DNA of 56,286 nucleotides from a virus (lineage: Duplodnaviria > Caudoviricetes): the IMG/VR virus record IMGVR_UViG_3300034118_001268, positions 1 through 56,286 of that record. One strand, 5' to 3'. A program made the position numbers and the translations under genes. Shown here one piece after another: positions 1 through 56,286 of this stretch (position 1 is its first letter; every line of letters begins with the position of its first letter). The notes beneath the pieces were generated by a model. It was given only the letters and a program-made list of their open reading frames with translations, made no database searches and had not been told where the DNA came from.

Positions 1-13
1 AAGGAGCCCAAAA

Positions 14-160
14 GTGAAGAACCAGAAGATGATGAAGAAGCCAATGAAGGATGCCGACGACTACGGCAAAAAAGGCTCGAACGGTGACAAGGGCAAAAAA
101 ATGCCAGCCAACAAATTGATGATGGCTGGCGGTCCGAAATCGAAGAGGAAGGATTGTTAG
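14..160 (+). CDS. small Lys/Met-rich hypothetical protein (48 aa), probably the last late-arm gene
   Basis: AAGGAG at 1-6, GTG at 14, open frame VKNQKMMKKPMKDADD...KRKDC to TAG at 158-160; the stop overlaps the convergent deaminase stop. Not in the ORF track. Confidence 0.55.
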   Translation: MKNQKMMKKPMKDADDYGKKGSNGDKGKKMPANKLMMAGGPKSKRKDC

Positions 161-732
161 GAGCCATCTCCTAACTGTTCCCAATCGCGGCCAGAAGAGA
201 TCCACAATTTTCTGGCCGCGGGATGGGGGTACTCATCCTTGTATATGATCCTCCGACAACTTGTATTGAGAAGCAGTTTGGTGCAGGCAATGCACGGACT
301 TGCGGTCACATACGCAGTGTCGATGCTGTGAACATCCTTACATTGGAGTAGAGCATTTTGCTCGGCGTGGATTGCTTGACACGAGTCAAGGTCCGTGCCA
401 GACTTTGACGTGGCTCCAAGACAGCGGTGCGGGAAATACAAGCCGTCTGGTCCCAGTCTTTGACCATTAGCCACAAGGCAGTCGTGAGACACGTCGTATT
501 GGACAGCCGACCAATCCAAATGTTTCTGGTTCAGGTGGTCCCCAATGTCCACCTTTACCTGTTCATTGCAGTGCGGTTGGCCAGACGCGACGCCGTTATA
601 TCCCGTGGCAATTACGTGGCCTCTAGCGTTTAGTAGGACGCAACCAACCTGCCTTCTAAAACAAGTGGCTCTGCGCGCAGTCGTGATTGCCAGGTCCATG
701 GCCCAACGATCCCGTGTCGGTCTCACTTCCAT
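157..732 (-). CDS. dCMP deaminase (Zn-dependent cytidine deaminase family)
   Basis: RATCFRRQVGCV, TGYNG, HAEQNA and PCIAC motifs; start set at MEVRPT (732). Confidence 0.9.
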   Translation of the reverse strand: MEVRPTRDRWAMDLAITTARRATCFRRQVGCVLLNARGHVIATGYNGVASGQPHCNEQVKVDIGDHLNQKHLDWSAVQYDVSHDCLVANGQRLGPDGLYFPHRCLGATSKSGTDLDSCQAIHAEQNALLQCKDVHSIDTAYVTASPCIACTKLLLNTSCRRIIYKDEYPHPAARKLWISSGRDWEQLGDGS

Positions 733-1607
733 TCTGACTTCTCCCACCACCGAATGTCGTCGCCCTTAGACGACTCTCTGAGAGACTTCAAGAATTGCAA
801 AACGTGGGGCAATCCTTGTCTCTCCATTGGGGAAAAGCATAAATTCCCCGGGACTGGCTTTGTGGGGGACAGTTGACCAAGTTCCCACAAACATTTCTGA
901 GCTGGTTCAAAGTCTTGTTCATACAGATGGCTGCTCGCGGCCGTCAAATACAGAGCGCCCGGAGTCACCAATCTTTCATTGTTAGGCGCTTCGTTTCGAA
1001 TGTGGTTCACGATGTGTTTTGTGTTCAATATGCAACACACGGCAAACGCCAGCATCGAGAAGTTGAACACGTCGTAGGGGAGTCCGAGCCAAACATCAGA
1101 AGATCTCATGAAGACGTGAAGGTTCAACTTGTCACCACGAATTTTGAAATCGAAGGCCACCGTGCACGGAATATCCTTCGACTTTTCGGGGTTTGCCCTC
1201 CACGTGGTCAGTACGGCCTGGCGAGTATCTCTGTCGGTGGACAATTTTTCTACGACGTATCCCAATTGTTCAATGATCCTTGGTCCGTAGGCTCCATAGA
1301 ACCTATGGCCATCATCGCTAAATTGAGCAATGTGTTTGTTCCACGGGGTGATACCCTCGACAGTGTCGTCACCCGACAAAATCCAAAAGGCCTCGGCAGC
1401 CATGAATTTGTAGCTGAGCCTTCTGCTGGGAAAAGTCAACACCGGGTAGTTCATGTTGACTGCGACGGTGTGTTGCGGCAATTCCTTGGTCAATCTCCCT
1501 CTGGGAGATACCTCAAACCCCTCCTCTAGGATTTTCCTGACAACGGTGAACCACTGAAAATCGAGAGTGTTGAACCACTCACTCGACTGCTTCGGCACGT
1601 TATTCAT
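723..1607 (-). CDS. thymidylate synthase homolog, probably a dCMP (hydroxy)methyltransferase type
   Basis: YGAYGPR, DTRQAV, catalytic IPCT, MRSSDVWLGLPYDVF (Asp at the ThyA Asn177 position), SSHLYE; start MNNVPK (1607). Confidence 0.85.
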   Translation of the reverse strand: MNNVPKQSSEWFNTLDFQWFTVVRKILEEGFEVSPRGRLTKELPQHTVAVNMNYPVLTFPSRRLSYKFMAAEAFWILSGDDTVEGITPWNKHIAQFSDDGHRFYGAYGPRIIEQLGYVVEKLSTDRDTRQAVLTTWRANPEKSKDIPCTVAFDFKIRGDKLNLHVFMRSSDVWLGLPYDVFNFSMLAFAVCCILNTKHIVNHIRNEAPNNERLVTPGALYLTAASSHLYEQDFEPAQKCLWELGQLSPTKPVPGNLCFSPMERQGLPHVLQFLKSLRESSKGDDIRWWEKSEWK

Positions 1608-2223
1608 AGCTTGAAGCCCTCTTCGCAAGGTTGAACATTTGAAGACACGTGTCAAGATTGTTGACAAATACGTTCGGAGGACGCAAACTGTCAATTGCTC
1701 TTGGCGACCACGGTTTCATGGTCGTGTAATCATACCCGACCACGATGTTTGATGAGTTGTCCACAATTTGACTGAATTTGGAGAATTTATAGGCGAAGTA
1801 GACTTCCGACATCTGTTCTTCGCTTGAAAGCATTTCCTGACTTCGCCTGGAATTGAAAGTCTCCAGAACTTTTGCAAGAGGCGGGAGGCACATGATCATC
1901 ACAGCGCCACACATATTCCCCAGAATAGTCAAGTCTGCCGCTCGCTTTCCGAGACGATCCTCGCCATTCCGGTATGCATCACCATAGATCTTCTCGCTGT
2001 GCCACGAGCGATCAAGAACAATGTCTTGACAACCGTGCAATGCCGGAAGAATGGACTCGACGTAATGTCTTCCAATTTTGACTTCGCCTTTATAGGCGCC
2101 GTGGTGGATATACTTTGCGCCAGTCAATTCAGCAAATTGCTGGGCAGCAGTTGTCTTCCCACCACCGTCCGGGCCTTCGAAGATGGTCAATTTCGAAGTC
2201 GTGAATTTGTCCTTGTCCATCAT
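1600..2223 (-). CDS. P-loop dNMP kinase (thymidylate kinase-like)
   Basis: IFEGPDGGGKTT Walker A, and VLDRSWHSEKIYG resembling the dTMP kinase DR motif. Confidence 0.8.
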   Translation of the reverse strand: MMDKDKFTTSKLTIFEGPDGGGKTTAAQQFAELTGAKYIHHGAYKGEVKIGRHYVESILPALHGCQDIVLDRSWHSEKIYGDAYRNGEDRLGKRAADLTILGNMCGAVMIMCLPPLAKVLETFNSRRSQEMLSSEEQMSEVYFAYKFSKFSQIVDNSSNIVVGYDYTTMKPWSPRAIDSLRPPNVFVNNLDTCLQMFNLAKRASSYE

Positions 2224-2717
2224 GCGTTGTCCCTGTCGAGGTGGATGAGATCGTCGAGACACCGACTTTCGTTGGAGACGTCACCGTCTGGGAAGAATTC
2301 TTCAACTCTATATCCAGCCTCCGTAAGGATGGCAAGAGTTTGGGGCCCCACCCAACCGGGCGGCTTCGTGACGTCGACCAGATTTCCGCGATGGGTTGTG
2401 CCAGGCACCTTGCGCATATTTGCCTCGTGGACGTCGTTCCACAATTTCGACCAGACCGACGTGAGGCCCAACATGACGGCCGAACCTTTGAGAACGTAGA
2501 CGGCATCGACCAAGGCGTCGGCCATTAGTGCCATGTCTTGAGCTGCCGCTGCCTTGGCAAATTCTTCGGAAGCTTCCTCAAAGTGGAATTTCACCCTTTC
2601 CAACATTTTCCTGCGGGTCAGATGGGTGATGTTTTCCGGAGCCAGCTGTCCAAATTTCAAATGAAATTCTTGGACGGCGTTGATTTCCGGGTCGGCATGG
2701 ACGGTGGGTTTGGTCAC
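2220..2717 (-). CDS. MazG/HisE-like all-alpha NTP pyrophosphohydrolase (candidate dCTPase/dUTPase)
   Basis: EEASEE...DALVDAVYV...VHEANMRKV...KPPGW pattern; GCTGAGGAG leader before the GTG. Confidence 0.8.
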   Translation of the reverse strand: MTKPTVHADPEINAVQEFHLKFGQLAPENITHLTRRKMLERVKFHFEEASEEFAKAAAAQDMALMADALVDAVYVLKGSAVMLGLTSVWSKLWNDVHEANMRKVPGTTHRGNLVDVTKPPGWVGPQTLAILTEAGYRVEEFFPDGDVSNESRCLDDLIHLDRDNA

Positions 2718-2757
2718 GATTATTCTCCTCAGCTAAGATTTTCGGGATTTCAGTTTA

Positions 2758-3693
2758 CTACGGCTTGTCGAATGCTGACATATCCCCCCAATCAACATTC
2801 GACTTCAATTCAGACGACCCTTCTCTCACTGCAATAGTGTCAGGAGGTTCGGCTGCAACGTTCCAAAACCATGCGTTGTTGGAAGCGTGTTCACGTATGA
2901 AGCTCCAAGCCTTTGCGTCATACGATAGGACTGACGGAAAGGGCGGTGCTTCATCTTGCTTGACACTCTGGGTGAATGGCAAAGGATGGCTGTAAATCGA
3001 GGCTCTGCCTTTTTCCCCATCGTGAATGTTTCGAGCTACGGCAACTGCAAAGACCTTGGCTTTGGGCCAAGCCAACTGAAGGCCTCGACTTAGCACGCCG
3101 GTGCTAATCACAGTCCAGAATTCCTTGATCTTCATATAGTCACCAATCTCGCAATCCGCCACCAGTCGAGCCGTCTTTGCGATCCCAGCCACGGCCGCAG
3201 GCACGTCGAGACCGAGAGGAAAGAAGGTGTAGCCGTGATCCTCAGCAAACTTCCGTGCCATCCGTTGCAGATTGGGCATGGCGGCTACGCGCACAAACCT
3301 CAAATCTGCCCAAAGATTGTAGGCGGTCAATTGATGGTGCGAAGGTTTCGCAGCGGCTGGAGAGAAGAGAATGAGTTTGCGTCCGGTGTCTGAACATAAC
3401 TTGGCCAACGACATCGGCGCCCACCCAACTCTTGGGGCGACATAAACAATGGTCTTGGTCTTCTTGTATTCCGGTTGGAACAGGGCGGCTGATCCGGCTC
3501 TAGCCTTGGTTCCGAACCCCATCATGTCATCACGAACAACGTAGATCGTCCGTTTGGAGTCCAACTTGACCCTATCAACCCGCGGGACGGGCAACGGATC
3601 TTCCCAATCCCGAACTAGATCCATAAGACGCGACTCTCCCATCTGATCCAGCTCTTTGTGGACCGAAGACGAGGTGTGGTTCGTGTGCGTCAT
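2758..3693 (-). CDS. PLP-dependent enzyme, fold type II (tryptophan synthase beta/ACC deaminase-like)
   Basis: VVRDD...GTKAR (Schiff-base Lys), STGVLSRG phosphate loop, YDAKAW, WFWNV. Confidence 0.75.
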   Translation of the reverse strand: MTHTNHTSSSVHKELDQMGESRLMDLVRDWEDPLPVPRVDRVKLDSKRTIYVVRDDMMGFGTKARAGSAALFQPEYKKTKTIVYVAPRVGWAPMSLAKLCSDTGRKLILFSPAAAKPSHHQLTAYNLWADLRFVRVAAMPNLQRMARKFAEDHGYTFFPLGLDVPAAVAGIAKTARLVADCEIGDYMKIKEFWTVISTGVLSRGLQLAWPKAKVFAVAVARNIHDGEKGRASIYSHPLPFTQSVKQDEAPPFPSVLSYDAKAWSFIREHASNNAWFWNVAAEPPDTIAVREGSSELKSNVDWGDMSAFDKP

Positions 3694-4832
3694 TGATAGT
3701 TCCCTTCGGGTTGCCGCCCTTTGAAATAGCGGAGGCTTGAGTTGTTGAACAGTCCAGCTTCGCGCACGTGGTCGAAGCCCTTTTTAGGAACGTAGTTTTC
3801 CAACCATCTGATCAGGTCACATCCAGGGCTGGCGTCTTCGACGTCCATGGGAAGGGTCCCGGTCAAATTGCTGAACAATCTGGTTCCACGGTCAAAGAAT
3901 TCTTGGGAATTCATACGGACGGTTGGGCGCAAACAGACTGACAAGGCTTCTTGAGCGTTCTTTCCGTGGTAGCAATCTGAAGTAGCATCCACCAAGTGGG
4001 GCAGATACTCAGCCATGTCCATGACCCACGCAGTCAAAACAAACTTGAACTGCTTGCAGCCACGTTTGCGTTGATAGTCCAAAACTTGATCCACGGTTTC
4101 TTTGATCCCTGCCGGCCCCTTTCCGTATCGACATCTCTGCTCAAACCAAAACCACACGTCGTCCACCAGTTGAGGGGCGATCTTGACCAGATACTCAATT
4201 CCTGCCAGGCGGAAGAACGGATCCTTCAACTTATTGAATGGCGGGATTTGGTTTCCAATGCTTGTGAACATCGTCATGTGTCGGTTGTAACTGATCCACG
4301 AAGACATTGGTGGGATGCCAAGACTGTCGCTGACCATTAGAGGCACAATCGTGTTTCGCCAACCATGATCATGCTCGAAACTGGCGCCTGAACCTGTGAC
4401 TCGGTGGACCAGACAGACATAGAGCCACGCCCGGTCGTCACCCCTAAATCTGGGATAGTCCCAACCTTTGAGACGGTTGTTGACGATTTTGGGAGCTTGG
4501 TCCCCGTATCGCAGCTGTTCGAGAACATTTGAAAAGCCTGCAAAGCGGCGTCTCACAGTGTCATAGATCGGAATGTTGTCCTGAAGATCACAACCAGACT
4601 TGAAATTTTCAGGCACGTATCCGAGGTTCTTTTCCTGAAGACTTTTCGCCCTATGGTAGTAGTGGTAGGCTTCGACAAAGTACGGAGTGGGCTGCAAATC
4701 GTAAGTGGAAGCCAATTGAATTGCGTGAGAAGCTTCACGAAGACGCCTCTGCCACACTCCGGCCTTGGAAGGGATAACCAGGTCCTTCGACCTGGCTTCA
4801 TCTTCTACGTCCTTCAGATGCTGCTTGACCAT
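3690..4832 (-). CDS. divergent aGPT-Pplase/amino acid:DNA transferase-like protein (HhH-glycosylase fold)
   Basis: Motif order IPIYDTVRRRFAGFS ... FVLTAWVMDMAEY ... YHGKNAQEAL ... MDVEDASPGCDLIRW parallels the aGPT-Pplase pattern; gene context fits; matched by eye only. Confidence 0.55.
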   Translation of the reverse strand: MVKQHLKDVEDEARSKDLVIPSKAGVWQRRLREASHAIQLASTYDLQPTPYFVEAYHYYHRAKSLQEKNLGYVPENFKSGCDLQDNIPIYDTVRRRFAGFSNVLEQLRYGDQAPKIVNNRLKGWDYPRFRGDDRAWLYVCLVHRVTGSGASFEHDHGWRNTIVPLMVSDSLGIPPMSSWISYNRHMTMFTSIGNQIPPFNKLKDPFFRLAGIEYLVKIAPQLVDDVWFWFEQRCRYGKGPAGIKETVDQVLDYQRKRGCKQFKFVLTAWVMDMAEYLPHLVDATSDCYHGKNAQEALSVCLRPTVRMNSQEFFDRGTRLFSNLTGTLPMDVEDASPGCDLIRWLENYVPKKGFDHVREAGLFNNSSLRYFKGRQPEGNYQ

Positions 4833-5818
4833 GATCCACCTTTCCAGATGTGTGTATACTGGGACGGACGAATGTGGACCGACTGGGGTTTCTCCATGAC
4901 GTCGAAGTCCAATTCGCCGGTGCCGTTCCAGAAATGACTAGGGTGACGGTAGACCGAGATGCCGTCCGTCGGCCACTTGCCCATCTCGTCCGCCCACCAG
5001 TCCCGAAGGTTGGCTCGGTCAGCCCACGAGCCGAAGAACGGAGTCCCCTTATACCAACCAGTCTTCGGGAGCTTTCGCGACTCGTTCTCAATGGGCAACG
5101 GCTCGGCCACGATGATCCGCTGCTTCCGATATTCTTTGACCAAATCTTTAAGCTGGCTGCGGTACTCCTTCAACAGCTCCCTGCCTGAGTTTTGACCGTG
5201 GCGTAGCACGTGGTGCCTGATGTCAATGTTGCCAAAATAGAACGTGATGCTCTGAATGGTCGGACACCAAGCTTGGTTGACCAAACTGGAAAGGCCGGTG
5301 TTGAGGGCACCATGCAATGTGAGACCGTCATTTCTGAAGATCCTCGACCCCTTCGTGTATAGGGACAGAGCATGACTGTCCCCGACCACGAGGTTCTTAG
5401 GCTTCGTCGTCGGCCACCTCTGTCCCACACTCTTGGCTATAACCCGGTAAAGACCCCGTTGATCAAACTCGGGCGCTAAAAGTCTAGCTCCCAATAGTTC
5501 ATCGTAAGGGGGCATGGTGCGATCCATGCTGAATAAACCGTAGCCAACCAATTCTCCAACTGCCTGGAATTTTCGAACCCTTTCATAGAGTTCCGGTTGT
5601 GGCCCTCCCGGGAAATTCAAAGCGTCTTTGAATTCCATTCCATGATAGACGTAGACAGTATCTCCGGGCTTGACGATGTCTGTCACACGGTCCATGTGGC
5701 TGGTTGTAATCAGCTTTGCGCCAATCTCTTCAGCCCAATACAAGGCCCATCCAGCCCTGTGACTAACCTCTATTCGGTCAGTCACAGGGGTCAGAGGGCT
5801 GAAAAGGTACAGCCCCAT
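4814..5818 (-). CDS. conserved phage protein with a C-terminal SGNH/GDSL-like domain
   Basis: LVVGDSH, DGLTLHG, FGNIDIRHH and MEKPQSVHI blocks in SGNH order. Confidence 0.55.
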   Translation of the reverse strand: MGLYLFSPLTPVTDRIEVSHRAGWALYWAEEIGAKLITTSHMDRVTDIVKPGDTVYVYHGMEFKDALNFPGGPQPELYERVRKFQAVGELVGYGLFSMDRTMPPYDELLGARLLAPEFDQRGLYRVIAKSVGQRWPTTKPKNLVVGDSHALSLYTKGSRIFRNDGLTLHGALNTGLSSLVNQAWCPTIQSITFYFGNIDIRHHVLRHGQNSGRELLKEYRSQLKDLVKEYRKQRIIVAEPLPIENESRKLPKTGWYKGTPFFGSWADRANLRDWWADEMGKWPTDGISVYRHPSHFWNGTGELDFDVMEKPQSVHIRPSQYTHIWKGGSWSSSI

Positions 5819-5821
5819 GTG

Positions 5822-6625
5822 TCAGTTCCTGGCCGAAGCTTCGGCCTTCGAGCCGGGCTTTGCAGGCCTGACGACCTTGGAAGTCTTGGCCAACCCAGGC
5901 TTGTTGGCCTGAGGTGCAGACTTCGCGCCGGCGCCACCAGTGGATTTCGCGCCGATCGGCTCAGGCGGGTTCATGCCCTGCTTCCTCAGGTGGTTCCGGT
6001 TCCAGGCAATGTAGCTGCGCTTGGAGTCATCAAGATCGAACTCCTTCTGCACTTCGGCAAAAATCTGGTCATCGGACATAGTCCCCTTCATGATCAAATC
6101 GCAGATCATGCTGGACACAGACGGGCGCTTCACCTTCGGCTCCTTGGCAGCCTTCGGTTCCTTGGCAGCCTTCGGCTCAGCAACCTTGGCAGCCTTCGGC
6201 TCGGCAACCTTGGCAGCCTTCGGTTCGGCAACCTTGGACTTGACGCCAGTGATAACTTTGCCGGGTGCTTTCGCCACACCCTTCTTCACACTTGCGGTAC
6301 TGGTAGCCATAACGATATTTTCCTTCTCATATGGTTTGAGGATGCGCCCCAAAAAATTCAGGGCCTCGGGCGTTGCGCCGAGCTGTTGGGCGTGCTCACG
6401 GTAGATCTTGGCGATGGCTTCAGGATCATCTTGTGTGCGCGCAAACTTGGTTTCGAATTCCTTTGTCGGCATCGAAACAACCGTCACCCACGGGTAGTCT
6501 TCCTCCCCAATCTGAGTGTCGGTCAAAAAGCTTGTGGTCGAACCTGTGTTCGCCACCACAATGACGGCAGGAAGGCCGTCCGCCACGGTTCCTTTTTTCG
6601 GGGCGTAGATGCGATATTCGATCAT
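5822..6625 (-). CDS. Lys/Ala-rich histone-like protein with a C-terminal HTH-like domain
   Basis: GGGGAG then ATG at 6625; KVAEPKAA repeats; SVSSMICDLI...SDDQIF...AWNRNHLRKQG domain; possible internal start at 6310. Confidence 0.7.
   Translation of the reverse strand: MIEYRIYAPKKGTVADGLPAVIVVANTGSTTSFLTDTQIGEEDYPWVTVVSMPTKEFETKFARTQDDPEAIAKIYREHAQQLGATPEALNFLGRILKPYEKENIVMATSTASVKKGVAKAPGKVITGVKSKVAEPKAAKVAEPKAAKVAEPKAAKEPKAAKEPKVKRPSVSSMICDLIMKGTMSDDQIFAEVQKEFDLDDSKRSYIAWNRNHLRKQGMNPPEPIGAKSTGGAGAKSAPQANKPGLAKTSKVVRPAKPGSKAEASARN
6134..6236 (-). repeat. intragenic tandem repeats (24-bp and 18-bp units) encoding KVAEPKAA/KEPKAA
   Basis: Repeated ggcagccttcgg(c/t)tc units are visible. Confidence 0.85.
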
Positions 6626-6626
6626 C

Positions 6627-6812
6627 TTACGCTGCTCCCCAATTGTCAAGGAGGGCGATCGACGTCTTTGAGACGTCTCTGATTTGGATGGCTTTGATTT
6701 TCTCATTGCGCACTTTCAACGCAAGTTTTTCAAAATCAGCCATGGTCATGGTTCCGGGCACGAGGAAAGATCCAACGTCTCCAGACGTAAAGACAACTCG
6801 GATGTAGATCAT
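6627..6812 (-). CDS. hypothetical protein
   Basis: GCTGAGGAG leader, ATG at 6812, directly downstream of a promoter. Confidence 0.7.
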   Translation of the reverse strand: MIYIRVVFTSGDVGSFLVPGTMTMADFEKLALKVRNEKIKAIQIRDVSKTSIALLDNWGAA

Positions 6813-6847
6813 GATTTTATGCACTCCTCAGCAAAGGTTGGTAGGAA

Positions 6848-6876
6848 ACTATACTAAGAGCTCGAGCTTTTGTAAA
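6848..6876 (-). promoter_or_regulatory. sigma70-type early promoter
   Basis: TTTACA(6876-6871)-17 nt-TATAGT(6853-6848). Confidence 0.75.
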
Positions 6877-6884
6877 CAAAAAAC

Positions 6885-7367
6885 TCAGAGCAGGCCCTTC
6901 TTTTTTAGCTCCTCTCTATACCAATCAACACTCGTTCTCCTGAACGTGGGAAACTCTTTAAGGACCTTCTCAAAGATTTCGTCGTCGGAAATTTCCCTCG
7001 CCAAAATCAACTCTCTGGTCACGCTGGCCATAGACCTCTTCTTCTCCGCCTTTGGCCTAGGTTCCGATGTCGTCTGGCGCTTTTCGCCTTTCGAAGAAGG
7101 TTGTGGCTTTTTACCACTCACAATATCTTGGAGAAACGCTTCAGCCTCCTGTATGGAGGAGAATATGATTGGATCGCCAAAGCCGTCACCTTTCGTAGGG
7201 TGTCTAAAAGTCGCCTTCCAATCAGCGAGGTGGCTGTTATCTAGTTTCACCAAGTCGATCACTGTGAAGGATCCCTTCCTGACTCCACCGATCTCGAGAA
7301 TTTGGTATCGGTCGTGGAGCAGCGGGGATGAGTACCCACCATCTCCAGCTTTTTGGAGGATCAACAT
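6885..7367 (-). CDS. hypothetical protein with a C-terminal HTH-like domain (paralog of 5822-6625)
   Basis: SMASVTRELIL...SDDEIFEKV...VDWYREELKKKG; GGGGAG before the ATG at 7367. Confidence 0.7.
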   Translation of the reverse strand: MLILQKAGDGGYSSPLLHDRYQILEIGGVRKGSFTVIDLVKLDNSHLADWKATFRHPTKGDGFGDPIIFSSIQEAEAFLQDIVSGKKPQPSSKGEKRQTTSEPRPKAEKKRSMASVTRELILAREISDDEIFEKVLKEFPTFRRTSVDWYREELKKKGLL

Positions 7368-7368
7368 T

Positions 7369-7587
7369 TTAATCTCCCCCACGCCCGAGGTCTTCGTAGA
7401 CTGACGACTTTCTCGTCCCCTCTTCGACCTTTTTGAAACTGTTGAAGCTCAGCATATTGGGTCCACGCACGGCGCGGAAGCACCACGGTTCGTGGAGAGT
7501 GACTGTGAACGATCCGGGCTCGTCCTCGTCAATAGCCATGATCCATGGCCGTTGACGGATCAAATAGGTCAAGCGTTTGTTGGCCAT
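7369..7587 (-). CDS. hypothetical protein
   Basis: GAGGAG SD, tight operon packing. Confidence 0.65.
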   Translation of the reverse strand: MANKRLTYLIRQRPWIMAIDEDEPGSFTVTLHEPWCFRAVRGPNMLSFNSFKKVEEGTRKSSVYEDLGRGGD

Positions 7588-7591
7588 GGGG

Positions 7592-7861
7592 TCACACTCC
7601 TCTCTGCAACCAATTGGATACCACGCCGTCCATGTGGTAGGAAAGAGTGTGGGGAGTCCCTTGGGAAACCAGACCAGCTTCGACCAACAGAGACCCAGCG
7701 GTTCTCATAACATTCGTCGCCATCTTAACGCTGACAACCCCTTCAGGATCCTCAATCCGAACAGCCATGAAGCTGCCGACAAAACTGACCTGAATTTTCG
7801 GGCAGAACCCTTTGAAGATCCTGTTGAGATTGCGAGTGATCGGAGTGGTTGCGTTAGCCAT
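7592..7861 (-). CDS. hypothetical protein
   Basis: GCTGAGGA leader, operon packing. Confidence 0.65.
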   Translation of the reverse strand: MANATTPITRNLNRIFKGFCPKIQVSFVGSFMAVRIEDPEGVVSVKMATNVMRTAGSLLVEAGLVSQGTPHTLSYHMDGVVSNWLQRGV

Positions 7862-7926
7862 GATCGTTTTCCTCAGCTTGGGTGTCGATATGGAACCCTA
7901 CCAAAATGCTCAAACGTCGTACACAG

Positions 7927-9459
7927 CTATTTTAGCTTTTTGCCAACTTTTTTGAGCCCCTCGTACAAAGCATTCTGCCCCTTCTCTTTGTGCCTTAGAG
8001 CCCACAAAATCGTCTCATCTATGGTGTCCTTGGCTATCAAATGGTGGTTGAATACTCTCTTCGCCTTTAGTCCTTGACGCCTGATACGTCGGATGAATTG
8101 GTCATAGAGTTCGTAGTCCCAGGTCAACGTGTGCCAACACACGTGGTTTCCCGACTGTTGCAAATTGAGACCATGGGCCACAGACTGGGGGTGCGCAAAC
8201 AGGAGTGGAAGCTCACCGTTATTCCAGGCGGCTTCGAGTTCCTTGAACTTTTTTTCTGACACGCCTGATCCGATATATGGGACGTCCGCTCCGAATTTAG
8301 ACCTGATCCTGTCCATGTCGTGTTGAAAATCGTAGGCCACTAACAGCGGAGCCCCTTGGAGCTCGTCAACCAAATCTTCCAACAATTCAATCTTCTCGTT
8401 GTGGAGATTTAACCATTCCCTCTTTCCCTTTTTTGCAATCTTCCCATCCAACAGTTCGATGATTTCCTGGTCCAGATAAATTCCCCCACTGGCCACTTGT
8501 CTGCACTTCATCGAAGCGACTGCGGAGGTTGACGCCACCACAACCTTCTGTTCAATCTTAGCGATCAGATCGTTGTGAAGGGCGTCGTAAATTTCCTTGA
8601 CCTTTTCTGGAAGGTCAAAACTGCGAACAATGTCCACAACCTCTGGCATATCGACGTAGTCTTCTGCCGCAAGGCGAAGCACTATTGGAGACAGTCTCTC
8701 GTAGATCTCTTCTTCGGCGCCTTCTCGAATGGTCCAACCAAATCCGTCAAACGACGGGTTGAAATAGTTGTTCCTATAGTGTGTGATACGGTGTCCAAGA
8801 CTTCTCCCCATGTCTATCACGTAGCATTGACCAAAAAGATCAAGGAAACCGTTGGCGACAAGGGATCCGGTCAGTCCCCACCGACGGGCAAAAGTGTTGA
8901 GAACGGTTCTCAAAGTTTTGAACCGACCAGAAGACGGATGTTTGAATTTTGTCAATTCGTCGACGACGAGAGTGTCGAAGCCAAAAGATTTGAACCTCTT
9001 CACATTGGTTGTCACAGACACTCTATTCTTGTTGTTGCGAATTTTCACAGCTTCCAGTAGCCAGTCAAGTCCATCTGGATTGATGACGCAAATGTCAGCG
9101 TCGGCAATCAGGTCGGCATTTCGGGTCTTCCCATGGAGGACGACCATCTTCAACCCATAGAAATCTGACCACTTCTCCAACTCTTTCGGCCAGACCAGGT
9201 AGCATGGCTTCAGAGGCGCTATGACCAACATCTTGGACGCCAACTTTTTCTTTTTGAGAACCTTAAACGCCCCTATGGTGACACTAGTCTTCCCCACGCC
9301 TGGGTCTGCTGCCAGAATTCCGCACGCGTGTTCGAGAAGAAACTTCATCCCTCTTTTTTGCCCTAGATGAGGCTTCCAAGGCTGTGACAACTGCGGAAAC
9401 AGCACCTTCGACGGTGTCGTGGACTTCGATGTCGTAACCAAGTTTTTTGAGGATCTCAT
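7927..9459 (-). CDS. SNF2-family (SF2) helicase
   Basis: DPGVGKT, VVDELT, LTGS, HGLNLQ, QFIRRIRRQG motifs; start uncertain. Confidence 0.9.
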   Translation of the reverse strand: MRSSKNLVTTSKSTTPSKVLFPQLSQPWKPHLGQKRGMKFLLEHACGILAADPGVGKTSVTIGAFKVLKKKKLASKMLVIAPLKPCYLVWPKELEKWSDFYGLKMVVLHGKTRNADLIADADICVINPDGLDWLLEAVKIRNNKNRVSVTTNVKRFKSFGFDTLVVDELTKFKHPSSGRFKTLRTVLNTFARRWGLTGSLVANGFLDLFGQCYVIDMGRSLGHRITHYRNNYFNPSFDGFGWTIREGAEEEIYERLSPIVLRLAAEDYVDMPEVVDIVRSFDLPEKVKEIYDALHNDLIAKIEQKVVVASTSAVASMKCRQVASGGIYLDQEIIELLDGKIAKKGKREWLNLHNEKIELLEDLVDELQGAPLLVAYDFQHDMDRIRSKFGADVPYIGSGVSEKKFKELEAAWNNGELPLLFAHPQSVAHGLNLQQSGNHVCWHTLTWDYELYDQFIRRIRRQGLKAKRVFNHHLIAKDTIDETILWALRHKEKGQNALYEGLKKVGKKLK

Positions 9460-9733
9460 GGATGTATTCCTGCTTCGGGTCCGGATCTTCTCCGGGACGT
9501 TTGAACTCTATGAAAAGCGGGCGTCCTCCAGGAATGAAGAAAATTCTGTCGGGCCACCCCGTGTCAGACCTGGTGTTGATCTTGATATTCCTGACACCGA
9601 GTCTTTCGGCTTGTTTGCAAGCCTTCCTCTCGATGTCAGTTTCTACTTCACCTCTCAAGCTTTTCGACTCTTGTCTGGCAGATGACGCACCGGACTCTAC
9701 CGTCTTTGATACGCAACTCCGGCAAAGGTTCAT
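9284..9733 (-). CDS. VRR-NUC domain nuclease
   Basis: ETDIE...GWPDRI...FIEFKRPG...Q; the true start is probably downstream (~9658). Confidence 0.8.
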   Translation of the reverse strand: MNLCRSCVSKTVESGASSARQESKSLRGEVETDIERKACKQAERLGVRNIKINTRSDTGWPDRIFFIPGGRPLFIEFKRPGEDPDPKQEYIHEILKKLGYDIEVHDTVEGAVSAVVTALEASSRAKKRDEVSSRTRVRNSGSRPRRGED

Positions 9734-9893
9734 CGCAATCGAAGCAATTCACCCCATCCCAACCTTTGAATTGGGGAAGGTTTGACTGGCGATAGGCTTT
9801 TGCCATTCGCGCCGTAGCCGCGATTGTGCCACGATCAATCTGCTCAAAGATTTTCTCGATGTCGCCATCGTGTGTATCACCCATGGAATGCAA
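9648..9893 (-). CDS. DksA/TraR C4 zinc-finger protein
   Basis: CFDCDEPLPELR...RCVICQ motif. Confidence 0.75.
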   Translation of the reverse strand: MHSMGDTHDGDIEKIFEQIDRGTIAATARMAKAYRQSNLPQFKGWDGVNCFDCDEPLPELRIKDGRVRCVICQTRVEKLER

Positions 9894-10452
9894 TCGAACC
9901 TCTTCTAGCTGACGGCCTCAATATCCGAAGCAAGTGATTAGTCTGATTTTTTGCGTCGAATAGGGCGTTGTGATGTTGACCAAAGACCCGAGAAATTTTG
10001 ATTTCCGGGTGCAGAGATTTGACAGTCCTATAGCATCTGTTGTTCCAGAATTCCCACGGCTGTTTTTCGCCGATGGCTGCATAGGCGCTAACCAGAATAG
10101 CGTTGTCGAAATCGCTTCCGTTGCCCCAAACTTTGACGCTTTTATCTGAGGTCGAATGCAAAGATGCCAGAAAATCTCTGAACATCTTCAGCATTGTGAT
10201 GATGCCGTGCCCTCCGACCTCGCTCTCCTTGATGATATTTGAAACGGCCGGGTCTTGTTTGGACCACCATTCCAAAGTTTCTTCGTCTTCATGGAGACCG
10301 GCTTCAACGCAGGATCTTCTATTGATCACTCCGTAGAATTCTGGGCCAGTGATGTTCTTTTCAATATCGAAGGCCACAGCTCCGATACTGATAATGCTGC
10401 ATCCGGGTCTTCGACCGAAAGTTTCCAGGTCGACCATGACGTTATCCATCAT
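9877..10452 (-). CDS. DEDDh 3'-5' exonuclease (exonuclease VIII/Rv2179c-like)
   Basis: VMVDLETFG, SIGAV, WGNGSDFD, HNALFDA. Confidence 0.85.
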   Translation of the reverse strand: MMDNVMVDLETFGRRPGCSIISIGAVAFDIEKNITGPEFYGVINRRSCVEAGLHEDEETLEWWSKQDPAVSNIIKESEVGGHGIITMLKMFRDFLASLHSTSDKSVKVWGNGSDFDNAILVSAYAAIGEKQPWEFWNNRCYRTVKSLHPEIKISRVFGQHHNALFDAKNQTNHLLRILRPSARRGSIAFHG

Positions 10453-10877
10453 TTTGGACCTTCCCCTTCCTTGACAAGTATGATGTGATGCAGGTAAGTC
10501 TGCACCGACCCGAATTTCCGAACTGTGGATTGTTGGACACGTTCTTCATCAACCAATCCCAGGAGTCGGCAGAGGTGGGCCGCTGCGCTGACGTGCCCCA
10601 TTTCTTCACTGAGCATTGCGAGATTGTTGTATTCGACCACCATTTCCCCGCTGCTATCTTGAGCGATCTTTCCATGGCGTAGAATTTTTGCCGAGGCTTT
10701 GATCACCTCAGAACATTCTTCCATCAGAAGGTGCAGAGCTTCCTGCTCGGCCAGAGTCAGATCGGTTGTAGGATGCTTGAACAAAGGAGCATCCCCACCC
10801 CCTTTCTTGTCGGCCGGTTTGCGGCTCTGTTCGGTACCCTTTTGCGCAAAGAATGGAATTGTAAGTGGGTTCCACAT
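10449..10877 (-). CDS. MazG-like NTP pyrophosphohydrolase domain protein
   Basis: LMEECSEVIKASAKILRHG...LSEEMGHV; the last acidic position is His. Confidence 0.6.
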   Translation of the reverse strand: MWNPLTIPFFAQKGTEQSRKPADKKGGGDAPLFKHPTTDLTLAEQEALHLLMEECSEVIKASAKILRHGKIAQDSSGEMVVEYNNLAMLSEEMGHVSAAAHLCRLLGLVDEERVQQSTVRKFGSVQTYLHHIILVKEGEGPK

Positions 10878-10892
10878 CTGTCTTCTCCGTTT

Positions 10893-11636
10893 TCAGTATT
10901 TGCAAGGGCCGCCTTTAGAGGCGGAATAATCACACCATCCACACAGGTGCGAAGGCTTCGGGGCAAACGTCGTGTCATTCAACATCGGCTTGACACGCTT
11001 CTCCCAACTCTTCTGAAGAGATTTGAGGTCGGCTCCCTGATAGACCTTGGCCTCGGAAGTCCCAATGATGGGGTAGACAATACCAGCATCGAGATAGACA
11101 AGCCGAGGCTTGACTGTCAAACCTTTCGGGATCAGATGGCGCCACTTCAACAACGCGCCGAGGGCATACAGGTCGAGCTGTTCCAAATAATCTTCCTGAC
11201 TGTCTGGACGGTATTTCCCCGTCTTGTAATCTGTGACAATTACGACAGGAAGCTCGTCTTGCTCGATCAGATTTGAAACGTCAGTTTTGATCCTGACCCA
11301 ACATCCAGCCCAATCATTCCAAACGGTTTCAGACCAGTCTGTCTTGAAAGCCCATGTGTCCTCCACCGTAATCCGTTCCGGGTGTTTCTTCATCAGGGCT
11401 TTGAGAGACTTGAAGTCCTCAGTAAATTGGGACAGCTCCTTGGGGATGCGGGATATTTCACCCTTGAGAAACTTTTCAGCCATTTTATGGATGGCGTCTC
11501 CACGGATCATTGCCGCGTTCTTCTGAATGGGGATTTTGTCGATGTAGGACAACTTCGCCTTCAGAGGACACTGCTTGTAGGTGCCGTAGCGGCTATAGCT
11601 CCACGATGTGAGCTTGGTTGGTTTAGTCCATGACAT
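10893..11636 (-). CDS. PD-(D/E)XK (RecB/Cas4-like) exonuclease
   Basis: SWSYS...QCP, RGDAIH, IKTD, DYKTG, QLDLY, CGWCDY...C. Confidence 0.85.
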   Translation of the reverse strand: MSWTKPTKLTSWSYSRYGTYKQCPLKAKLSYIDKIPIQKNAAMIRGDAIHKMAEKFLKGEISRIPKELSQFTEDFKSLKALMKKHPERITVEDTWAFKTDWSETVWNDWAGCWVRIKTDVSNLIEQDELPVVIVTDYKTGKYRPDSQEDYLEQLDLYALGALLKWRHLIPKGLTVKPRLVYLDAGIVYPIIGTSEAKVYQGADLKSLQKSWEKRVKPMLNDTTFAPKPSHLCGWCDYSASKGGPCKY

Positions 11637-13593
11637 TGACTTGTTTTCCCTTCTTGTCAAAATCTTTCATTGACGCCCAATTCAACGCAGAGAACGCCCC
11701 CTCGGACAAGATCTTTACGTCAAATTCCACCGACTCCATGCAGAGCCTTAGCTCTTCCATAGCCTCGTAAAAATCGCTTTTAGGAACGCTGATCACGATT
11801 TCATCGTGCACCTGGAGAAGGATCTTCCACCCTCTGTTTCCCTTGCGCACAATGACGTCTGTGTAGAAGCGGATGACGGCCTCCTTCGTGCAGTCTGCCG
11901 CAGATCCTTGGACCAACACATTGACCATCTTGTAGTCAAAATGCATGATCCTACCTTTGACCAGCGCTGGAGGTTCGCAGTAGTATTCTCTTCCGCCCCA
12001 CGTTTTGATCGGTTCGTTAGCCTTTGCCCGTGCCTTCATGTCGTTATACATGTCTTTGAGGCCTGGGTAGAGGTTGTAGATCGCATCACGAATTTCTCTG
12101 GTTTCCTCAACGGTGGAACCATTCTTTTCAGCCAGCGATCCCACACCTTGGCCGTAGATGATGCCTAGATTGATATTTTTCACCGGCTTTCTATCATATC
12201 TCCGGCCCATGACACGCTCCAAATGTTCCTTAGCATTGTCATGATAGTCAATCCACGGGTCGTTTTCGTACTGCTCTTGCAATTCACCACCTTCAAAATG
12301 GGCCAAAATTCTAGGCTCTTGCTGGGAGTAATCTCGACCCAACAAAATTTCATCGTCGCTATACGGGATGATGTAGCCTCTGCACAGCGGGAGAGCGGGT
12401 AGATCAGGCCATGGGCAGGCGGGCAGATGCTTCGTCAGAACGTCTTTCGGGTCTTTGAAAATTTGGGTGAATTCTTTTGGAATGTTTTGAAAGTTTGGTG
12501 TTGAAGACAACCTTCCGGTGCGCGTGCCGGCTTCGGCCTTCACCTGGTTCCAAGTTGTGAAGATAAAACCGCCGGATGCGTGGGCCATCGCCAACCACGG
12601 AAGCATAAAGGTGCCTAGGCAAGTCTTCAACTGCGCCCTGTATTTCAGCACCGCCGCCATCACTTTGTCTGTGACGCCTGCAGATAGAGCCTCCTTATTG
12701 GTTTGAATTGCCCCTCCGGCCGTGACTCCCATCAATGATGGGTCGGCCTTCTTGGCCCTGATCAAAGCTTCGGCTAGTTGGGCTCCCGAGTCCAGATTGA
12801 GGGGCTCCATTTTCGAAGACCCTCTGGACTCCGGAAACATCGGATTGCCCAACTGCTTGCGGACCCACTCCTCGATAGTGAGCATCCAAGATGCGTAATT
12901 GTCAACGTCTCTTTTGAGTCGATCGTAGTCAACCCTGACGCCGTTACGCTCAGACTCAAGTAGAATTGGCATGAGTCTGCGCTCGCGATTATAGGCTTCC
13001 AACATGCCGCGTTCGACGGTCTTCTTCCAAAGGAGTTCGAAAAGCTTTTCAGTTCTGATCGTGTCGCCGTTAGCGTAGGTCCCGACCAAATCTCCCGGAG
13101 CATAGGCGATATATTTCCCAGGAGGATTTTTTGAGTTTTTACTTCTGCCGATTTTGATACCTGGAATGGGATGGTTGGTGGCAAGCCATTCGGCAACAGC
13201 GTCCTGCTCCTCGGAGGGCATATTCAACAGCCTGACTGAGGATGGCTTCAGTCCCAATTCCTTCTGGTGCGGATCGTCCAGAAATAGCAGAAACATCGTG
13301 TCGTGAATTTTGTCCCACTTGGGTATGGGCAGACCCATGTGGACTTCGGCGACGTCGACGTCAAATTTTCCGTTCTGAAACAGCACGCCGTCCGGGTTTG
13401 ACCACGCCTTTTCAAGCGCTTTTTTGGCCTCGCTCCAGGTAGAGTTGTTCCTAGACCTATGGCCCCAAGCATAATATCGAGGAGCCTTCCCCCACTCCTT
13501 AATGGACACACCTACCGGAACGGGCGGGTATTTCGGACGGCTCTCTATTCCGAAAGTTTCAAAATCGACAGTTGTGGGCTTTGGCTGTTTCAC
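11623..13593 (-). CDS. polA: DNA polymerase, family A, with a 3'-5' exonuclease domain
   Basis: DFET exonuclease I motif, RTGRLSS, DYSQQEPR (motif A), KNINLGIIYG (motif B), QGSAAD, VHDE (motif C). Confidence 0.95.
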   Translation of the reverse strand: MKQPKPTTVDFETFGIESRPKYPPVPVGVSIKEWGKAPRYYAWGHRSRNNSTWSEAKKALEKAWSNPDGVLFQNGKFDVDVAEVHMGLPIPKWDKIHDTMFLLFLDDPHQKELGLKPSSVRLLNMPSEEQDAVAEWLATNHPIPGIKIGRSKNSKNPPGKYIAYAPGDLVGTYANGDTIRTEKLFELLWKKTVERGMLEAYNRERRLMPILLESERNGVRVDYDRLKRDVDNYASWMLTIEEWVRKQLGNPMFPESRGSSKMEPLNLDSGAQLAEALIRAKKADPSLMGVTAGGAIQTNKEALSAGVTDKVMAAVLKYRAQLKTCLGTFMLPWLAMAHASGGFIFTTWNQVKAEAGTRTGRLSSTPNFQNIPKEFTQIFKDPKDVLTKHLPACPWPDLPALPLCRGYIIPYSDDEILLGRDYSQQEPRILAHFEGGELQEQYENDPWIDYHDNAKEHLERVMGRRYDRKPVKNINLGIIYGQGVGSLAEKNGSTVEETREIRDAIYNLYPGLKDMYNDMKARAKANEPIKTWGGREYYCEPPALVKGRIMHFDYKMVNVLVQGSAADCTKEAVIRFYTDVIVRKGNRGWKILLQVHDEIVISVPKSDFYEAMEELRLCMESVEFDVKILSEGAFSALNWASMKDFDKKGKQVNVMD

Positions 13594-13793
13594 TTGGAAC
13601 CGCCTGACAATTTGATCAATTCCAATCTTTCTGATTGGGCTCTGACCTTATTCAAACGACTATGGATGCGGAGCATGAATTGCTTCCTCCGCTTCCCGCT
13701 TATTTCAATATGAAGTAATTTTCGACAATACTCCTCAGTCGCCGATTGGACTGCTTCGTTGAGTTTTGCCCAAGTTTTAAGTTCCTCGTCCAT
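13590..13793 (-). CDS. hypothetical protein
   Basis: GGAGAAGG SD; overlaps the polymerase start. Confidence 0.65.
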   Translation of the reverse strand: MDEELKTWAKLNEAVQSATEEYCRKLLHIEISGKRRKQFMLRIHSRLNKVRAQSERLELIKLSGGSK

Positions 13794-13815
13794 ATTTACA
13801 ACCTTCTCCTGTTTC

Positions 13816-13847
13816 GAAAAACGGCTCAGAGGATTTAGCTCTGAGCC
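13816..13847 (-). terminator. Rho-independent terminator after the SSB-like gene
   Basis: 9-bp stem GGCTCAGAG/CTCTGAGCC with a 7-nt loop, followed by a T-run on the minus strand. Confidence 0.7.
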
Positions 13848-13870
13848 ATTCTTTCAGCCCCGCAACGGCG

Positions 13871-14734
13871 TCAGTATTTGCGTCCGCGGGACTGCTGTTG
13901 AGGGGCAGGCTTGCCTTTGGCGCCGCCACGAGATGGTGCCGCCCTACCACGAGCAGGTTGCTGACGCTCTTCCATTTCAAGGTTGTACGGGAATTCGATT
14001 TGTGATTTGGCTTCCTGGTTCCGCTTCATAATGATGGGCAGAAGAGAACTGGGGACTTCGCACAAAGGTTCGAAGATCACACGGAACTGGGTCTTCGGAT
14101 CGGCTTCCGTTCGAATTCTTGTCACGATGCCATGCGGCGGACGACGAAGAGTTCCAGCCACCTGCTTGACGAAGCCTGCAAAACCGTTGATCGATGTCAC
14201 AGGCAACTTCATATAGGCAAGAGTCGCCGAGGCAAAGTGGTCGTCATTATCGATCCATTGAAACCTGTTTTGGGCGTCAAAAGATCCGGCCGGGATGAGC
14301 GCCAATCGCCTGATATTTCTGCAAGCCTTCCCGCGACCGACATCAGATGATCCCCACTGGTTGTGAGGACATTCCTTGCAGTTTTCATTCACAGCTTGGT
14401 TCGCTGCAAAGACAGACTCATGCGGCGCCATTTCGTCATCGCGACCAAAGGCAAAGCACGTCGGGGGAGCAGGATTGTCAGGATCGTAACGGCCTTCGAA
14501 GAAGATGTTCTCAAAGATGTGGTCGACAATAATGACCGCCATCTGATTTCCAGGCATCTGCGCGTCATTGAATTTGAGTTGGCCACCTTGCATGGAGAAA
14601 AATTGGCCACCGCCAGATTTGGCCTCCATACCGGCAGCAATTTCTGCCTGCTTTGCAAGTTCTTCTTCCCAATTGACCAATGCCGTCGATTTCGACAGCT
14701 TTGCCGCAGTGTCAGATTTAGCAACACGAGCCAT
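13871..14734 (-). CDS. putative ssDNA-binding/annealing protein
   Basis: Position upstream of the polymerase; YDPDNPAPPTCFA, C..CPHNQWGS..G.GKAC, LPVTS motifs; start MARVAK. Confidence 0.6.
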   Translation of the reverse strand: MARVAKSDTAAKLSKSTALVNWEEELAKQAEIAAGMEAKSGGGQFFSMQGGQLKFNDAQMPGNQMAVIIVDHIFENIFFEGRYDPDNPAPPTCFAFGRDDEMAPHESVFAANQAVNENCKECPHNQWGSSDVGRGKACRNIRRLALIPAGSFDAQNRFQWIDNDDHFASATLAYMKLPVTSINGFAGFVKQVAGTLRRPPHGIVTRIRTEADPKTQFRVIFEPLCEVPSSLLPIIMKRNQEAKSQIEFPYNLEMEERQQPARGRAAPSRGGAKGKPAPQQQSRGRKY

Positions 14735-14876
14735 GAGAGTTCCATCCTTCCAGATGTTTGATGTGTGGTTGTCTGCGGTTTGAATTCCACAAACCTTCGG
14801 GTGTAGAACCCCGATTGGCCTGTCCGAGTGGGCCATTCTCAACTCCAATCGCCTTGGATAAGGTCGTAGGAGTATT

Positions 14877-15158
14877 CTATGAACCTTCCTTTCTCACATA
14901 GAAGTTGCAATTCATGTGAGCGACAATCATGCCCGGCCTGACGTGCGTGTAGACCAATTCAACATGGAGCGGAATATCTCCAGGCACGGTCGGTTTTTCG
15001 TGGACCGTGCAATGGGTCATGAACTTAGCCATGTCTGGCAAAAGCCGCTTGGCGAATTTACACGTGGCACACTTTGTGGGCTCAGTGTAATTGCACACGG
15101 TGGAGATTGTCCTTTTTCGCACAAGCTCGAAGTATCTTTCAAGGTCTTGTCCGATCAT
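14877..15158 (-). CDS. hypothetical Cys-rich protein
   Basis: ORF with CATCKF; GGAG SD. Confidence 0.55.
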   Translation of the reverse strand: MIGQDLERYFELVRKRTISTVCNYTEPTKCATCKFAKRLLPDMAKFMTHCTVHEKPTVPGDIPLHVELVYTHVRPGMIVAHMNCNFYVRKEGS

Positions 15159-15171
15159 CGCCGTTCTCCAG

Positions 15172-15564
15172 TCAGATCTTTGTCAATGACACTGACACGA
15201 CTTGGAATGTCGACACACCTGGGACGGTCTTCCCAGTGTCCCAGATCTCAGACACGGCCGTCTCAGACAACCGCCTCTGGAGCAGGTCGAAGTTGTTGGT
15301 CCTCTTGATGTATTTGTAGAACTCATTCCAATCCTTCACCTGGGGAATGGTCTTAGTAACCACCGAGACTCTGTGAGTCTTACCTTGGGCGCCGGTGTCG
15401 GACTTGGGAAGCGTGTTGATAATATGCTCCTTAAGAGCCTTCTCCTCCTCTTCCAAGGCGTCAACGACCTTCTTCATCTCAAGACGACGGTCGCGGATCT
15501 TAAACAACATATCGGCGCATGCGCCCATTGACTTTGGGAATTTGTAGGCGGGTTCCTTAGTCAC
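15172..15564 (-). CDS. conserved phage replication-module protein
   Basis: GCTGAGGAG leader 7 nt before the GTG at 15564; coiled coil plus VKDW...LLQRR...VPGV. Confidence 0.7.
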   Translation of the reverse strand: MTKEPAYKFPKSMGACADMLFKIRDRRLEMKKVVDALEEEEKALKEHIINTLPKSDTGAQGKTHRVSVVTKTIPQVKDWNEFYKYIKRTNNFDLLQRRLSETAVSEIWDTGKTVPGVSTFQVVSVSLTKI

Positions 15565-15625
15565 GTTCATTCTCCTCAGCAAGAGAGATTATACTACCCA
15601 GCAGTCCTGACCTCGTACATAGATA

Positions 15626-15666
15626 TTTTAGGGCGGGAAGGCATTTTAAGACCGACCCGCCCTAAA
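15626..15666. terminator. hairpin terminator after DUF932
   Basis: Inverted repeat TTTAGGGCGGG...CCCGCCCTAAA. Confidence 0.6.
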
Positions 15667-15669
15667 TTT

Positions 15670-16638
15670 CTACACGAGAGCCAGAGCTTTCCGAAGGGCA
15701 GCGGACTTGAAGGCGTCGCCACGGCCGAACAGAGCATTGTCCAGCTGGTGGCTAGGTGTCTTGCTCTTGGCGTGATGGTCGACATATTCCGTGATGCCGT
15801 TCACCAGACCCCAAAGAGTTCCATCGACGCCTTCCAATTCGGCGCCCATGGCAGTGCCGTCAACGAAGAGTTCACGGATCTTCTTGAAGGCGGTTGTGTT
15901 GGTCACTTCCTTGGCAGAGACCACATTATTCTCGACCAGAGCTTCGCCGATGAACTGCTCGGCTTCCTGAGTAGTGATCGGCTTGGAAGCCAGCCTCCGG
16001 GTTTCCAACATGAATTCGCGGAAAGATCCGGTGACAATGCCGAGTTGCTTCTTCATCGCCAAAGGATCAAAGGTTGTCCGGTGGGACATTGAGAAGGATT
16101 GGGTATTTTCCTTCAGAGCGATGGTCAGAGTGTTTTGGCAGACCACGCGTTCGGCAACAAACTTGGCCGTCGTCTTCATGCTGCCGTCGATGGCCGTGCA
16201 CAGAAGAAGGTGAGCCTTCACCCGGTCGTTGCCAATCACCACAGCGTCATCGGTCACACGGGCCAAAGCCCAAAAGCGGCGGCCGTCAAAAAGTGTGCCG
16301 GCAGTGTTCAGCTCATAACCATTACCGTTCGTCAGATCCCGGAAGAATTCCAGAACTTCACCGGGTTGGACGAGTTGAAATTTCTGACCAACAACTCCAA
16401 GAGGCTTCTTCGTGTCGGACCGGAAGATGACATGATGTTCGTCAAAGATCCGTTGGTTGTCGCCTTCTCCAAAGCGAACACGTGAGCGGCACGCAGTCCA
16501 TTCCATACCGGCTGCAATCTTCCACTCGTCAACTGACAGGCCGGGCTTCAGTTTTTGGCCAAGGCCGTGCCAAGGCTTTTCACCGACGTAAGCCATTTCG
16601 GTGAAGCCGTTATTCCTGATTGTGACAGCAGCAGTCAT
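15670..16638 (-). CDS. DUF932 (TIGR03299-like phage/plasmid) protein
   Basis: MAYVGEKPWHGLG, TAGTLFDGRRFWALA, RVVCQNTL, TLWGLVNGITEYVDH. Confidence 0.9.
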   Translation of the reverse strand: MTAAVTIRNNGFTEMAYVGEKPWHGLGQKLKPGLSVDEWKIAAGMEWTACRSRVRFGEGDNQRIFDEHHVIFRSDTKKPLGVVGQKFQLVQPGEVLEFFRDLTNGNGYELNTAGTLFDGRRFWALARVTDDAVVIGNDRVKAHLLLCTAIDGSMKTTAKFVAERVVCQNTLTIALKENTQSFSMSHRTTFDPLAMKKQLGIVTGSFREFMLETRRLASKPITTQEAEQFIGEALVENNVVSAKEVTNTTAFKKIRELFVDGTAMGAELEGVDGTLWGLVNGITEYVDHHAKSKTPSHQLDNALFGRGDAFKSAALRKALALV

Positions 16639-16684
16639 GAGAGTCTCTCCTCAGCTTTAGAGACGTGATTGTCTCTACTTGAGA

Positions 16685-16713
16685 ACCATACTCTCTGACG
16701 TCAGGATTGTAAA
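16685..16713 (-). promoter_or_regulatory. sigma70-type early promoter
   Basis: TTTACA-17 nt-TATGGT with an AT-rich upstream tract. Confidence 0.7.
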
Positions 16714-16749
16714 CACCTATTTTAGGTCTTTTGCAAATTTTTTGCAAAT

Positions 16750-16890
16750 TTATGGGATGCAGAAATACGCCACTGCAAAACACGCGATAGCTAACACAAT
16801 GAAAAACCGCGAGTTGTTGCAACGCATGTCACGAGCTATCAGAAGAGATGCGGCCCCCATTAGCGACCACCAGAAGACAAAAAATGTCAT
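16750..16890 (-). CDS. small two-TM membrane protein (46 aa)
   Basis: GGAGGGAG SD; MTFFVFWWSLMGAASLLIARDMRCNNSRFFIVLAIACFAVAYFCIP; ATGA overlap with the upstream gene; not in the ORF track. Confidence 0.6.
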   Translation of the reverse strand: MTFFVFWWSLMGAASLLIARDMRCNNSRFFIVLAIACFAVAYFCIP

Positions 16891-17246
16891 GACAATCTCC
16901 CTCCAGGCTTTCTAAGAAGCGCCGAAGGTTGTGGTGGAACTTGAGGCTCCTCTTTGGTGGCGGCGTCGTATGCGTCAAAACATCGTTGGGCCCATTGATC
17001 GTTTGTCCCAGCTTTTTGGTCCCCTTCCACTGTTCGCTTGGTTCTGTGCTGAATTGCGTAAGACTTAAATTGCTCTCCAGCCTTGTGCAACATCCGAGCC
17101 GCCGAGTCTCTGGAATTTTTCAATTCAAGGTTCTCGGCTTTGAGAGCATCGCGTTCAACGAGAAGACTTGTGAGGGCTGTTGCAACCGGCCACATTTGCA
17201 TGATGCGGCACGCTTCGATCAACTTTTCGACATCTTCCTTTTTCAT
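16887..17246 (-). CDS. hypothetical coiled-coil protein
   Basis: GAGGA SD before MKKEDV. Confidence 0.6.
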   Translation of the reverse strand: MKKEDVEKLIEACRIMQMWPVATALTSLLVERDALKAENLELKNSRDSAARMLHKAGEQFKSYAIQHRTKRTVEGDQKAGTNDQWAQRCFDAYDAATKEEPQVPPQPSALLRKPGGRLS

Positions 17247-17247
17247 A

Positions 17248-17631
17248 TCAATCCTCATGCGTTTCATAAATTGGGTGACGGGTTTTGACAACCTTAAGGT
17301 GTGAAGCGTCTCCACGTGTCCAGTGCGCTTCCTCCTCCTTGGTAAACGGTCCGGCTTCCACTTGCCAAGGGTGTTCCTCGTCAACCACCCAAAATTGCTC
17401 GATGTGTTGCCTTTCGACCTTGCTCGAAGCGTTCTCCATTCGCAGCCTCCTGTTTTCAGCCATCAAATTTTGCAACTCATCGGCTGCGATAAACGGGGCG
17501 CGGTCATGCGTGCGCATGACATTTTTCCACCCAGAATGCTCTTCGCGCGTCCAATTTGGCGTGTTTCGAAGCTGCTTCACAAGTTCGTGCAACCTCTTAT
17601 CACGGCTCTCTATATCATCGTCTTCAGGCAT
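17248..17631 (-). CDS. hypothetical protein
   Basis: GAGGAGAAGG SD, operon packing. Confidence 0.6.
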   Translation of the reverse strand: MPEDDDIESRDKRLHELVKQLRNTPNWTREEHSGWKNVMRTHDRAPFIAADELQNLMAENRRLRMENASSKVERQHIEQFWVVDEEHPWQVEAGPFTKEEEAHWTRGDASHLKVVKTRHPIYETHED

Positions 17632-17649
17632 CTTCCTTCTCCTCTCGCG

Positions 17650-17958
17650 TTATGGTTTCCCTGCTGCGGCCTTCAATACGTCGTCCGCTATTGTCTTTGC
17701 GTTGGACCACGCTTTTGCCACAAACGCCATCTCGGCCGAAACTTGAGTCACAGCATCAGCCACCGCCAATGCCGTCTGAGCTGCACGTGTCGCTTCGGCC
17801 GCCAACTCTTTTGCCTTCAACGCATTTGCGTTTGCCGTTGCAAGCCCTTCGTTCACGACCAATACGGCTCCCACCAATGTCTTTAGATCTGGAGCCGACG
17901 TCACGTTTGCGGCCGCTTCGGCTGCCATCCTCAGATCTTCTCTAAGTCTGGGGTTCAT
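17650..17958 (-). CDS. Ala-rich hypothetical protein
   Basis: GGAG SD before MNPRLR. Confidence 0.6.
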   Translation of the reverse strand: MNPRLREDLRMAAEAAANVTSAPDLKTLVGAVLVVNEGLATANANALKAKELAAEATRAAQTALAVADAVTQVSAEMAFVAKAWSNAKTIADDVLKAAAGKP

Positions 17959-18383
17959 AGTTTTTCTCCAACAGCGTCGCGCGCATCCATAATGGATTTC
18001 CAACAGCACCAGACATCGTATTTGGCTCCGGCGCCGTAATGTTCCAACGCGTCTGCATACAACGCAGTGTGTGGAAGATGGGCATCCGGTCCTATGATGC
18101 TGGCCAGATGGTTTCCCCCGATCATTACAGATCGCAACGCCGCCTTCAGTTGTGCGTTCTCATTCTTCAACGCATTCTCGCGTTCCGTGGTCGGCACGTC
18201 GCTGACGAAAGCTTCTTTGACTAGGTCGTATTCACTGTCCAGGCCAGAAACATACTTACCTTTGACGTTCCATGTGAATAGTTGCGTCACAAAGAAATGG
18301 CCATCGTTGGTATTGGAGATGTCCAATGGTCCAACAACTTCGCCATCTCGCCTCCAATAGTATTTGCCTGCTTCAATTCTCAT
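17955..18383 (-). CDS. hypothetical protein
   Basis: GGAGGG SD before MRIEAGKYY. Confidence 0.6.
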   Translation of the reverse strand: MRIEAGKYYWRRDGEVVGPLDISNTNDGHFFVTQLFTWNVKGKYVSGLDSEYDLVKEAFVSDVPTTERENALKNENAQLKAALRSVMIGGNHLASIIGPDAHLPHTALYADALEHYGAGAKYDVWCCWKSIMDARDAVGEKL

Positions 18384-18664
18384 TTTTCTACCCTCCCCTG
18401 CCCTTTGCGCACTGTTCCCACCAACCACGAAATGGCCTCAGCCAGATCAGCGGCCTTCTTGGCTTTTGCCTCTTCGGAAATCTCGGCATTCTTTGGATTG
18501 CCTCTGATGTTCCAATTGCCCAATACGGCTCGGCTGACTGACGCCTGAGACACGTTGAACTGTCTGGCAAGAGTATGTTGTGAGACATTGCCAGCAGCGT
18601 AGGCTTTGCGAATGTCTCGGGCCATCTCAAGAGTGATCGTCACTCGCTTTTTAGGTCTGATCAT
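18380..18664 (-). CDS. HTH DNA-binding protein
   Basis: SQHTLARQFNVSQASVSRAV helix-turn-helix. Confidence 0.75.
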   Translation of the reverse strand: MIRPKKRVTITLEMARDIRKAYAAGNVSQHTLARQFNVSQASVSRAVLGNWNIRGNPKNAEISEEAKAKKAADLAEAISWLVGTVRKGQGRVEK

Positions 18665-18667
18665 CGG

Positions 18668-19036
18668 TCAGACTCCCAAATTCTTGAGCTTACGATTTGC
18701 GGCAATGACCCGGCGCTGGGCATTGCCCAATTCTGCGCGCCAGAAATCGTAGCCGGCAAACTTGTTATCAACGCGGATGTCTTTGCTGTGATAGGAGGCG
18801 CGACCAGAAATGGCGCGGTAGATGTCCCTGTTTGCCACTTCGGCCCATGTCTTGCCGGCCTTCCTTGCCCGGTTCAGAGTGCCCATGATTTTGAGGCACG
18901 CATTCCGAGCGGCTACGGCAGCAACGTATTCGTTGAGCGCGTTGGAGACTTCGATCTCCTCGGCGGTGGGCAGTGGCCCGGTGTGGGGCGGCAGAGCGAA
19001 GTATTCAGCATCGGCTTGCCATTCAGTGCGGATCAT
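18668..19036 (-). CDS. hypothetical early protein
   Basis: TTGCTGAGGAG leader, first gene after a promoter. Confidence 0.7.
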   Translation of the reverse strand: MIRTEWQADAEYFALPPHTGPLPTAEEIEVSNALNEYVAAVAARNACLKIMGTLNRARKAGKTWAEVANRDIYRAISGRASYHSKDIRVDNKFAGYDFWRAELGNAQRRVIAANRKLKNLGV

Positions 19037-19061
19037 GTCTGTTCTCCTCAGCAACAAGAGA

Positions 19062-19090
19062 ACTATACAGTTGATGAGCCGGGTTGTAAA
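19062..19090 (-). promoter_or_regulatory. sigma70-type early promoter
   Basis: TTTACA-17 nt-TATAGT. Confidence 0.75.
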
Positions 19091-19123
19091 CAATTATTTT
19101 TGCACCCGGCTCACTTTTTCAGA

Positions 19124-20242
19124 TTACAGCACCAGGAATGGGGCCTCAGCTGTCGTCAAACCGATGAAGAAATAGCTCTCGGATCCGGCGCGAGACGCCA
19201 AGAGTCCAGCTTCGCCATCGAGGCTTGTATTGGAGAAGACGACGTTGTCCACATACGAAGGATCCCAGTCGTCGATCCCCACTTGGAAGTCCGTGACCTT
19301 GATCGTTCCAGTGCCTGTGCCGTCTTTCCCAAAGACGTCGGCGCCAGAACCACCAGTGAGTCTTTGGCCACCAACTCCCCTGATCACGTCAGCGCCGCCT
19401 CCGCCATTGATGTTGATCAAGCCGGAAGTGTTGCCATTGATCACGTCGCTGAAATTGGTGGCAATGAGACCTTCGATGGCAGTGAAGGCAATTCCGCTGC
19501 TTGTCAGAACGATTTGTGGAGATTGCGAAGATTGAATGATCAGACCTTCACCCCAACCAGACATATCCAACACGTCAGTTCCGGCGCCGCCGTTGATGGT
19601 GTCGAAACCCTGGCTCATGACAAACAAGTCGTTGCCATTTTCACCCAAAATGTTGTCGTTGCCTGTGCCACCATTCAGTGTGTCATCACCGGCGCCACCA
19701 TATAGCGCGTCATTCCCAGCATCACCATTCACGGCGTCGTTACCGTTCTGGCCTTGGACGTTGTCATTGCCATCGCCACCGTGAAGTGCGTCATTTCCGT
19801 CGGCGCCTGTGATAATGTCATTGCCCGCCATGCCATACATTAGATCGGCGCCAAAATTGCCAATCATGCGGTTGTCCAAGCCATTCCCTGTGCCAGTAAA
19901 GCCAGAGAACGAGTTGCCGTTCGTCAGGCCTTCGACGTTATCTTGCAGAAGATAGTAGTTTGTGTTTGTGACACGGACGGTATCAATTCCCTCATTGGCG
20001 TGTTCAATCACTTGATCGAGGAAATTGTCGATGTTGTAGTAATCATCACCGGTTCCGCCATACATCACGTCGTAGCCGCTGTTCCCGTTCAACACGTCAT
20101 TGCCGGAACCGCCATACAAATAGTCGTCACCCAGGCCACCTTGCAGCGTGTCGTGACCGTTTTCACCATACAGGAAATCAGCGTGCATGGTTCCTTGCAG
20201 CCAGTTATTGCCGCCGTTTCCAAAAAGAATACTTCCGCTCAT
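19124..20242 (-). CDS. RTX (hemolysin-type Ca2+-binding repeat) protein
   Basis: Many GGxGxDxLx nonapeptides; GGAGG SD before MSGSILFG; C-terminal VTDFQVGID typical of RTX tails. Confidence 0.9.
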   Translation of the reverse strand: MSGSILFGNGGNNWLQGTMHADFLYGENGHDTLQGGLGDDYLYGGSGNDVLNGNSGYDVMYGGTGDDYYNIDNFLDQVIEHANEGIDTVRVTNTNYYLLQDNVEGLTNGNSFSGFTGTGNGLDNRMIGNFGADLMYGMAGNDIITGADGNDALHGGDGNDNVQGQNGNDAVNGDAGNDALYGGAGDDTLNGGTGNDNILGENGNDLFVMSQGFDTINGGAGTDVLDMSGWGEGLIIQSSQSPQIVLTSSGIAFTAIEGLIATNFSDVINGNTSGLININGGGGADVIRGVGGQRLTGGSGADVFGKDGTGTGTIKVTDFQVGIDDWDPSYVDNVVFSNTSLDGEAGLLASRAGSESYFFIGLTTAEAPFLVL

Positions 20243-20343
20243 GATAGATGGTCCTCCGAAGGTTAAACCGTTGTCACGGCCGACCACATCTGGTCGTTCT
20301 AGGGTCGGCGACAAAGCACAGACCCTAAAAGGACCAGACCCAA

Positions 20344-20760
20344 CTAGTGGGTCTGTTGTGATGGCCACCAATACGGCAAGTCTGGACTTTCAGACCACCC
20401 GAACCTGCCGTAATACTCATCGTCCTTGCGAAGAAGGTTGCTGCGGTGCGATGCGTGCAAATCACGATTACCATACCACCACGGCATCACGATTTCTTCA
20501 GTTGGCATGATCAGGTTCATCGAGTTGTTATATCCTCGCTGAACCCATTCGATGATCATGGTATCGTGGTATTTTTCAAGGGCTGGTTCATATCCAGCCC
20601 ACATCAGAACAGCCGGATGGTTTCGCCATCCATTTGTCTTTTGCCGCCCGCGGAGAACGTTGATGATTTGCAGAGCCTCGACCCTCTGCTTCCCCAGCCT
20701 TCTATAGTCCAGCACTTCGGCTGAAGCTGTGAAGCTGGCAAAAGGTAGGAAGGTTTGCAT
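20344..20760 (-). CDS. pyrimidine-dimer DNA glycosylase (DenV/MSMEG_6728 family)
   Basis: MQTFLP...LGKQRVEALQI...HPAVLMW...HASHRSNLLRKD...LPYWWP. Confidence 0.85.
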   Translation of the reverse strand: MQTFLPFASFTASAEVLDYRRLGKQRVEALQIINVLRGRQKTNGWRNHPAVLMWAGYEPALEKYHDTMIIEWVQRGYNNSMNLIMPTEEIVMPWWYGNRDLHASHRSNLLRKDDEYYGRFGWSESPDLPYWWPSQQTH

Positions 20761-20764
20761 ACCG

Positions 20765-21163
20765 TCACCGCGACTCAGCAGCTTCGGTCAAAACAATATG
20801 ATGATCCAGGTCGGGCATTTCAAGAGCATCGGGCTCCTCAATGCAAAGATCATCAAAACTCAGATTTCGCCACCCGTCGATGAATTCTTCGGTAACTTGA
20901 CCTGCGTCGCTTTCCTGCCAAAGTTCCGACTTGTCGGCCGCCTCATCTTCAAGGCGTCCTACCACATCATAGAGAAACTCCTGAGTCTCAGCAAGAGCCT
21001 CGTTATATTTCACCTCGTTGGCCTGGACGTGAAGGCTGAACAATTTCGACATTTCCTCATTAAATGTCTCGATGCCCTTGGAAAGGGCTGCGCCCGCCAA
21101 CTCTAAACTGGCGGCTAGTTCTTCACGGCGTTTGATCTCCGCCTTTGTCAGTTTGAAAGCCAT
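20765..21163 (-). CDS. acidic hypothetical protein
   Basis: GAGGAG SD; strongly Glu/Asp-rich. Confidence 0.7.
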   Translation of the reverse strand: MAFKLTKAEIKRREELAASLELAGAALSKGIETFNEEMSKLFSLHVQANEVKYNEALAETQEFLYDVVGRLEDEAADKSELWQESDAGQVTEEFIDGWRNLSFDDLCIEEPDALEMPDLDHHIVLTEAAESR

Positions 21164-21254
21164 GAGCCATATCTCCTCTTTTCTGGCTGTTGGAAAATCG
21201 ACATTAACACGATCTCGACAGCTTAGATACTTCTAATGCTGCCGAGTTTAAGAT

Positions 21255-21331
21255 TGGCGCGCCCTGGTGGACTCGAACCACCGACCCACAGCTTAGAAGG
21301 CTGTTGCTCTATCCAACTGAGCTAAGGGCGC
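21255..21331 (-). tRNA. tRNA-Arg (anticodon UCU)
   Basis: GCGCCCT/AGGGCGC acceptor stem, D-arm AGCTCAGTTGGATAGAGC, anticodon loop CTTCTAA, GGTTCGAGTCC T-arm, encoded CCA; 77 nt. Confidence 0.95.
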
Positions 21332-21477
21332 CCTAACTCTTGCCACTCGATGACGAAGTCAGCCTTCGTCTCGCGTTCAACTTCGATCCAGCGCCGAAGT
21401 TCATCTTCCGACACTTGATCCCAGTTGGCTTGCCACCCGTGGGCTTTAAGCCAACTGACCATCTCATTCCGCGTCAT
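21322..21477 (-). CDS. small hypothetical protein (51 aa); the stop overlaps the tRNA 5' end
   Basis: ATG just after the upstream stop; MTRNEMVSWLKAHGW... Confidence 0.4.
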   Translation of the reverse strand: MTRNEMVSWLKAHGWQANWDQVSEDELRRWIEVERETKADFVIEWQELGRP

Positions 21478-21478
21478 A

Positions 21479-21907
21479 TTACGCGGCCACCGACTTGGCA
21501 ATGAGACCCTTGCGAACCATCATGGAGCGGTTCCAAGCAGGGTAATACTTCTTGGAGTCGTCCATGTTGAACTGGACCTTGACGTCATCCCAGATCTCGG
21601 CATTGGTCTTGCCAGCAGAGATCAAAGATTGGATCGTGCCAGACACGGAAGCCTTGCGATCGGCCTTTGCGGCAGACTTGGCAGGCTTGGCAGGCTTGGC
21701 AGCATTCTTCGCAGCCGCGGCCTTGGCGGTGGCAACGATCGCGAGGACGCGCTTGATGCCGGTCGGACGATCGGTAAACTTCTTGATCGTGCCAATGCCA
21801 AGCTTTTGGGCAAGGACGTTATAGACAGAGGCCAGTTCGGCGCCGCTCATCAGCTCGATCTGGGCTTCGGTCAGATTTTCAATCTGTTGGTTGGTGAAGG
21901 TACGCAT
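21479..21907 (-). CDS. Lys/Ala-rich protein with a C-terminal HTH-like domain (third paralog)
   Basis: SVSGTIQSLI...TNAEIW...DDSKKYYPAWNRSMMVRKG; GCTGAGGAG leader. Confidence 0.75.
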   Translation of the reverse strand: MRTFTNQQIENLTEAQIELMSGAELASVYNVLAQKLGIGTIKKFTDRPTGIKRVLAIVATAKAAAAKNAAKPAKPAKSAAKADRKASVSGTIQSLISAGKTNAEIWDDVKVQFNMDDSKKYYPAWNRSMMVRKGLIAKSVAA

Positions 21908-21943
21908 CTTTCAATCTCCTCAGCAGGGGTTGTTGATGAAATG

Positions 21944-21972
21944 ATGATACCAAACTCCTAGGAGCATGTAAA
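21944..21972 (-). promoter_or_regulatory. sigma70-type early promoter
   Basis: TTTACA-17 nt-TATCAT with an A/T tract upstream. Confidence 0.7.
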
Positions 21973-22001
21973 CAACTATTTTCAATTTTTTGAAAAAAAT
22001 T

Positions 22002-22280
22002 TTAGGCCTTACCGCTTCCCCAGCACAATTGACAAGTCATCTTTAGTGAGGAGAACCCGTTGTGAACTCCGACCCACCCTTTTCCCCCACATTGGAAGCA
22101 CTGCTTTTCACCAGACAATCTCAACGCATCTCTGAAAGCCGTTGCGATCTTTGAAAACTCTTCGGAAGTTCCACCCATATCTGGATGGTGGATCTTGGCA
22201 AGTGACAACCAAGCACTCCTGACTTCTTCCGAAGAGGCAGTTTCTGGGAGACCTAAAATTTCAAACGGGGATTTCTTCAT
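22002..22280 (-). CDS. minimal DnaJ-like protein (J-domain plus CxxCxGxG zinc finger)
   Basis: PFEILGL...HHPD; CFQCGGKG...CQLCWGSG. Confidence 0.85.
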   Translation of the reverse strand: MKKSPFEILGLPETASSEEVRSAWLSLAKIHHPDMGGTSEEFSKIATAFRDALRLSGEKQCFQCGGKGWVGVHNGFSSLKMTCQLCWGSGKA

Positions 22281-22654
22281 CAGCTTCTTTTCTCTTTGAG
22301 AACCTTCGGCTGTTCGAGAAGAACTGCTGCCAATTTGTTGGCGTACCAAATCGCCTTGAGGTTATCCTCGACCGGATTGGCTTTCAACATCAGTCGCCAC
22401 TGATACTTGATCACTTGACCACGAAGGAACCCAATGAACTGTTCACGGCCCAACGCTGCTCTGATTGCATCGATGCACTCAATGCCGTTGTCCGACGCCG
22501 TGTAGTGTGGCGGATGGTTCACCAGATCAGGAGGACTGGTGTCGACTTCACCAAGAATGTCGCCTGACAAATCTGCTCCGCCGAGGAATGCGTCACCAGG
22601 CAGCAAATTTTCCTCATTGGGAAACAGGTCGTGCTGGTCTTCAATTTGTCCCAT
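22280..22654 (-). CDS. DUF3310 family protein
   Basis: VNHPPHY...IECIDAI...IKYQWR...EDNLKAIWY. Confidence 0.85.
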   Translation of the reverse strand: MGQIEDQHDLFPNEENLLPGDAFLGGADLSGDILGEVDTSPPDLVNHPPHYTASDNGIECIDAIRAALGREQFIGFLRGQVIKYQWRLMLKANPVEDNLKAIWYANKLAAVLLEQPKVLKEKRS

Positions 22655-22964
22655 CTGGTATGTCCTCCGCTTGTTGGCCGATGAATTCAAGTTCCTTGAA
22701 GCTGGGCATCTTAATCAACCAGCCTCTGGTTTCGAACTCCTTAAACAGAGCCTCTGCCGTGTCGCAAGCTTTCGTAGCCACGTAGCCAGGATAGAGAGCC
22801 ACATCAGCCGTCGACATCATCGCACTTGCAAGGCTTTGCGCAAGGAACGCTCTTGGATCAAGATGCGTCCTCTGATGGAGGAAGGCGATAGTGGATCCCG
22901 GATTGCTCCGGGAGTCCACCAGCACGTCGACATGGTCGGTTCCTCCGATCCTTGTCGTGTTCAT
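22641..22964 (-). CDS. hypothetical protein
   Basis: Operon packing. Confidence 0.6.
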   Translation of the reverse strand: MNTTRIGGTDHVDVLVDSRSNPGSTIAFLHQRTHLDPRAFLAQSLASAMMSTADVALYPGYVATKACDTAEALFKEFETRGWLIKMPSFKELEFIGQQAEDIPDGTN

Positions 22965-23248
22965 TCTTCGTCCTCGTCTTCATCCTCGTCTTCTTCAGGA
23001 TCTTCGTCGTCCTCCTGAGAAGAAGAGAGTTCGAGAACGTTCGGGATCAAGTCGTTGTTGATCCAGTCGAGAAGGCCCGCCTTGTCCGTAGGAATATCGA
23101 CCTCCTCAACAGAGGCCGCCTCCTTGGCCGCTTTCGAGCGCGGATTGATGCCCGCCGCTTCGAGAAGATCATCGCGCATGGCCTTTGCGTCTGACTGCGA
23201 CCCGGCAAAAGATGTGTGGCCCTGGCAGATTACTTGATATGCCTTCAT
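22961..23248 (-). CDS. hypothetical protein with an acidic tail
   Basis: GGAGG SD; ends EDDEDPEEDEDEDEDEE. Confidence 0.7.
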   Translation of the reverse strand: MKAYQVICQGHTSFAGSQSDAKAMRDDLLEAAGINPRSKAAKEAASVEEVDIPTDKAGLLDWINNDLIPNVLELSSSQEDDEDPEEDEDEDEDEE

Positions 23249-23493
23249 TGATCGTCACCTCCCAGAAGTCCGAGAAGATCACCGCCAAGACCTTGAAGGC
23301 GACCAACGGCGTCTTTGTTGCCGGCCTGTTTGGCATCACCCGCATGAGCCTTCGTCGTCTCACGCATTGACTTGATCAGGCCACGACGTGCGGCCTTATC
23401 AGACTTGTCCCGCGCCGCCAAAGCCTTCGCGACTTCAGATGCAACGAGCTCAGCAATCGCAGGATCACTGAGTAGCTTACTGGCTCTCGCCAT
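23245..23493 (-). CDS. hypothetical protein
   Basis: AAGGAG SD before MARASK. Confidence 0.7.
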   Translation of the reverse strand: MARASKLLSDPAIAELVASEVAKALAARDKSDKAARRGLIKSMRETTKAHAGDAKQAGNKDAVGRLQGLGGDLLGLLGGDDQ

Positions 23494-23577
23494 TTGGATT
23501 ATCTCCTTGAGATGGTTGAAAACGAACATAAATCTGAGGTTCGTCACTTCCTTGTCAGACTACCCCTCAGCAAGGCT

Positions 23578-23607
23578 ATTCTAAAGCGGTCTCGCGCTGA
23601 CTGTAAA
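23578..23607 (-). promoter_or_regulatory. sigma70-type early promoter
   Basis: TTTACA-18 nt-TAGAAT, immediately followed by CCTTGCTGAGG. Confidence 0.6.
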
Positions 23608-23630
23608 CAGTAAACTTGCGATGATCGCAG

Positions 23631-23840
23631 TTAACAAGGCGTCATATTTTTCAAAGAGAAAATTTCCACCTTGTTCGTGTCAAGAGCAAACGCTCTTATC
23701 AACCACTCTTCTTCGGCGTGCGATGAAATTCTCCCGAACCACATCCCTCTCGGCATGATCGTTCGAGTTGCAACAGTGCCTTCAGCATCAGTGTAAACGA
23801 CTTTGATCGCAGGCTTCAGTTCGAAGAGAATTTGGTTCAT
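23631..23840 (-). CDS. stand-alone WYL-domain protein
   Basis: YTDAEG...RTIMP...WLIRAF...FSLKNM matches the WYL pattern. Confidence 0.65.
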   Translation of the reverse strand: MNQILFELKPAIKVVYTDAEGTVATRTIMPRGMWFGRISSHAEEEWLIRAFALDTNKVEIFSLKNMTPC

Positions 23841-24292
23841 GGGACGCCGTCATCCGTTTGGATCATTTCGATCCGCTGTCTGATATGACGCTTTGTCGCA
23901 ATCACGGTCCCACGCAAAGCGACCGCAGGGTTTTCGAGGATGGCCTTCAGTGTCTTCTCTGGTGGGTCACCAGGCAATTCAGGCTCTTCGTCCACAGCTT
24001 TGATTGCCAAAGCCTTGCCATCCTTCAGCCCCGCTCTATAGGCTTCTGCCTCGGTCGTGGTCATTTCACGTTTGTTCACGATCAGATCCTTCACGAAGTC
24101 GCCGAGTTGTGTCAACCACCAGAACTTCGGCGTGTTCATAACCAAGCCCAAAGCTTCCAGATTTTTGAGAAGCTCGGGCGATGCTGCGCCGCCATCAACG
24201 ATGATTTTCTTCTCTTCATCACTGAGTTCGGAAATAATCTGCTTCGGCCAACAGTATTGCCTGTCGGGCATCGGGTTGTCCATGCTAGCCAT
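23837..24292 (-). CDS. hypothetical protein
   Basis: GGAGGGAG SD. Confidence 0.6.
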   Translation of the reverse strand: MASMDNPMPDRQYCWPKQIISELSDEEKKIIVDGGAASPELLKNLEALGLVMNTPKFWWLTQLGDFVKDLIVNKREMTTTEAEAYRAGLKDGKALAIKAVDEEPELPGDPPEKTLKAILENPAVALRGTVIATKRHIRQRIEMIQTDDGVP

Positions 24293-24352
24293 TTTTTCTC
24301 CCTCCAAAAAGGATGTAAACGATAGCCAAGAATATCAGCAATTCCCCAAGCA

Positions 24353-26467
24353 TCAGAATTTCTTCCTTCTCTTTGGTTTTGTATCCTCGGCAAGATAGGT
24401 ACGAACTTGGTCAAAAGTTGCCTTGACCCATTTCTCCCTATTCCTCAGAACGTAAAACCTATCTTGACCGTCTTCGGTTTTGATCGGCTTTCCGTCTAAG
24501 ACTTGTGGCACACCGGCTCTACGCAACTCTCTGCCTAGACCGTTTGCGGTGGTCCTTGTTCTCTGCTCTGGGTCGTAGATCTTCAACAGTTGGCGATTTG
24601 TAAAGAGATCACCCTTCATGGGAATGTCGCCAATCCGAAGAACCGCGTCAGGATTTTGGATCAACATACGGACCCAGCTTCCAAGATCGGAACGCACGTC
24701 AGCTGTCATTCTGTCTTTAGCAGCTGTGCGCATGGCTGGTGCCGCTGGGTTGAAATCGCTTGTGTCTATGTTCAAAAGATAGTGGAAAATTGCCGCCGAA
24801 CCCCCTGTGTCCAACCATATATCGTAGTCGACATAGAACTCTTCCGAGAGTGGGCCCACCATAACTTCATGGATGAAGAAACGTCGATCGTCGTCTTCAA
24901 GAAAGAACGCATCAGGCTGGTTCGATGTCCACAAATAGTTGATGCAATCAGGCACCACGTAGCTTGGAACATATTTCGGATTGAGTCTTAACTCGCGCTG
25001 AGTTATCAACTTCTTCAGCATGTCGGCATCAGCTCTTCTGTCTGATCCTGTGACGTCGTCACCCAACACAAACTGTTTGTTCTCAGCCCACTCGTTAAAC
25101 CCTGCGTGAAGGTCTGTCTGCTTGATCTCTGTGAAGTTGCGCCCATAGATACGACCAAGCGAGTAGCCAATGAGAGACTTGCCCGTCCCGTGTTTGATGC
25201 CATGAATAGCTGCGGACGAGAACATCTTTGTTCCTGGAAATTGTAACGGGTAGGCACACCAATTTATGAACCATTTTTTTGCCTCCGGGTCTGCACCTGT
25301 GAACAAATGATCGATCAACCGTAAGAATGGGGCCACGTCTCCCTTCTTCGGTTCAACTCCCCAGCCTGGCCACGTATTATACATGGAAGTCATGACTGAA
25401 CCTGTCGGGATTACTTGATCTCTTCCAGGAGCATAGGTCAGTTTTCCAACCTCTCTTCGCATCGGCCACTTCAACCATGCTTGCGCTGCTGACGCAGGCC
25501 TTAGCGAAATGTTGCCATTGTCCTTGACGACCTGTTCGACGTAATCGGCCGTCGAGAATGCGTGGTCTTTGAATTGCGATGGGGAAATCTTCTGACCTGT
25601 CTCATGCATAATGACGAGACCAGGATTATAGACGTAGGTCACTTGATCATTCAACCGCCAAAGACTCTGTGCCAGAGTCAGCGGGTACGACCCATCTCGC
25701 ATCAGTGAACCTAGCTCGTCTGCAGGCCTCGCTATAAGAAAGTCGTCTAGTCCTGTTTTCGCATTCTCGACCACATCCGGCAAAGGCACAAGATTTGGAA
25801 TTGCTCCTCGTTGCCGTAACTCTTCGGCTAATTCATTCAAGGCCGAACACACCATTGGATTGGACCTGAAGTCTGAGTCGTAGGCGATGTAGACGTACCG
25901 CTTGATCCAATTCACTCTTTCGAGTTCTTGTAGGAATGAAATTCCCAACTTGGCACTTTTGAAGTTGTAAACTCCACCAAGCCCTATTGTAGGGAACCCT
26001 TCCTTACAAGCCTTGGCAGCTTTGAATTCGCCTTCTGTAATGATGAGAGGTTGCCAAGTGTCGTTCAGTATTTCTTTCCAATTGATGTTTGGCAAATGGG
26101 GAAAATACGAGCAGACTCCTGAGTCGGGCTCTTGAACATACCTCGGGGGTTTTTTGTTGGCGAGGCTCGCAAAATCCGAAGGAGTTTTGAGATACCTCAG
26201 CCTATAAAATTGTGGCCACTTCGGCCAGCCGGTCAAAGGCTTCTGCGGATCAAATGGGTCGAAGTATGGAATTTTGAGACTCGGCACTGGTTTGAAATTC
26301 TTGTGAAGAGACTGCGTCTCTATCGGGTCTAAGAAGTGCATACCCAGATGCTGCGCATCCTCGGTAGTCAATCCTGACGATGCAAGCTTTGCCAAGCCAA
26401 GTTCCATGGTCTCGCCAGATTTGCGAGGCATCTTGGGTTGCGTTGATTTTGAAGAACTTTTCCCCAT
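24353..26467 (-). CDS. primase-helicase (Toprim/DUF3854-like plus SF3-like NTPase)
   Basis: ITEGEFKAAKA, AYDSD and GLDD Toprim motifs; HGTGKS Walker A, GDD, SN, DRRF. Confidence 0.9.
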   Translation of the reverse strand: MGKSSSKSTQPKMPRKSGETMELGLAKLASSGLTTEDAQHLGMHFLDPIETQSLHKNFKPVPSLKIPYFDPFDPQKPLTGWPKWPQFYRLRYLKTPSDFASLANKKPPRYVQEPDSGVCSYFPHLPNINWKEILNDTWQPLIITEGEFKAAKACKEGFPTIGLGGVYNFKSAKLGISFLQELERVNWIKRYVYIAYDSDFRSNPMVCSALNELAEELRQRGAIPNLVPLPDVVENAKTGLDDFLIARPADELGSLMRDGSYPLTLAQSLWRLNDQVTYVYNPGLVIMHETGQKISPSQFKDHAFSTADYVEQVVKDNGNISLRPASAAQAWLKWPMRREVGKLTYAPGRDQVIPTGSVMTSMYNTWPGWGVEPKKGDVAPFLRLIDHLFTGADPEAKKWFINWCAYPLQFPGTKMFSSAAIHGIKHGTGKSLIGYSLGRIYGRNFTEIKQTDLHAGFNEWAENKQFVLGDDVTGSDRRADADMLKKLITQRELRLNPKYVPSYVVPDCINYLWTSNQPDAFFLEDDDRRFFIHEVMVGPLSEEFYVDYDIWLDTGGSAAIFHYLLNIDTSDFNPAAPAMRTAAKDRMTADVRSDLGSWVRMLIQNPDAVLRIGDIPMKGDLFTNRQLLKIYDPEQRTRTTANGLGRELRRAGVPQVLDGKPIKTEDGQDRFYVLRNREKWVKATFDQVRTYLAEDTKPKRRKKF

Positions 26468-26476
26468 TACATTTTC

Positions 26477-26586
26477 CTGTCAGACAATAGTTGAGCTGCC
26501 TCAGCAACAGCCTTCCAATTCAGAACCTCAGCTTTCTGAACGGGGTGGCCGCCCGAACCGCCACCTTGCTGAGGAGTGTCTGACAG
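26477..26586. ncRNA. candidate structured RNA (multi-stem junction) in the primase leader
   Basis: Nested pairings 26477-86/26577-86, 26499-507/26566-74, 26519-25/26534-40, 26544-49/26560-65. Confidence 0.55.
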
Positions 26587-26649
26587 AGTGCGTAAGGCAG
26601 GAGAATACCCATCACACATCCGATCACGCGGTAAGGGCGACCGAGCCAG

Positions 26650-26679
26650 ACTGTATCGCGGTTTTTGCCGAACTGTAAA
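26650..26679 (-). promoter_or_regulatory. sigma70-type promoter for the primase leader
   Basis: TTTACA-18 nt-TACAGT. Confidence 0.55.
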
Positions 26680-26686
26680 CAACTTT

Positions 26687-27199
26687 TTATTCCTCGCTGC
26701 CAGCGCCTTTTGGGAGCGGTGTTCTGTATTTCTTCTTTGGTTTTTCGGCGTGGTTGACAGCAAGAGTCTCCTTTGAAGTAGGAAATTCGCTTATCAATTC
26801 GTCGACTTTGCTCGACCTAAAAATCGTACAGACGTCGCCCCTGACAGTTCTTGTGATTGATGATTTGTCCAGAGACCTGGAAAAATAGACAATCAGAGTC
26901 GGTTTGCCGAGACCTGTCAGCTTTGCCAGATCCTCCCAACCGTGGACTTCTCCGACTATTCCGGTCGTGTGATTGGCAACTTTGAAGACTTCCTTGTTGC
27001 GTTCATACTTGGGTTTTTCGGTTTCGTATCCGATTTGTGTGTAGTGTTCGAGCTCTTTCAAAAGCTCTTGGACAGCTTCGACAACGTCATAAAGAGCGGG
27101 TGTGACCTTCTCAAGTTTTACACGTGAGCGATCCATCAAAATTCGGAGTCGCATTTTCTCCTTCAGTTTGAGTCCACGATGCACGGTCATGATGTCCAC
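26687..27199 (-). CDS. hypothetical protein (possible HTH)
   Basis: First early-arm ORF; WEDLAKLTGLGKPTLIVY; start uncertain. Confidence 0.55.
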   Translation of the reverse strand: MDIMTVHRGLKLKEKMRLRILMDRSRVKLEKVTPALYDVVEAVQELLKELEHYTQIGYETEKPKYERNKEVFKVANHTTGIVGEVHGWEDLAKLTGLGKPTLIVYFSRSLDKSSITRTVRGDVCTIFRSSKVDELISEFPTSKETLAVNHAEKPKKKYRTPLPKGAGSEE

Positions 27200-27226
27200 A
27201 ACTCCATGAAATTAAAGGGAAATTTG

Positions 27227-27255
27227 CCTATACGCTACTTCGAAAATTCTGTAAA
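27227..27255 (-). promoter_or_regulatory. sigma70-type early promoter
   Basis: TTTACA-17 nt-TATAGG. Confidence 0.55.
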
Positions 27256-27299
27256 CAGTGGGTTATAGCGCTCTGATACAGATCCGGAATACGGCGACC

Positions 27300-27530
27300 C
27301 CTTATCTCTATACCCCTATCTTATTTAGTTATTTCCTCTTTTCTATTATTATCTACTTATCTAATTATTTCTTACATAGAAGAAGATAAGAAGATTGTGT
27401 ATTGTATTATGTGAACTTTTGAGCTTTTGAAATCGACTCATTTTTGTTCCCCCTCCATGGTGCCGCATTTATTGCTCCGGCCACCGCAAATTTTCTTGTG
27501 TTATTGATATTTTTTGCATGCTATAAGGTG
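27300..27530. other. AT-rich non-coding divergence region (origin or terminus candidate)
   Basis: The most AT-rich stretch seen, at the switch between the two arms, next to the primase. Confidence 0.5.
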
Positions 27531-27632
27531 CCGGGTTGCATATTGCATGGAACCTGAATAGAACTCGTCCGATGGTCGGCGAGTTTAGGCCATTGAGCCT
27601 CCACCCACCAACCATAGAGGAGTGTCACACAC

Positions 27633-28859
27633 ATGACAGGAATGCTTCAGGGTTACCCTGGAATTGAGTTTGCAACTGGTGAAGAAGTTGGTCTCTTTGA
27701 TACCACTGGCCCAGTGCAGGTTGTTGATGCTGGTCTCATGTCGGCAATGCAGGTTGCCGGCTGCCTTGGCGTCGATCTCAAAAATATGTTGATGGGTGGC
27801 GACTTTGCCACAAATCCTTGGGCGCGAGGGACTTCTTTCACCGGCATTACCAACACTCCAGTTTACACAGCTGACCGGTTCTTCGCTGTTGGCGCCGCTG
27901 GTTCAAGCATCAGCGTTTCAAGACAGGCTGTCGCTGCGGGCGCGCTCTCCTCTCTTGGAAATCGTTTCACTCAAGCTCTGAGATTTGGTCGTGCGGCGTC
28001 GAACGCCGATTTGAATGAAATCTACCTCGGCCAGGTGCTTGAGTCTGCCCATTCTGCTCCATATCAGGGTCGCCGCGTTGCCTTTTCTTTCTGGGCGAGA
28101 GCGGGTGCAAACTTCTCTGCGTTGGGTAATCTCCTCAACGTTCGAGTGGTTACCGGCACGGGCACTGATCAATCTGCGGCGAACGCTGTTGCGGGCACGT
28201 GGACCGGTTACTCGAACCGTCAGCTTGCGGTTCCTTCGAACGGCGTCAGAAATATCGGCGGCGGTGCTGCCGGCAATCCTTCTGGCACTGAAGCTGCGGT
28301 CATTTTGACAAACGCAAACAATGTCCAGTTGACCACATCTTATGTGCGCTACTACCTGACGGCTCTCATTCCCGCGGATGCCAATCAGATCGGCGTGTTG
28401 CTTTCCTATGTGCCTGTCGGTACCGCCGGCGCCAACGACTTCTTCGAAGTCCTCGGACTCCAACTCGAACCGGTTGCCGCGACTCTCCCCTTCCCGTCTC
28501 CTTTCGAATTCAGAAAGGCGGCTGTGGAAGACCTGTTGTGCCGTCGCTATTGCCAATCCTTCCCGGAACCGGCTGCCGCCGTTGCCGTTGCTCCTGGGTT
28601 GGCGACTGGTGCAGCCGCTCAGAAGATCGCCATTCCGTTGTATCCGCCAATGCGTGCGGCTCCAACGATGACGATCCCGACCGCTGGGACGTTCCGCATC
28701 AACGTTGCCGGCACGCCGACTGCCGTCACACTCGCCGCAGCCACGTCTACCAGAAACTGCGGAAACCTCACGGGTGGCGCCACCAATACTGCTGGTCAAG
28801 CCGTTCTCCTTGAGGGCAACGGTGGCGCCGGGTTGATCGTGGCGTCTGCCGAACTGTAA
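27633..28859 (+). CDS. putative virion fibre/decoration protein with a carbohydrate-binding-like domain
   Basis: GAGGAG SD; NMLMGGDF...WARGT...YTADRF and LCRRY motifs typical of fibre modules; Ala/Gly/Thr-rich. Confidence 0.55.
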   Translation: MTGMLQGYPGIEFATGEEVGLFDTTGPVQVVDAGLMSAMQVAGCLGVDLKNMLMGGDFATNPWARGTSFTGITNTPVYTADRFFAVGAAGSSISVSRQAVAAGALSSLGNRFTQALRFGRAASNADLNEIYLGQVLESAHSAPYQGRRVAFSFWARAGANFSALGNLLNVRVVTGTGTDQSAANAVAGTWTGYSNRQLAVPSNGVRNIGGGAAGNPSGTEAAVILTNANNVQLTTSYVRYYLTALIPADANQIGVLLSYVPVGTAGANDFFEVLGLQLEPVAATLPFPSPFEFRKAAVEDLLCRRYCQSFPEPAAAVAVAPGLATGAAAQKIAIPLYPPMRAAPTMTIPTAGTFRINVAGTPTAVTLAAATSTRNCGNLTGGATNTAGQAVLLEGNGGAGLIVASAEL

Positions 28860-28907
28860 AAGATCAAACGCATTGGAAAGATCATGCCGCGAGTCAGGGG
28901 AATTACG

Positions 28908-29138
28908 ATGCCGAAACGTGAAAATGTCGAGTCCATAAGGGTTCGTCAAATTGAGAACGGTTATATCGTTTCGAAAGAGACGTATACATCTTCAAAAGGT
29001 TTTGAGTGTCGTGAAGTCTTCACTGACAAGCGTCCTGATCTTTCCGTCGCTGGTCTGAAACCAAAGTCTTCTGGAGGCGCCTCAAAAGCGCCTTCAAGTT
29101 CTCTCAACAAGGCCATCGGTGAGTTGAAAAAGAAATAA
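28908..29138 (+). CDS. hypothetical protein
   Basis: SIRVRQIENGYIV; GGGGA SD. Confidence 0.6.
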   Translation: MPKRENVESIRVRQIENGYIVSKETYTSSKGFECREVFTDKRPDLSVAGLKPKSSGGASKAPSSSLNKAIGELKKK

Positions 29139-29164
29139 AGTCCAACAAGATAGGGATTTCAAAA

Positions 29165-29491
29165 ATGGCAAATGGTAAAGCCGGAAGACCCCTGGGCAGT
29201 AAAGACTCGAAGCCAAGGAATGCAGACCGACCGTTTGCCGATGCTTTGAGGGTTGCAATCCACAGAGCCATTGACTCCGGTGAACACAAAGGCAAGGTGC
29301 GATTGAATGTGATTGCTGAGAAGTTGGCAGTCGCCGCCATCAACGGAGACGCTTGGGCAATCAAGGAAATCGCCGATAGAATGGACGGTCGTCCTGCCCA
29401 ACAGATCAATCATGCAGGTTCCAATGGCGATGAGCTTCCAACCGGGATCTCGGTTGTCTTCGTCCCAACAGGCGGAAAGCCTAGTCCGTGA
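29165..29491 (+). CDS. terS: terminase small subunit (probable)
   Basis: [25 protein letters not shown]; overlaps the terL start. Confidence 0.7.
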
Positions 29492-30768
29492 CACAGGCTA
29501 GAGCCCAGTTTCCAGAGAAGCTCCAACTTCTCTTCAAGCCAAAGAGATACAAGGTTCTCCACGGCGGGCGCGGAGGCGCCAAGTCCTGGGGAATTGCTAG
29601 AGCGTTGTTGGTTCTAGCGGCATCGAAACCATTGAGAATACTCTGCGCCCGTGAGTTTCAAAACTCAATTGCAGAGTCGGTCCACCAACTTCTCTCACAA
29701 CAAATCGTGGCGCTCGGCCTTTCGGCATTTTATGATGTTCAAGAGACCAAGATCATAGGCAACAATGGCTCTGAATTTGTTTTTGCTGGTTTGAGAAAGA
29801 ACATCAACTCACTTAAATCATTTGAAGGCGTCGACATCGTCTGGGTCGAAGAAGCTGTGAACGTGTCAAAACGCAGCTGGGAAGTCTTGATCCCCACAAT
29901 CAGAAAGGACGGTTCTGAGATTTGGGTCAGCTTCAATCCCGAACTTGAGACTGATGAGACCTACGTTAGGTTCGTCAAGGATCCCCCTCCAAATGCGGTA
30001 GTGTCGGAGATCTCTTGGAGAGACAACCCCTGGTTCCCTGAGGTGCTTCGTGTAGAGATGGAGACACTGAAGGCCAAGGACCCGGATGCTTGGCTCCACG
30101 TTTGGGAAGGCAAGTGTTCTCAGACTCTGACCGGCGCCATCTACGCCAAGGAGCTTCGTGCTGTGCTCGAGGAGAAGCGCAGAACACGGGTTCCATATGA
30201 TCCTAGCAAACCAGTGTTCACGTTCTGGGACCTTGGCAGGTCGGATCACACGGCCATCTGGTTTGCCCAGCTTGTTGGCTATGAACGTCGCATCATTGAC
30301 TATTACTCAAACAACCTTCAGTCTATTGGTCACTACATGAAGACCCTTCAGACGAAGCCCTATGTGTATGATACTCACTACCTACCTCATGACGCTAGAT
30401 CGAAGACCATCATGCATCCTCTTTCAATCGAGGGTCAGATGGTCGCCGCTGGCTTCAAGGTGCAGATTGTCCCGAACATCAGCATCGAAGACGGCATCAA
30501 TGCGGCTCGCACCATATTTCCTTCTTGCGTCTTTGATGAGCAGAACACTCAAGACGGTTGGCAGTGTCTGAGCCACTATCAATACAAGGTCGACGAAGTC
30601 ACCGGCCAATTCAGCAAAGAACCGCTGCACAATTGGGCCTCCCATGGTGCCGACGCATTCCGCTACCTGGCGGTTGGTCTCAAAGAGGCCAAGCCGAAAG
30701 GTCTGAAACAACAGAAGACCATCAACGTTGAACTGCCCATGACCGGCGGTGCGTGGTTGTCGTCATGA
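29488..30768 (+). CDS. terL: terminase large subunit (PBSX-type)
   Basis: [21 protein letters not shown]...D, HGADAFRY. Confidence 0.95.
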
Positions 30769-30781
30769 AGGAGCCGTCCAA

Positions 30782-33199
30782 ATGAGTGGCTATATCGAAG
30801 TTCCGCAGGGCGATGGTCTGGATCCTGAACAGTTCCTCCCCATTCTCGAACCTCAGAAGCCTGAAGACCTCTCACAAGAGGAAGATCCTCAGGCTACAAA
30901 GAAGGTTCCAAAGCGCCAAGGCGATAAGATCCTTGAAGAGGCCAAGGAGAGGTTCAAACTCTGTGCTGCGTGGGAAGCACTGACTCGAAAGAGAAACCTC
31001 GAGGACTTGAAGTTCGTTGAAGCTGACAGTGAGAACGGCTTTCAATGGCCGAACGATGTTCGCAAGGCCAGAGAGGTCGATAAAAGACCTGCGCTGACTA
31101 TCAACAAGACCAGGCAACACTGCCTGATGATCATCAACGACGCCAAGCAGAACAAGCCGACCATCAAGATCAAAGCGACAGGCGGCGGTGCCACGTATCA
31201 GGCGGCACAGGTGCTTGAGAGCATCGTTCGCAGCATTGAATACCACTCGAATGCTTCCAGTGCCTACGACTCAGCCACTGAGAGCCAGGTCAAAATGGGC
31301 ATCGGCTACTGGCGTGTGGTCACCGACTACGTGGCTGACGACTCATTTGACCAGGAGATCTTCATTCGAAGGGTCCGTGACCCGTTCTCAGTCTATATCG
31401 ACCCTGACATCAATGAGGTTGACGGGTCAGATGCCTCCTACGCATTCATCTTCCAAGATATGCCAGTCGATGAGTTCAACCGATCCTATCCGAACTTGAA
31501 GGGCAAGGTTGGTCGCAGCAATACCGGTCTCGATGAAGGCAACGACTGGGTTGATGATAAACACGTGCGCCGCGCCGAATACTTCAGACGCTTGGAACGT
31601 GAAGAGGAACTCATATCATTTGTCGACCCATCGAGCAACGAGAGGAAGGTTGTCAAGGCCTCGGACCTGAGTCCTGAGATCGTCGACATGGTTAAGAACG
31701 ACCCTATGACACGGACGAGGATGGCCTCAACATACGACGTTGAGTGGTTCTTGATCGTTGGCTCCATGGTTCTCGAGACCAAGATTTGGCCTGGGAAATA
31801 CATCCCGATCGTTCGAGTGATTGGTGAAGAGACCATCATTGACAAAGAGCTTGATCGCAAGGGCCATGTGAGGGCGTTGAAAGACCCTCAACGTGTTTAC
31901 AACTATTGGAGTTCGTCGGCCGTCGAGAACGTTGCCCTCCAGTCCAAGACACCATACATCGCATCTGCCGAGTCAATTGAGGGCTTCGAGAACCAGTACG
32001 GCAACGCCAATCAGATCAACTATTCGGTCCTGCCCTACAATGCCTACGATGACCAGGGGAGGCCGCTACAACCACCGAAGCGCCAAGAGCCTGTGTCCAT
32101 GCCTCAAGCATACATCACCGGCCTCCAGATTTCAAGCTCTGAAATGATGGCCGTCTCAGGCCAGTACGAGCCCACGCTCGGGGAGCAGGGTGATGAGAAG
32201 ACGGGCATAGCCATCCAGGAACGTCAGCGTACTGGCAACAAGGCGACATTCCACTACATTGACAACCTTGCTGTTGCCATTAGGTTCACCGGCAAGATCC
32301 TGATTGACCTGATCCCGAAGATCTATGACACGCCGAGAATGATCAGAATTCTGGGCGAGGATGGGACTGAGAGTCAAATTCAGATCGACCCTACTCAACA
32401 GCAGGCTTTGGCTGAAAGCAGGAAGCCATCACAACGTGAAATGGATAAACAGGTCGCCATCACCCAAATACTCAATCCAAACGTTGGGAGATACGAAGTT
32501 CAATCTGACGTGGGTCCGAACTACGCAACCAAGCGTCAAGAAGCTTTCAACTCATTCACTCAGATCATTTCCACCCGTCCTGAGTTGGTGCAGATCATCG
32601 GCGATATTCTCATGAAGGCTGGCGACTTCCCCATGGCGGACGAGGCCGCGGAGCGACTGAAGAGGATGGTTCCGAAGCAGGCGTTGGGCGAAGGACCTGA
32701 TCCTGAGACCCAGATCCTGATGGAACAGGTCGAAGGGTTGAAACAAAGCTTAGCAGCTGCGTTGCAAGCTCTGGCCGATAAAACCGGTGAAACCAAAGTC
32801 AGTCAGGAAAAAGTGGCCGTTGACACCTTCAAGGCTGAAACTGACCGGATGCAGACCATGATCGACCTTGTTGACAAGGCGTTGGCTAGAGCCGCCGATC
32901 CTGCCGCCATGGCTGACGCTGTCAGGAAAGTTTTGTTAGATACATTGGGCGACGAAGGTAGTAATATACCTGACCTCATACAAGGATACCAGAACATGGC
33001 ACCGCCTGACCAAGGCATCGATCAACCAAATTCACTGGCACAGCCCATGGGCAATCCTGGTGAAGCCACGCCGCGAGACATACAACCATCGCCGGATGAC
33101 ACACCCATCGAAGGGATGAGGCGTGCACCCGATGGTAAATACTACCTGCCCGACCCTGAGCGTCCGGGCAAATACCTCGAAGTTTTGGGGACTACCTGA
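30782..33199 (+). CDS. portal protein (P22-like)
   Basis: RPALTINK, KDPQRVYNYW, GRYEV...GPNYATKRQE; size and position; AAGGAG SD before MSGY. Confidence 0.9.
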   Translation: MSGYIEVPQGDGLDPEQFLPILEPQKPEDLSQEEDPQATKKVPKRQGDKILEEAKERFKLCAAWEALTRKRNLEDLKFVEADSENGFQWPNDVRKAREVDKRPALTINKTRQHCLMIINDAKQNKPTIKIKATGGGATYQAAQVLESIVRSIEYHSNASSAYDSATESQVKMGIGYWRVVTDYVADDSFDQEIFIRRVRDPFSVYIDPDINEVDGSDASYAFIFQDMPVDEFNRSYPNLKGKVGRSNTGLDEGNDWVDDKHVRRAEYFRRLEREEELISFVDPSSNERKVVKASDLSPEIVDMVKNDPMTRTRMASTYDVEWFLIVGSMVLETKIWPGKYIPIVRVIGEETIIDKELDRKGHVRALKDPQRVYNYWSSSAVENVALQSKTPYIASAESIEGFENQYGNANQINYSVLPYNAYDDQGRPLQPPKRQEPVSMPQAYITGLQISSSEMMAVSGQYEPTLGEQGDEKTGIAIQERQRTGNKATFHYIDNLAVAIRFTGKILIDLIPKIYDTPRMIRILGEDGTESQIQIDPTQQQALAESRKPSQREMDKQVAITQILNPNVGRYEVQSDVGPNYATKRQEAFNSFTQIISTRPELVQIIGDILMKAGDFPMADEAAERLKRMVPKQALGEGPDPETQILMEQVEGLKQSLAAALQALADKTGETKVSQEKVAVDTFKAETDRMQTMIDLVDKALARAADPAAMADAVRKVLLDTLGDEGSNIPDLIQGYQNMAPPDQGIDQPNSLAQPMGNPGEATPRDIQPSPDDTPIEGMRRAPDGKYYLPDPERPGKYLEVLGTT

Positions 33200-33200
33200 T

Positions 33201-33830
33201 ATGTCAGGCAACATCAAAACCAGACCGGTTGATCACGATCCCTTTGCTCCTCAGTTGGTCAAAGCTCCAAAGACCAGAAGTGGTCGAGAAGAGTTGGTCG
33301 ACACTATGAGACGAATGGCGAGTCAAAGCACCGATGGGAATTACCGAGGCGCTCTCGATCAGATGGAGATGGCCATGTTCTCGGCCTATCCTAACCGCTT
33401 TCTTGCGATGCACAATGGCATGCCAGTTGGAGCAATAGCTTACGGCTCCTCAAAGGGTACGTCAGAAGACCACGTTGAAGTGCATCATCTCGGGTCCATC
33501 CACCCGGGCGTTGGTAAGATGCTTCTCGAACAAGCCATGCAGCATGCCACAAAGACCGACAAGATCATCCACCTCCATTCCACCGAAGAAGCTATTCCGT
33601 TTTATGAGCGGATGGGCTTCACTCAGAGGAATGAGTACGAGAATGATCCTGTCATGCAGTTCGATCCGAGTGGCATGGGGCCTGGTGAAACGTGGAAACC
33701 TGAGACAGAGGAGAAGGAACACCCGTTGATCGACGGTCTGCGCCAAGCAGCTGACGGCAATTGGTATATCCCAAACCCAGACAGGCCGGGCAAGTATCTC
33801 CAAGTTGTGGAACCTTCAAAAGGCGTTTGA
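33201..33830 (+). CDS. GNAT acetyltransferase with an N-terminal PVDHDPF tag and a portal-like C-terminal module
   Basis: HLGSIHPGVGKMLL...AIPFYERMGF GNAT motifs. Confidence 0.75.
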   Translation: MSGNIKTRPVDHDPFAPQLVKAPKTRSGREELVDTMRRMASQSTDGNYRGALDQMEMAMFSAYPNRFLAMHNGMPVGAIAYGSSKGTSEDHVEVHHLGSIHPGVGKMLLEQAMQHATKTDKIIHLHSTEEAIPFYERMGFTQRNEYENDPVMQFDPSGMGPGETWKPETEEKEHPLIDGLRQAADGNWYIPNPDRPGKYLQVVEPSKGV

Positions 33831-33833
33831 ACA

Positions 33834-34445
33834 ATGTCAGGATCCCAGAACCCGATCATCAAGAAGTTCGGATACTCTGATCTAGATGAGAAGGGGCAGA
33901 ACAAACTTTTTGACCAGTTCTCGTCGTCCTATAAAAAGGAGACTGGCTCTTCATGGGACCGACCTAAGTTTGAGAGCCGGGCACAGAATTGGGAGTTCCA
34001 TGGTGACACCGACGGCTTCATAGCAGTCAGACCTCAGCAGTCTGGCATGAAGAAGATGGTTGGGGTTGCCGGCGATCCGAGATCCATCATCAAAGGTGTC
34101 GACAGCCTTCAAGCAGAAGGCGGACCGATTTGGGGTGCCGTGTCTTCACCGTTAGCTGCCATGGCCAAGAAGCGTGGCATGATTGTGCCACACCTCCACT
34201 TCGGTGGACCCACGCTGATCAAAGCCATCATGCCGACGGTGCCCGACAAGGTCTTTGGAGGCGTGCGCCCTCAAGTCCAAAAGGATGGTGGCCTGGTCAT
34301 GGACTACCCAGACGTGGGGAAGACGACTAAATACCTTGTGATGAACAAGGAGTATTTGAATGAGATGCTGAAGCATCCTACTGCCTCCAAGACAATTGCT
34401 GGCAACGCAGCCATTAAGACATTCTTGAAGTTGGTGGGAGTCTAA
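33834..34445 (+). CDS. hypothetical protein (cargo cassette)
   Basis: ORF packing; MSGS start. Confidence 0.7.
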   Translation: MSGSQNPIIKKFGYSDLDEKGQNKLFDQFSSSYKKETGSSWDRPKFESRAQNWEFHGDTDGFIAVRPQQSGMKKMVGVAGDPRSIIKGVDSLQAEGGPIWGAVSSPLAAMAKKRGMIVPHLHFGGPTLIKAIMPTVPDKVFGGVRPQVQKDGGLVMDYPDVGKTTKYLVMNKEYLNEMLKHPTASKTIAGNAAIKTFLKLVGV

Positions 34446-34447
34446 CC

Positions 34448-35788
34448 GTGTCTGGATCTTCCAACAAACTTGCTCCCATAATGGCATGGCACGCGTCGCC
34501 GTACGATTTCGACAAGTTTGGTGAAATGAAGAAGACTGTTGGGACAGGGCAAGGAGCTTCGTCCTACGGGAAAGGTGCGGCATACGTCGCTGAGTCTCGT
34601 TCCGTGTCAGGTCCCGGTCGATCAGAATATATGGAGGAATTTGCAAAGCATCCAGCATCTGTTGGCGAGAAGGTCGGTGGTTTCAGCATGGCCCAGATCC
34701 AGGATGACATGACTCCTAATAACTGGAGGGGGTTTTCTACGGCAAATCTTCCGCATCCTTTCAACACCTTGTCAACCCGCGCTTTTGAGTTGATTTCAGA
34801 GGCGACCTACGCCCACGCTTTGCACGGAGGTTCCGGCGCCAAAAGTCTTAAAGATCAGGTCAATCGTGATGCGGATCAGTTGATCGCAGAACCGGATGAT
34901 TATACAACTCATGGAGAGGACGCCCAGTTTCTGATTGCAGCAGCGAAAGAAGCCAAAGCATTCATCGAGAAACACCACACATCTCCCAAAAATAGCGGTC
35001 CATACTCATATCAAGTGGCCGTCCACCTAACGCCTGAGACGATGCTTGATTGGGATAGTGTCTTGGGAGATCATCATGAGCAGGCTCAGAAGAAGTTAGC
35101 CCCGTTGCAACACATGATGGAAGGAACTGAAACTCTAAGCGATTACGACCTTTCTCAAATGGACGAAGAAGACCGCAAAGCCTATGAGGAGGATAAATCG
35201 TCTCGAGGTTTCACAAATCCTAATAAGAGTGGACAGGATTTTTACCACGACTTGATGAGACACTTTGACAAAGGTGGAGTAGATATTGGTATTGCCGCGT
35301 CCGAAGCTCTTTACAATGCTGGGATCCACGGGATCCGGTATTTAGATGGTTTGAGCAGACAAATTCCTCCTGAACTCAAATACAACGATAAGCCAATAGG
35401 GAAATATCTAAATGAACTTGCAAAATCAGACAAAGTCGAGCCCAAATATGAGTCCCTGAACCTTATTGCGAAAGTTCATAGACAGATCACGCATGGTTCA
35501 ATGAATTTTGACCAATTGAAAAAGGTATTTGAAAGCAATCGTCCTCTTCCAATTCATTGGGAATTCGACTCCGATGTCTTATCCGAAGCTAGAGATTTAT
35601 TGAAAAATGAGGCATCGAAGTTTTCTACTTACCGCCCGTCAGCCAGCTACAACTATGTCATTTTCCACCCGGATTTTGTAGAAGCATTGTCTCAATACAA
35701 TATCAAGGGCGATAAGGTGAAAGACTTTGGGCCGGGTGTCCACCTGAAATCTGTTGAGCACGATCCGTTTAAGGACGAAGGCAAATGA
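34448..35788 (+). CDS. ADP-ribosyltransferase-like (ART-PolyVal-type) protein, paralog 1
   Basis: AWHASP..F, GTGQGA..YG.GAAY, Y.V...LDWD, GIHGIRYLD, NYVIF; C-terminal VEHDPF. Confidence 0.65.
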   Translation: MSGSSNKLAPIMAWHASPYDFDKFGEMKKTVGTGQGASSYGKGAAYVAESRSVSGPGRSEYMEEFAKHPASVGEKVGGFSMAQIQDDMTPNNWRGFSTANLPHPFNTLSTRAFELISEATYAHALHGGSGAKSLKDQVNRDADQLIAEPDDYTTHGEDAQFLIAAAKEAKAFIEKHHTSPKNSGPYSYQVAVHLTPETMLDWDSVLGDHHEQAQKKLAPLQHMMEGTETLSDYDLSQMDEEDRKAYEEDKSSRGFTNPNKSGQDFYHDLMRHFDKGGVDIGIAASEALYNAGIHGIRYLDGLSRQIPPELKYNDKPIGKYLNELAKSDKVEPKYESLNLIAKVHRQITHGSMNFDQLKKVFESNRPLPIHWEFDSDVLSEARDLLKNEASKFSTYRPSASYNYVIFHPDFVEALSQYNIKGDKVKDFGPGVHLKSVEHDPFKDEGK

Positions 35789-37215
35789 GCGGTAGTGACT
35801 TTCGCAAAACTCTGACGGCGTGGCACGCATCCCCTTTCGACATCCCCGAAGGGCAGTTTGCTCCTATGCGGGCGTCTTCAGGCACCGGCCAGGGCGCGGC
35901 AGCTTACGGAAGAGGGGCAGCCTATGTGGCCCAGTCTCCAGCCTTATCAGGGCCTGGGGAGTCAGTCTACATGAAAGAGTTTTCTCGACACCGCGCCGTT
36001 ACAAAATCTGAAAAAAGGTGGCACATCAACATTGATGGTGAATGGGAACCACTTGATGATAGTTTTCACGATTTGTCAAGCGCCGTGGCTATGGATGAGG
36101 AACACAAAACAGCATTAGATCAAAGAGAAGCTGGTTTTAATTGGATCTCAAATCGTCTTAGCAAGTTTAACCAACACATGCACGATAATGCTTTAAACCA
36201 AATAGAGGTAGATCTCAATATGTTGGGAGACGAAGATTTTGCAAAGTATATGGGTATGCTGGCAGGGCCACCTGTCGACGATAACAATTACACGCCGGAC
36301 CACGCTAGAATGGTTAGAAGTGGGTTAGAGCTTGCAAAAAAGAAATTGAGATTTCTTGGAGATGACCCCACAGGTGGTCCATACTCATACGAAGTGGCTC
36401 TAGACTTGTCCCCTCACAACATGTTGGATTGGGATAACACATTAGAGGACCACCACCCGAAAGCTCTTGAAAAAATTAAGTCAGCTTTTTCCAACGTTAT
36501 TGAGGACGCAAAGCAGGAGACTCACCCTTTTGACGGTTTGTCCGGAAAATCGGGAGAAGAAGTCTATTCAGCCCTTCAAAGGCTCCATGCTTCTGGGTAT
36601 TCGTTGAAGGGGACCATTCCGGAACACGATTTGAAGTTCGACGCCTCTGAAGGTTTGCACAAAGCTGGAATTAGGGCAATCAGATATATGGATGGTGATA
36701 GTCGGGGGAAGTGGATTGATTACAAAAAAGACCTTGAGTTGAGCAAGCCGAGATATATTGAAGAAGTTGTCGGACTTGCCCCCAGAGAAGGTGCCGAAAA
36801 GAAGGTCACCAATCCAAAAGTTTTGGACGAAATAACTAGAACTCTTTTCCTATCGGACAATGTATTTGACAGAAAACCCCAGCCATCAATTCAAGGCGTC
36901 ATTAGCCATATCACTGATTTGCTTCGCGGCTATGACAAAAAGCCCGAAGAAGTTGCGCAATACGCCAAGTTCTTAAACTGGATTGCGGAAAATCAAAACC
37001 ACATTGAGGTCAAGAAGGTCACCAAAACCTTACCGCCTTTGAAGCCGGTCCCGGAAAAGCCCAAGAATTTGACTTACAACTACGTCGTTCTTGACCCAAA
37101 ATTCATCAAGACAATCGCCCAATACAATATCAAAGGCGAGAAGCTCAAGGACTACGGTTCTGGCGTCCACCTCCATCCAGTTGATCACGACCCGTTTAAG
37201 GATAGCGGCCAATGA
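35785..37215 (+). CDS. ART-like protein, paralog 2
   Basis: Same conserved blocks; C-terminal PVDHDPF. Confidence 0.65.
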   Translation: MSGSDFRKTLTAWHASPFDIPEGQFAPMRASSGTGQGAAAYGRGAAYVAQSPALSGPGESVYMKEFSRHRAVTKSEKRWHINIDGEWEPLDDSFHDLSSAVAMDEEHKTALDQREAGFNWISNRLSKFNQHMHDNALNQIEVDLNMLGDEDFAKYMGMLAGPPVDDNNYTPDHARMVRSGLELAKKKLRFLGDDPTGGPYSYEVALDLSPHNMLDWDNTLEDHHPKALEKIKSAFSNVIEDAKQETHPFDGLSGKSGEEVYSALQRLHASGYSLKGTIPEHDLKFDASEGLHKAGIRAIRYMDGDSRGKWIDYKKDLELSKPRYIEEVVGLAPREGAEKKVTNPKVLDEITRTLFLSDNVFDRKPQPSIQGVISHITDLLRGYDKKPEEVAQYAKFLNWIAENQNHIEVKKVTKTLPPLKPVPEKPKNLTYNYVVLDPKFIKTIAQYNIKGEKLKDYGSGVHLHPVDHDPFKDSGQ

Positions 37216-38462
37216 GCGATAAGAGATTTGGCAACGCTCTAATGGCGTGGCACGCTTCGCCCTTCGACATTCCAGAGGGGAAGTTTGGCGCGATGAGTGA
37301 AGTGTCTGGCAAGGGCCAAGGCGCTGCGTCTTTCGGGCGTGGGGCTGCCTACGTGGCAGAGTCTCCAGCTTTGTCAGGTCCCGGCCAATCGGAGTATATG
37401 AAAGAATTCTCAACACATCCCGCGGTAGTTGACAATCGCGGAGCCCCAAACCTGCGGTTTAACGGCATAAACCTTCAAGAATTACATAGGGCAAAGACTC
37501 AGGACTATGATCGCTATTTGAAATTGCTTGACCTTTCGAGCCTTAATCGTAGTCCCCATCTTCTAGATAATTTGCACGAATTTATCAATGTTTACAATGA
37601 GGCCCATAGCGACACATTGTATGAAGCTCCCCAAAATTTGACAGAAGGTTTTGGTGCTTTTTTAAGGTATAAGATTGACGGGGAACATTATACAGATCAA
37701 AATTCACGACCTGAGGATATTGAAGCAAGAGATAAATTCTTGAGGGAGGACTCCGCAGAACTGTGGAGTAAAGTTCTACAATATACGACACCCTATGTTT
37801 CAAATGAGTCCGAGGGCCCTTACTCATATCAAGTCGCCGTCCACCTGACTCCCGAGACCATGTTAGATTGGGACAATCCGTTGAAAGACCATCATCCAGA
37901 AGCTCAAAATAAAATCCTTAAAGCTTTTGGAGACCCTATCGCAGCTGAACACCTGGGGGGCTCATACATCAGCGGAGAAAGAGTTTATAGACAGCTGCAG
38001 TCAAACAATCGCGGTTCAGACTTCGCCGCATCCGAAGCTCTTTATAACGCCGGCATCCACGGGATCAGATATATGGATGGTGCAACTCGTAGAAACACTA
38101 AATCCGTGATGTTCAAAGGCCAACTCCTAATTCCAGACGGGTCAACCTATGATCCTGTTTTGAGCGAAGTAAATCTTCGCCTTTTGGCAAATAACGGGGA
38201 CGTAGACCTATCTTTGGAACATATGAGGGAAAGAGGTGAACAATTTCCATCAACTGAACCAACTATGAAAAAAGCTATAGATTGGTTAAAAGAAAATAGA
38301 GAACATGTCAGCATAGCGGGACCCACCTACAACTACGTCATTTTCCACCCGGACTTCATTAAAGCTTTGGCCCAATACGACATCAAAGGGGACAAGATCA
38401 AGGACTATGGTCCAGGCGTCCATCTAAAATCGGTCGAACACGACCCATTCAAAGGAGAATAG
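37212..38462 (+). CDS. ART-like protein, paralog 3
   Basis: Same conserved blocks; C-terminal VEHDPF. Confidence 0.65.
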   Translation: MSDKRFGNALMAWHASPFDIPEGKFGAMSEVSGKGQGAASFGRGAAYVAESPALSGPGQSEYMKEFSTHPAVVDNRGAPNLRFNGINLQELHRAKTQDYDRYLKLLDLSSLNRSPHLLDNLHEFINVYNEAHSDTLYEAPQNLTEGFGAFLRYKIDGEHYTDQNSRPEDIEARDKFLREDSAELWSKVLQYTTPYVSNESEGPYSYQVAVHLTPETMLDWDNPLKDHHPEAQNKILKAFGDPIAAEHLGGSYISGERVYRQLQSNNRGSDFAASEALYNAGIHGIRYMDGATRRNTKSVMFKGQLLIPDGSTYDPVLSEVNLRLLANNGDVDLSLEHMRERGEQFPSTEPTMKKAIDWLKENREHVSIAGPTYNYVIFHPDFIKALAQYDIKGDKIKDYGPGVHLKSVEHDPFKGE

Positions 38463-38467
38463 AGATC

Positions 38468-38776
38468 ATGAACCGTCGCGCACGTCAAATTCATTGCCAC
38501 AAGATGGTGGCGGATACCGCTAAAGGCATGGCCGCAGCGGTGTATGAAGAATTGGCCAAGAACAATGCTTGGTATGAATTGAACAGAAGCCAACAGGTCT
38601 TTGTGGAAAAGACCTACGGGAGCTTGGTCGAACAGGCTCGCCAAGTGTTGGCTCAGATGTTGAGTTCGAAAACTGTTGAAGAACAGCAGAAGGAAATCAT
38701 CTTCGAGGCTCTCCTTTTGGATAAGAGCCTCCAACAAGGTCGAGGTGTTCGCAGTAGAGTGATCAACCTCCAATAG
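38468..38776 (+). CDS. hypothetical protein
   Basis: AAGGAG SD. Confidence 0.7.
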   Translation: MNRRARQIHCHKMVADTAKGMAAAVYEELAKNNAWYELNRSQQVFVEKTYGSLVEQARQVLAQMLSSKTVEEQQKEIIFEALLLDKSLQQGRGVRSRVINLQ

Positions 38777-38851
38777 AGCTTCGCCCATAGTGGGCAGGGG
38801 ATTACCGGCGATCCAACACACCGGGCACAATTATCCATGAGGATGGAGAAC

Positions 38852-39652
38852 ATGAGCGGTACTTCTGAAGAAACTCAAACAACGACCCCCGGTGACGACG
38901 CTATTCCTGTCACCTCCGAAGTCACTGAGGAGACTGGTGAGTCTGAAGGTGGGAAGGAGCAACAGGCTTCAAGTGGCGAGGAAGGCGAAAGTAAATCTGA
39001 AGGAAAGGAGGGGAAGAAGGAGAAACCCTGGTTCCAGACCAGAATTGACACTCTCACAAAAGATAAGTGGGATGCCAGACGTGAGGCAGAAGCGGCTTCT
39101 GCAAGGGCCAAGGAACTTGAGGCCCAGTTGGCCATCTATCGTGAAGGCCGTGGTGAAACACCACCCCAGGAAGAGACGCCGAAGGACCTCACAAAGGCCG
39201 AAATCGAGCGCCTGGCCGAGCAGAAAGCGGACGAAAGAATTCGCGCCGATGCCTTTAATAATGCGTGCAATATTGTGTACGACACCGGAAAAACGTTGTA
39301 TAACGATTTTGACGATGTTCTCACTAACTATAAGGACATTGGCGGCCTCACTCCGGCGTTTATCGAAGCCGCTATTGAAACCGGAGAGGGTCCAAAAGTT
39401 CTCTATGAGTTGGCGAAGGATCGGGATCTCGCTTTCAAAATTATGAGAATGAGCCCGGTGAAAATGGGGGTGGAAGTGGCCAAGGTGGCGGCCAGAGTCA
39501 GTCAGCCGCCAAAACCGGCACCGGTTTCGAAGGCGCCAGCGCCTATCAAACCTGTCAAAGGCTCAACCACAGCCGAAGCCGACCCTGAAAAAATGTCCAC
39601 ATCTGAGTGGATGGCCTGGCGCGAAAAGCAACTTCAAAAGAAACAGGCCTGA
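38852..39652 (+). CDS. scaffolding protein
   Basis: Acidic N-terminus, coiled coil, KAPAPIKPV, MSTSEWMAWRE; sits before the coat gene. Confidence 0.8.
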   Translation: MSGTSEETQTTTPGDDAIPVTSEVTEETGESEGGKEQQASSGEEGESKSEGKEGKKEKPWFQTRIDTLTKDKWDARREAEAASARAKELEAQLAIYREGRGETPPQEETPKDLTKAEIERLAEQKADERIRADAFNNACNIVYDTGKTLYNDFDDVLTNYKDIGGLTPAFIEAAIETGEGPKVLYELAKDRDLAFKIMRMSPVKMGVEVAKVAARVSQPPKPAPVSKAPAPIKPVKGSTTAEADPEKMSTSEWMAWREKQLQKKQA

Positions 39653-39854
39653 GTTTGAGGCAATACGACCTCCAAGGTTAGCGTAAAGCCGCTCGCAGAC
39701 CGGTTATAGTCTGCGCCCTGCCTGCTTCAAAAGGCTTGGTCTCGGGCACCAAGCGACCCCAGGTGAATGCAAAAGATCTTTCAACTGGTTTCGCACCAAC
39801 AACCCAAAACGGTCTTCGGACCTTGAGATCAACCATTGGAACAGGAGCCCAAAG

Positions 39855-41069
39855 ATGGCTAACTCGATGCTCACTATCAACCAGATCACTCGCGAAGCTG
39901 TGAGACTCTGGAAGAACACAAATGCCTTCCTCCAAAATATCGATACGCAGTACGACGACTCGTTTGCCAACACCGGCGCGAAGATCGGCACGAGTCTCCG
40001 TATCCGCCTGCCGAATGACTACGTCGTTCGTTCTGGCCCGGCCGCGCAGATCCAAGACACCGTTGAGCCCAGCACCACGTTGGTGCTTGCCACTCAGAAG
40101 GGTGTCGACGTGGCGTTTTCCTCTGTTGACAGAACCATGTCGTTGGACGATTACTCGAGACGCGTTCTTGCTCCGGCCGTGAACAACGTTGCCGGCGCCG
40201 TTGCCGCTGACGTGATGGGCGGCGTTGAAGGCGGCATTTGCAACTTTGTCGCCAATGTGGACGGTTCCAACAACATCTTGACCCCGATCGCCTCCACCTT
40301 CTTGAATGCTGGCGCTCTTCTCGACATCAATTCTGCTCCAGTCGGCAGCAGAAAGGTGATCAACGACCCGTTCACTGAAGCCCGTGTGCTTGCTTCATTG
40401 GCCGGTCTTTTCAATCCGTCCGGTGCAATCAGCCGTCAATACTCCACCGGCCAGATGCAACAGGCTCTCGGCTTTGATTGGATGAAGGACCAGACCGTCA
40501 TCAAGCATACGACTGGCAGCCTGGGTGCCGGTGCCACCATCAACGGCGCCGGTCAAACTGGTCAAAATCTTGTCGTCAACGCCCTTCCGGGCACTCTACT
40601 TGCTGGTGACATCATCACAATCCCTGGCGTCTTTGCCGTCAACAGGATCACGAAGCAGTCCACCGGCCAGCTGCGCCAGTTTGCCGTGACCGCCAACGTT
40701 CCTGCCGGTGCAACGTCCATTCCAGTCTATCCCGCCCTTGTTCCAGCGGTCCTCGGCAACCCTGTGCAGTTTCAAACCGTCACAGCGTCTCCTGCCAATG
40801 GCGCCGCAGTGAACCAGGTTTCCAATGCAAACGTCACGTACCGGAAATCGTTTGTCTATTGCCCTGAAGCGGTAACCATGGCCAGCGCTGATTTGGAACT
40901 GCCGAGGGGTGTTCACGAAGCTGCTCGTGAAAGCTTCGATGGCGTGTCAATGCGTATGGTCACTGCCTACAATGTCGGCAATGACCAGTTCATCACGCGT
41001 CTCGATATCCTGTACGGCTATCTCTGGGTTCGTCCGGAGTGGGCGTGCGTGGTGGCTGACATTCTGTAA
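39855..41069 (+). CDS. major capsid protein (P22 coat family)
   Basis: MANSMLT...ITREA, KIGTSLRIRLP, RLDILYG...RPEWA. Confidence 0.9.
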   Translation: MANSMLTINQITREAVRLWKNTNAFLQNIDTQYDDSFANTGAKIGTSLRIRLPNDYVVRSGPAAQIQDTVEPSTTLVLATQKGVDVAFSSVDRTMSLDDYSRRVLAPAVNNVAGAVAADVMGGVEGGICNFVANVDGSNNILTPIASTFLNAGALLDINSAPVGSRKVINDPFTEARVLASLAGLFNPSGAISRQYSTGQMQQALGFDWMKDQTVIKHTTGSLGAGATINGAGQTGQNLVVNALPGTLLAGDIITIPGVFAVNRITKQSTGQLRQFAVTANVPAGATSIPVYPALVPAVLGNPVQFQTVTASPANGAAVNQVSNANVTYRKSFVYCPEAVTMASADLELPRGVHEAARESFDGVSMRMVTAYNVGNDQFITRLDILYGYLWVRPEWACVVADIL

Positions 41070-41088
41070 GATTGTCGGCCTTTCTACA

Positions 41089-41116
41089 GGGCGGGGAATT
41101 CTTCCCCGCTCTTTTC
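41089..41116 (+). terminator. Rho-independent terminator after the coat gene
   Basis: GCGGGGAA-ttc-TTCCCCGC followed by TCTTTT. Confidence 0.75.
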
Positions 41117-41143
41117 TGAAACCCTAGTCTGAGGAGTGCGAGT

Positions 41144-41416
41144 ATGTCACAACAAGCTGGATCGATAATTTTCGCCAACATGAAGTTTCCTGAATATCAA
41201 TTTCAGGAATATCCGAAGTGGGTGACAAATGAGGCCGGAGAGCGGGTCGTCGTTCAAAACCACGACGAAGAGCTGATTGTAACCGGCAAATCGGCTGGAG
41301 AAGCTGCGGTGCACACCGTTGATGTGGAAGAAGGTGGTGCCGACCAGCGTCAGGGTCAGGGTCGTCGCCGCGGTTCGACCAGACGTTCTCGTAGACAAGC
41401 AGCCGAAGAAGAGTAA
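41144..41416 (+). CDS. small virion-associated hypothetical protein
   Basis: GAGGAG SD; EYPKW; basic tail. Confidence 0.65.
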   Translation: MSQQAGSIIFANMKFPEYQFQEYPKWVTNEAGERVVVQNHDEELIVTGKSAGEAAVHTVDVEEGGADQRQGQGRRRGSTRRSRRQAAEEE

Positions 41417-41422
41417 GGCTCC

Positions 41423-42409
41423 ATGCCTACACCACTTGACATCATCCAACTTGCGTTGAAAGACGCAGGAGCCATTGGTATCGGACAGACTCCTCTGACT
41501 GAGGATGTGAACGACTCATTCCAACGACTCAATTGGATGGTGTCGACGTGGGCTCGCAAGCGTTGGTTGATTTGGCACCTTGTTGACGTTGCAAAAGTCA
41601 GCACCGGCGCCCAATCCTATACTGTGGGGCCGGGTGGTGACTTCAACCTTGCTAGCCGGCCCGACAAACTGCATGCCGCATACGTGCGCTTTAATTTCGG
41701 CCCGTCCATTCTGACCAACCCTCCCCAAAGCATAGTGCCTACGGGCTCACCATTCGTTTTTATAGCGCCGTCGAATGGGAACGTCCTGGTCGGCGGAGGA
41801 ACAGTGACGGGATTGTTCGTCTCATACATCAACGGCAATCCGTCGTGGCAAGTAGCCACTTCTCCAATTGCTGTAACCCAGGGCGACGCCATTCAGGTGA
41901 TTTACACGACTGCTCCGGCAATGTCGTTCACTCCGGCAGTTCCCGCTCTTGCGCCAGGCGACGTTCCGCCGAACGCCACTGACGTCACTCTCCAGATCAT
42001 TGACAGCAGGGAAGATTACGCGCTCTTTAGGCAGAAGGGAATGTCGGGCACAACCAGTCACATTTTCTATGACAGCGCGTATCCAGTTGGAAAGGTGTGG
42101 CCGTATCCGTCCCCTACGATAGGCCAAGAACTCCACCTCATTGTCAAAGAGCAACTTCCAGAATTCACGTCAACATCTCAGAACATCATTCTGCCTCCAG
42201 AATATATGGCGGCACTTCATTACAATTTGGCAATCAGGTTGAGGGCAGCCTACGGGCTGCCAACCCCTCAAGTTGATGTCGTTGCTGGTTTTGCTGCAGA
42301 CGCTCTCAACGTCATTCGCAGTGCGAATGCCCAGATTAAAAGATTGCAGATTGCCCCGGAACTCGGTCGGATAGGGTTGTATAATATCATCTCCGATGAT
42401 GTTTACTGA
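41423..42409 (+). CDS. head-to-tail adaptor (P22 gp4-like) with an inserted beta-rich segment
   Basis: DIIQLALKDAGAIG...LNWMVSTW, LPPEY..ALHYNLAIRL. Confidence 0.7.
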   Translation: MPTPLDIIQLALKDAGAIGIGQTPLTEDVNDSFQRLNWMVSTWARKRWLIWHLVDVAKVSTGAQSYTVGPGGDFNLASRPDKLHAAYVRFNFGPSILTNPPQSIVPTGSPFVFIAPSNGNVLVGGGTVTGLFVSYINGNPSWQVATSPIAVTQGDAIQVIYTTAPAMSFTPAVPALAPGDVPPNATDVTLQIIDSREDYALFRQKGMSGTTSHIFYDSAYPVGKVWPYPSPTIGQELHLIVKEQLPEFTSTSQNIILPPEYMAALHYNLAIRLRAAYGLPTPQVDVVAGFAADALNVIRSANAQIKRLQIAPELGRIGLYNIISDDVY

Positions 42410-42424
42410 TGGGGGAACGGCCAC

Positions 42425-43849
42425 ATGAAGATCCCTCTTAAAGGCGGAGCATATACGGCGAGAAGCCTTATTGCAAATGCTCAGCGTTGCGTGAACCTGT
42501 TTCCGGAAAAGAACCCCGAAGACGCTGCCGCCGAGTTCACGCACTACACTACTCCTGGGCTTGTCGCATTGGCCACAGCTCCAAATTCTGCCCCAGTTCG
42601 TGGACTATATACAGCTTCCAACGGGAAGCTTTATGCCGTTGTGGGACACAAAGTCTACTTTGTGAACAGTTCTTGGGTCATGACTGAAATTGGAACACTC
42701 GCAATTCTTAACGGGACGACCCCGGTAAAAATGCGTGACAACTCGGCGTTCATGGTAATTGTGGACGGGTCAATACACGGCTATCTTGTCGACATTAACT
42801 CAAATGCATTTTCTCAAATTACAAGTCCCGCCTTTTACGGGGCGACGACTGTCGCCTATTTGGACACCTTTCTTTTGTTCAACCGCCCCAATACTAAGCA
42901 ATTCTACTCGACGGAGTCCGACACCACAATTTTCAATGCTTTGTATTTTGCCCAAAAAACGGCCGCACCCGACGTGTTGAAAGCAGTTGCAGTCAAGCAC
43001 CGGGAACTCTGGCTCCTCGGGGAAAAAACTTCTGAGGTGTGGTATAACGCCGGCAACCAAAATTTTCCGTTCCAATCTTTGCCAGGCACGTTTGTTGAAC
43101 ACGGGGTGTGCGCCCCACATTCGGTGGCAATTGATGGCGTTTCCCTGATATGGTTGAGCAAAAATGATAGAGGCAGGGCAGTCGCAGTCAGAACCGCCGG
43201 TTACGAACCGATGAAGATTTCAACTTACGCCTTGGAAGCTGAGTGGGCAACCTACGCTGAAGTTGACGACGCAATTGGATACACTTATCAGAGTTCCGGT
43301 CACTCCTTCTATGTTTTGATCTTTCCAACGGCCAACAAGACTTGGGTCTATGACGGTCTTGAAAACCTCTGGCACGAAAGAGCTTGGATGGACAACTTTG
43401 GTGTTCTCCACAGGCATAGATCGAATTGCTATTCATATGCCTACAATAAGCACGTCGTGGGCGATTTTCAAAACGGCCGACTGTATGAAATGAACGACCA
43501 AACGTATACCGACGACGGTAGCGCTATTTTGAGGCTGCGTTCATTTCCACATTTGGGGGCCGAAGCCAAAAGAGTGATCTACAACCAATTTGTTGCCGAT
43601 ATGGAAGTCGGCACGGCGCTTGTCGGTCTGACTTCTCCAGTTGTTTCCCTGAGGTGGAGTGACACAAGGGGTCAAACCTTCGGCACGCCAGTTCAACAGA
43701 CGGTAGGTTTGACAGGTCAGTTTCTCACGTCCGTCCAGTGGAGACGATTGGGTCAGGCCAGAGATCGAGTGTTTGAACTCTCGTGGTCTCAACCGTATCG
43801 CACCGCCCTCAATGGAGCCTACGTTGATTATACGGTGTGCGACACATGA
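42425..43849 (+). CDS. DNA-stabilisation/tail hub protein (P22 gp10-like)
   Basis: QRCVNLFPE, EVWYNAG, GHSFYVL.FP..TWVYD..WHER, LRWSD.G, WRRLG. Confidence 0.85.
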   Translation: MKIPLKGGAYTARSLIANAQRCVNLFPEKNPEDAAAEFTHYTTPGLVALATAPNSAPVRGLYTASNGKLYAVVGHKVYFVNSSWVMTEIGTLAILNGTTPVKMRDNSAFMVIVDGSIHGYLVDINSNAFSQITSPAFYGATTVAYLDTFLLFNRPNTKQFYSTESDTTIFNALYFAQKTAAPDVLKAVAVKHRELWLLGEKTSEVWYNAGNQNFPFQSLPGTFVEHGVCAPHSVAIDGVSLIWLSKNDRGRAVAVRTAGYEPMKISTYALEAEWATYAEVDDAIGYTYQSSGHSFYVLIFPTANKTWVYDGLENLWHERAWMDNFGVLHRHRSNCYSYAYNKHVVGDFQNGRLYEMNDQTYTDDGSAILRLRSFPHLGAEAKRVIYNQFVADMEVGTALVGLTSPVVSLRWSDTRGQTFGTPVQQTVGLTGQFLTSVQWRRLGQARDRVFELSWSQPYRTALNGAYVDYTVCDT

Positions 43850-44850
43850 GCGGCAGCATAAACCCACAGGGCTTCCCCTTCCACAATATGCCCGTTGTAG
43901 ACCCTCGGACTGGGATGTTGTCTCAACCGTGGTTGCAGTTCTTTGTGTCGCTGTGGAACAGAACGGGTTCAGCAGAAGGCTCCAACATCAATGAGTTTCA
44001 AGTCAGTTCCACGGTGTATGATGGAGAAGACCAGCCTGACCTCTTTCCTGAAACTCTTCTGAATGGAATAGTTCTTTCTGACGATGAAGGTTCTGTCGAT
44101 TTAGATCAGGTATCTTTGAAGTCCGAAGCGATGGCCGGCGATGAAAGTCATCTTCTTTTGGACGAGGTTGCTTTACAATCTTTTTCAATGGTTGCAGAGT
44201 CAGATGATGCCTCTCTAGACGAGGCTAATCTGAAAGCTCTAGCCATGATCTTGGAAGATGGTAGTGAGTCTGTCCAATTTGCCAACCATCCTGGCTACGT
44301 TCCTGGAAGATTTTACTCGATATGGGACGGGAACGTTGGAGCGACTGGCGCGATTGGCGCAGTTGATACCATTTACCTATATCCGTTTTTCATTGCCGAA
44401 GACGTCCAAATCTCGTCGCTTTTCCTAAGAGTGGTGACGGCTGGGGCCGGCAGTTCGGCGAAGGCTGGAATTTGGTCCAACAGAAACGGCAAACCGACGG
44501 GGACTCCGATCGTCGTTGACAATGCTGGAGTGTCCACGGCCACCACGGGGATGAAGGCCTTTTCGATTACTGCAACCACCCTAAGAAGAGGTTGGTATTG
44601 GGTCGGGGTGAAATTTACAGGCACCCTCCCAGTTTGCACAAACATAGTCGGAACGTCTGCCCTCATGTCGTCGAGAGTTGGTGGATCGTCTGATGCTAAT
44701 TCTGTCAACAATGGCGCAACCAATCAAATTTCTGGTCAATCTTTCACTGACGCGTATGCAAACAATATGCCGGACTTGACGTCGTCAAGTTTGACAGATG
44801 TTTCAATCGCGTCGGCCGGAATTCCAGTTTTTGGTTTTGGCGTCCCTTAA
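43846..44850 (+). CDS. virion structural protein
   Basis: PVVDPRTG..PW..FF N-terminus, acidic linker, beta-rich C-terminus. Confidence 0.6.
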   Translation: MSGSINPQGFPFHNMPVVDPRTGMLSQPWLQFFVSLWNRTGSAEGSNINEFQVSSTVYDGEDQPDLFPETLLNGIVLSDDEGSVDLDQVSLKSEAMAGDESHLLLDEVALQSFSMVAESDDASLDEANLKALAMILEDGSESVQFANHPGYVPGRFYSIWDGNVGATGAIGAVDTIYLYPFFIAEDVQISSLFLRVVTAGAGSSAKAGIWSNRNGKPTGTPIVVDNAGVSTATTGMKAFSITATTLRRGWYWVGVKFTGTLPVCTNIVGTSALMSSRVGGSSDANSVNNGATNQISGQSFTDAYANNMPDLTSSSLTDVSIASAGIPVFGFGVP

Positions 44851-44864
44851 GGAGGATAGTAAAC

Positions 44865-45200
44865 ATGGCAATCGTACCCGCAGCTTTGACGGCATCGACC
44901 CAACTTGGATCTACAGCTGCCGCCATTTATACGACGCCCGTTCAAGGTCAAACCTTGATCAAAAGAGCCGTCTTTACAAACACCGATACGTCGCCCAGAA
45001 CCATCACCGTTCATAGAGTTCCGAACCTCGGTTCAGCGGCCATTGGCAACAGGGTCATCAGTTCTTTTCGACTGTCTCCCGGGCAAGCCTACGTGGCTGT
45101 CGAATTGGCCAACATGATCCTGAATGGGGGTGACGCCATCTTTGCTCTTGCCGATACAGCAAACCAAGTCAACGTGACGATGAGCGGGTTTACGCTATGA
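44865..45200 (+). CDS. small virion structural protein
   Basis: AAGGAGG SD; IYTTP...FTNTD...LNGGD pattern. Confidence 0.65.
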   Translation: MAIVPAALTASTQLGSTAAAIYTTPVQGQTLIKRAVFTNTDTSPRTITVHRVPNLGSAAIGNRVISSFRLSPGQAYVAVELANMILNGGDAIFALADTANQVNVTMSGFTL

Positions 45201-45751
45201 CAAATCATCACATCAAGCTGGCCGACTTGGGCGGCGAGATTTTGGACGTCGCCAAAACTCTCGTTCGTGAACATTTTGATGAGTTCGGATTGGTCGACAT
45301 TCGGGAAAACCACGAAGGGTCTCCTCATGTGGACACGAAGTCCATATATTTGCGAGCTCCGCCGTGGCCCTTCAAATCACTGAGAGATGCGCAAAATGAC
45401 ACGCGCGTGGTGAATTGGCCAGCTTTGCAGCTTGATCGAAGGTTCGACGCCGTTTTGACCGCTCTTCAACACGTTGTTGGTATGCCTCTTGCGAGAGTTT
45501 TGATCGTCGATCTTCGTGCTGGAGGTTCGATTAAGTCGCACAGAGACGAAGGCCAGTATGCTGAACAGACCGAGCGTTTTCACTATCCGATTGAGACGAA
45601 TGATAAAGCCGTCTCAAAAATCGGCGACGAGGAGATTAACATGCCCGAGGGCACCGTGTGGTGGTATGATAAGACCGTCGAACACAGTGCAAAAAATGAT
45701 GGAGAGAGTGGTAGGATCCACATCATCTTTGACTGTTGGAGACCCCAATGA
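45197..45751 (+). CDS. aspartyl/asparaginyl beta-hydroxylase-like 2OG-Fe(II) dioxygenase
   Basis: H-R-D...RFHYPI...EH..N...RIHIIFD facial-triad pattern. Confidence 0.8.
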   Translation: MTNHHIKLADLGGEILDVAKTLVREHFDEFGLVDIRENHEGSPHVDTKSIYLRAPPWPFKSLRDAQNDTRVVNWPALQLDRRFDAVLTALQHVVGMPLARVLIVDLRAGGSIKSHRDEGQYAEQTERFHYPIETNDKAVSKIGDEEINMPEGTVWWYDKTVEHSAKNDGESGRIHIIFDCWRPQ

Positions 45752-46200
45752 TCTTTGCGGTCGAAAAATTCAGTGACATTGTTCAAGAATTGAAGGACTT
45801 GATTTTTGAACATTGGCGCGAAGTCACGTCGGAGCCAGAGACGCGTCCCCTCGACGTGCACTGGGATCAGTACTTTGAGCTCGAGAAGCAGAACATGATT
45901 TTTGCGTTGACGGCTCGTGCTGACGGGCGGTTGGTGGGATACATCATCCATCTTATCTATCGCCCTCTCCATTACCGCTATATGCTAATGGCGTCCGATG
46001 ATGCGCATTTCCTCAAGAAGGAATTTCGCAAAGGGCCGGCCGCCATGAAAATGTTCAAAGCTGCTGAAAAAGCTTTGAAGGAATTGGGCGTCAATTCTGT
46101 GACCTATCACAGCAAGACCCGTCCTGAAATAAACAAGCGGCCGGTATTTGAGCGTCTTGGCTATTCGGCGCACGAATATCTCTTCGTGAAACATCTCTAG
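45748..46200 (+). CDS. GNAT acetyltransferase
   Basis: LVGY...FLKKEFRKG...FERLGY. Confidence 0.75.
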   Translation: MIFAVEKFSDIVQELKDLIFEHWREVTSEPETRPLDVHWDQYFELEKQNMIFALTARADGRLVGYIIHLIYRPLHYRYMLMASDDAHFLKKEFRKGPAAMKMFKAAEKALKELGVNSVTYHSKTRPEINKRPVFERLGYSAHEYLFVKHL

Positions 46201-46212
46201 GGAGTTAGCACT

Positions 46213-47061
46213 ATGGCATTTTCAGCCATCGCCGTTGGAGCTGCCGTAGTAGGTGGCGCGACAGCAATAATAGGGGGCAACGCTGCGAGAGACGCGGCGC
46301 GAACTCAAGCAAATGCTACGCGTGAGGCTACAGCAGCCCAGACGGCAATTTACCAACAGAACAGGCAAGACCTTTCTCCGTATGTTAGCCTCGGCAATGC
46401 TGGCGCAGAAAGAATGCGTGAACTTTTGGACTCCGGAGCGTTGGATAGTCGGGGCCTGACCTACACCCCCTACAGGGAATTCACAGGCGTCAATGCTGAC
46501 AACGTCGCCCAAACTCCTGGTTATCAATTTGTAAGAAACGAGGGTTTGCGGGCTGTCACAAATACCAACACAGCGTCTGGTCTTGCTGGCTCAGGGGCTC
46601 AAGCTGCTGGAGCCGCCAGCTATGTGACCGGCCTCGCCGAGAACACTTACAACAGCCAGGTGCAGAACAATCTGGCAGAATACATGGCGGGATTGGAAGG
46701 CCACGTCAGAAACTTTGAAACTGGTTTCAACGCTGACCAGACCGGTCTCACAAATATGTATAACAGGATCATGGGTGTCACGCAAGTTGGTCAAGGGGCA
46801 GTTGCCACGCAGGCAAACGCTGGGACCATACTTTCTGGTCAGATTGGTCAAAATCTCACCGGGGCAGCTAACGCAAATGCCGCGGGCACAATTGGTGTGG
46901 CGAATGCGTATGCCGGTGGCCTTAACACTGCGTTCAGCGGCGTTTCGAACGCCTTGATTATGAACCAACTACTCAATAGGTACGGGTCGAGACCCGGAGG
47001 GTCTGGTCCCGTTAATACGGCGCCACAACCCGGGTCTAACACGCAGCAACAAGCTCGATAG
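46213..47061 (+). CDS. ejection/DNA-transfer protein (P22 gp7-like)
   Basis: Hydrophobic Gly/Ala N-terminus, PYVSLG, TPGYQF, Ala/Gln/Asn-rich. Confidence 0.75.
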   Translation: MAFSAIAVGAAVVGGATAIIGGNAARDAARTQANATREATAAQTAIYQQNRQDLSPYVSLGNAGAERMRELLDSGALDSRGLTYTPYREFTGVNADNVAQTPGYQFVRNEGLRAVTNTNTASGLAGSGAQAAGAASYVTGLAENTYNSQVQNNLAEYMAGLEGHVRNFETGFNADQTGLTNMYNRIMGVTQVGQGAVATQANAGTILSGQIGQNLTGAANANAAGTIGVANAYAGGLNTAFSGVSNALIMNQLLNRYGSRPGGSGPVNTAPQPGSNTQQQAR

Positions 47062-47073
47062 GAGATTTGTCAC

Positions 47074-48747
47074 ATGTCAGGCGGACTCGATCCCTCCATC
47101 GCTCTTGGGTTTAAGCCCACAGCTCCCGCGGGGAACACCAATCCATTCAGTCAATTTTCGCAAACTGTTGACATGGCGAATTCCATCAACAGATTTCGGA
47201 GAGAGGACGAGACTTTCAACGCTCAACAGACTATCGGTAGAGCGTTGCAAAATTCTATGGACCCGCAGACTGGTCAGATCAATCAGGAAGCTTTCAAGGC
47301 CGAAATTGCCAATAATCCGATGGCGGGATTTTTGGCTCCACAAGCTCTTGCCCAAGCCAAAGCATTGGAACAGGGCAATCTGCAAGTTCAACAAACTCAA
47401 GCTCTCCTTGGTATGGCTCGACTCAACAATATGCGCCAATCTATTCAGGGATTGTTGGCAAACCCCAACGTGACCAGACAAGATGTGGTTTCGGCAGTCG
47501 GTGAATTGTTGGCCCTTCCTGAAAATGAACGGCCATTCTCAGCGACGGTGGCCGCTGCTACTCTTGCCAACCTCCCGACAAATCCTGCGGGGGTGCGCCA
47601 GTGGCTTCTTCAACAAATGGCATCTACGGACCAGGGTCTGCAGCAAATTCAAAGATTTCTGCCCAATCCTACTGGCGTCCAAACTGGAGCCGCCACAAGG
47701 TTTGTCGACACAAACCCTCTTACAAATCCCAATGCGGCTGGGCAGTCGGTCACAAACGAGCCTGGTCCGGACGCTCGGAACAATCTCGTCCAACGCTACA
47801 ATCCGAATACTCGTCAAATGGAATTCGTCCCTCGCCAGGAAATTGCTCCAATGGTGGGAGGAGAAGGGGCCCCTGCCACGGGCACCGCTCCCGGCCAGGG
47901 AACTCCTCCGGGCACAGGGGCACCGCGTCCACCAATGCCGACTCAACAGCCAGGAGGAAGACCTGGAATGGGGGATGGGAGGTATCCGGGCTCTCCAAGA
48001 CCTGGACAAGTGCCTGGAGCTTCAAGTCCTCCAACTGAAAGACCGACTCCTTCCGCCGCTCCTGCTGGACCCCCTCTTGGAGCTGCCGGAGCGTCTGAAG
48101 TTGTGGCGCAACGTTCTGCAGAATTGAGTATGGATTTGTCCAGAGAAGCCGGTCAAGTTCCTATGATGTTGGCGACGCTCGGAAATATGAAGACAATGTT
48201 GACTCAATTCAACACAGGTCCCGGTGCCGCCTGGACGCGTGAAATGGTCAACGCGTATAACCGAATTGCCCCTCCGACAATGCAGATCAGGGTTGAAGGC
48301 ACGGCAGCGCAGGAAGAATTTGTCAAACTCTCAACTCAGTTGGCTCAACAGCAGTTCCAAGCTCTTGGAGGGACTGGAGCTAACGAGCAGTTGGCCAGTG
48401 CTATGAGAACAAGTCCAAATGAAACTCTTTCAAAGATGGGTAACCAGAGCATCATTGCCCTTCTGCAAGGTAACGCAGATGCAATCAGGGTGAAGAGTGA
48501 CGAATGGCAGAAGTGGTTGTCTTCTGGCCGCGGTCCGGAAACCTACACCCAGTTCTCGAATGAGTTCAACAAGGGCTTTGATCCGAGGATCTTCCAGGCT
48601 ATACACATGAGCGCGGAAAGCCGTCGACAGATGATGAACGCCATGTCTCAAAACGAGCGTGAAGACTTCAACAGAAATTTCAGAACCGCTGTCGATAAGG
48701 GCTGGGTTCGCGTTCCAGGAACTGGGGCTCAGGGAGGAAGTCGATAA
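47074..48747 (+). CDS. ejection protein (gp20-like position)
   Basis: LDPSIALG N-terminus, Gln/Pro-rich, synteny. Confidence 0.65.
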   Translation: MSGGLDPSIALGFKPTAPAGNTNPFSQFSQTVDMANSINRFRREDETFNAQQTIGRALQNSMDPQTGQINQEAFKAEIANNPMAGFLAPQALAQAKALEQGNLQVQQTQALLGMARLNNMRQSIQGLLANPNVTRQDVVSAVGELLALPENERPFSATVAAATLANLPTNPAGVRQWLLQQMASTDQGLQQIQRFLPNPTGVQTGAATRFVDTNPLTNPNAAGQSVTNEPGPDARNNLVQRYNPNTRQMEFVPRQEIAPMVGGEGAPATGTAPGQGTPPGTGAPRPPMPTQQPGGRPGMGDGRYPGSPRPGQVPGASSPPTERPTPSAAPAGPPLGAAGASEVVAQRSAELSMDLSREAGQVPMMLATLGNMKTMLTQFNTGPGAAWTREMVNAYNRIAPPTMQIRVEGTAAQEEFVKLSTQLAQQQFQALGGTGANEQLASAMRTSPNETLSKMGNQSIIALLQGNADAIRVKSDEWQKWLSSGRGPETYTQFSNEFNKGFDPRIFQAIHMSAESRRQMMNAMSQNEREDFNRNFRTAVDKGWVRVPGTGAQGGSR

Positions 48748-51236
48748 TGTCGGTCGACAATTTCAACGATTTGATTGAAGAAGCGGCTCGGCGCCACAAC
48801 GTCGACCCTAATTTGATCAAAGCTGTCATGCACATTGAAAGTCGTGGAAATCCACGCGCATTCAACAGAGAGTCTAAGGCTGCCGGATTGATGCAAATCA
48901 TTCCTGACACGGCCCGCAGACTTGGCGTGACTGATCCATACGATCCAGCCCAATCTATCGACGCCGGCGCTCGCCACCTTGCTGAAAGTTTGAACAGACA
49001 CGGCGACCCTTCAAAAGCCATTTTGGAATACCACGGCGGAAGAAGGCAGGCAAATTGGGGGCCTAGAACTCAAGCCTATCTCGAAAACGTGATGAATAGG
49101 TTCAACGAAATCAACCAGCCACGTGATCCCCAGGCTGAAAACCAGACTCCAACCCAACCAGCAGCTCCTGTTGGAAACGCACAACCGACTTCCCAGCCAG
49201 GGCAAACTCAAACCAGTCAGACTGCTCAAGATCCGATTGAGATGTTTTTGTCAGGGGCTGGCCAGGAAAGCGCCGTTGCACCGACTGTCAGAGGCCCTAG
49301 AATTATCAGTCAAGCTTCGGCTTCTGAAAACACTCCGCAGGCTTCCACCGTGCCGGGTCCCAGAGCCATTCCAGATGGTATGGCCGATGATCCAATAGGC
49401 CAGTTCCTTTTCGGGGTTCAGAACGAAACTCAACGTCCAGATCCTGCAACAGGTCAAATCCCACCCCCTCGCAGACAAACCTCAGCCGGTGAAAGATTTG
49501 GGGCTGGGTTGGGTCGCGGTCTACGCGATGTTGTTGACGCGCCTGCTGAATTCCTTTCAAATCAAGCTGAAAAATCTGGACTGACCGGATATTTGAAAGA
49601 CAGCTCTTTTGGAAGGTTTTTGGAAAGGGCGGGAGTTCCGATCACTTCCGGCCAACAAACCAGAGAAGGAAATCTCGAAGAGCGGAGAAATTTCGAGAGA
49701 GATTTCGGAGACAGTGGGATGGCCTTGGCCGGAAGAGTTGGCGGCCAGGTAGCAGGGGTTCTCGGTCCTCTCAAAGCTGGAGGAGCTGTGATACGTGGAG
49801 CCGGCTCCATTGTTGGTGCCACTGCCCCAACGTTGACGGCCCCCATCGCTCCTGCAGCTCGGGCTCTGGCTGGAACCACGTCTCCCGCCAATCCGTTTTT
49901 GAGATTTGGTGCTAGAGCGACTACGGGCGCTGCCCAAGGTGCGGCAACCACAGCCATGACTCTCGATCCTACTCAAGACACAGGCACCCAGATGGCAATC
50001 GGGACGGGAGCTGGTGCCGTAGGTAATGCGGTGCTCGCGCCTGCCATTTCCGCCGGCGCAAATAGCATGAGGCAGTTCCTGTCTCCGTCTCTTAATCCTC
50101 AGGTTGCGGCGTTGGCCCAAAGAGCAGAAACTCTGGGCGTCCCAGTCAGAGGCAGTCAAATAAGCGAAAGCCCGTTCATCAAGTGGCTTGATGAAACTTT
50201 GAACAACATTCCTGGAAGCGGGCAAGTTGCGAGAAACGCTGAACAACGGTCTCAATTTACAAGAGCGGTCTCAAAAGCGATCGGGGAAAATACCGACGCC
50301 ATCACTCGAGATACTCTCCAAGCTGCTGAACGCAGAATTGGAAACACTATGAGCGATGTGGCAAGAAGAACCACTCTTCGTACTGACCAACAGTTCACAG
50401 ACGCTCTGCAAAAAATTGACGACGAGTTGTTGAGAATGCCACTGCCAGACGGGTCGGCAAAAGCTCTGGCGCGTCAGCTAGAAGACGTGAGAAATGCCAC
50501 GTCCTCCGGGACTATGTCTGGCGAAGCCTACCAAGCTTTTACCAGATACGGCACTCCATTGTCTATGGCTCAAAGATCTCCGGATCCGAACATCCGTCAT
50601 TTTGCGGGACAGGTTCGCGATGCGTTGGATGATATGCTTGAGAGATCAGCTGCGCCGGAACTTGTTGACACTCTTCGCAGAGCTCGTAGTCAGTGGAGAG
50701 CGATGGTGAATGTTGTCGAACCTATGATCGAAAAGTCTCCAAACGGTCAGATCGATCCAGCCGCCTTGTTGACCCGCATTCGTGCAGCGTACCCAGATTT
50801 CTTGAGAAAGGGGACTGGTGGAAACGAGCTTGGGGAATTGGCAATGATCGGCGCACAATTCATGCCGAGGATGCCAAATTCTGGTAGTGCTCAAAGAGTA
50901 GCTATCGGGGCAGGCATAGCAAACACTGGCGCCTATCTCTTAGACCCGTCAATGTTGGCCACTGGTCTCGGGGTCACAGCTGGTACGGCCGCCGTTGGAC
51001 GCGGAACTGGTGCTCTCCTTGCTAGTGACGTGTATAGAGACATGCTGTTGGGCAGAGGTATTCCAGGAGCCGTCGGTAGGGGAATTGATGAGGTCGGCGC
51101 TGGAGCTAATCGGCTTTTCCAAGCTGGAGGAGTTCCAGCCATGTCTTCAGCTGCTAGACAGGATTGGGCTAATGAACCTTTGCCCATGCCTGAACCCAAC
51201 GGTCAAGTCATTGAAATCTTCCCACCTCGGAGATAG
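48747..51236 (+). CDS. large ejection protein with an N-terminal lytic transglycosylase (SLT) domain
   Basis: AVMHIESRGNP, AAGLMQI, AILEYHGG. Confidence 0.85.
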   Translation: MSVDNFNDLIEEAARRHNVDPNLIKAVMHIESRGNPRAFNRESKAAGLMQIIPDTARRLGVTDPYDPAQSIDAGARHLAESLNRHGDPSKAILEYHGGRRQANWGPRTQAYLENVMNRFNEINQPRDPQAENQTPTQPAAPVGNAQPTSQPGQTQTSQTAQDPIEMFLSGAGQESAVAPTVRGPRIISQASASENTPQASTVPGPRAIPDGMADDPIGQFLFGVQNETQRPDPATGQIPPPRRQTSAGERFGAGLGRGLRDVVDAPAEFLSNQAEKSGLTGYLKDSSFGRFLERAGVPITSGQQTREGNLEERRNFERDFGDSGMALAGRVGGQVAGVLGPLKAGGAVIRGAGSIVGATAPTLTAPIAPAARALAGTTSPANPFLRFGARATTGAAQGAATTAMTLDPTQDTGTQMAIGTGAGAVGNAVLAPAISAGANSMRQFLSPSLNPQVAALAQRAETLGVPVRGSQISESPFIKWLDETLNNIPGSGQVARNAEQRSQFTRAVSKAIGENTDAITRDTLQAAERRIGNTMSDVARRTTLRTDQQFTDALQKIDDELLRMPLPDGSAKALARQLEDVRNATSSGTMSGEAYQAFTRYGTPLSMAQRSPDPNIRHFAGQVRDALDDMLERSAAPELVDTLRRARSQWRAMVNVVEPMIEKSPNGQIDPAALLTRIRAAYPDFLRKGTGGNELGELAMIGAQFMPRMPNSGSAQRVAIGAGIANTGAYLLDPSMLATGLGVTAGTAAVGRGTGALLASDVYRDMLLGRGIPGAVGRGIDEVGAGANRLFQAGGVPAMSSAARQDWANEPLPMPEPNGQVIEIFPPRR

Positions 51237-51239
51237 ACT

Positions 51240-53627
51240 ATGTCGGGAAATCAAGGTGGCCAGGTCGTAAATGGTCGCCAGCAATTTATCGATGGAAACG
51301 GGAGACCTCTAGCAGGTGGTAGGGTCTTTTTCTACCTCCCAAACACGTCAACTCCTGTCGCGACGTATCAAGATCCAGGTCTGACGACCATAAACACCAA
51401 CCCGATCATTCTTGACGCTGCTGGCATGGCGACAATCCACACCAGCTACGACCAGCTCCGTCAAGTTCTGCAAGATCGTTTTGGAAACACGATTTGGGAT
51501 AAGTTGACTGGTATCGCCGCGGACTTGTCTACGTCCACGGTCAACTTGTTGAACATAGCTGCTTTGCGTGCAAATGTAGTTCCGTATCTCACTGTCTTTG
51601 TCAAAGGATATTCCACTCCTGGAGACGGGGGCGAAGGAATTTTCTACTACGTCCCATCGGACACGACTTCTCCAGACGATCTCGGTGCCATCATTGTTGA
51701 TGCTGCGGGCCACCGTTTCTACCGCTATCCGGATAAGGATGCCAGCCGAGTTAATATCCTTTGGTGGGGAGCAGTGGGTGATGGCGTCACCGACGATTAC
51801 CCAGCCATCCAAGCCTGTTTCAATTACGCACACGCCAACAAAATGATACCATACATCCCAGACAGAACTTACTACTGTTCGCAGGGACCGTGGCTTCTTG
51901 GTGGTGCTCCGGGACTTTGGATGGATGGTGTGATCCTCTCCCCTGGAAATTTCGCTGCTCTGACTTTGGGTTCCAATGGCAACGCCAACAATCAGAGCAA
52001 AAGATACGGGCCCCTTAGAGTAAAACGCACCACTGTTTCCAATTGGAGTAATGAGGCAGATGTTGGAATTCGAATTTACAATTGCGACGCATGTCATATT
52101 GAAATCCCTCTGATTGACGGATTTACCATTGGATTGGAGACGGTTGGAGACGGTAGAGGTTTCGAGGACTCGAACATTTTCCTCGGCCGCATTGTCGACA
52201 ACAGATACGGCATCAACGTGAGAACGCTTCAAGCCTCAAGCTGGAATAACGCCATTAGATATTTTGGTGGACACTTTGCTTGCAGGTCTAGCACAAACCC
52301 ACATCTCTCAAGATTTGGAGTAAGATTTTCCGCTGACGCTGGAGCATACGATAGACACAATGCCCACTTTTTCTACTCGCCAGCATTTGAACTTCAGAGA
52401 CAGGGGACGCCGGCCACAATTGAGGCTATTCCGTTTTTGTTTACGGCTGGAGACGAACGCGGGATTGTCGGTTGGGGCATCCGCATGGAAGGTTGCAGTG
52501 AATATGTCGCTAAAGCCGTCAGTCAGGTAAATGACTGCCAGTTTTGGGTGGCATTCACCGGGACATACGGCTTCAAAGGTAATCAAGTTTTGTACGATCC
52601 GGCCAACACTAGGTGCGGCGTTACTGTTTACACAAACCACCAGTCGAGCGGCGCCGAAGTCACACCCAGGTTGTTTGCTGACGCGTCCAATCTGAGAGCT
52701 TCTGCCTATAGGGACAACAGTCAATCAGCTTCGGGTGAAGCTTTGACTGGCGCCATAGGGTTTGAAAAATTGGTGTGCCTATCAGGTTCCCCAAATTCAC
52801 AAATCGTAAATCTTAGCAATGGCGTTTTCAACGGTTTGACTTTTGTAGACGCTGGAGCCACCTTACTGACTAATGATGGAGTCGGGTTAACCACGGCGAG
52901 AGCCTTAGCGTTTGTTGTCGACGTGTCCAGATGTAAGGAAATTTTCGTCGCCGCAGAGGGCAACGACCTTCGGCTGATCGTCCAACAATACGATGCTTCT
53001 GAGAACATACTCAATGAGAATTACCCAATCAGACTTTCGAACATGAACACGGTCGGAAATTTTAGCGTTCCTACCCCTCCTCCACATGCGCCTATGTGGT
53101 GGGAAGGCAATGTCAATTTAGACCAACCTTTGGAAATCTACAATAACGACTTCACCGTCCTGCTTCAAACCGTTCCAGACTTTAACAGGATGCAGAGAAT
53201 TCAACTCAACAATGCGGCAAAATACGCTGTCATTGGGGTCAGGGCGGGTGTGGCAGGAGCTGTGCTTAGATCGCTAAGACTTTACTGCGACGTTCTTCAA
53301 TCTCCTCCTCTACTATACGGGGCCAACAGACCATTTGGGGCTCAAGAACGTGCAGTCTTTGTTGAAGGTTTGGATCCACCGAGTCTATCTCCAGGGTCCA
53401 GATACTTCGTAACGGTGACTTTCCCCAACGCTAGAACTGGGGACCCTATGGAAGCGACATTTGTTCCAGACACGATTGGGACTTCTCTCATAGGTTATAT
53501 CAGGATCACGGCACAAGTTACGACGGCAAACAACGTTTTAGTGTGTTTTGAAAATCTCCACCCAAGCAGTACTGTCGACCTGACGATCGGCACCATCTAC
53601 GTCCAGGGGCGAAAGCTCCGTATATAA
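51240..53627 (+). CDS. tailspike (head-binding domain plus pectate-lyase-like beta-helix)
   Basis: FIDGNGRPLAGG...NTNPIILDAAG; GDGGEG; WGAVGDGVTDD. Confidence 0.85.
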   Translation: MSGNQGGQVVNGRQQFIDGNGRPLAGGRVFFYLPNTSTPVATYQDPGLTTINTNPIILDAAGMATIHTSYDQLRQVLQDRFGNTIWDKLTGIAADLSTSTVNLLNIAALRANVVPYLTVFVKGYSTPGDGGEGIFYYVPSDTTSPDDLGAIIVDAAGHRFYRYPDKDASRVNILWWGAVGDGVTDDYPAIQACFNYAHANKMIPYIPDRTYYCSQGPWLLGGAPGLWMDGVILSPGNFAALTLGSNGNANNQSKRYGPLRVKRTTVSNWSNEADVGIRIYNCDACHIEIPLIDGFTIGLETVGDGRGFEDSNIFLGRIVDNRYGINVRTLQASSWNNAIRYFGGHFACRSSTNPHLSRFGVRFSADAGAYDRHNAHFFYSPAFELQRQGTPATIEAIPFLFTAGDERGIVGWGIRMEGCSEYVAKAVSQVNDCQFWVAFTGTYGFKGNQVLYDPANTRCGVTVYTNHQSSGAEVTPRLFADASNLRASAYRDNSQSASGEALTGAIGFEKLVCLSGSPNSQIVNLSNGVFNGLTFVDAGATLLTNDGVGLTTARALAFVVDVSRCKEIFVAAEGNDLRLIVQQYDASENILNENYPIRLSNMNTVGNFSVPTPPPHAPMWWEGNVNLDQPLEIYNNDFTVLLQTVPDFNRMQRIQLNNAAKYAVIGVRAGVAGAVLRSLRLYCDVLQSPPLLYGANRPFGAQERAVFVEGLDPPSLSPGSRYFVTVTFPNARTGDPMEATFVPDTIGTSLIGYIRITAQVTTANNVLVCFENLHPSSTVDLTIGTIYVQGRKLRI

Positions 53628-53658
53628 CCCAGCAACCAACGGAAGGATCAACCGCGCC

Positions 53659-54906
53659 ATGTCTGAAACTTTGACCACTCGCGATAAAATTTTTCGCCAA
53701 TTGAATTCAGCTTACAGGGCTGGGTATCCGTTGGCGGAGCAGAGATTTCTTGAGATTATTGCCAACCTGATTGCAGGCGGCGATGTGTCTCAAGTAAGTT
53801 CAAATCCTGCACAGCCGGGTTTGGCCGTCGGTGGTCAAACTTCCGGGCTCTTTACCCCAATTTTGGGGACGCTCGGTATTGTCGTACTTGGGGCTGAGCA
53901 GGTAAGATTTCTCGGCGTCTCGGACGCCGTAAACCGTGTCGAAATCTCTGGAGCTGCCGCGTCTTCACCGGTGACGGTTGCAGCGGCCGGCTCTGACACC
54001 AACGTCCAATTGAACATTTCGTCAAAGGGCACGTCCAATATCTCTATGAGAACTGGAGGCAATCAGCAAGTTCTCATCATCAATACGACGTCCGCGACCA
54101 ACTCCATCGGATTGACGGGGTCCACGGCATCGAGCCCAGTCCAGATTGCCGTTCAAGGTGGCGTCAACATTCCAATTGCGGTCGTGTCGAGAGGCACGGG
54201 TTCAATTCAATTTGCAACTCAGAACAGCGTTGCGCGGGTCCAGTTTGAAGTGGCTGACACTGCCGGCACGGTTGTCAATTTTGTCAGAGCGACCGGCAAC
54301 ATTGCATCAGCGTTCCCAATTGTCTCTGCTCAAGGTTCTGATGCAAATATCAACTTACGTTTGGAAGGTAAGGGAACTGGTTCGGTTGACCTGTCAAGTC
54401 ACCTCGCCAACTTCCTTCGCATTTCAGGCGCTGCTGCCACAATATCTCCGATTGTTGCAGCCGCTGGTTCTGACACCAACGTCAATCTCAGACTCCAGCC
54501 TAAAGGCACTGGGACGGTGGAAATTGGCGACAATCTTGCAAACTTCTTAAGAGTTGCCGGTGCCGCCACAACTCTTTCGCCGATTGTTGCAGCCGCTGGT
54601 TCTGACACCAACGTCAATCTCAGACTCCAGCCTAAAGGCACTGGGACGGTGGAAATCGGTGGCAATCTTGCAAACTTCTTGAGCGTCGCCGGTGCCGCCA
54701 CAACTCTTGCGCCAAATTTGTCAGCCCAGGGTTCAGATGCCAACATCGACCTGACTCTCACTCCAAAAGGCACCGGTCGGTTGAACATCGCGGGGACCGC
54801 CGTAACCGCCGCGACCTCGGCAGCGGCTTTCTCGGCCACAAGTCGAGTTCAGATCAAAATCAACGGAACCTCGTTCTGGATCCCAGCCTCTTCAGCCGCC
54901 TGGTAA
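53659..54906 (+). CDS. tail fibre with 44-aa repeats
   Basis: Repeated A.GSD.N.NL.L.PKGTG.V units. Confidence 0.75.
   Translation: MSETLTTRDKIFRQLNSAYRAGYPLAEQRFLEIIANLIAGGDVSQVSSNPAQPGLAVGGQTSGLFTPILGTLGIVVLGAEQVRFLGVSDAVNRVEISGAAASSPVTVAAAGSDTNVQLNISSKGTSNISMRTGGNQQVLIINTTSATNSIGLTGSTASSPVQIAVQGGVNIPIAVVSRGTGSIQFATQNSVARVQFEVADTAGTVVNFVRATGNIASAFPIVSAQGSDANINLRLEGKGTGSVDLSSHLANFLRISGAAATISPIVAAAGSDTNVNLRLQPKGTGTVEIGDNLANFLRVAGAATTLSPIVAAAGSDTNVNLRLQPKGTGTVEIGGNLANFLSVAGAATTLAPNLSAQGSDANIDLTLTPKGTGRLNIAGTAVTAATSAAAFSATSRVQIKINGTSFWIPASSAAW
54448..54656 (+). repeat. 132-bp-period direct repeat in the fibre gene
   Basis: 54448-54524 is identical to 54580-54656 (77 bp). Confidence 0.9.
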
Positions 54907-54932
54907 ATCCTACAACCTTTGGGGAGATTGAG

Positions 54933-55259
54933 ATGCAGGAAAATTTCTTTGCTAGTGAAGCTGCTCAAGCGGCTGGAGCGGGAGCCCTCGGACTCCTAGG
55001 TCGTGTCATGACCCTAGCTCGAGCCGATAGAAGACCTCTAGGCTGGTCTCTGCTGTGGGAAATCCCAGTGGCGATTGGGATGGGGATTATTGGGTCCGGG
55101 TTGGCGGATTTTCTAAATCTTCAGAATTTCGCCCACCACGCCATGACTATTTCAACTGGCTATCTTGGGCCGAGAATTTTGGATCAACTATTCGATAGGT
55201 GGTTTCCACCTCCGCACAACAGAAGAAAGGATGACAAAAATGTCGACAACAACAAATAG
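54933..55259 (+). CDS. holin
   Basis: 2-3 hydrophobic segments, GYLGPR, charged tail; sits before the endolysin. Confidence 0.75.
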   Translation: MQENFFASEAAQAAGAGALGLLGRVMTLARADRRPLGWSLLWEIPVAIGMGIIGSGLADFLNLQNFAHHAMTISTGYLGPRILDQLFDRWFPPPHNRRKDDKNVDNNK

Positions 55260-55929
55260 ACGTCCTCCAGTGAGCTGGAGGAACAACAATCCAGGAAACA
55301 TTCGCTTTGTTCCTTCCATAAAGTGGCAGGGGCAGGAAGGCGAAGGTGACGGTGGTTTTGCCAAGTTCAAAACTCCTGAATTCGGGTTTAGAGCCTTGGC
55401 TCGCCAGCTCATGACCTACAAGGAGCGGTATGGGCTCGACACTCTCAGAAAAATTCTGAACCGTTGGGCCCCTCCGAATGGTTTTGCAAACGGGAAAAGC
55501 TACGAGCAAAACACCAACGGCTACATTGAAAAAGTGGCCAAAGACATGGGCGTCCACCCGGACGATCCTTTGAATGTCCAAAATGCCGCCACCATGTTGG
55601 CTCTGGTGAAGGCCATTGCCGACTATGAGGATGGGGCCGGTTGGAAGTGGCCGGACCATCACATGGTTGAAGGTCTCAGACTTGGCGGCTTCGACGTTCC
55701 TCCTGTCCCAGTATACCAGACCGGAACCGTCAGGACAGCCGCAAAGGTCGGAGCCGCCGGTGTGGCGGTCCAAGGAATTGGGCCTTTGACAGAGGGCATT
55801 GCCAAAGCGGTCCCAGCCATGTCCGTTCTGAAAGACCTGGCACCCTGGTTGGCAGCCTTGATCGTGGTCCTGGTGGCATCCTGGTTTGTCTGGGAGCGCA
55901 TCCAGAAGCATAAGGCTGACGCGCCATGA
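55240..55929 (+). CDS. putative endolysin (RNNNPGNI lysozyme-like family) with C-terminal membrane segments
   Basis: RNNNPGNIR, F.TPE.G.RAL, RWAPP, NT.GY; position between holin and spanins. Confidence 0.7.
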   Translation: MSTTTNRRPPVSWRNNNPGNIRFVPSIKWQGQEGEGDGGFAKFKTPEFGFRALARQLMTYKERYGLDTLRKILNRWAPPNGFANGKSYEQNTNGYIEKVAKDMGVHPDDPLNVQNAATMLALVKAIADYEDGAGWKWPDHHMVEGLRLGGFDVPPVPVYQTGTVRTAAKVGAAGVAVQGIGPLTEGIAKAVPAMSVLKDLAPWLAALIVVLVASWFVWERIQKHKADAP

Positions 55930-56192
55930 TATGGGTATCCACAGCATGGGCTTTGTTTCGATCCAGCCGCATGGCCAGGTATCTTTTTCTTGCCGCCGGT
56001 ATGGTCGCAACGATCGGGATGGCACTGGTTATGGCCTTTGTCAGAGGCAATGCCCGGGGCCGCGCCAGGATCGACCACGAGTACGCGAAAAAAAGCTTGG
56101 AAAGGAGAGATGTTAGAGATGAGGTTGATCGCAACGTCACTCGCGATAATGACCCTAGCGGCCGGCTGTTCAAACACTGGTCGAGGGATTGA
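55926..56192 (+). CDS. Rz: inner-membrane spanin
   Basis: N-terminal TM helix then a charged helix; overlaps a lipoprotein gene. Confidence 0.7.
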   Translation: MIWVSTAWALFRSSRMARYLFLAAGMVATIGMALVMAFVRGNARGRARIDHEYAKKSLERRDVRDEVDRNVTRDNDPSGRLFKHWSRD

Positions 56193-56286
56193 TGCATGTG
56201 GTCCATGGCGTCCCATTATTGTGAGTCGCCAGGACCATTTCACCGAACTGACGGCCAGACAAATTCTGGCCCACAATGAAGCAGGC
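56119..56286 (+). CDS. Rz1: outer-membrane spanin lipoprotein (truncated by the window end)
   Basis: AGGAG SD; MRLIATSLAIMTLAAG-C lipobox, CGPWRPI...TARQILAHN; not in the ORF track. Confidence 0.75.
   Translation, partial: MRLIATSLAIMTLAAGCSNTGRGIDACGPWRPIIVSRQDHFTELTARQILAHNEAG

What the first reader, a model, noticed from the sequence alone, without database searches (positions are those of the whole stretch)
33104..38453. Candidate hook-and-tag system for loading effectors onto the portal
Seen: the portal ends in PIEGMRRAPDGKYYLPDPERPGKYLEV (~33104-33187), and the next gene, a GNAT, ends in the near-identical LIDGLRQAADGNWYIPNPDRPGKYLQV (~33723-33806). The GNAT starts with PVDHDPF (33225-33245). 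The three ART-like proteins end in SVEHDPF, PVDHDPF and SVEHDPF. The motifs are shared between otherwise unrelated folds, sit at termini behind flexible linkers, and occur only in this cassette. Inference: the ~27-aa module is a docking 'hook' for the V(D/E)HDPF 'tag'. The portal has a hook, the GNAT has tag plus hook (a chain extender), and the ARTs have a tag only. This would be a modular route for packaging enzymes and co-ejecting them. I know of no description of this pairing.
Basis: partly seen in the sequence, partly recalled or inferred. Interest (0 to 1): 0.9.

Follow-up and report, generated by a model that had tools for sequence, protein, structure and literature searches.

The report
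Hook-and-tag docking pair in phages
Two short peptide modules that end or begin several head proteins of this phage belong to a widespread and apparently undescribed pair that most likely clips proteins together, here probably fastening enzymes to the inner end of the portal so that they are packed into the head.

Summary
In this complete 56-kb podophage record, the P22-like portal and the next gene's GNAT both end in a ~27-residue module (the hook). The GNAT N-terminus and three paralogous ART-PolyVal-like proteins carry [PS]V[DE]HDPF (the tag). Neither motif occurs elsewhere in six frames.

Both motifs are widespread and tightly coupled:
- A hook profile finds 804 protein clusters. In 143 of the best 150 the hook lies at the extreme C-terminus of otherwise unrelated proteins (portals, lysozymes, transglycosylases, ejection proteins).
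- Of 80 viral loci fetched by hook alone, 74 could be tested. In 70 of them the next, translationally coupled gene starts with 1-3 tags. In three of the other four, that gene ends in a tag.
- Seeding by tag finds a hook in 66 of 76 loci.
- The same pair sits at subunit junctions of bacterial PKS-NRPS assembly lines, where docking domains are expected.

Hook and tag are therefore most likely a non-covalent docking pair. In this phage the pair would tether enzymes to the portal's inner end for packaging and ejection. Neither binding nor packaging has been shown. My searches found no published description.

The parts
30749..33199 (+). Portal gene (816 aa), P22-like. The Pfam model covers residues 66-674, so the last 142 residues are an extension.
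   Evidence: ORF. PF16510, E 9.2e-161; phrog_156, portal.
32993..33103 (+). Pro/Gln/Gly-rich linker in front of the portal hook.
   Evidence: Read from the translation. In the AF2 model of the last 42 residues, the first 10 have mean pLDDT 48.
33104..33184 (+). Hook 1: C-terminal module of the portal (PIEG...KYLEV), 4 residues before the stop.
   Evidence: AF2 with 52 rows gives pLDDT 72-89 over residues 11-40 of the 42 and three short strands.
33201..33830 (+). GNAT acetyltransferase gene (209 aa) with an N-terminal tag and a C-terminal hook. Its ATG lies 2 bases after the portal stop.
   Evidence: Acetyltransf_7, 31.1 bits against a cut-off of 27. P0034, 209 aa, same start.
33225..33245 (+). 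Tag 1: PVDHDPF, residues 9-15 of the GNAT.
33726..33806 (+). Hook 2: C-terminal module of the GNAT (LIDG...KYLQV), 7 residues before the stop.
   Evidence: HMM 52.2 bits; this copy was not in the training alignment.
33834..34445 (+). Conserved 203-aa protein of the cassette. It has no hook, no tag and no family hit; its role is unknown.
   Evidence: no family; 54-96% identical copies in L007-L010.
34448..35788 (+). ART-PolyVal-like paralog 1 (446 aa). Its C-terminal tag SVEHDPF is at 35750-35770.
   Evidence: All 24 fetched relatives end in the tag.
35785..37215 (+). ART-PolyVal-like paralog 2 (476 aa). Its C-terminal tag PVDHDPF is at 37177-37197.
37212..38462 (+). ART-PolyVal-like paralog 3 (416 aa). 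Its C-terminal tag SVEHDPF is at 38430-38450, on a tail modelled with low confidence.
   Evidence: AF2: mean pLDDT 79, but 49 and 60 for the last two blocks. BFVD matches to ART-PolyVal-like proteins at E 3.2e-11 and 1.6e-10.

Best explanation
The hook is a C-terminal mini-domain of about 30 residues (consensus PPV-x-GARQAPDG-x-WY-x-PDP-x-RPGKYL-x-V, predicted to form three short beta strands). The tag is a short linear motif (L-x-P-V-[DE]-[HYF]-D-P-F) on a flexible terminus. I propose that they form a non-covalent docking pair that joins two separately made proteins. In this phage the twelve portal subunits would each carry a hook on a flexible linker at the end of the C-terminal extension, which in P22-like portals points into the head. 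The GNAT, made from the next and closely coupled gene, would dock there by its N-terminal tag and offer a second hook. The three ART-PolyVal-like enzymes would dock by their C-terminal tags on portal or GNAT hooks. The enzymes would thus be enclosed when the procapsid forms around the portal, in copy numbers set by the number of hooks, and would leave through the portal with the DNA. What is shown: the motifs, their positions, and their strict coupling across many unrelated proteins and two unrelated biological settings. What is inferred: direct binding (my odds about 0.8), portal-tethered packaging (about 0.6) and ejection.
For: 1. Spread of the hook. A profile of nine copies finds 804 cluster representatives at E <= 0.001. 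In 143 of the best 150 the hook ends within 15 residues of the C-terminus. These proteins are 39-1235 aa long. Their other domains differ: P22_portal 3, SLT 3, Hydrolase_2 3, Phage_lysozyme 2, InPase 1, GNAT 1. PHROG hits include 'released from the phage upon host infection' (5), transglycosylase and 'internal virion protein with endolysin domain'.
2. Hook to tag. 80 viral loci were fetched by the hook alone (151 confirmed stretches, best 80 kept). My hook pattern matched in 76, and 2 of those are cut off. In 70 of the remaining 74 there is a tag within -30 to +300 nt of the hook gene's stop (123 copies). Only 1 tag match fell on the minus strand in 2.41 million six-frame residues. Three of the 4 exceptions carry a tag at the C-terminus of the next gene. 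In 49 of 57 non-redundant pairs the tagged gene starts -10 to +16 nt from the hook gene's stop.
3. Tag to hook. Of 76 new loci fetched by the tag alone, 55 hold a strong hook on the same strand, 10 hold a diverged one at the C-terminus of the upstream protein, and 1 has it in the same ORF.
4. The two motifs stay on separate polypeptides. Only 1 of the 150 hook proteins also has a tag, and that one is this GNAT.
5. Multivalency on both sides. There are 1-3 tandem tags per protein. 11 of the 30 proteins with C-terminal tags also have N-terminal ones. 4 of the 150 hook proteins have tandem hooks.
6. Tagged proteins look like packaged effectors: ddrB-ParB, WHH, InPase, SLT, lysozyme, DarB-like, virion RNA polymerase.
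7. Independent setting. In bacterial genomes the same pair lies at PKS-NRPS subunit junctions. In 5 of 5 pairs checked, the upstream protein has AT, carrier and aminotransferase domains and the downstream protein has condensation and adenylation domains. 32 of 56 such loci have the tag at the start of the next gene and 15 have it further downstream.
8. One cultured phage has the pair: Pam5_12 ('tail lysozyme') ends in a hook and Pam5_13 begins with two tags.
9. Other contigs hold a hook-bearing portal followed by tagged proteins: L054, L058, L059/L060, L070, L092/L093 and L103, L107, L117, L121, L134, L147, L158, L161.
10. The tags lie on low-confidence tails, and the hook is modelled as a small folded unit.
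11. The abstract of PMC4992974, seen in the search listing, says that the P22 portal's C-terminal domains putatively extend inwards.
Against: - There is no physical evidence of binding, no virion proteomics for this phage or for Pam5 that I could see, and no solved structure.
- All support is comparative. Many loci are related to one another, and removing near-duplicates still left 57 pairs from lineages of unknown independence.
- In sister phages L008-L010 the gene after the hook-bearing portal has a hook but no tag. A simple tether-and-extend model does not predict this.
- The window's own ejection-protein genes (46213-51236) carry neither motif, so docking is not the general route into this head.
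- In the genome scan, 8 PKS-type loci and 3 loci not matched by my PKS-type hook pattern showed no tag in the 3 kb held.
- 10 of the 76 tag-seeded loci showed no hook; at least 5 of these lack upstream sequence.
- Some ART-like paralogs have decayed tags.
- That the portal's C-terminal end lies inside the head is carried over from P22 and was not tested here.
Confidence: 0.6

Rival explanations
1. Hook and tag do not touch each other. Each is recognised by a common third component, such as the scaffolding protein, the inner capsid surface or an assembly chaperone, so they co-occur because they use the same receptor.
For: No binding has been shown. A hook-only small protein follows a hook-bearing portal in L008-L010, which is easier to understand if hooks are themselves targeting signals. 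From recalled knowledge, in P22 both the portal and the ejection proteins enter the procapsid through the scaffolding protein.
Against: A shared receptor does not explain three things. First, the strict order: hook at the end of gene n, tag at the start of gene n+1, with coupled starts in 49 of 57 pairs. Second, the near absence of proteins carrying both motifs (1 of 150). Third, the same pair at PKS-NRPS junctions in bacteria that have no capsid or scaffold.
Confidence: 0.1
2. The pair is a docking device, but in this phage it serves assembly of an enzyme complex or of the portal region in the infected cell, not packaging and ejection of enzymes. The tagged proteins may never be in the virion.
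For: In PKS-NRPS lines the pair clearly serves assembly of a cytoplasmic complex. No virion proteomics was available. The window's recognisable ejection proteins lack the motifs.
Against: The cassette lies between the portal and scaffold genes. Hook and tag carriers elsewhere match families annotated as internal virion, ejected or polyvalent-effector proteins. ART-PolyVal and InPase domains are described as likely packaged and sometimes fused to portal or MuF (passages of PMC5512222). A hook fixed to the portal places any partner at the one vertex around which the head forms.
Confidence: 0.15
3. After docking, the two motifs are joined covalently or processed, for example by an isopeptide bond between the invariant Lys of the hook and an Asp of the tag, or by cleavage at the motif. 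The pair would then be a ligation or maturation signal and not a reversible clip.
For: Both motifs have invariant charged residues: RPGKY in the hook and D-x-D in the tag. From recalled knowledge, capsid proteins of the HK97 type form such bonds.
Against: No test bears on it. A covalent link to the portal would hinder ejection. PKS-NRPS docking is reversible in all classes reviewed in PMC9113145 (passages).
Confidence: 0.05
4. The likeness is a by-product of DNA: a conserved gene-boundary or recombination linker that happens to encode both peptides.
For: Hook and tag usually flank a gene junction.
Against: The two hooks in the window differ at synonymous sites. The ART-like tags lie 1.9-4.6 kb downstream of the nearer hook, at C-termini that adjoin no hook. 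Tags occur in tandem and at either end of proteins. The residues conserved are amino acids, not codons, across viral and bacterial loci.
Confidence: 0.02

Closest known systems
SLiM / beta-hairpin docking (betahD) domains of NRPS and PKS-NRPS megasynthases (passages of review PMC9113145)
   Same: A disordered motif of fewer than 15 residues on one subunit binds a small folded domain on the next. It sits at the termini of consecutive subunits. One motif can recruit several partners. It is found on many different flanking domains.
   Different: The polarity is reversed: here the folded unit is C-terminal on the upstream protein and the motif is N-terminal on the downstream one. [quoted passage not shown] There is no sequence match to solved chains. 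It is also used in phage virion proteins, which that review does not mention (0 occurrences of 'bacteriophage').
Effector domains fused to portal or MuF in phages, and polyvalent proteins (passages of PMC5512222)
   Same: Enzymes such as InPase, ART and nucleases are attached to a head-vertex protein so that they are packaged and injected. The same domain families appear among the tagged proteins here.
   Different: There the link is one polypeptide. Here it would be a non-covalent clip between separate gene products, allowing several different cargoes per portal and exchange of cargo genes.
Capsid targeting sequence of phage T4 internal proteins (recalled; the term appears in the papers listed, of which I saw the listing only)
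   Same: A short terminal peptide suffices to bring a non-structural protein into the head.
   Different: As I recall it, the T4 signal is N-terminal, acts through the scaffolding core and is cut off by the prohead protease. Here the partner is a defined module on the portal or on another cargo protein. The tag can be at either end, and nothing suggests cleavage.
Encapsulin cargo-loading peptides (recalled, not looked up)
   Same: A short C-terminal peptide docks enzymes inside an HK97-fold shell.
   Different: The receptor there is the shell protein. The capsid protein of this phage has no hook.
P22 ejection proteins gp7, gp16 and gp20 (abstracts in the listing)
   Same: These are low-copy internal proteins near the portal axis that leave with the DNA: about 12, 12 and 30 copies according to the abstract of PMC8402733. 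In other phages the hook and tag carriers occupy the corresponding gene positions.
   Different: I know of no terminal docking motifs described for them, and the window's own homologues lack both motifs.

Membership tests
P22-like portal (PF16510) | Match to the family profile above the curated cut-off | tested here: met
   536.7 bits against a cut-off of 26.1, residues 66-674.
GNAT acetyltransferase | Match to GNAT profiles above the curated cut-off | tested here: met
   Acetyltransf_7 31.1 bits (cut-off 27), Acetyltransf_10 29.4 (23.6), Acetyltransf_1 26.0 (20.7).
ART-PolyVal (PF18760) | Match of the three window proteins to the Pfam profile | tested here: not met
   no family at E <= 0.01 for any of the three.
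ART-PolyVal (PF18760) | Relatives in the same alignment match the profile, and the fold resembles annotated members | tested here: inconclusive
   3 of 35 aligned relatives match, best E 4.4e-6. BFVD hits named ART-PolyVal-like at E 3.2e-11 and 1.6e-10, but with TM 0.36-0.37; no PDB fold hit (best E 1.9); no PDB sequence hit. Atlas scores 0.87-0.89, which is a lead only. Catalytic residues were not examined.
betahD-SLiM docking domains | N-terminal alpha-beta-beta-alpha-alpha domain on the downstream subunit and a C-terminal SLiM on the upstream one | tested here: not met
   The folded unit is C-terminal and upstream, and the motif is N-terminal and downstream. The AF2 model has strands only. 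Family features were taken from passages of PMC9113145.
Docking domains in general (functional class) | Short terminal regions of consecutive subunits of an assembly line | tested here: met
   the hook ends AT-carrier-aminotransferase proteins (5 of 5 checked) and the tag begins the following condensation-adenylation protein (32 of 56 PKS-type loci have it directly after).
Docking domains in general (functional class) | Direct, specific binding of the two regions | not testable with these tools
   This needs ITC, NMR or a pull-down.
WW-like three-stranded mini-domain | Fold match to solved WW domains | tested here: inconclusive
   One search gives three short strands; no Foldseek match at E <= 0.001, and the query is only 42 residues long. 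The likeness is my own analogy.
T4-type capsid targeting sequence | N-terminal peptide removed by a prohead protease | not tested
   No protease family appeared among the 18 window proteins scanned, but the rest of the genome was not scanned for one.

The most novel reading that the evidence does not exclude
Hook and tag are a portable, two-part protein-docking code of a previously undescribed fold class. It is shared between phage virions and bacterial PKS-NRPS assembly lines. In phages it would wire internal and ejected proteins to one another and, in several lineages, to the portal. The portal would then act as a rack with twelve sockets that can be extended by proteins carrying both parts and loaded with interchangeable enzyme cargo. 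Any protein given the 7-9 residue tag would be packaged and injected.
Probability: 0.45. Interest if true: 0.92.

Novelty: new variant of a known kind. Interest (0 to 1): 0.85.

Why it matters
How podophages select non-structural enzymes for packaging and injection is largely unknown outside T4 and P1. A defined socket on the portal and a 7-residue plug would make the question directly testable with peptides and point mutants. It would also explain how cargo genes can be swapped between portal and scaffold genes without re-evolving a packaging signal.

The pair marks hundreds of uncharacterised proteins in uncultured phages as probable internal or ejected proteins and predicts who binds whom.

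Its presence at aminotransferase-to-condensation junctions of PKS-NRPS lines would add a docking-domain class to the list in the 2021 review I read. Such classes are sought as tools for re-wiring assembly lines. A very short orthogonal clip would also be a handy tool for loading proteins into phage heads.

Tried and rejected
Complex prediction. Hook alignment A6 and tag alignment A7 (52 rows each) were sent to complex prediction. The result was ipSAE 0.20 in both runs, under the mark of 0.32; the controls were not run and the tool returned no verdict. I count this neither for nor against binding.

Test of the tag docking on the hook within the same GNAT chain. I built two alignments meant to give AF2 depth on both motifs (A10 and A11). 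MAFFT put the tag rows onto the hook columns, so I sent no job with them. The last fold job went to the hook alone.

Fold and sequence look-ups that gave nothing:
- ART-like model against the PDB: best E 1.9.
- Hook model against the PDB: best E 2.7.
- Hook profile against PDB sequences: best E 0.064, short chance-like stretches.
- ART-like profile against PDB sequences: no hit at E <= 1.

Cultured phages:
- blastn of the cassette and tblastn of the GNAT against 50,697 phage records found nothing.
- A 44-aa hook protein hit only Pam5.
- The Pam5_13 N-terminus hit only itself.
- A 563-aa hook protein hit 667 records, but the 40 places listed lie within query residues 69-513, outside its hook at 535-562, so that search says nothing about the hook.

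Covariation. Among 57 viral pairs, the residue after the aromatic pair of the hook and the H versus Y/F choice in the tag showed no clean rule. The class-level contrast is real: PKS-type hooks sit beside F in 46 of 47 tag copies, whereas phage-type hooks sit beside H 27, Y 10, N 5 and F 3. It may reflect lineage only.

Literature:
- The motif strings as text occur in 7 papers, none about phages or docking.
- I found no description in the passages I read of PMC5512222, PMC9113145, PMC3870968 or PMC9382816, nor in the listings.
- This is not proof that none exists. Subscription journals are not in the library, and supplements were not opened. The Pam5 virion proteome may be in the supplement of PMC9382816.

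Rejected readings:
- Chance. One minus-strand tag match in 2.41 million residues, against 139 on the plus strand.
- Recent duplication.
- A split gene whose halves are contiguous elsewhere. No fused form was found among the 150 hook proteins. L148 and L158 do carry tag and hook in one chain.

Full report
WHAT IS IN THE WINDOW. The window is a whole virus record of 56,286 bases, rated complete. On the + strand it reads:
- large terminase (29488-30768);
- a P22-like portal of 816 aa (30749-33199; PF16510, E 9.2e-161, covering residues 66-674);
- a 209-aa GNAT (33201-33830);
- a 203-aa protein with no family hit;
- three paralogs of 446, 476 and 416 aa, 33% and 44% identical to the first;
- a 102-aa protein, the scaffolding protein and the capsid protein.
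Further downstream lie a head-closure protein, ejection proteins (one with a transglycosylase domain) and a tail fibre or spike.

The portal ends, after a Pro/Gln/Gly-rich linker, in a module that the GNAT repeats at its own C-terminus. The GNAT starts with PVDHDPF at residues 9-15. The three paralogs end in SVEHDPF, PVDHDPF and SVEHDPF, 3-5 residues before their stops.
- No other place in six frames matches, even with a looser tag pattern and a hook HMM.
- The two hook-coding stretches share 71 of 132 aligned DNA columns and differ at synonymous sites.
- Among the paralogs the tag is the tip of a conserved C-terminal block.
- All 24 relatives that I fetched, out of 31 found, end the same way.

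RELATIVES. Four related viral contigs keep the layout. L007 is nearly the same phage. In L008, L009 and L010 the portal ends in a hook or a worn copy of one. The next gene is a protein of 56-95 aa that ends in a hook but has no GNAT domain and no tag. The ~200-aa protein is present, and three or four ART-like paralogs mostly end in the tag, though some copies have decayed. More distant ART-like proteins (L011-L013) follow portals without hooks and have a different tail.

THE HOOK IS WIDESPREAD AND C-TERMINAL. A profile of nine hooks, searched against 1.84 billion cluster representatives, gave 804 proteins at E <= 0.001 and 21 at E <= 1e-10.
- The best 150 are 39-1235 aa long (median 333.5).
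- In 143 of the 150 the hook ends within 15 residues of the C-terminus, and 4 have two or three hooks.
- Pfam finds portals (3), SLT (3), Hydrolase_2 (3), phage lysozyme (2), InPase (1), this GNAT (1) and an endosialidase chaperone domain (1). Most have no family hit.
- PHROG families include transglycosylase, 'released from the phage upon host infection', endolysin, 'internal virion protein with endolysin domain' and portal.
- Alone, with 52 aligned copies, the hook is modelled with pLDDT 72-89 as three short strands. No solved fold or chain resembles it.

HOOK AND TAG TRAVEL TOGETHER. I fetched viral loci by the hook alone: 151 confirmed stretches, of which the best 80 were kept. A six-frame scan gave the following.
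- My hook pattern matched in 76 loci; 2 of these are cut off just after the hook.
- In 70 of the other 74 there is at least one tag within -30 to +300 nt of the hook gene's stop, 123 copies in all.
- 16 further tags lie on the same strand, and just 1 match lies on the opposite strand in 2.41 million residues scanned.
- To see all of these I had to allow Y, F or W in place of H, after reading the genes downstream of the apparent exceptions.
- Of the last 4 exceptions, L054, L058 and L070 have the tag at the C-terminus of the next gene, and in all three the hook gene is a portal. L094 looks frameshifted.
- Three of the 4 loci that my hook pattern missed also have tags right after the match.
In 57 non-redundant pairs the tagged protein begins M-x(2-4)-L-x-P-V-[DE]-[HYF]-D-P-F-A. 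In 49 of the 57 its start codon lies -10 to +16 nt from the hook gene's stop.

THE REVERSE DIRECTION.
- By HMM, 52 have a strong hook upstream on the same strand, within 15 residues of an ORF end.
- 3 more (L107, L117, L150) have a strong hook slightly further from the ORF end.
- 10 have a clearly related but diverged hook at the end of an upstream protein of about 920 aa (766 aa in L103).
- 1 (L148) has tag and hook in one ORF.
- 10 have none, and at least 5 of those hold little or no upstream sequence.

WHO CARRIES THE TAG.
- The 57 tagged proteins downstream of hooks hit the following Pfam families: ddrB-ParB (2), WHH nuclease (2), phosphoribosyl transferase (2), and InPase, VgrG3-like C-terminal hydrolase, M15 peptidase, SLT, Rho_N, lysozyme and a colicin-type DNase (1 each).
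- Their PHROG hits are DarB-like antirestriction (2), virion RNA polymerase (1) and minor head protein (1).
- Several of these are the domains of the 'polyvalent proteins' that Iyer and co-authors argue are packaged and injected, sometimes as fusions to portal or MuF (passages of PMC5512222).
- In the tag-seeded set, 30 of 73 non-redundant tagged ORFs have the tag within 50 residues of the C-terminus, and 11 of those 30 also have one at the N-terminus.
- The window's paralogs belong to the ART-PolyVal neighbourhood. None of the three reaches the Pfam model. However, 3 of 35 aligned relatives do, and the AF2 model (mean pLDDT 79) matches viral proteins named ART-PolyVal-like at E 3.2e-11 and 1.6e-10. 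It matches nothing in the PDB.

PORTALS WITH HOOKS. Hook-bearing portals followed by tagged proteins recur in L054, L058, L059/L060, L070 and L092/L093. They also recur in L103, L107, L117, L121, L134, L147, L158 and L161. Many of these have capsid proteins 53-72% identical to the window's. The cargo differs from contig to contig: ART-like proteins (L054, L134, L158), proteins of 1100 and 1512 aa (L161, L121), and small proteins of unknown family. In most other loci the hook gene lies about 3 kb downstream of the head-closure gene, where ejection proteins are encoded. The one cultured example is Pseudanabaena phage Pam5: its 'tail lysozyme' gp12 ends in a hook and gp13 begins with two tags.

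AN INDEPENDENT SETTING. The same hook search in 185,579 bacterial and archaeal genomes gave 109 confirmed stretches, of which 80 were kept.
- 24 are of the phage type, mostly prophage-like, in organisms such as Ancylobacter, Methylobacterium and Nitrobacter. 21 of them have tags next door.
- 56 carry a hook variant with a four-residue insertion, at the C-terminus of very large proteins.
- In 32 of the 56 the next gene starts with the tag. In 15 a tag lies further downstream, 8 have none and 1 is cut off.
- In all 5 pairs that I scanned, the upstream protein has acyltransferase, carrier and class-III aminotransferase domains. The downstream protein has condensation and adenylation domains.
This is the position where docking domains hold consecutive megasynthase subunits together. 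The 2021 review of docking-domain classes, in the passages I read, lists none with this shape or polarity. It mentions neither aminotransferase junctions nor phages. Beside PKS-type hooks the tag has F at its third position in 46 of 47 copies. Beside phage-type hooks in the same scan the counts are H 27, Y 10, N 5 and F 3.

HOW IT MOST LIKELY WORKS. What is shown: two conserved modules, one folded-looking and C-terminal, one short and on flexible termini. They are always on separate chains and nearly always in adjacent, coupled genes. They are multivalent on both sides and occur in two unrelated kinds of multi-protein machine. What I infer: they bind each other, probably as the tagged protein's N-terminus emerges next to the freshly finished hook. 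In phages they would join internal proteins. In this lineage the hook sits on a flexible linker at the end of the portal's C-terminal extension, which in P22 points into the head (abstract of PMC4992974 in the listing). The GNAT would therefore dock on the portal and offer a further hook, the ART-like enzymes would dock by their C-terminal tags, and all would be enclosed and later ejected. Twelve portal sockets, plus extenders, would give copy numbers of the order reported for P22 ejection proteins (abstract of PMC8402733).

WHAT DOES NOT FIT. The hook-only small proteins of the sister phages do not fit, nor does the unexplained conserved 203-aa protein. The window's own ejection proteins carry neither motif. 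Some hooks have no visible tag nearby. There are no physical data of any kind. The rival readings are scored in their own section: a third-party receptor, cytoplasmic assembly without packaging, covalent joining, and a DNA-level junction.

VERDICT. The hook-tag pairing is strongly supported by comparative evidence. Portal loading and co-ejection are plausible but untested. My searches found no description of the pair in print.

Noticed in passing
L222-L287 (bacterial genome contigs), e.g. L269:1-6137, L283:1-6086, L244:1-6101: The same hook (with a 4-residue insertion) ends AT-carrier-aminotransferase PKS proteins, and the tag begins the following condensation-adenylation NRPS protein. This occurs in cyanobacteria, Terriglobia, Myxococcota, Bacteroidota, Burkholderiales and others. 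It looks like a docking-domain class that the 2021 review I read does not list.
   Followed up: partly
L008:5076-5363, L009:1827-1997, L010:4026-4229: In sister phages the gene coupled to the hook-bearing portal is a 56-95 aa protein with a hook but no tag and no enzyme domain. Its anchoring and purpose are unexplained.
   Followed up: partly
window 33834-34445: A conserved ~200-aa protein is always present in the cassette (54-96% identical in L007-L010). It has no Pfam or PHROG hit and neither motif.
   Followed up: no
L148:48-1115 and L158:1985-3424: ART-like proteins that end in tag, sometimes a second tag, and then a hook in the same chain. These are natural tag-plus-hook proteins like the window's GNAT, but with the two parts only about 10-30 residues apart.
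   Followed up: partly
L095, L100, L109, L113, L114, L122, L130, L165, L169 (upstream ORF ends): A diverged hook (ARRAPDGEFYVQHP-x-TGQYFRIRRR type) ends proteins of about 920 aa. A downstream gene on the same strand, starting some 0.1-0.8 kb after the hook, carries the tag about 30-60 residues into its open frame.
   Followed up: no
window 45736-46197: A second acetyltransferase (phrog_1249, E 2.1e-15) lies among the tail and ejection genes. It has no hook or tag.
   Followed up: no
P0035, P0039, P0040, P0048: Proteins with two or three hooks in tandem. P0048 looks like the C-terminal piece of a portal.
   Followed up: no
L248, L254, L256 (Mycolicibacterium/Mycobacterium contigs): PKS-type hooks whose downstream NRPS shows no recognisable tag.
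   Followed up: no
alignment A11: MAFFT places isolated tag peptides on the hook's V-P-D-P stretch. The two motifs share a weak P-x-D-x-x-P likeness, which might hint at a common origin or be meaningless.
   Followed up: no
L009:5476-6699, L010:5661-7352, L008:5980-7311: Some ART-like paralogs have worn tags (VEGDNQK, VDGNPF, VDRDPF), as if not all copies need to dock.
   Followed up: no
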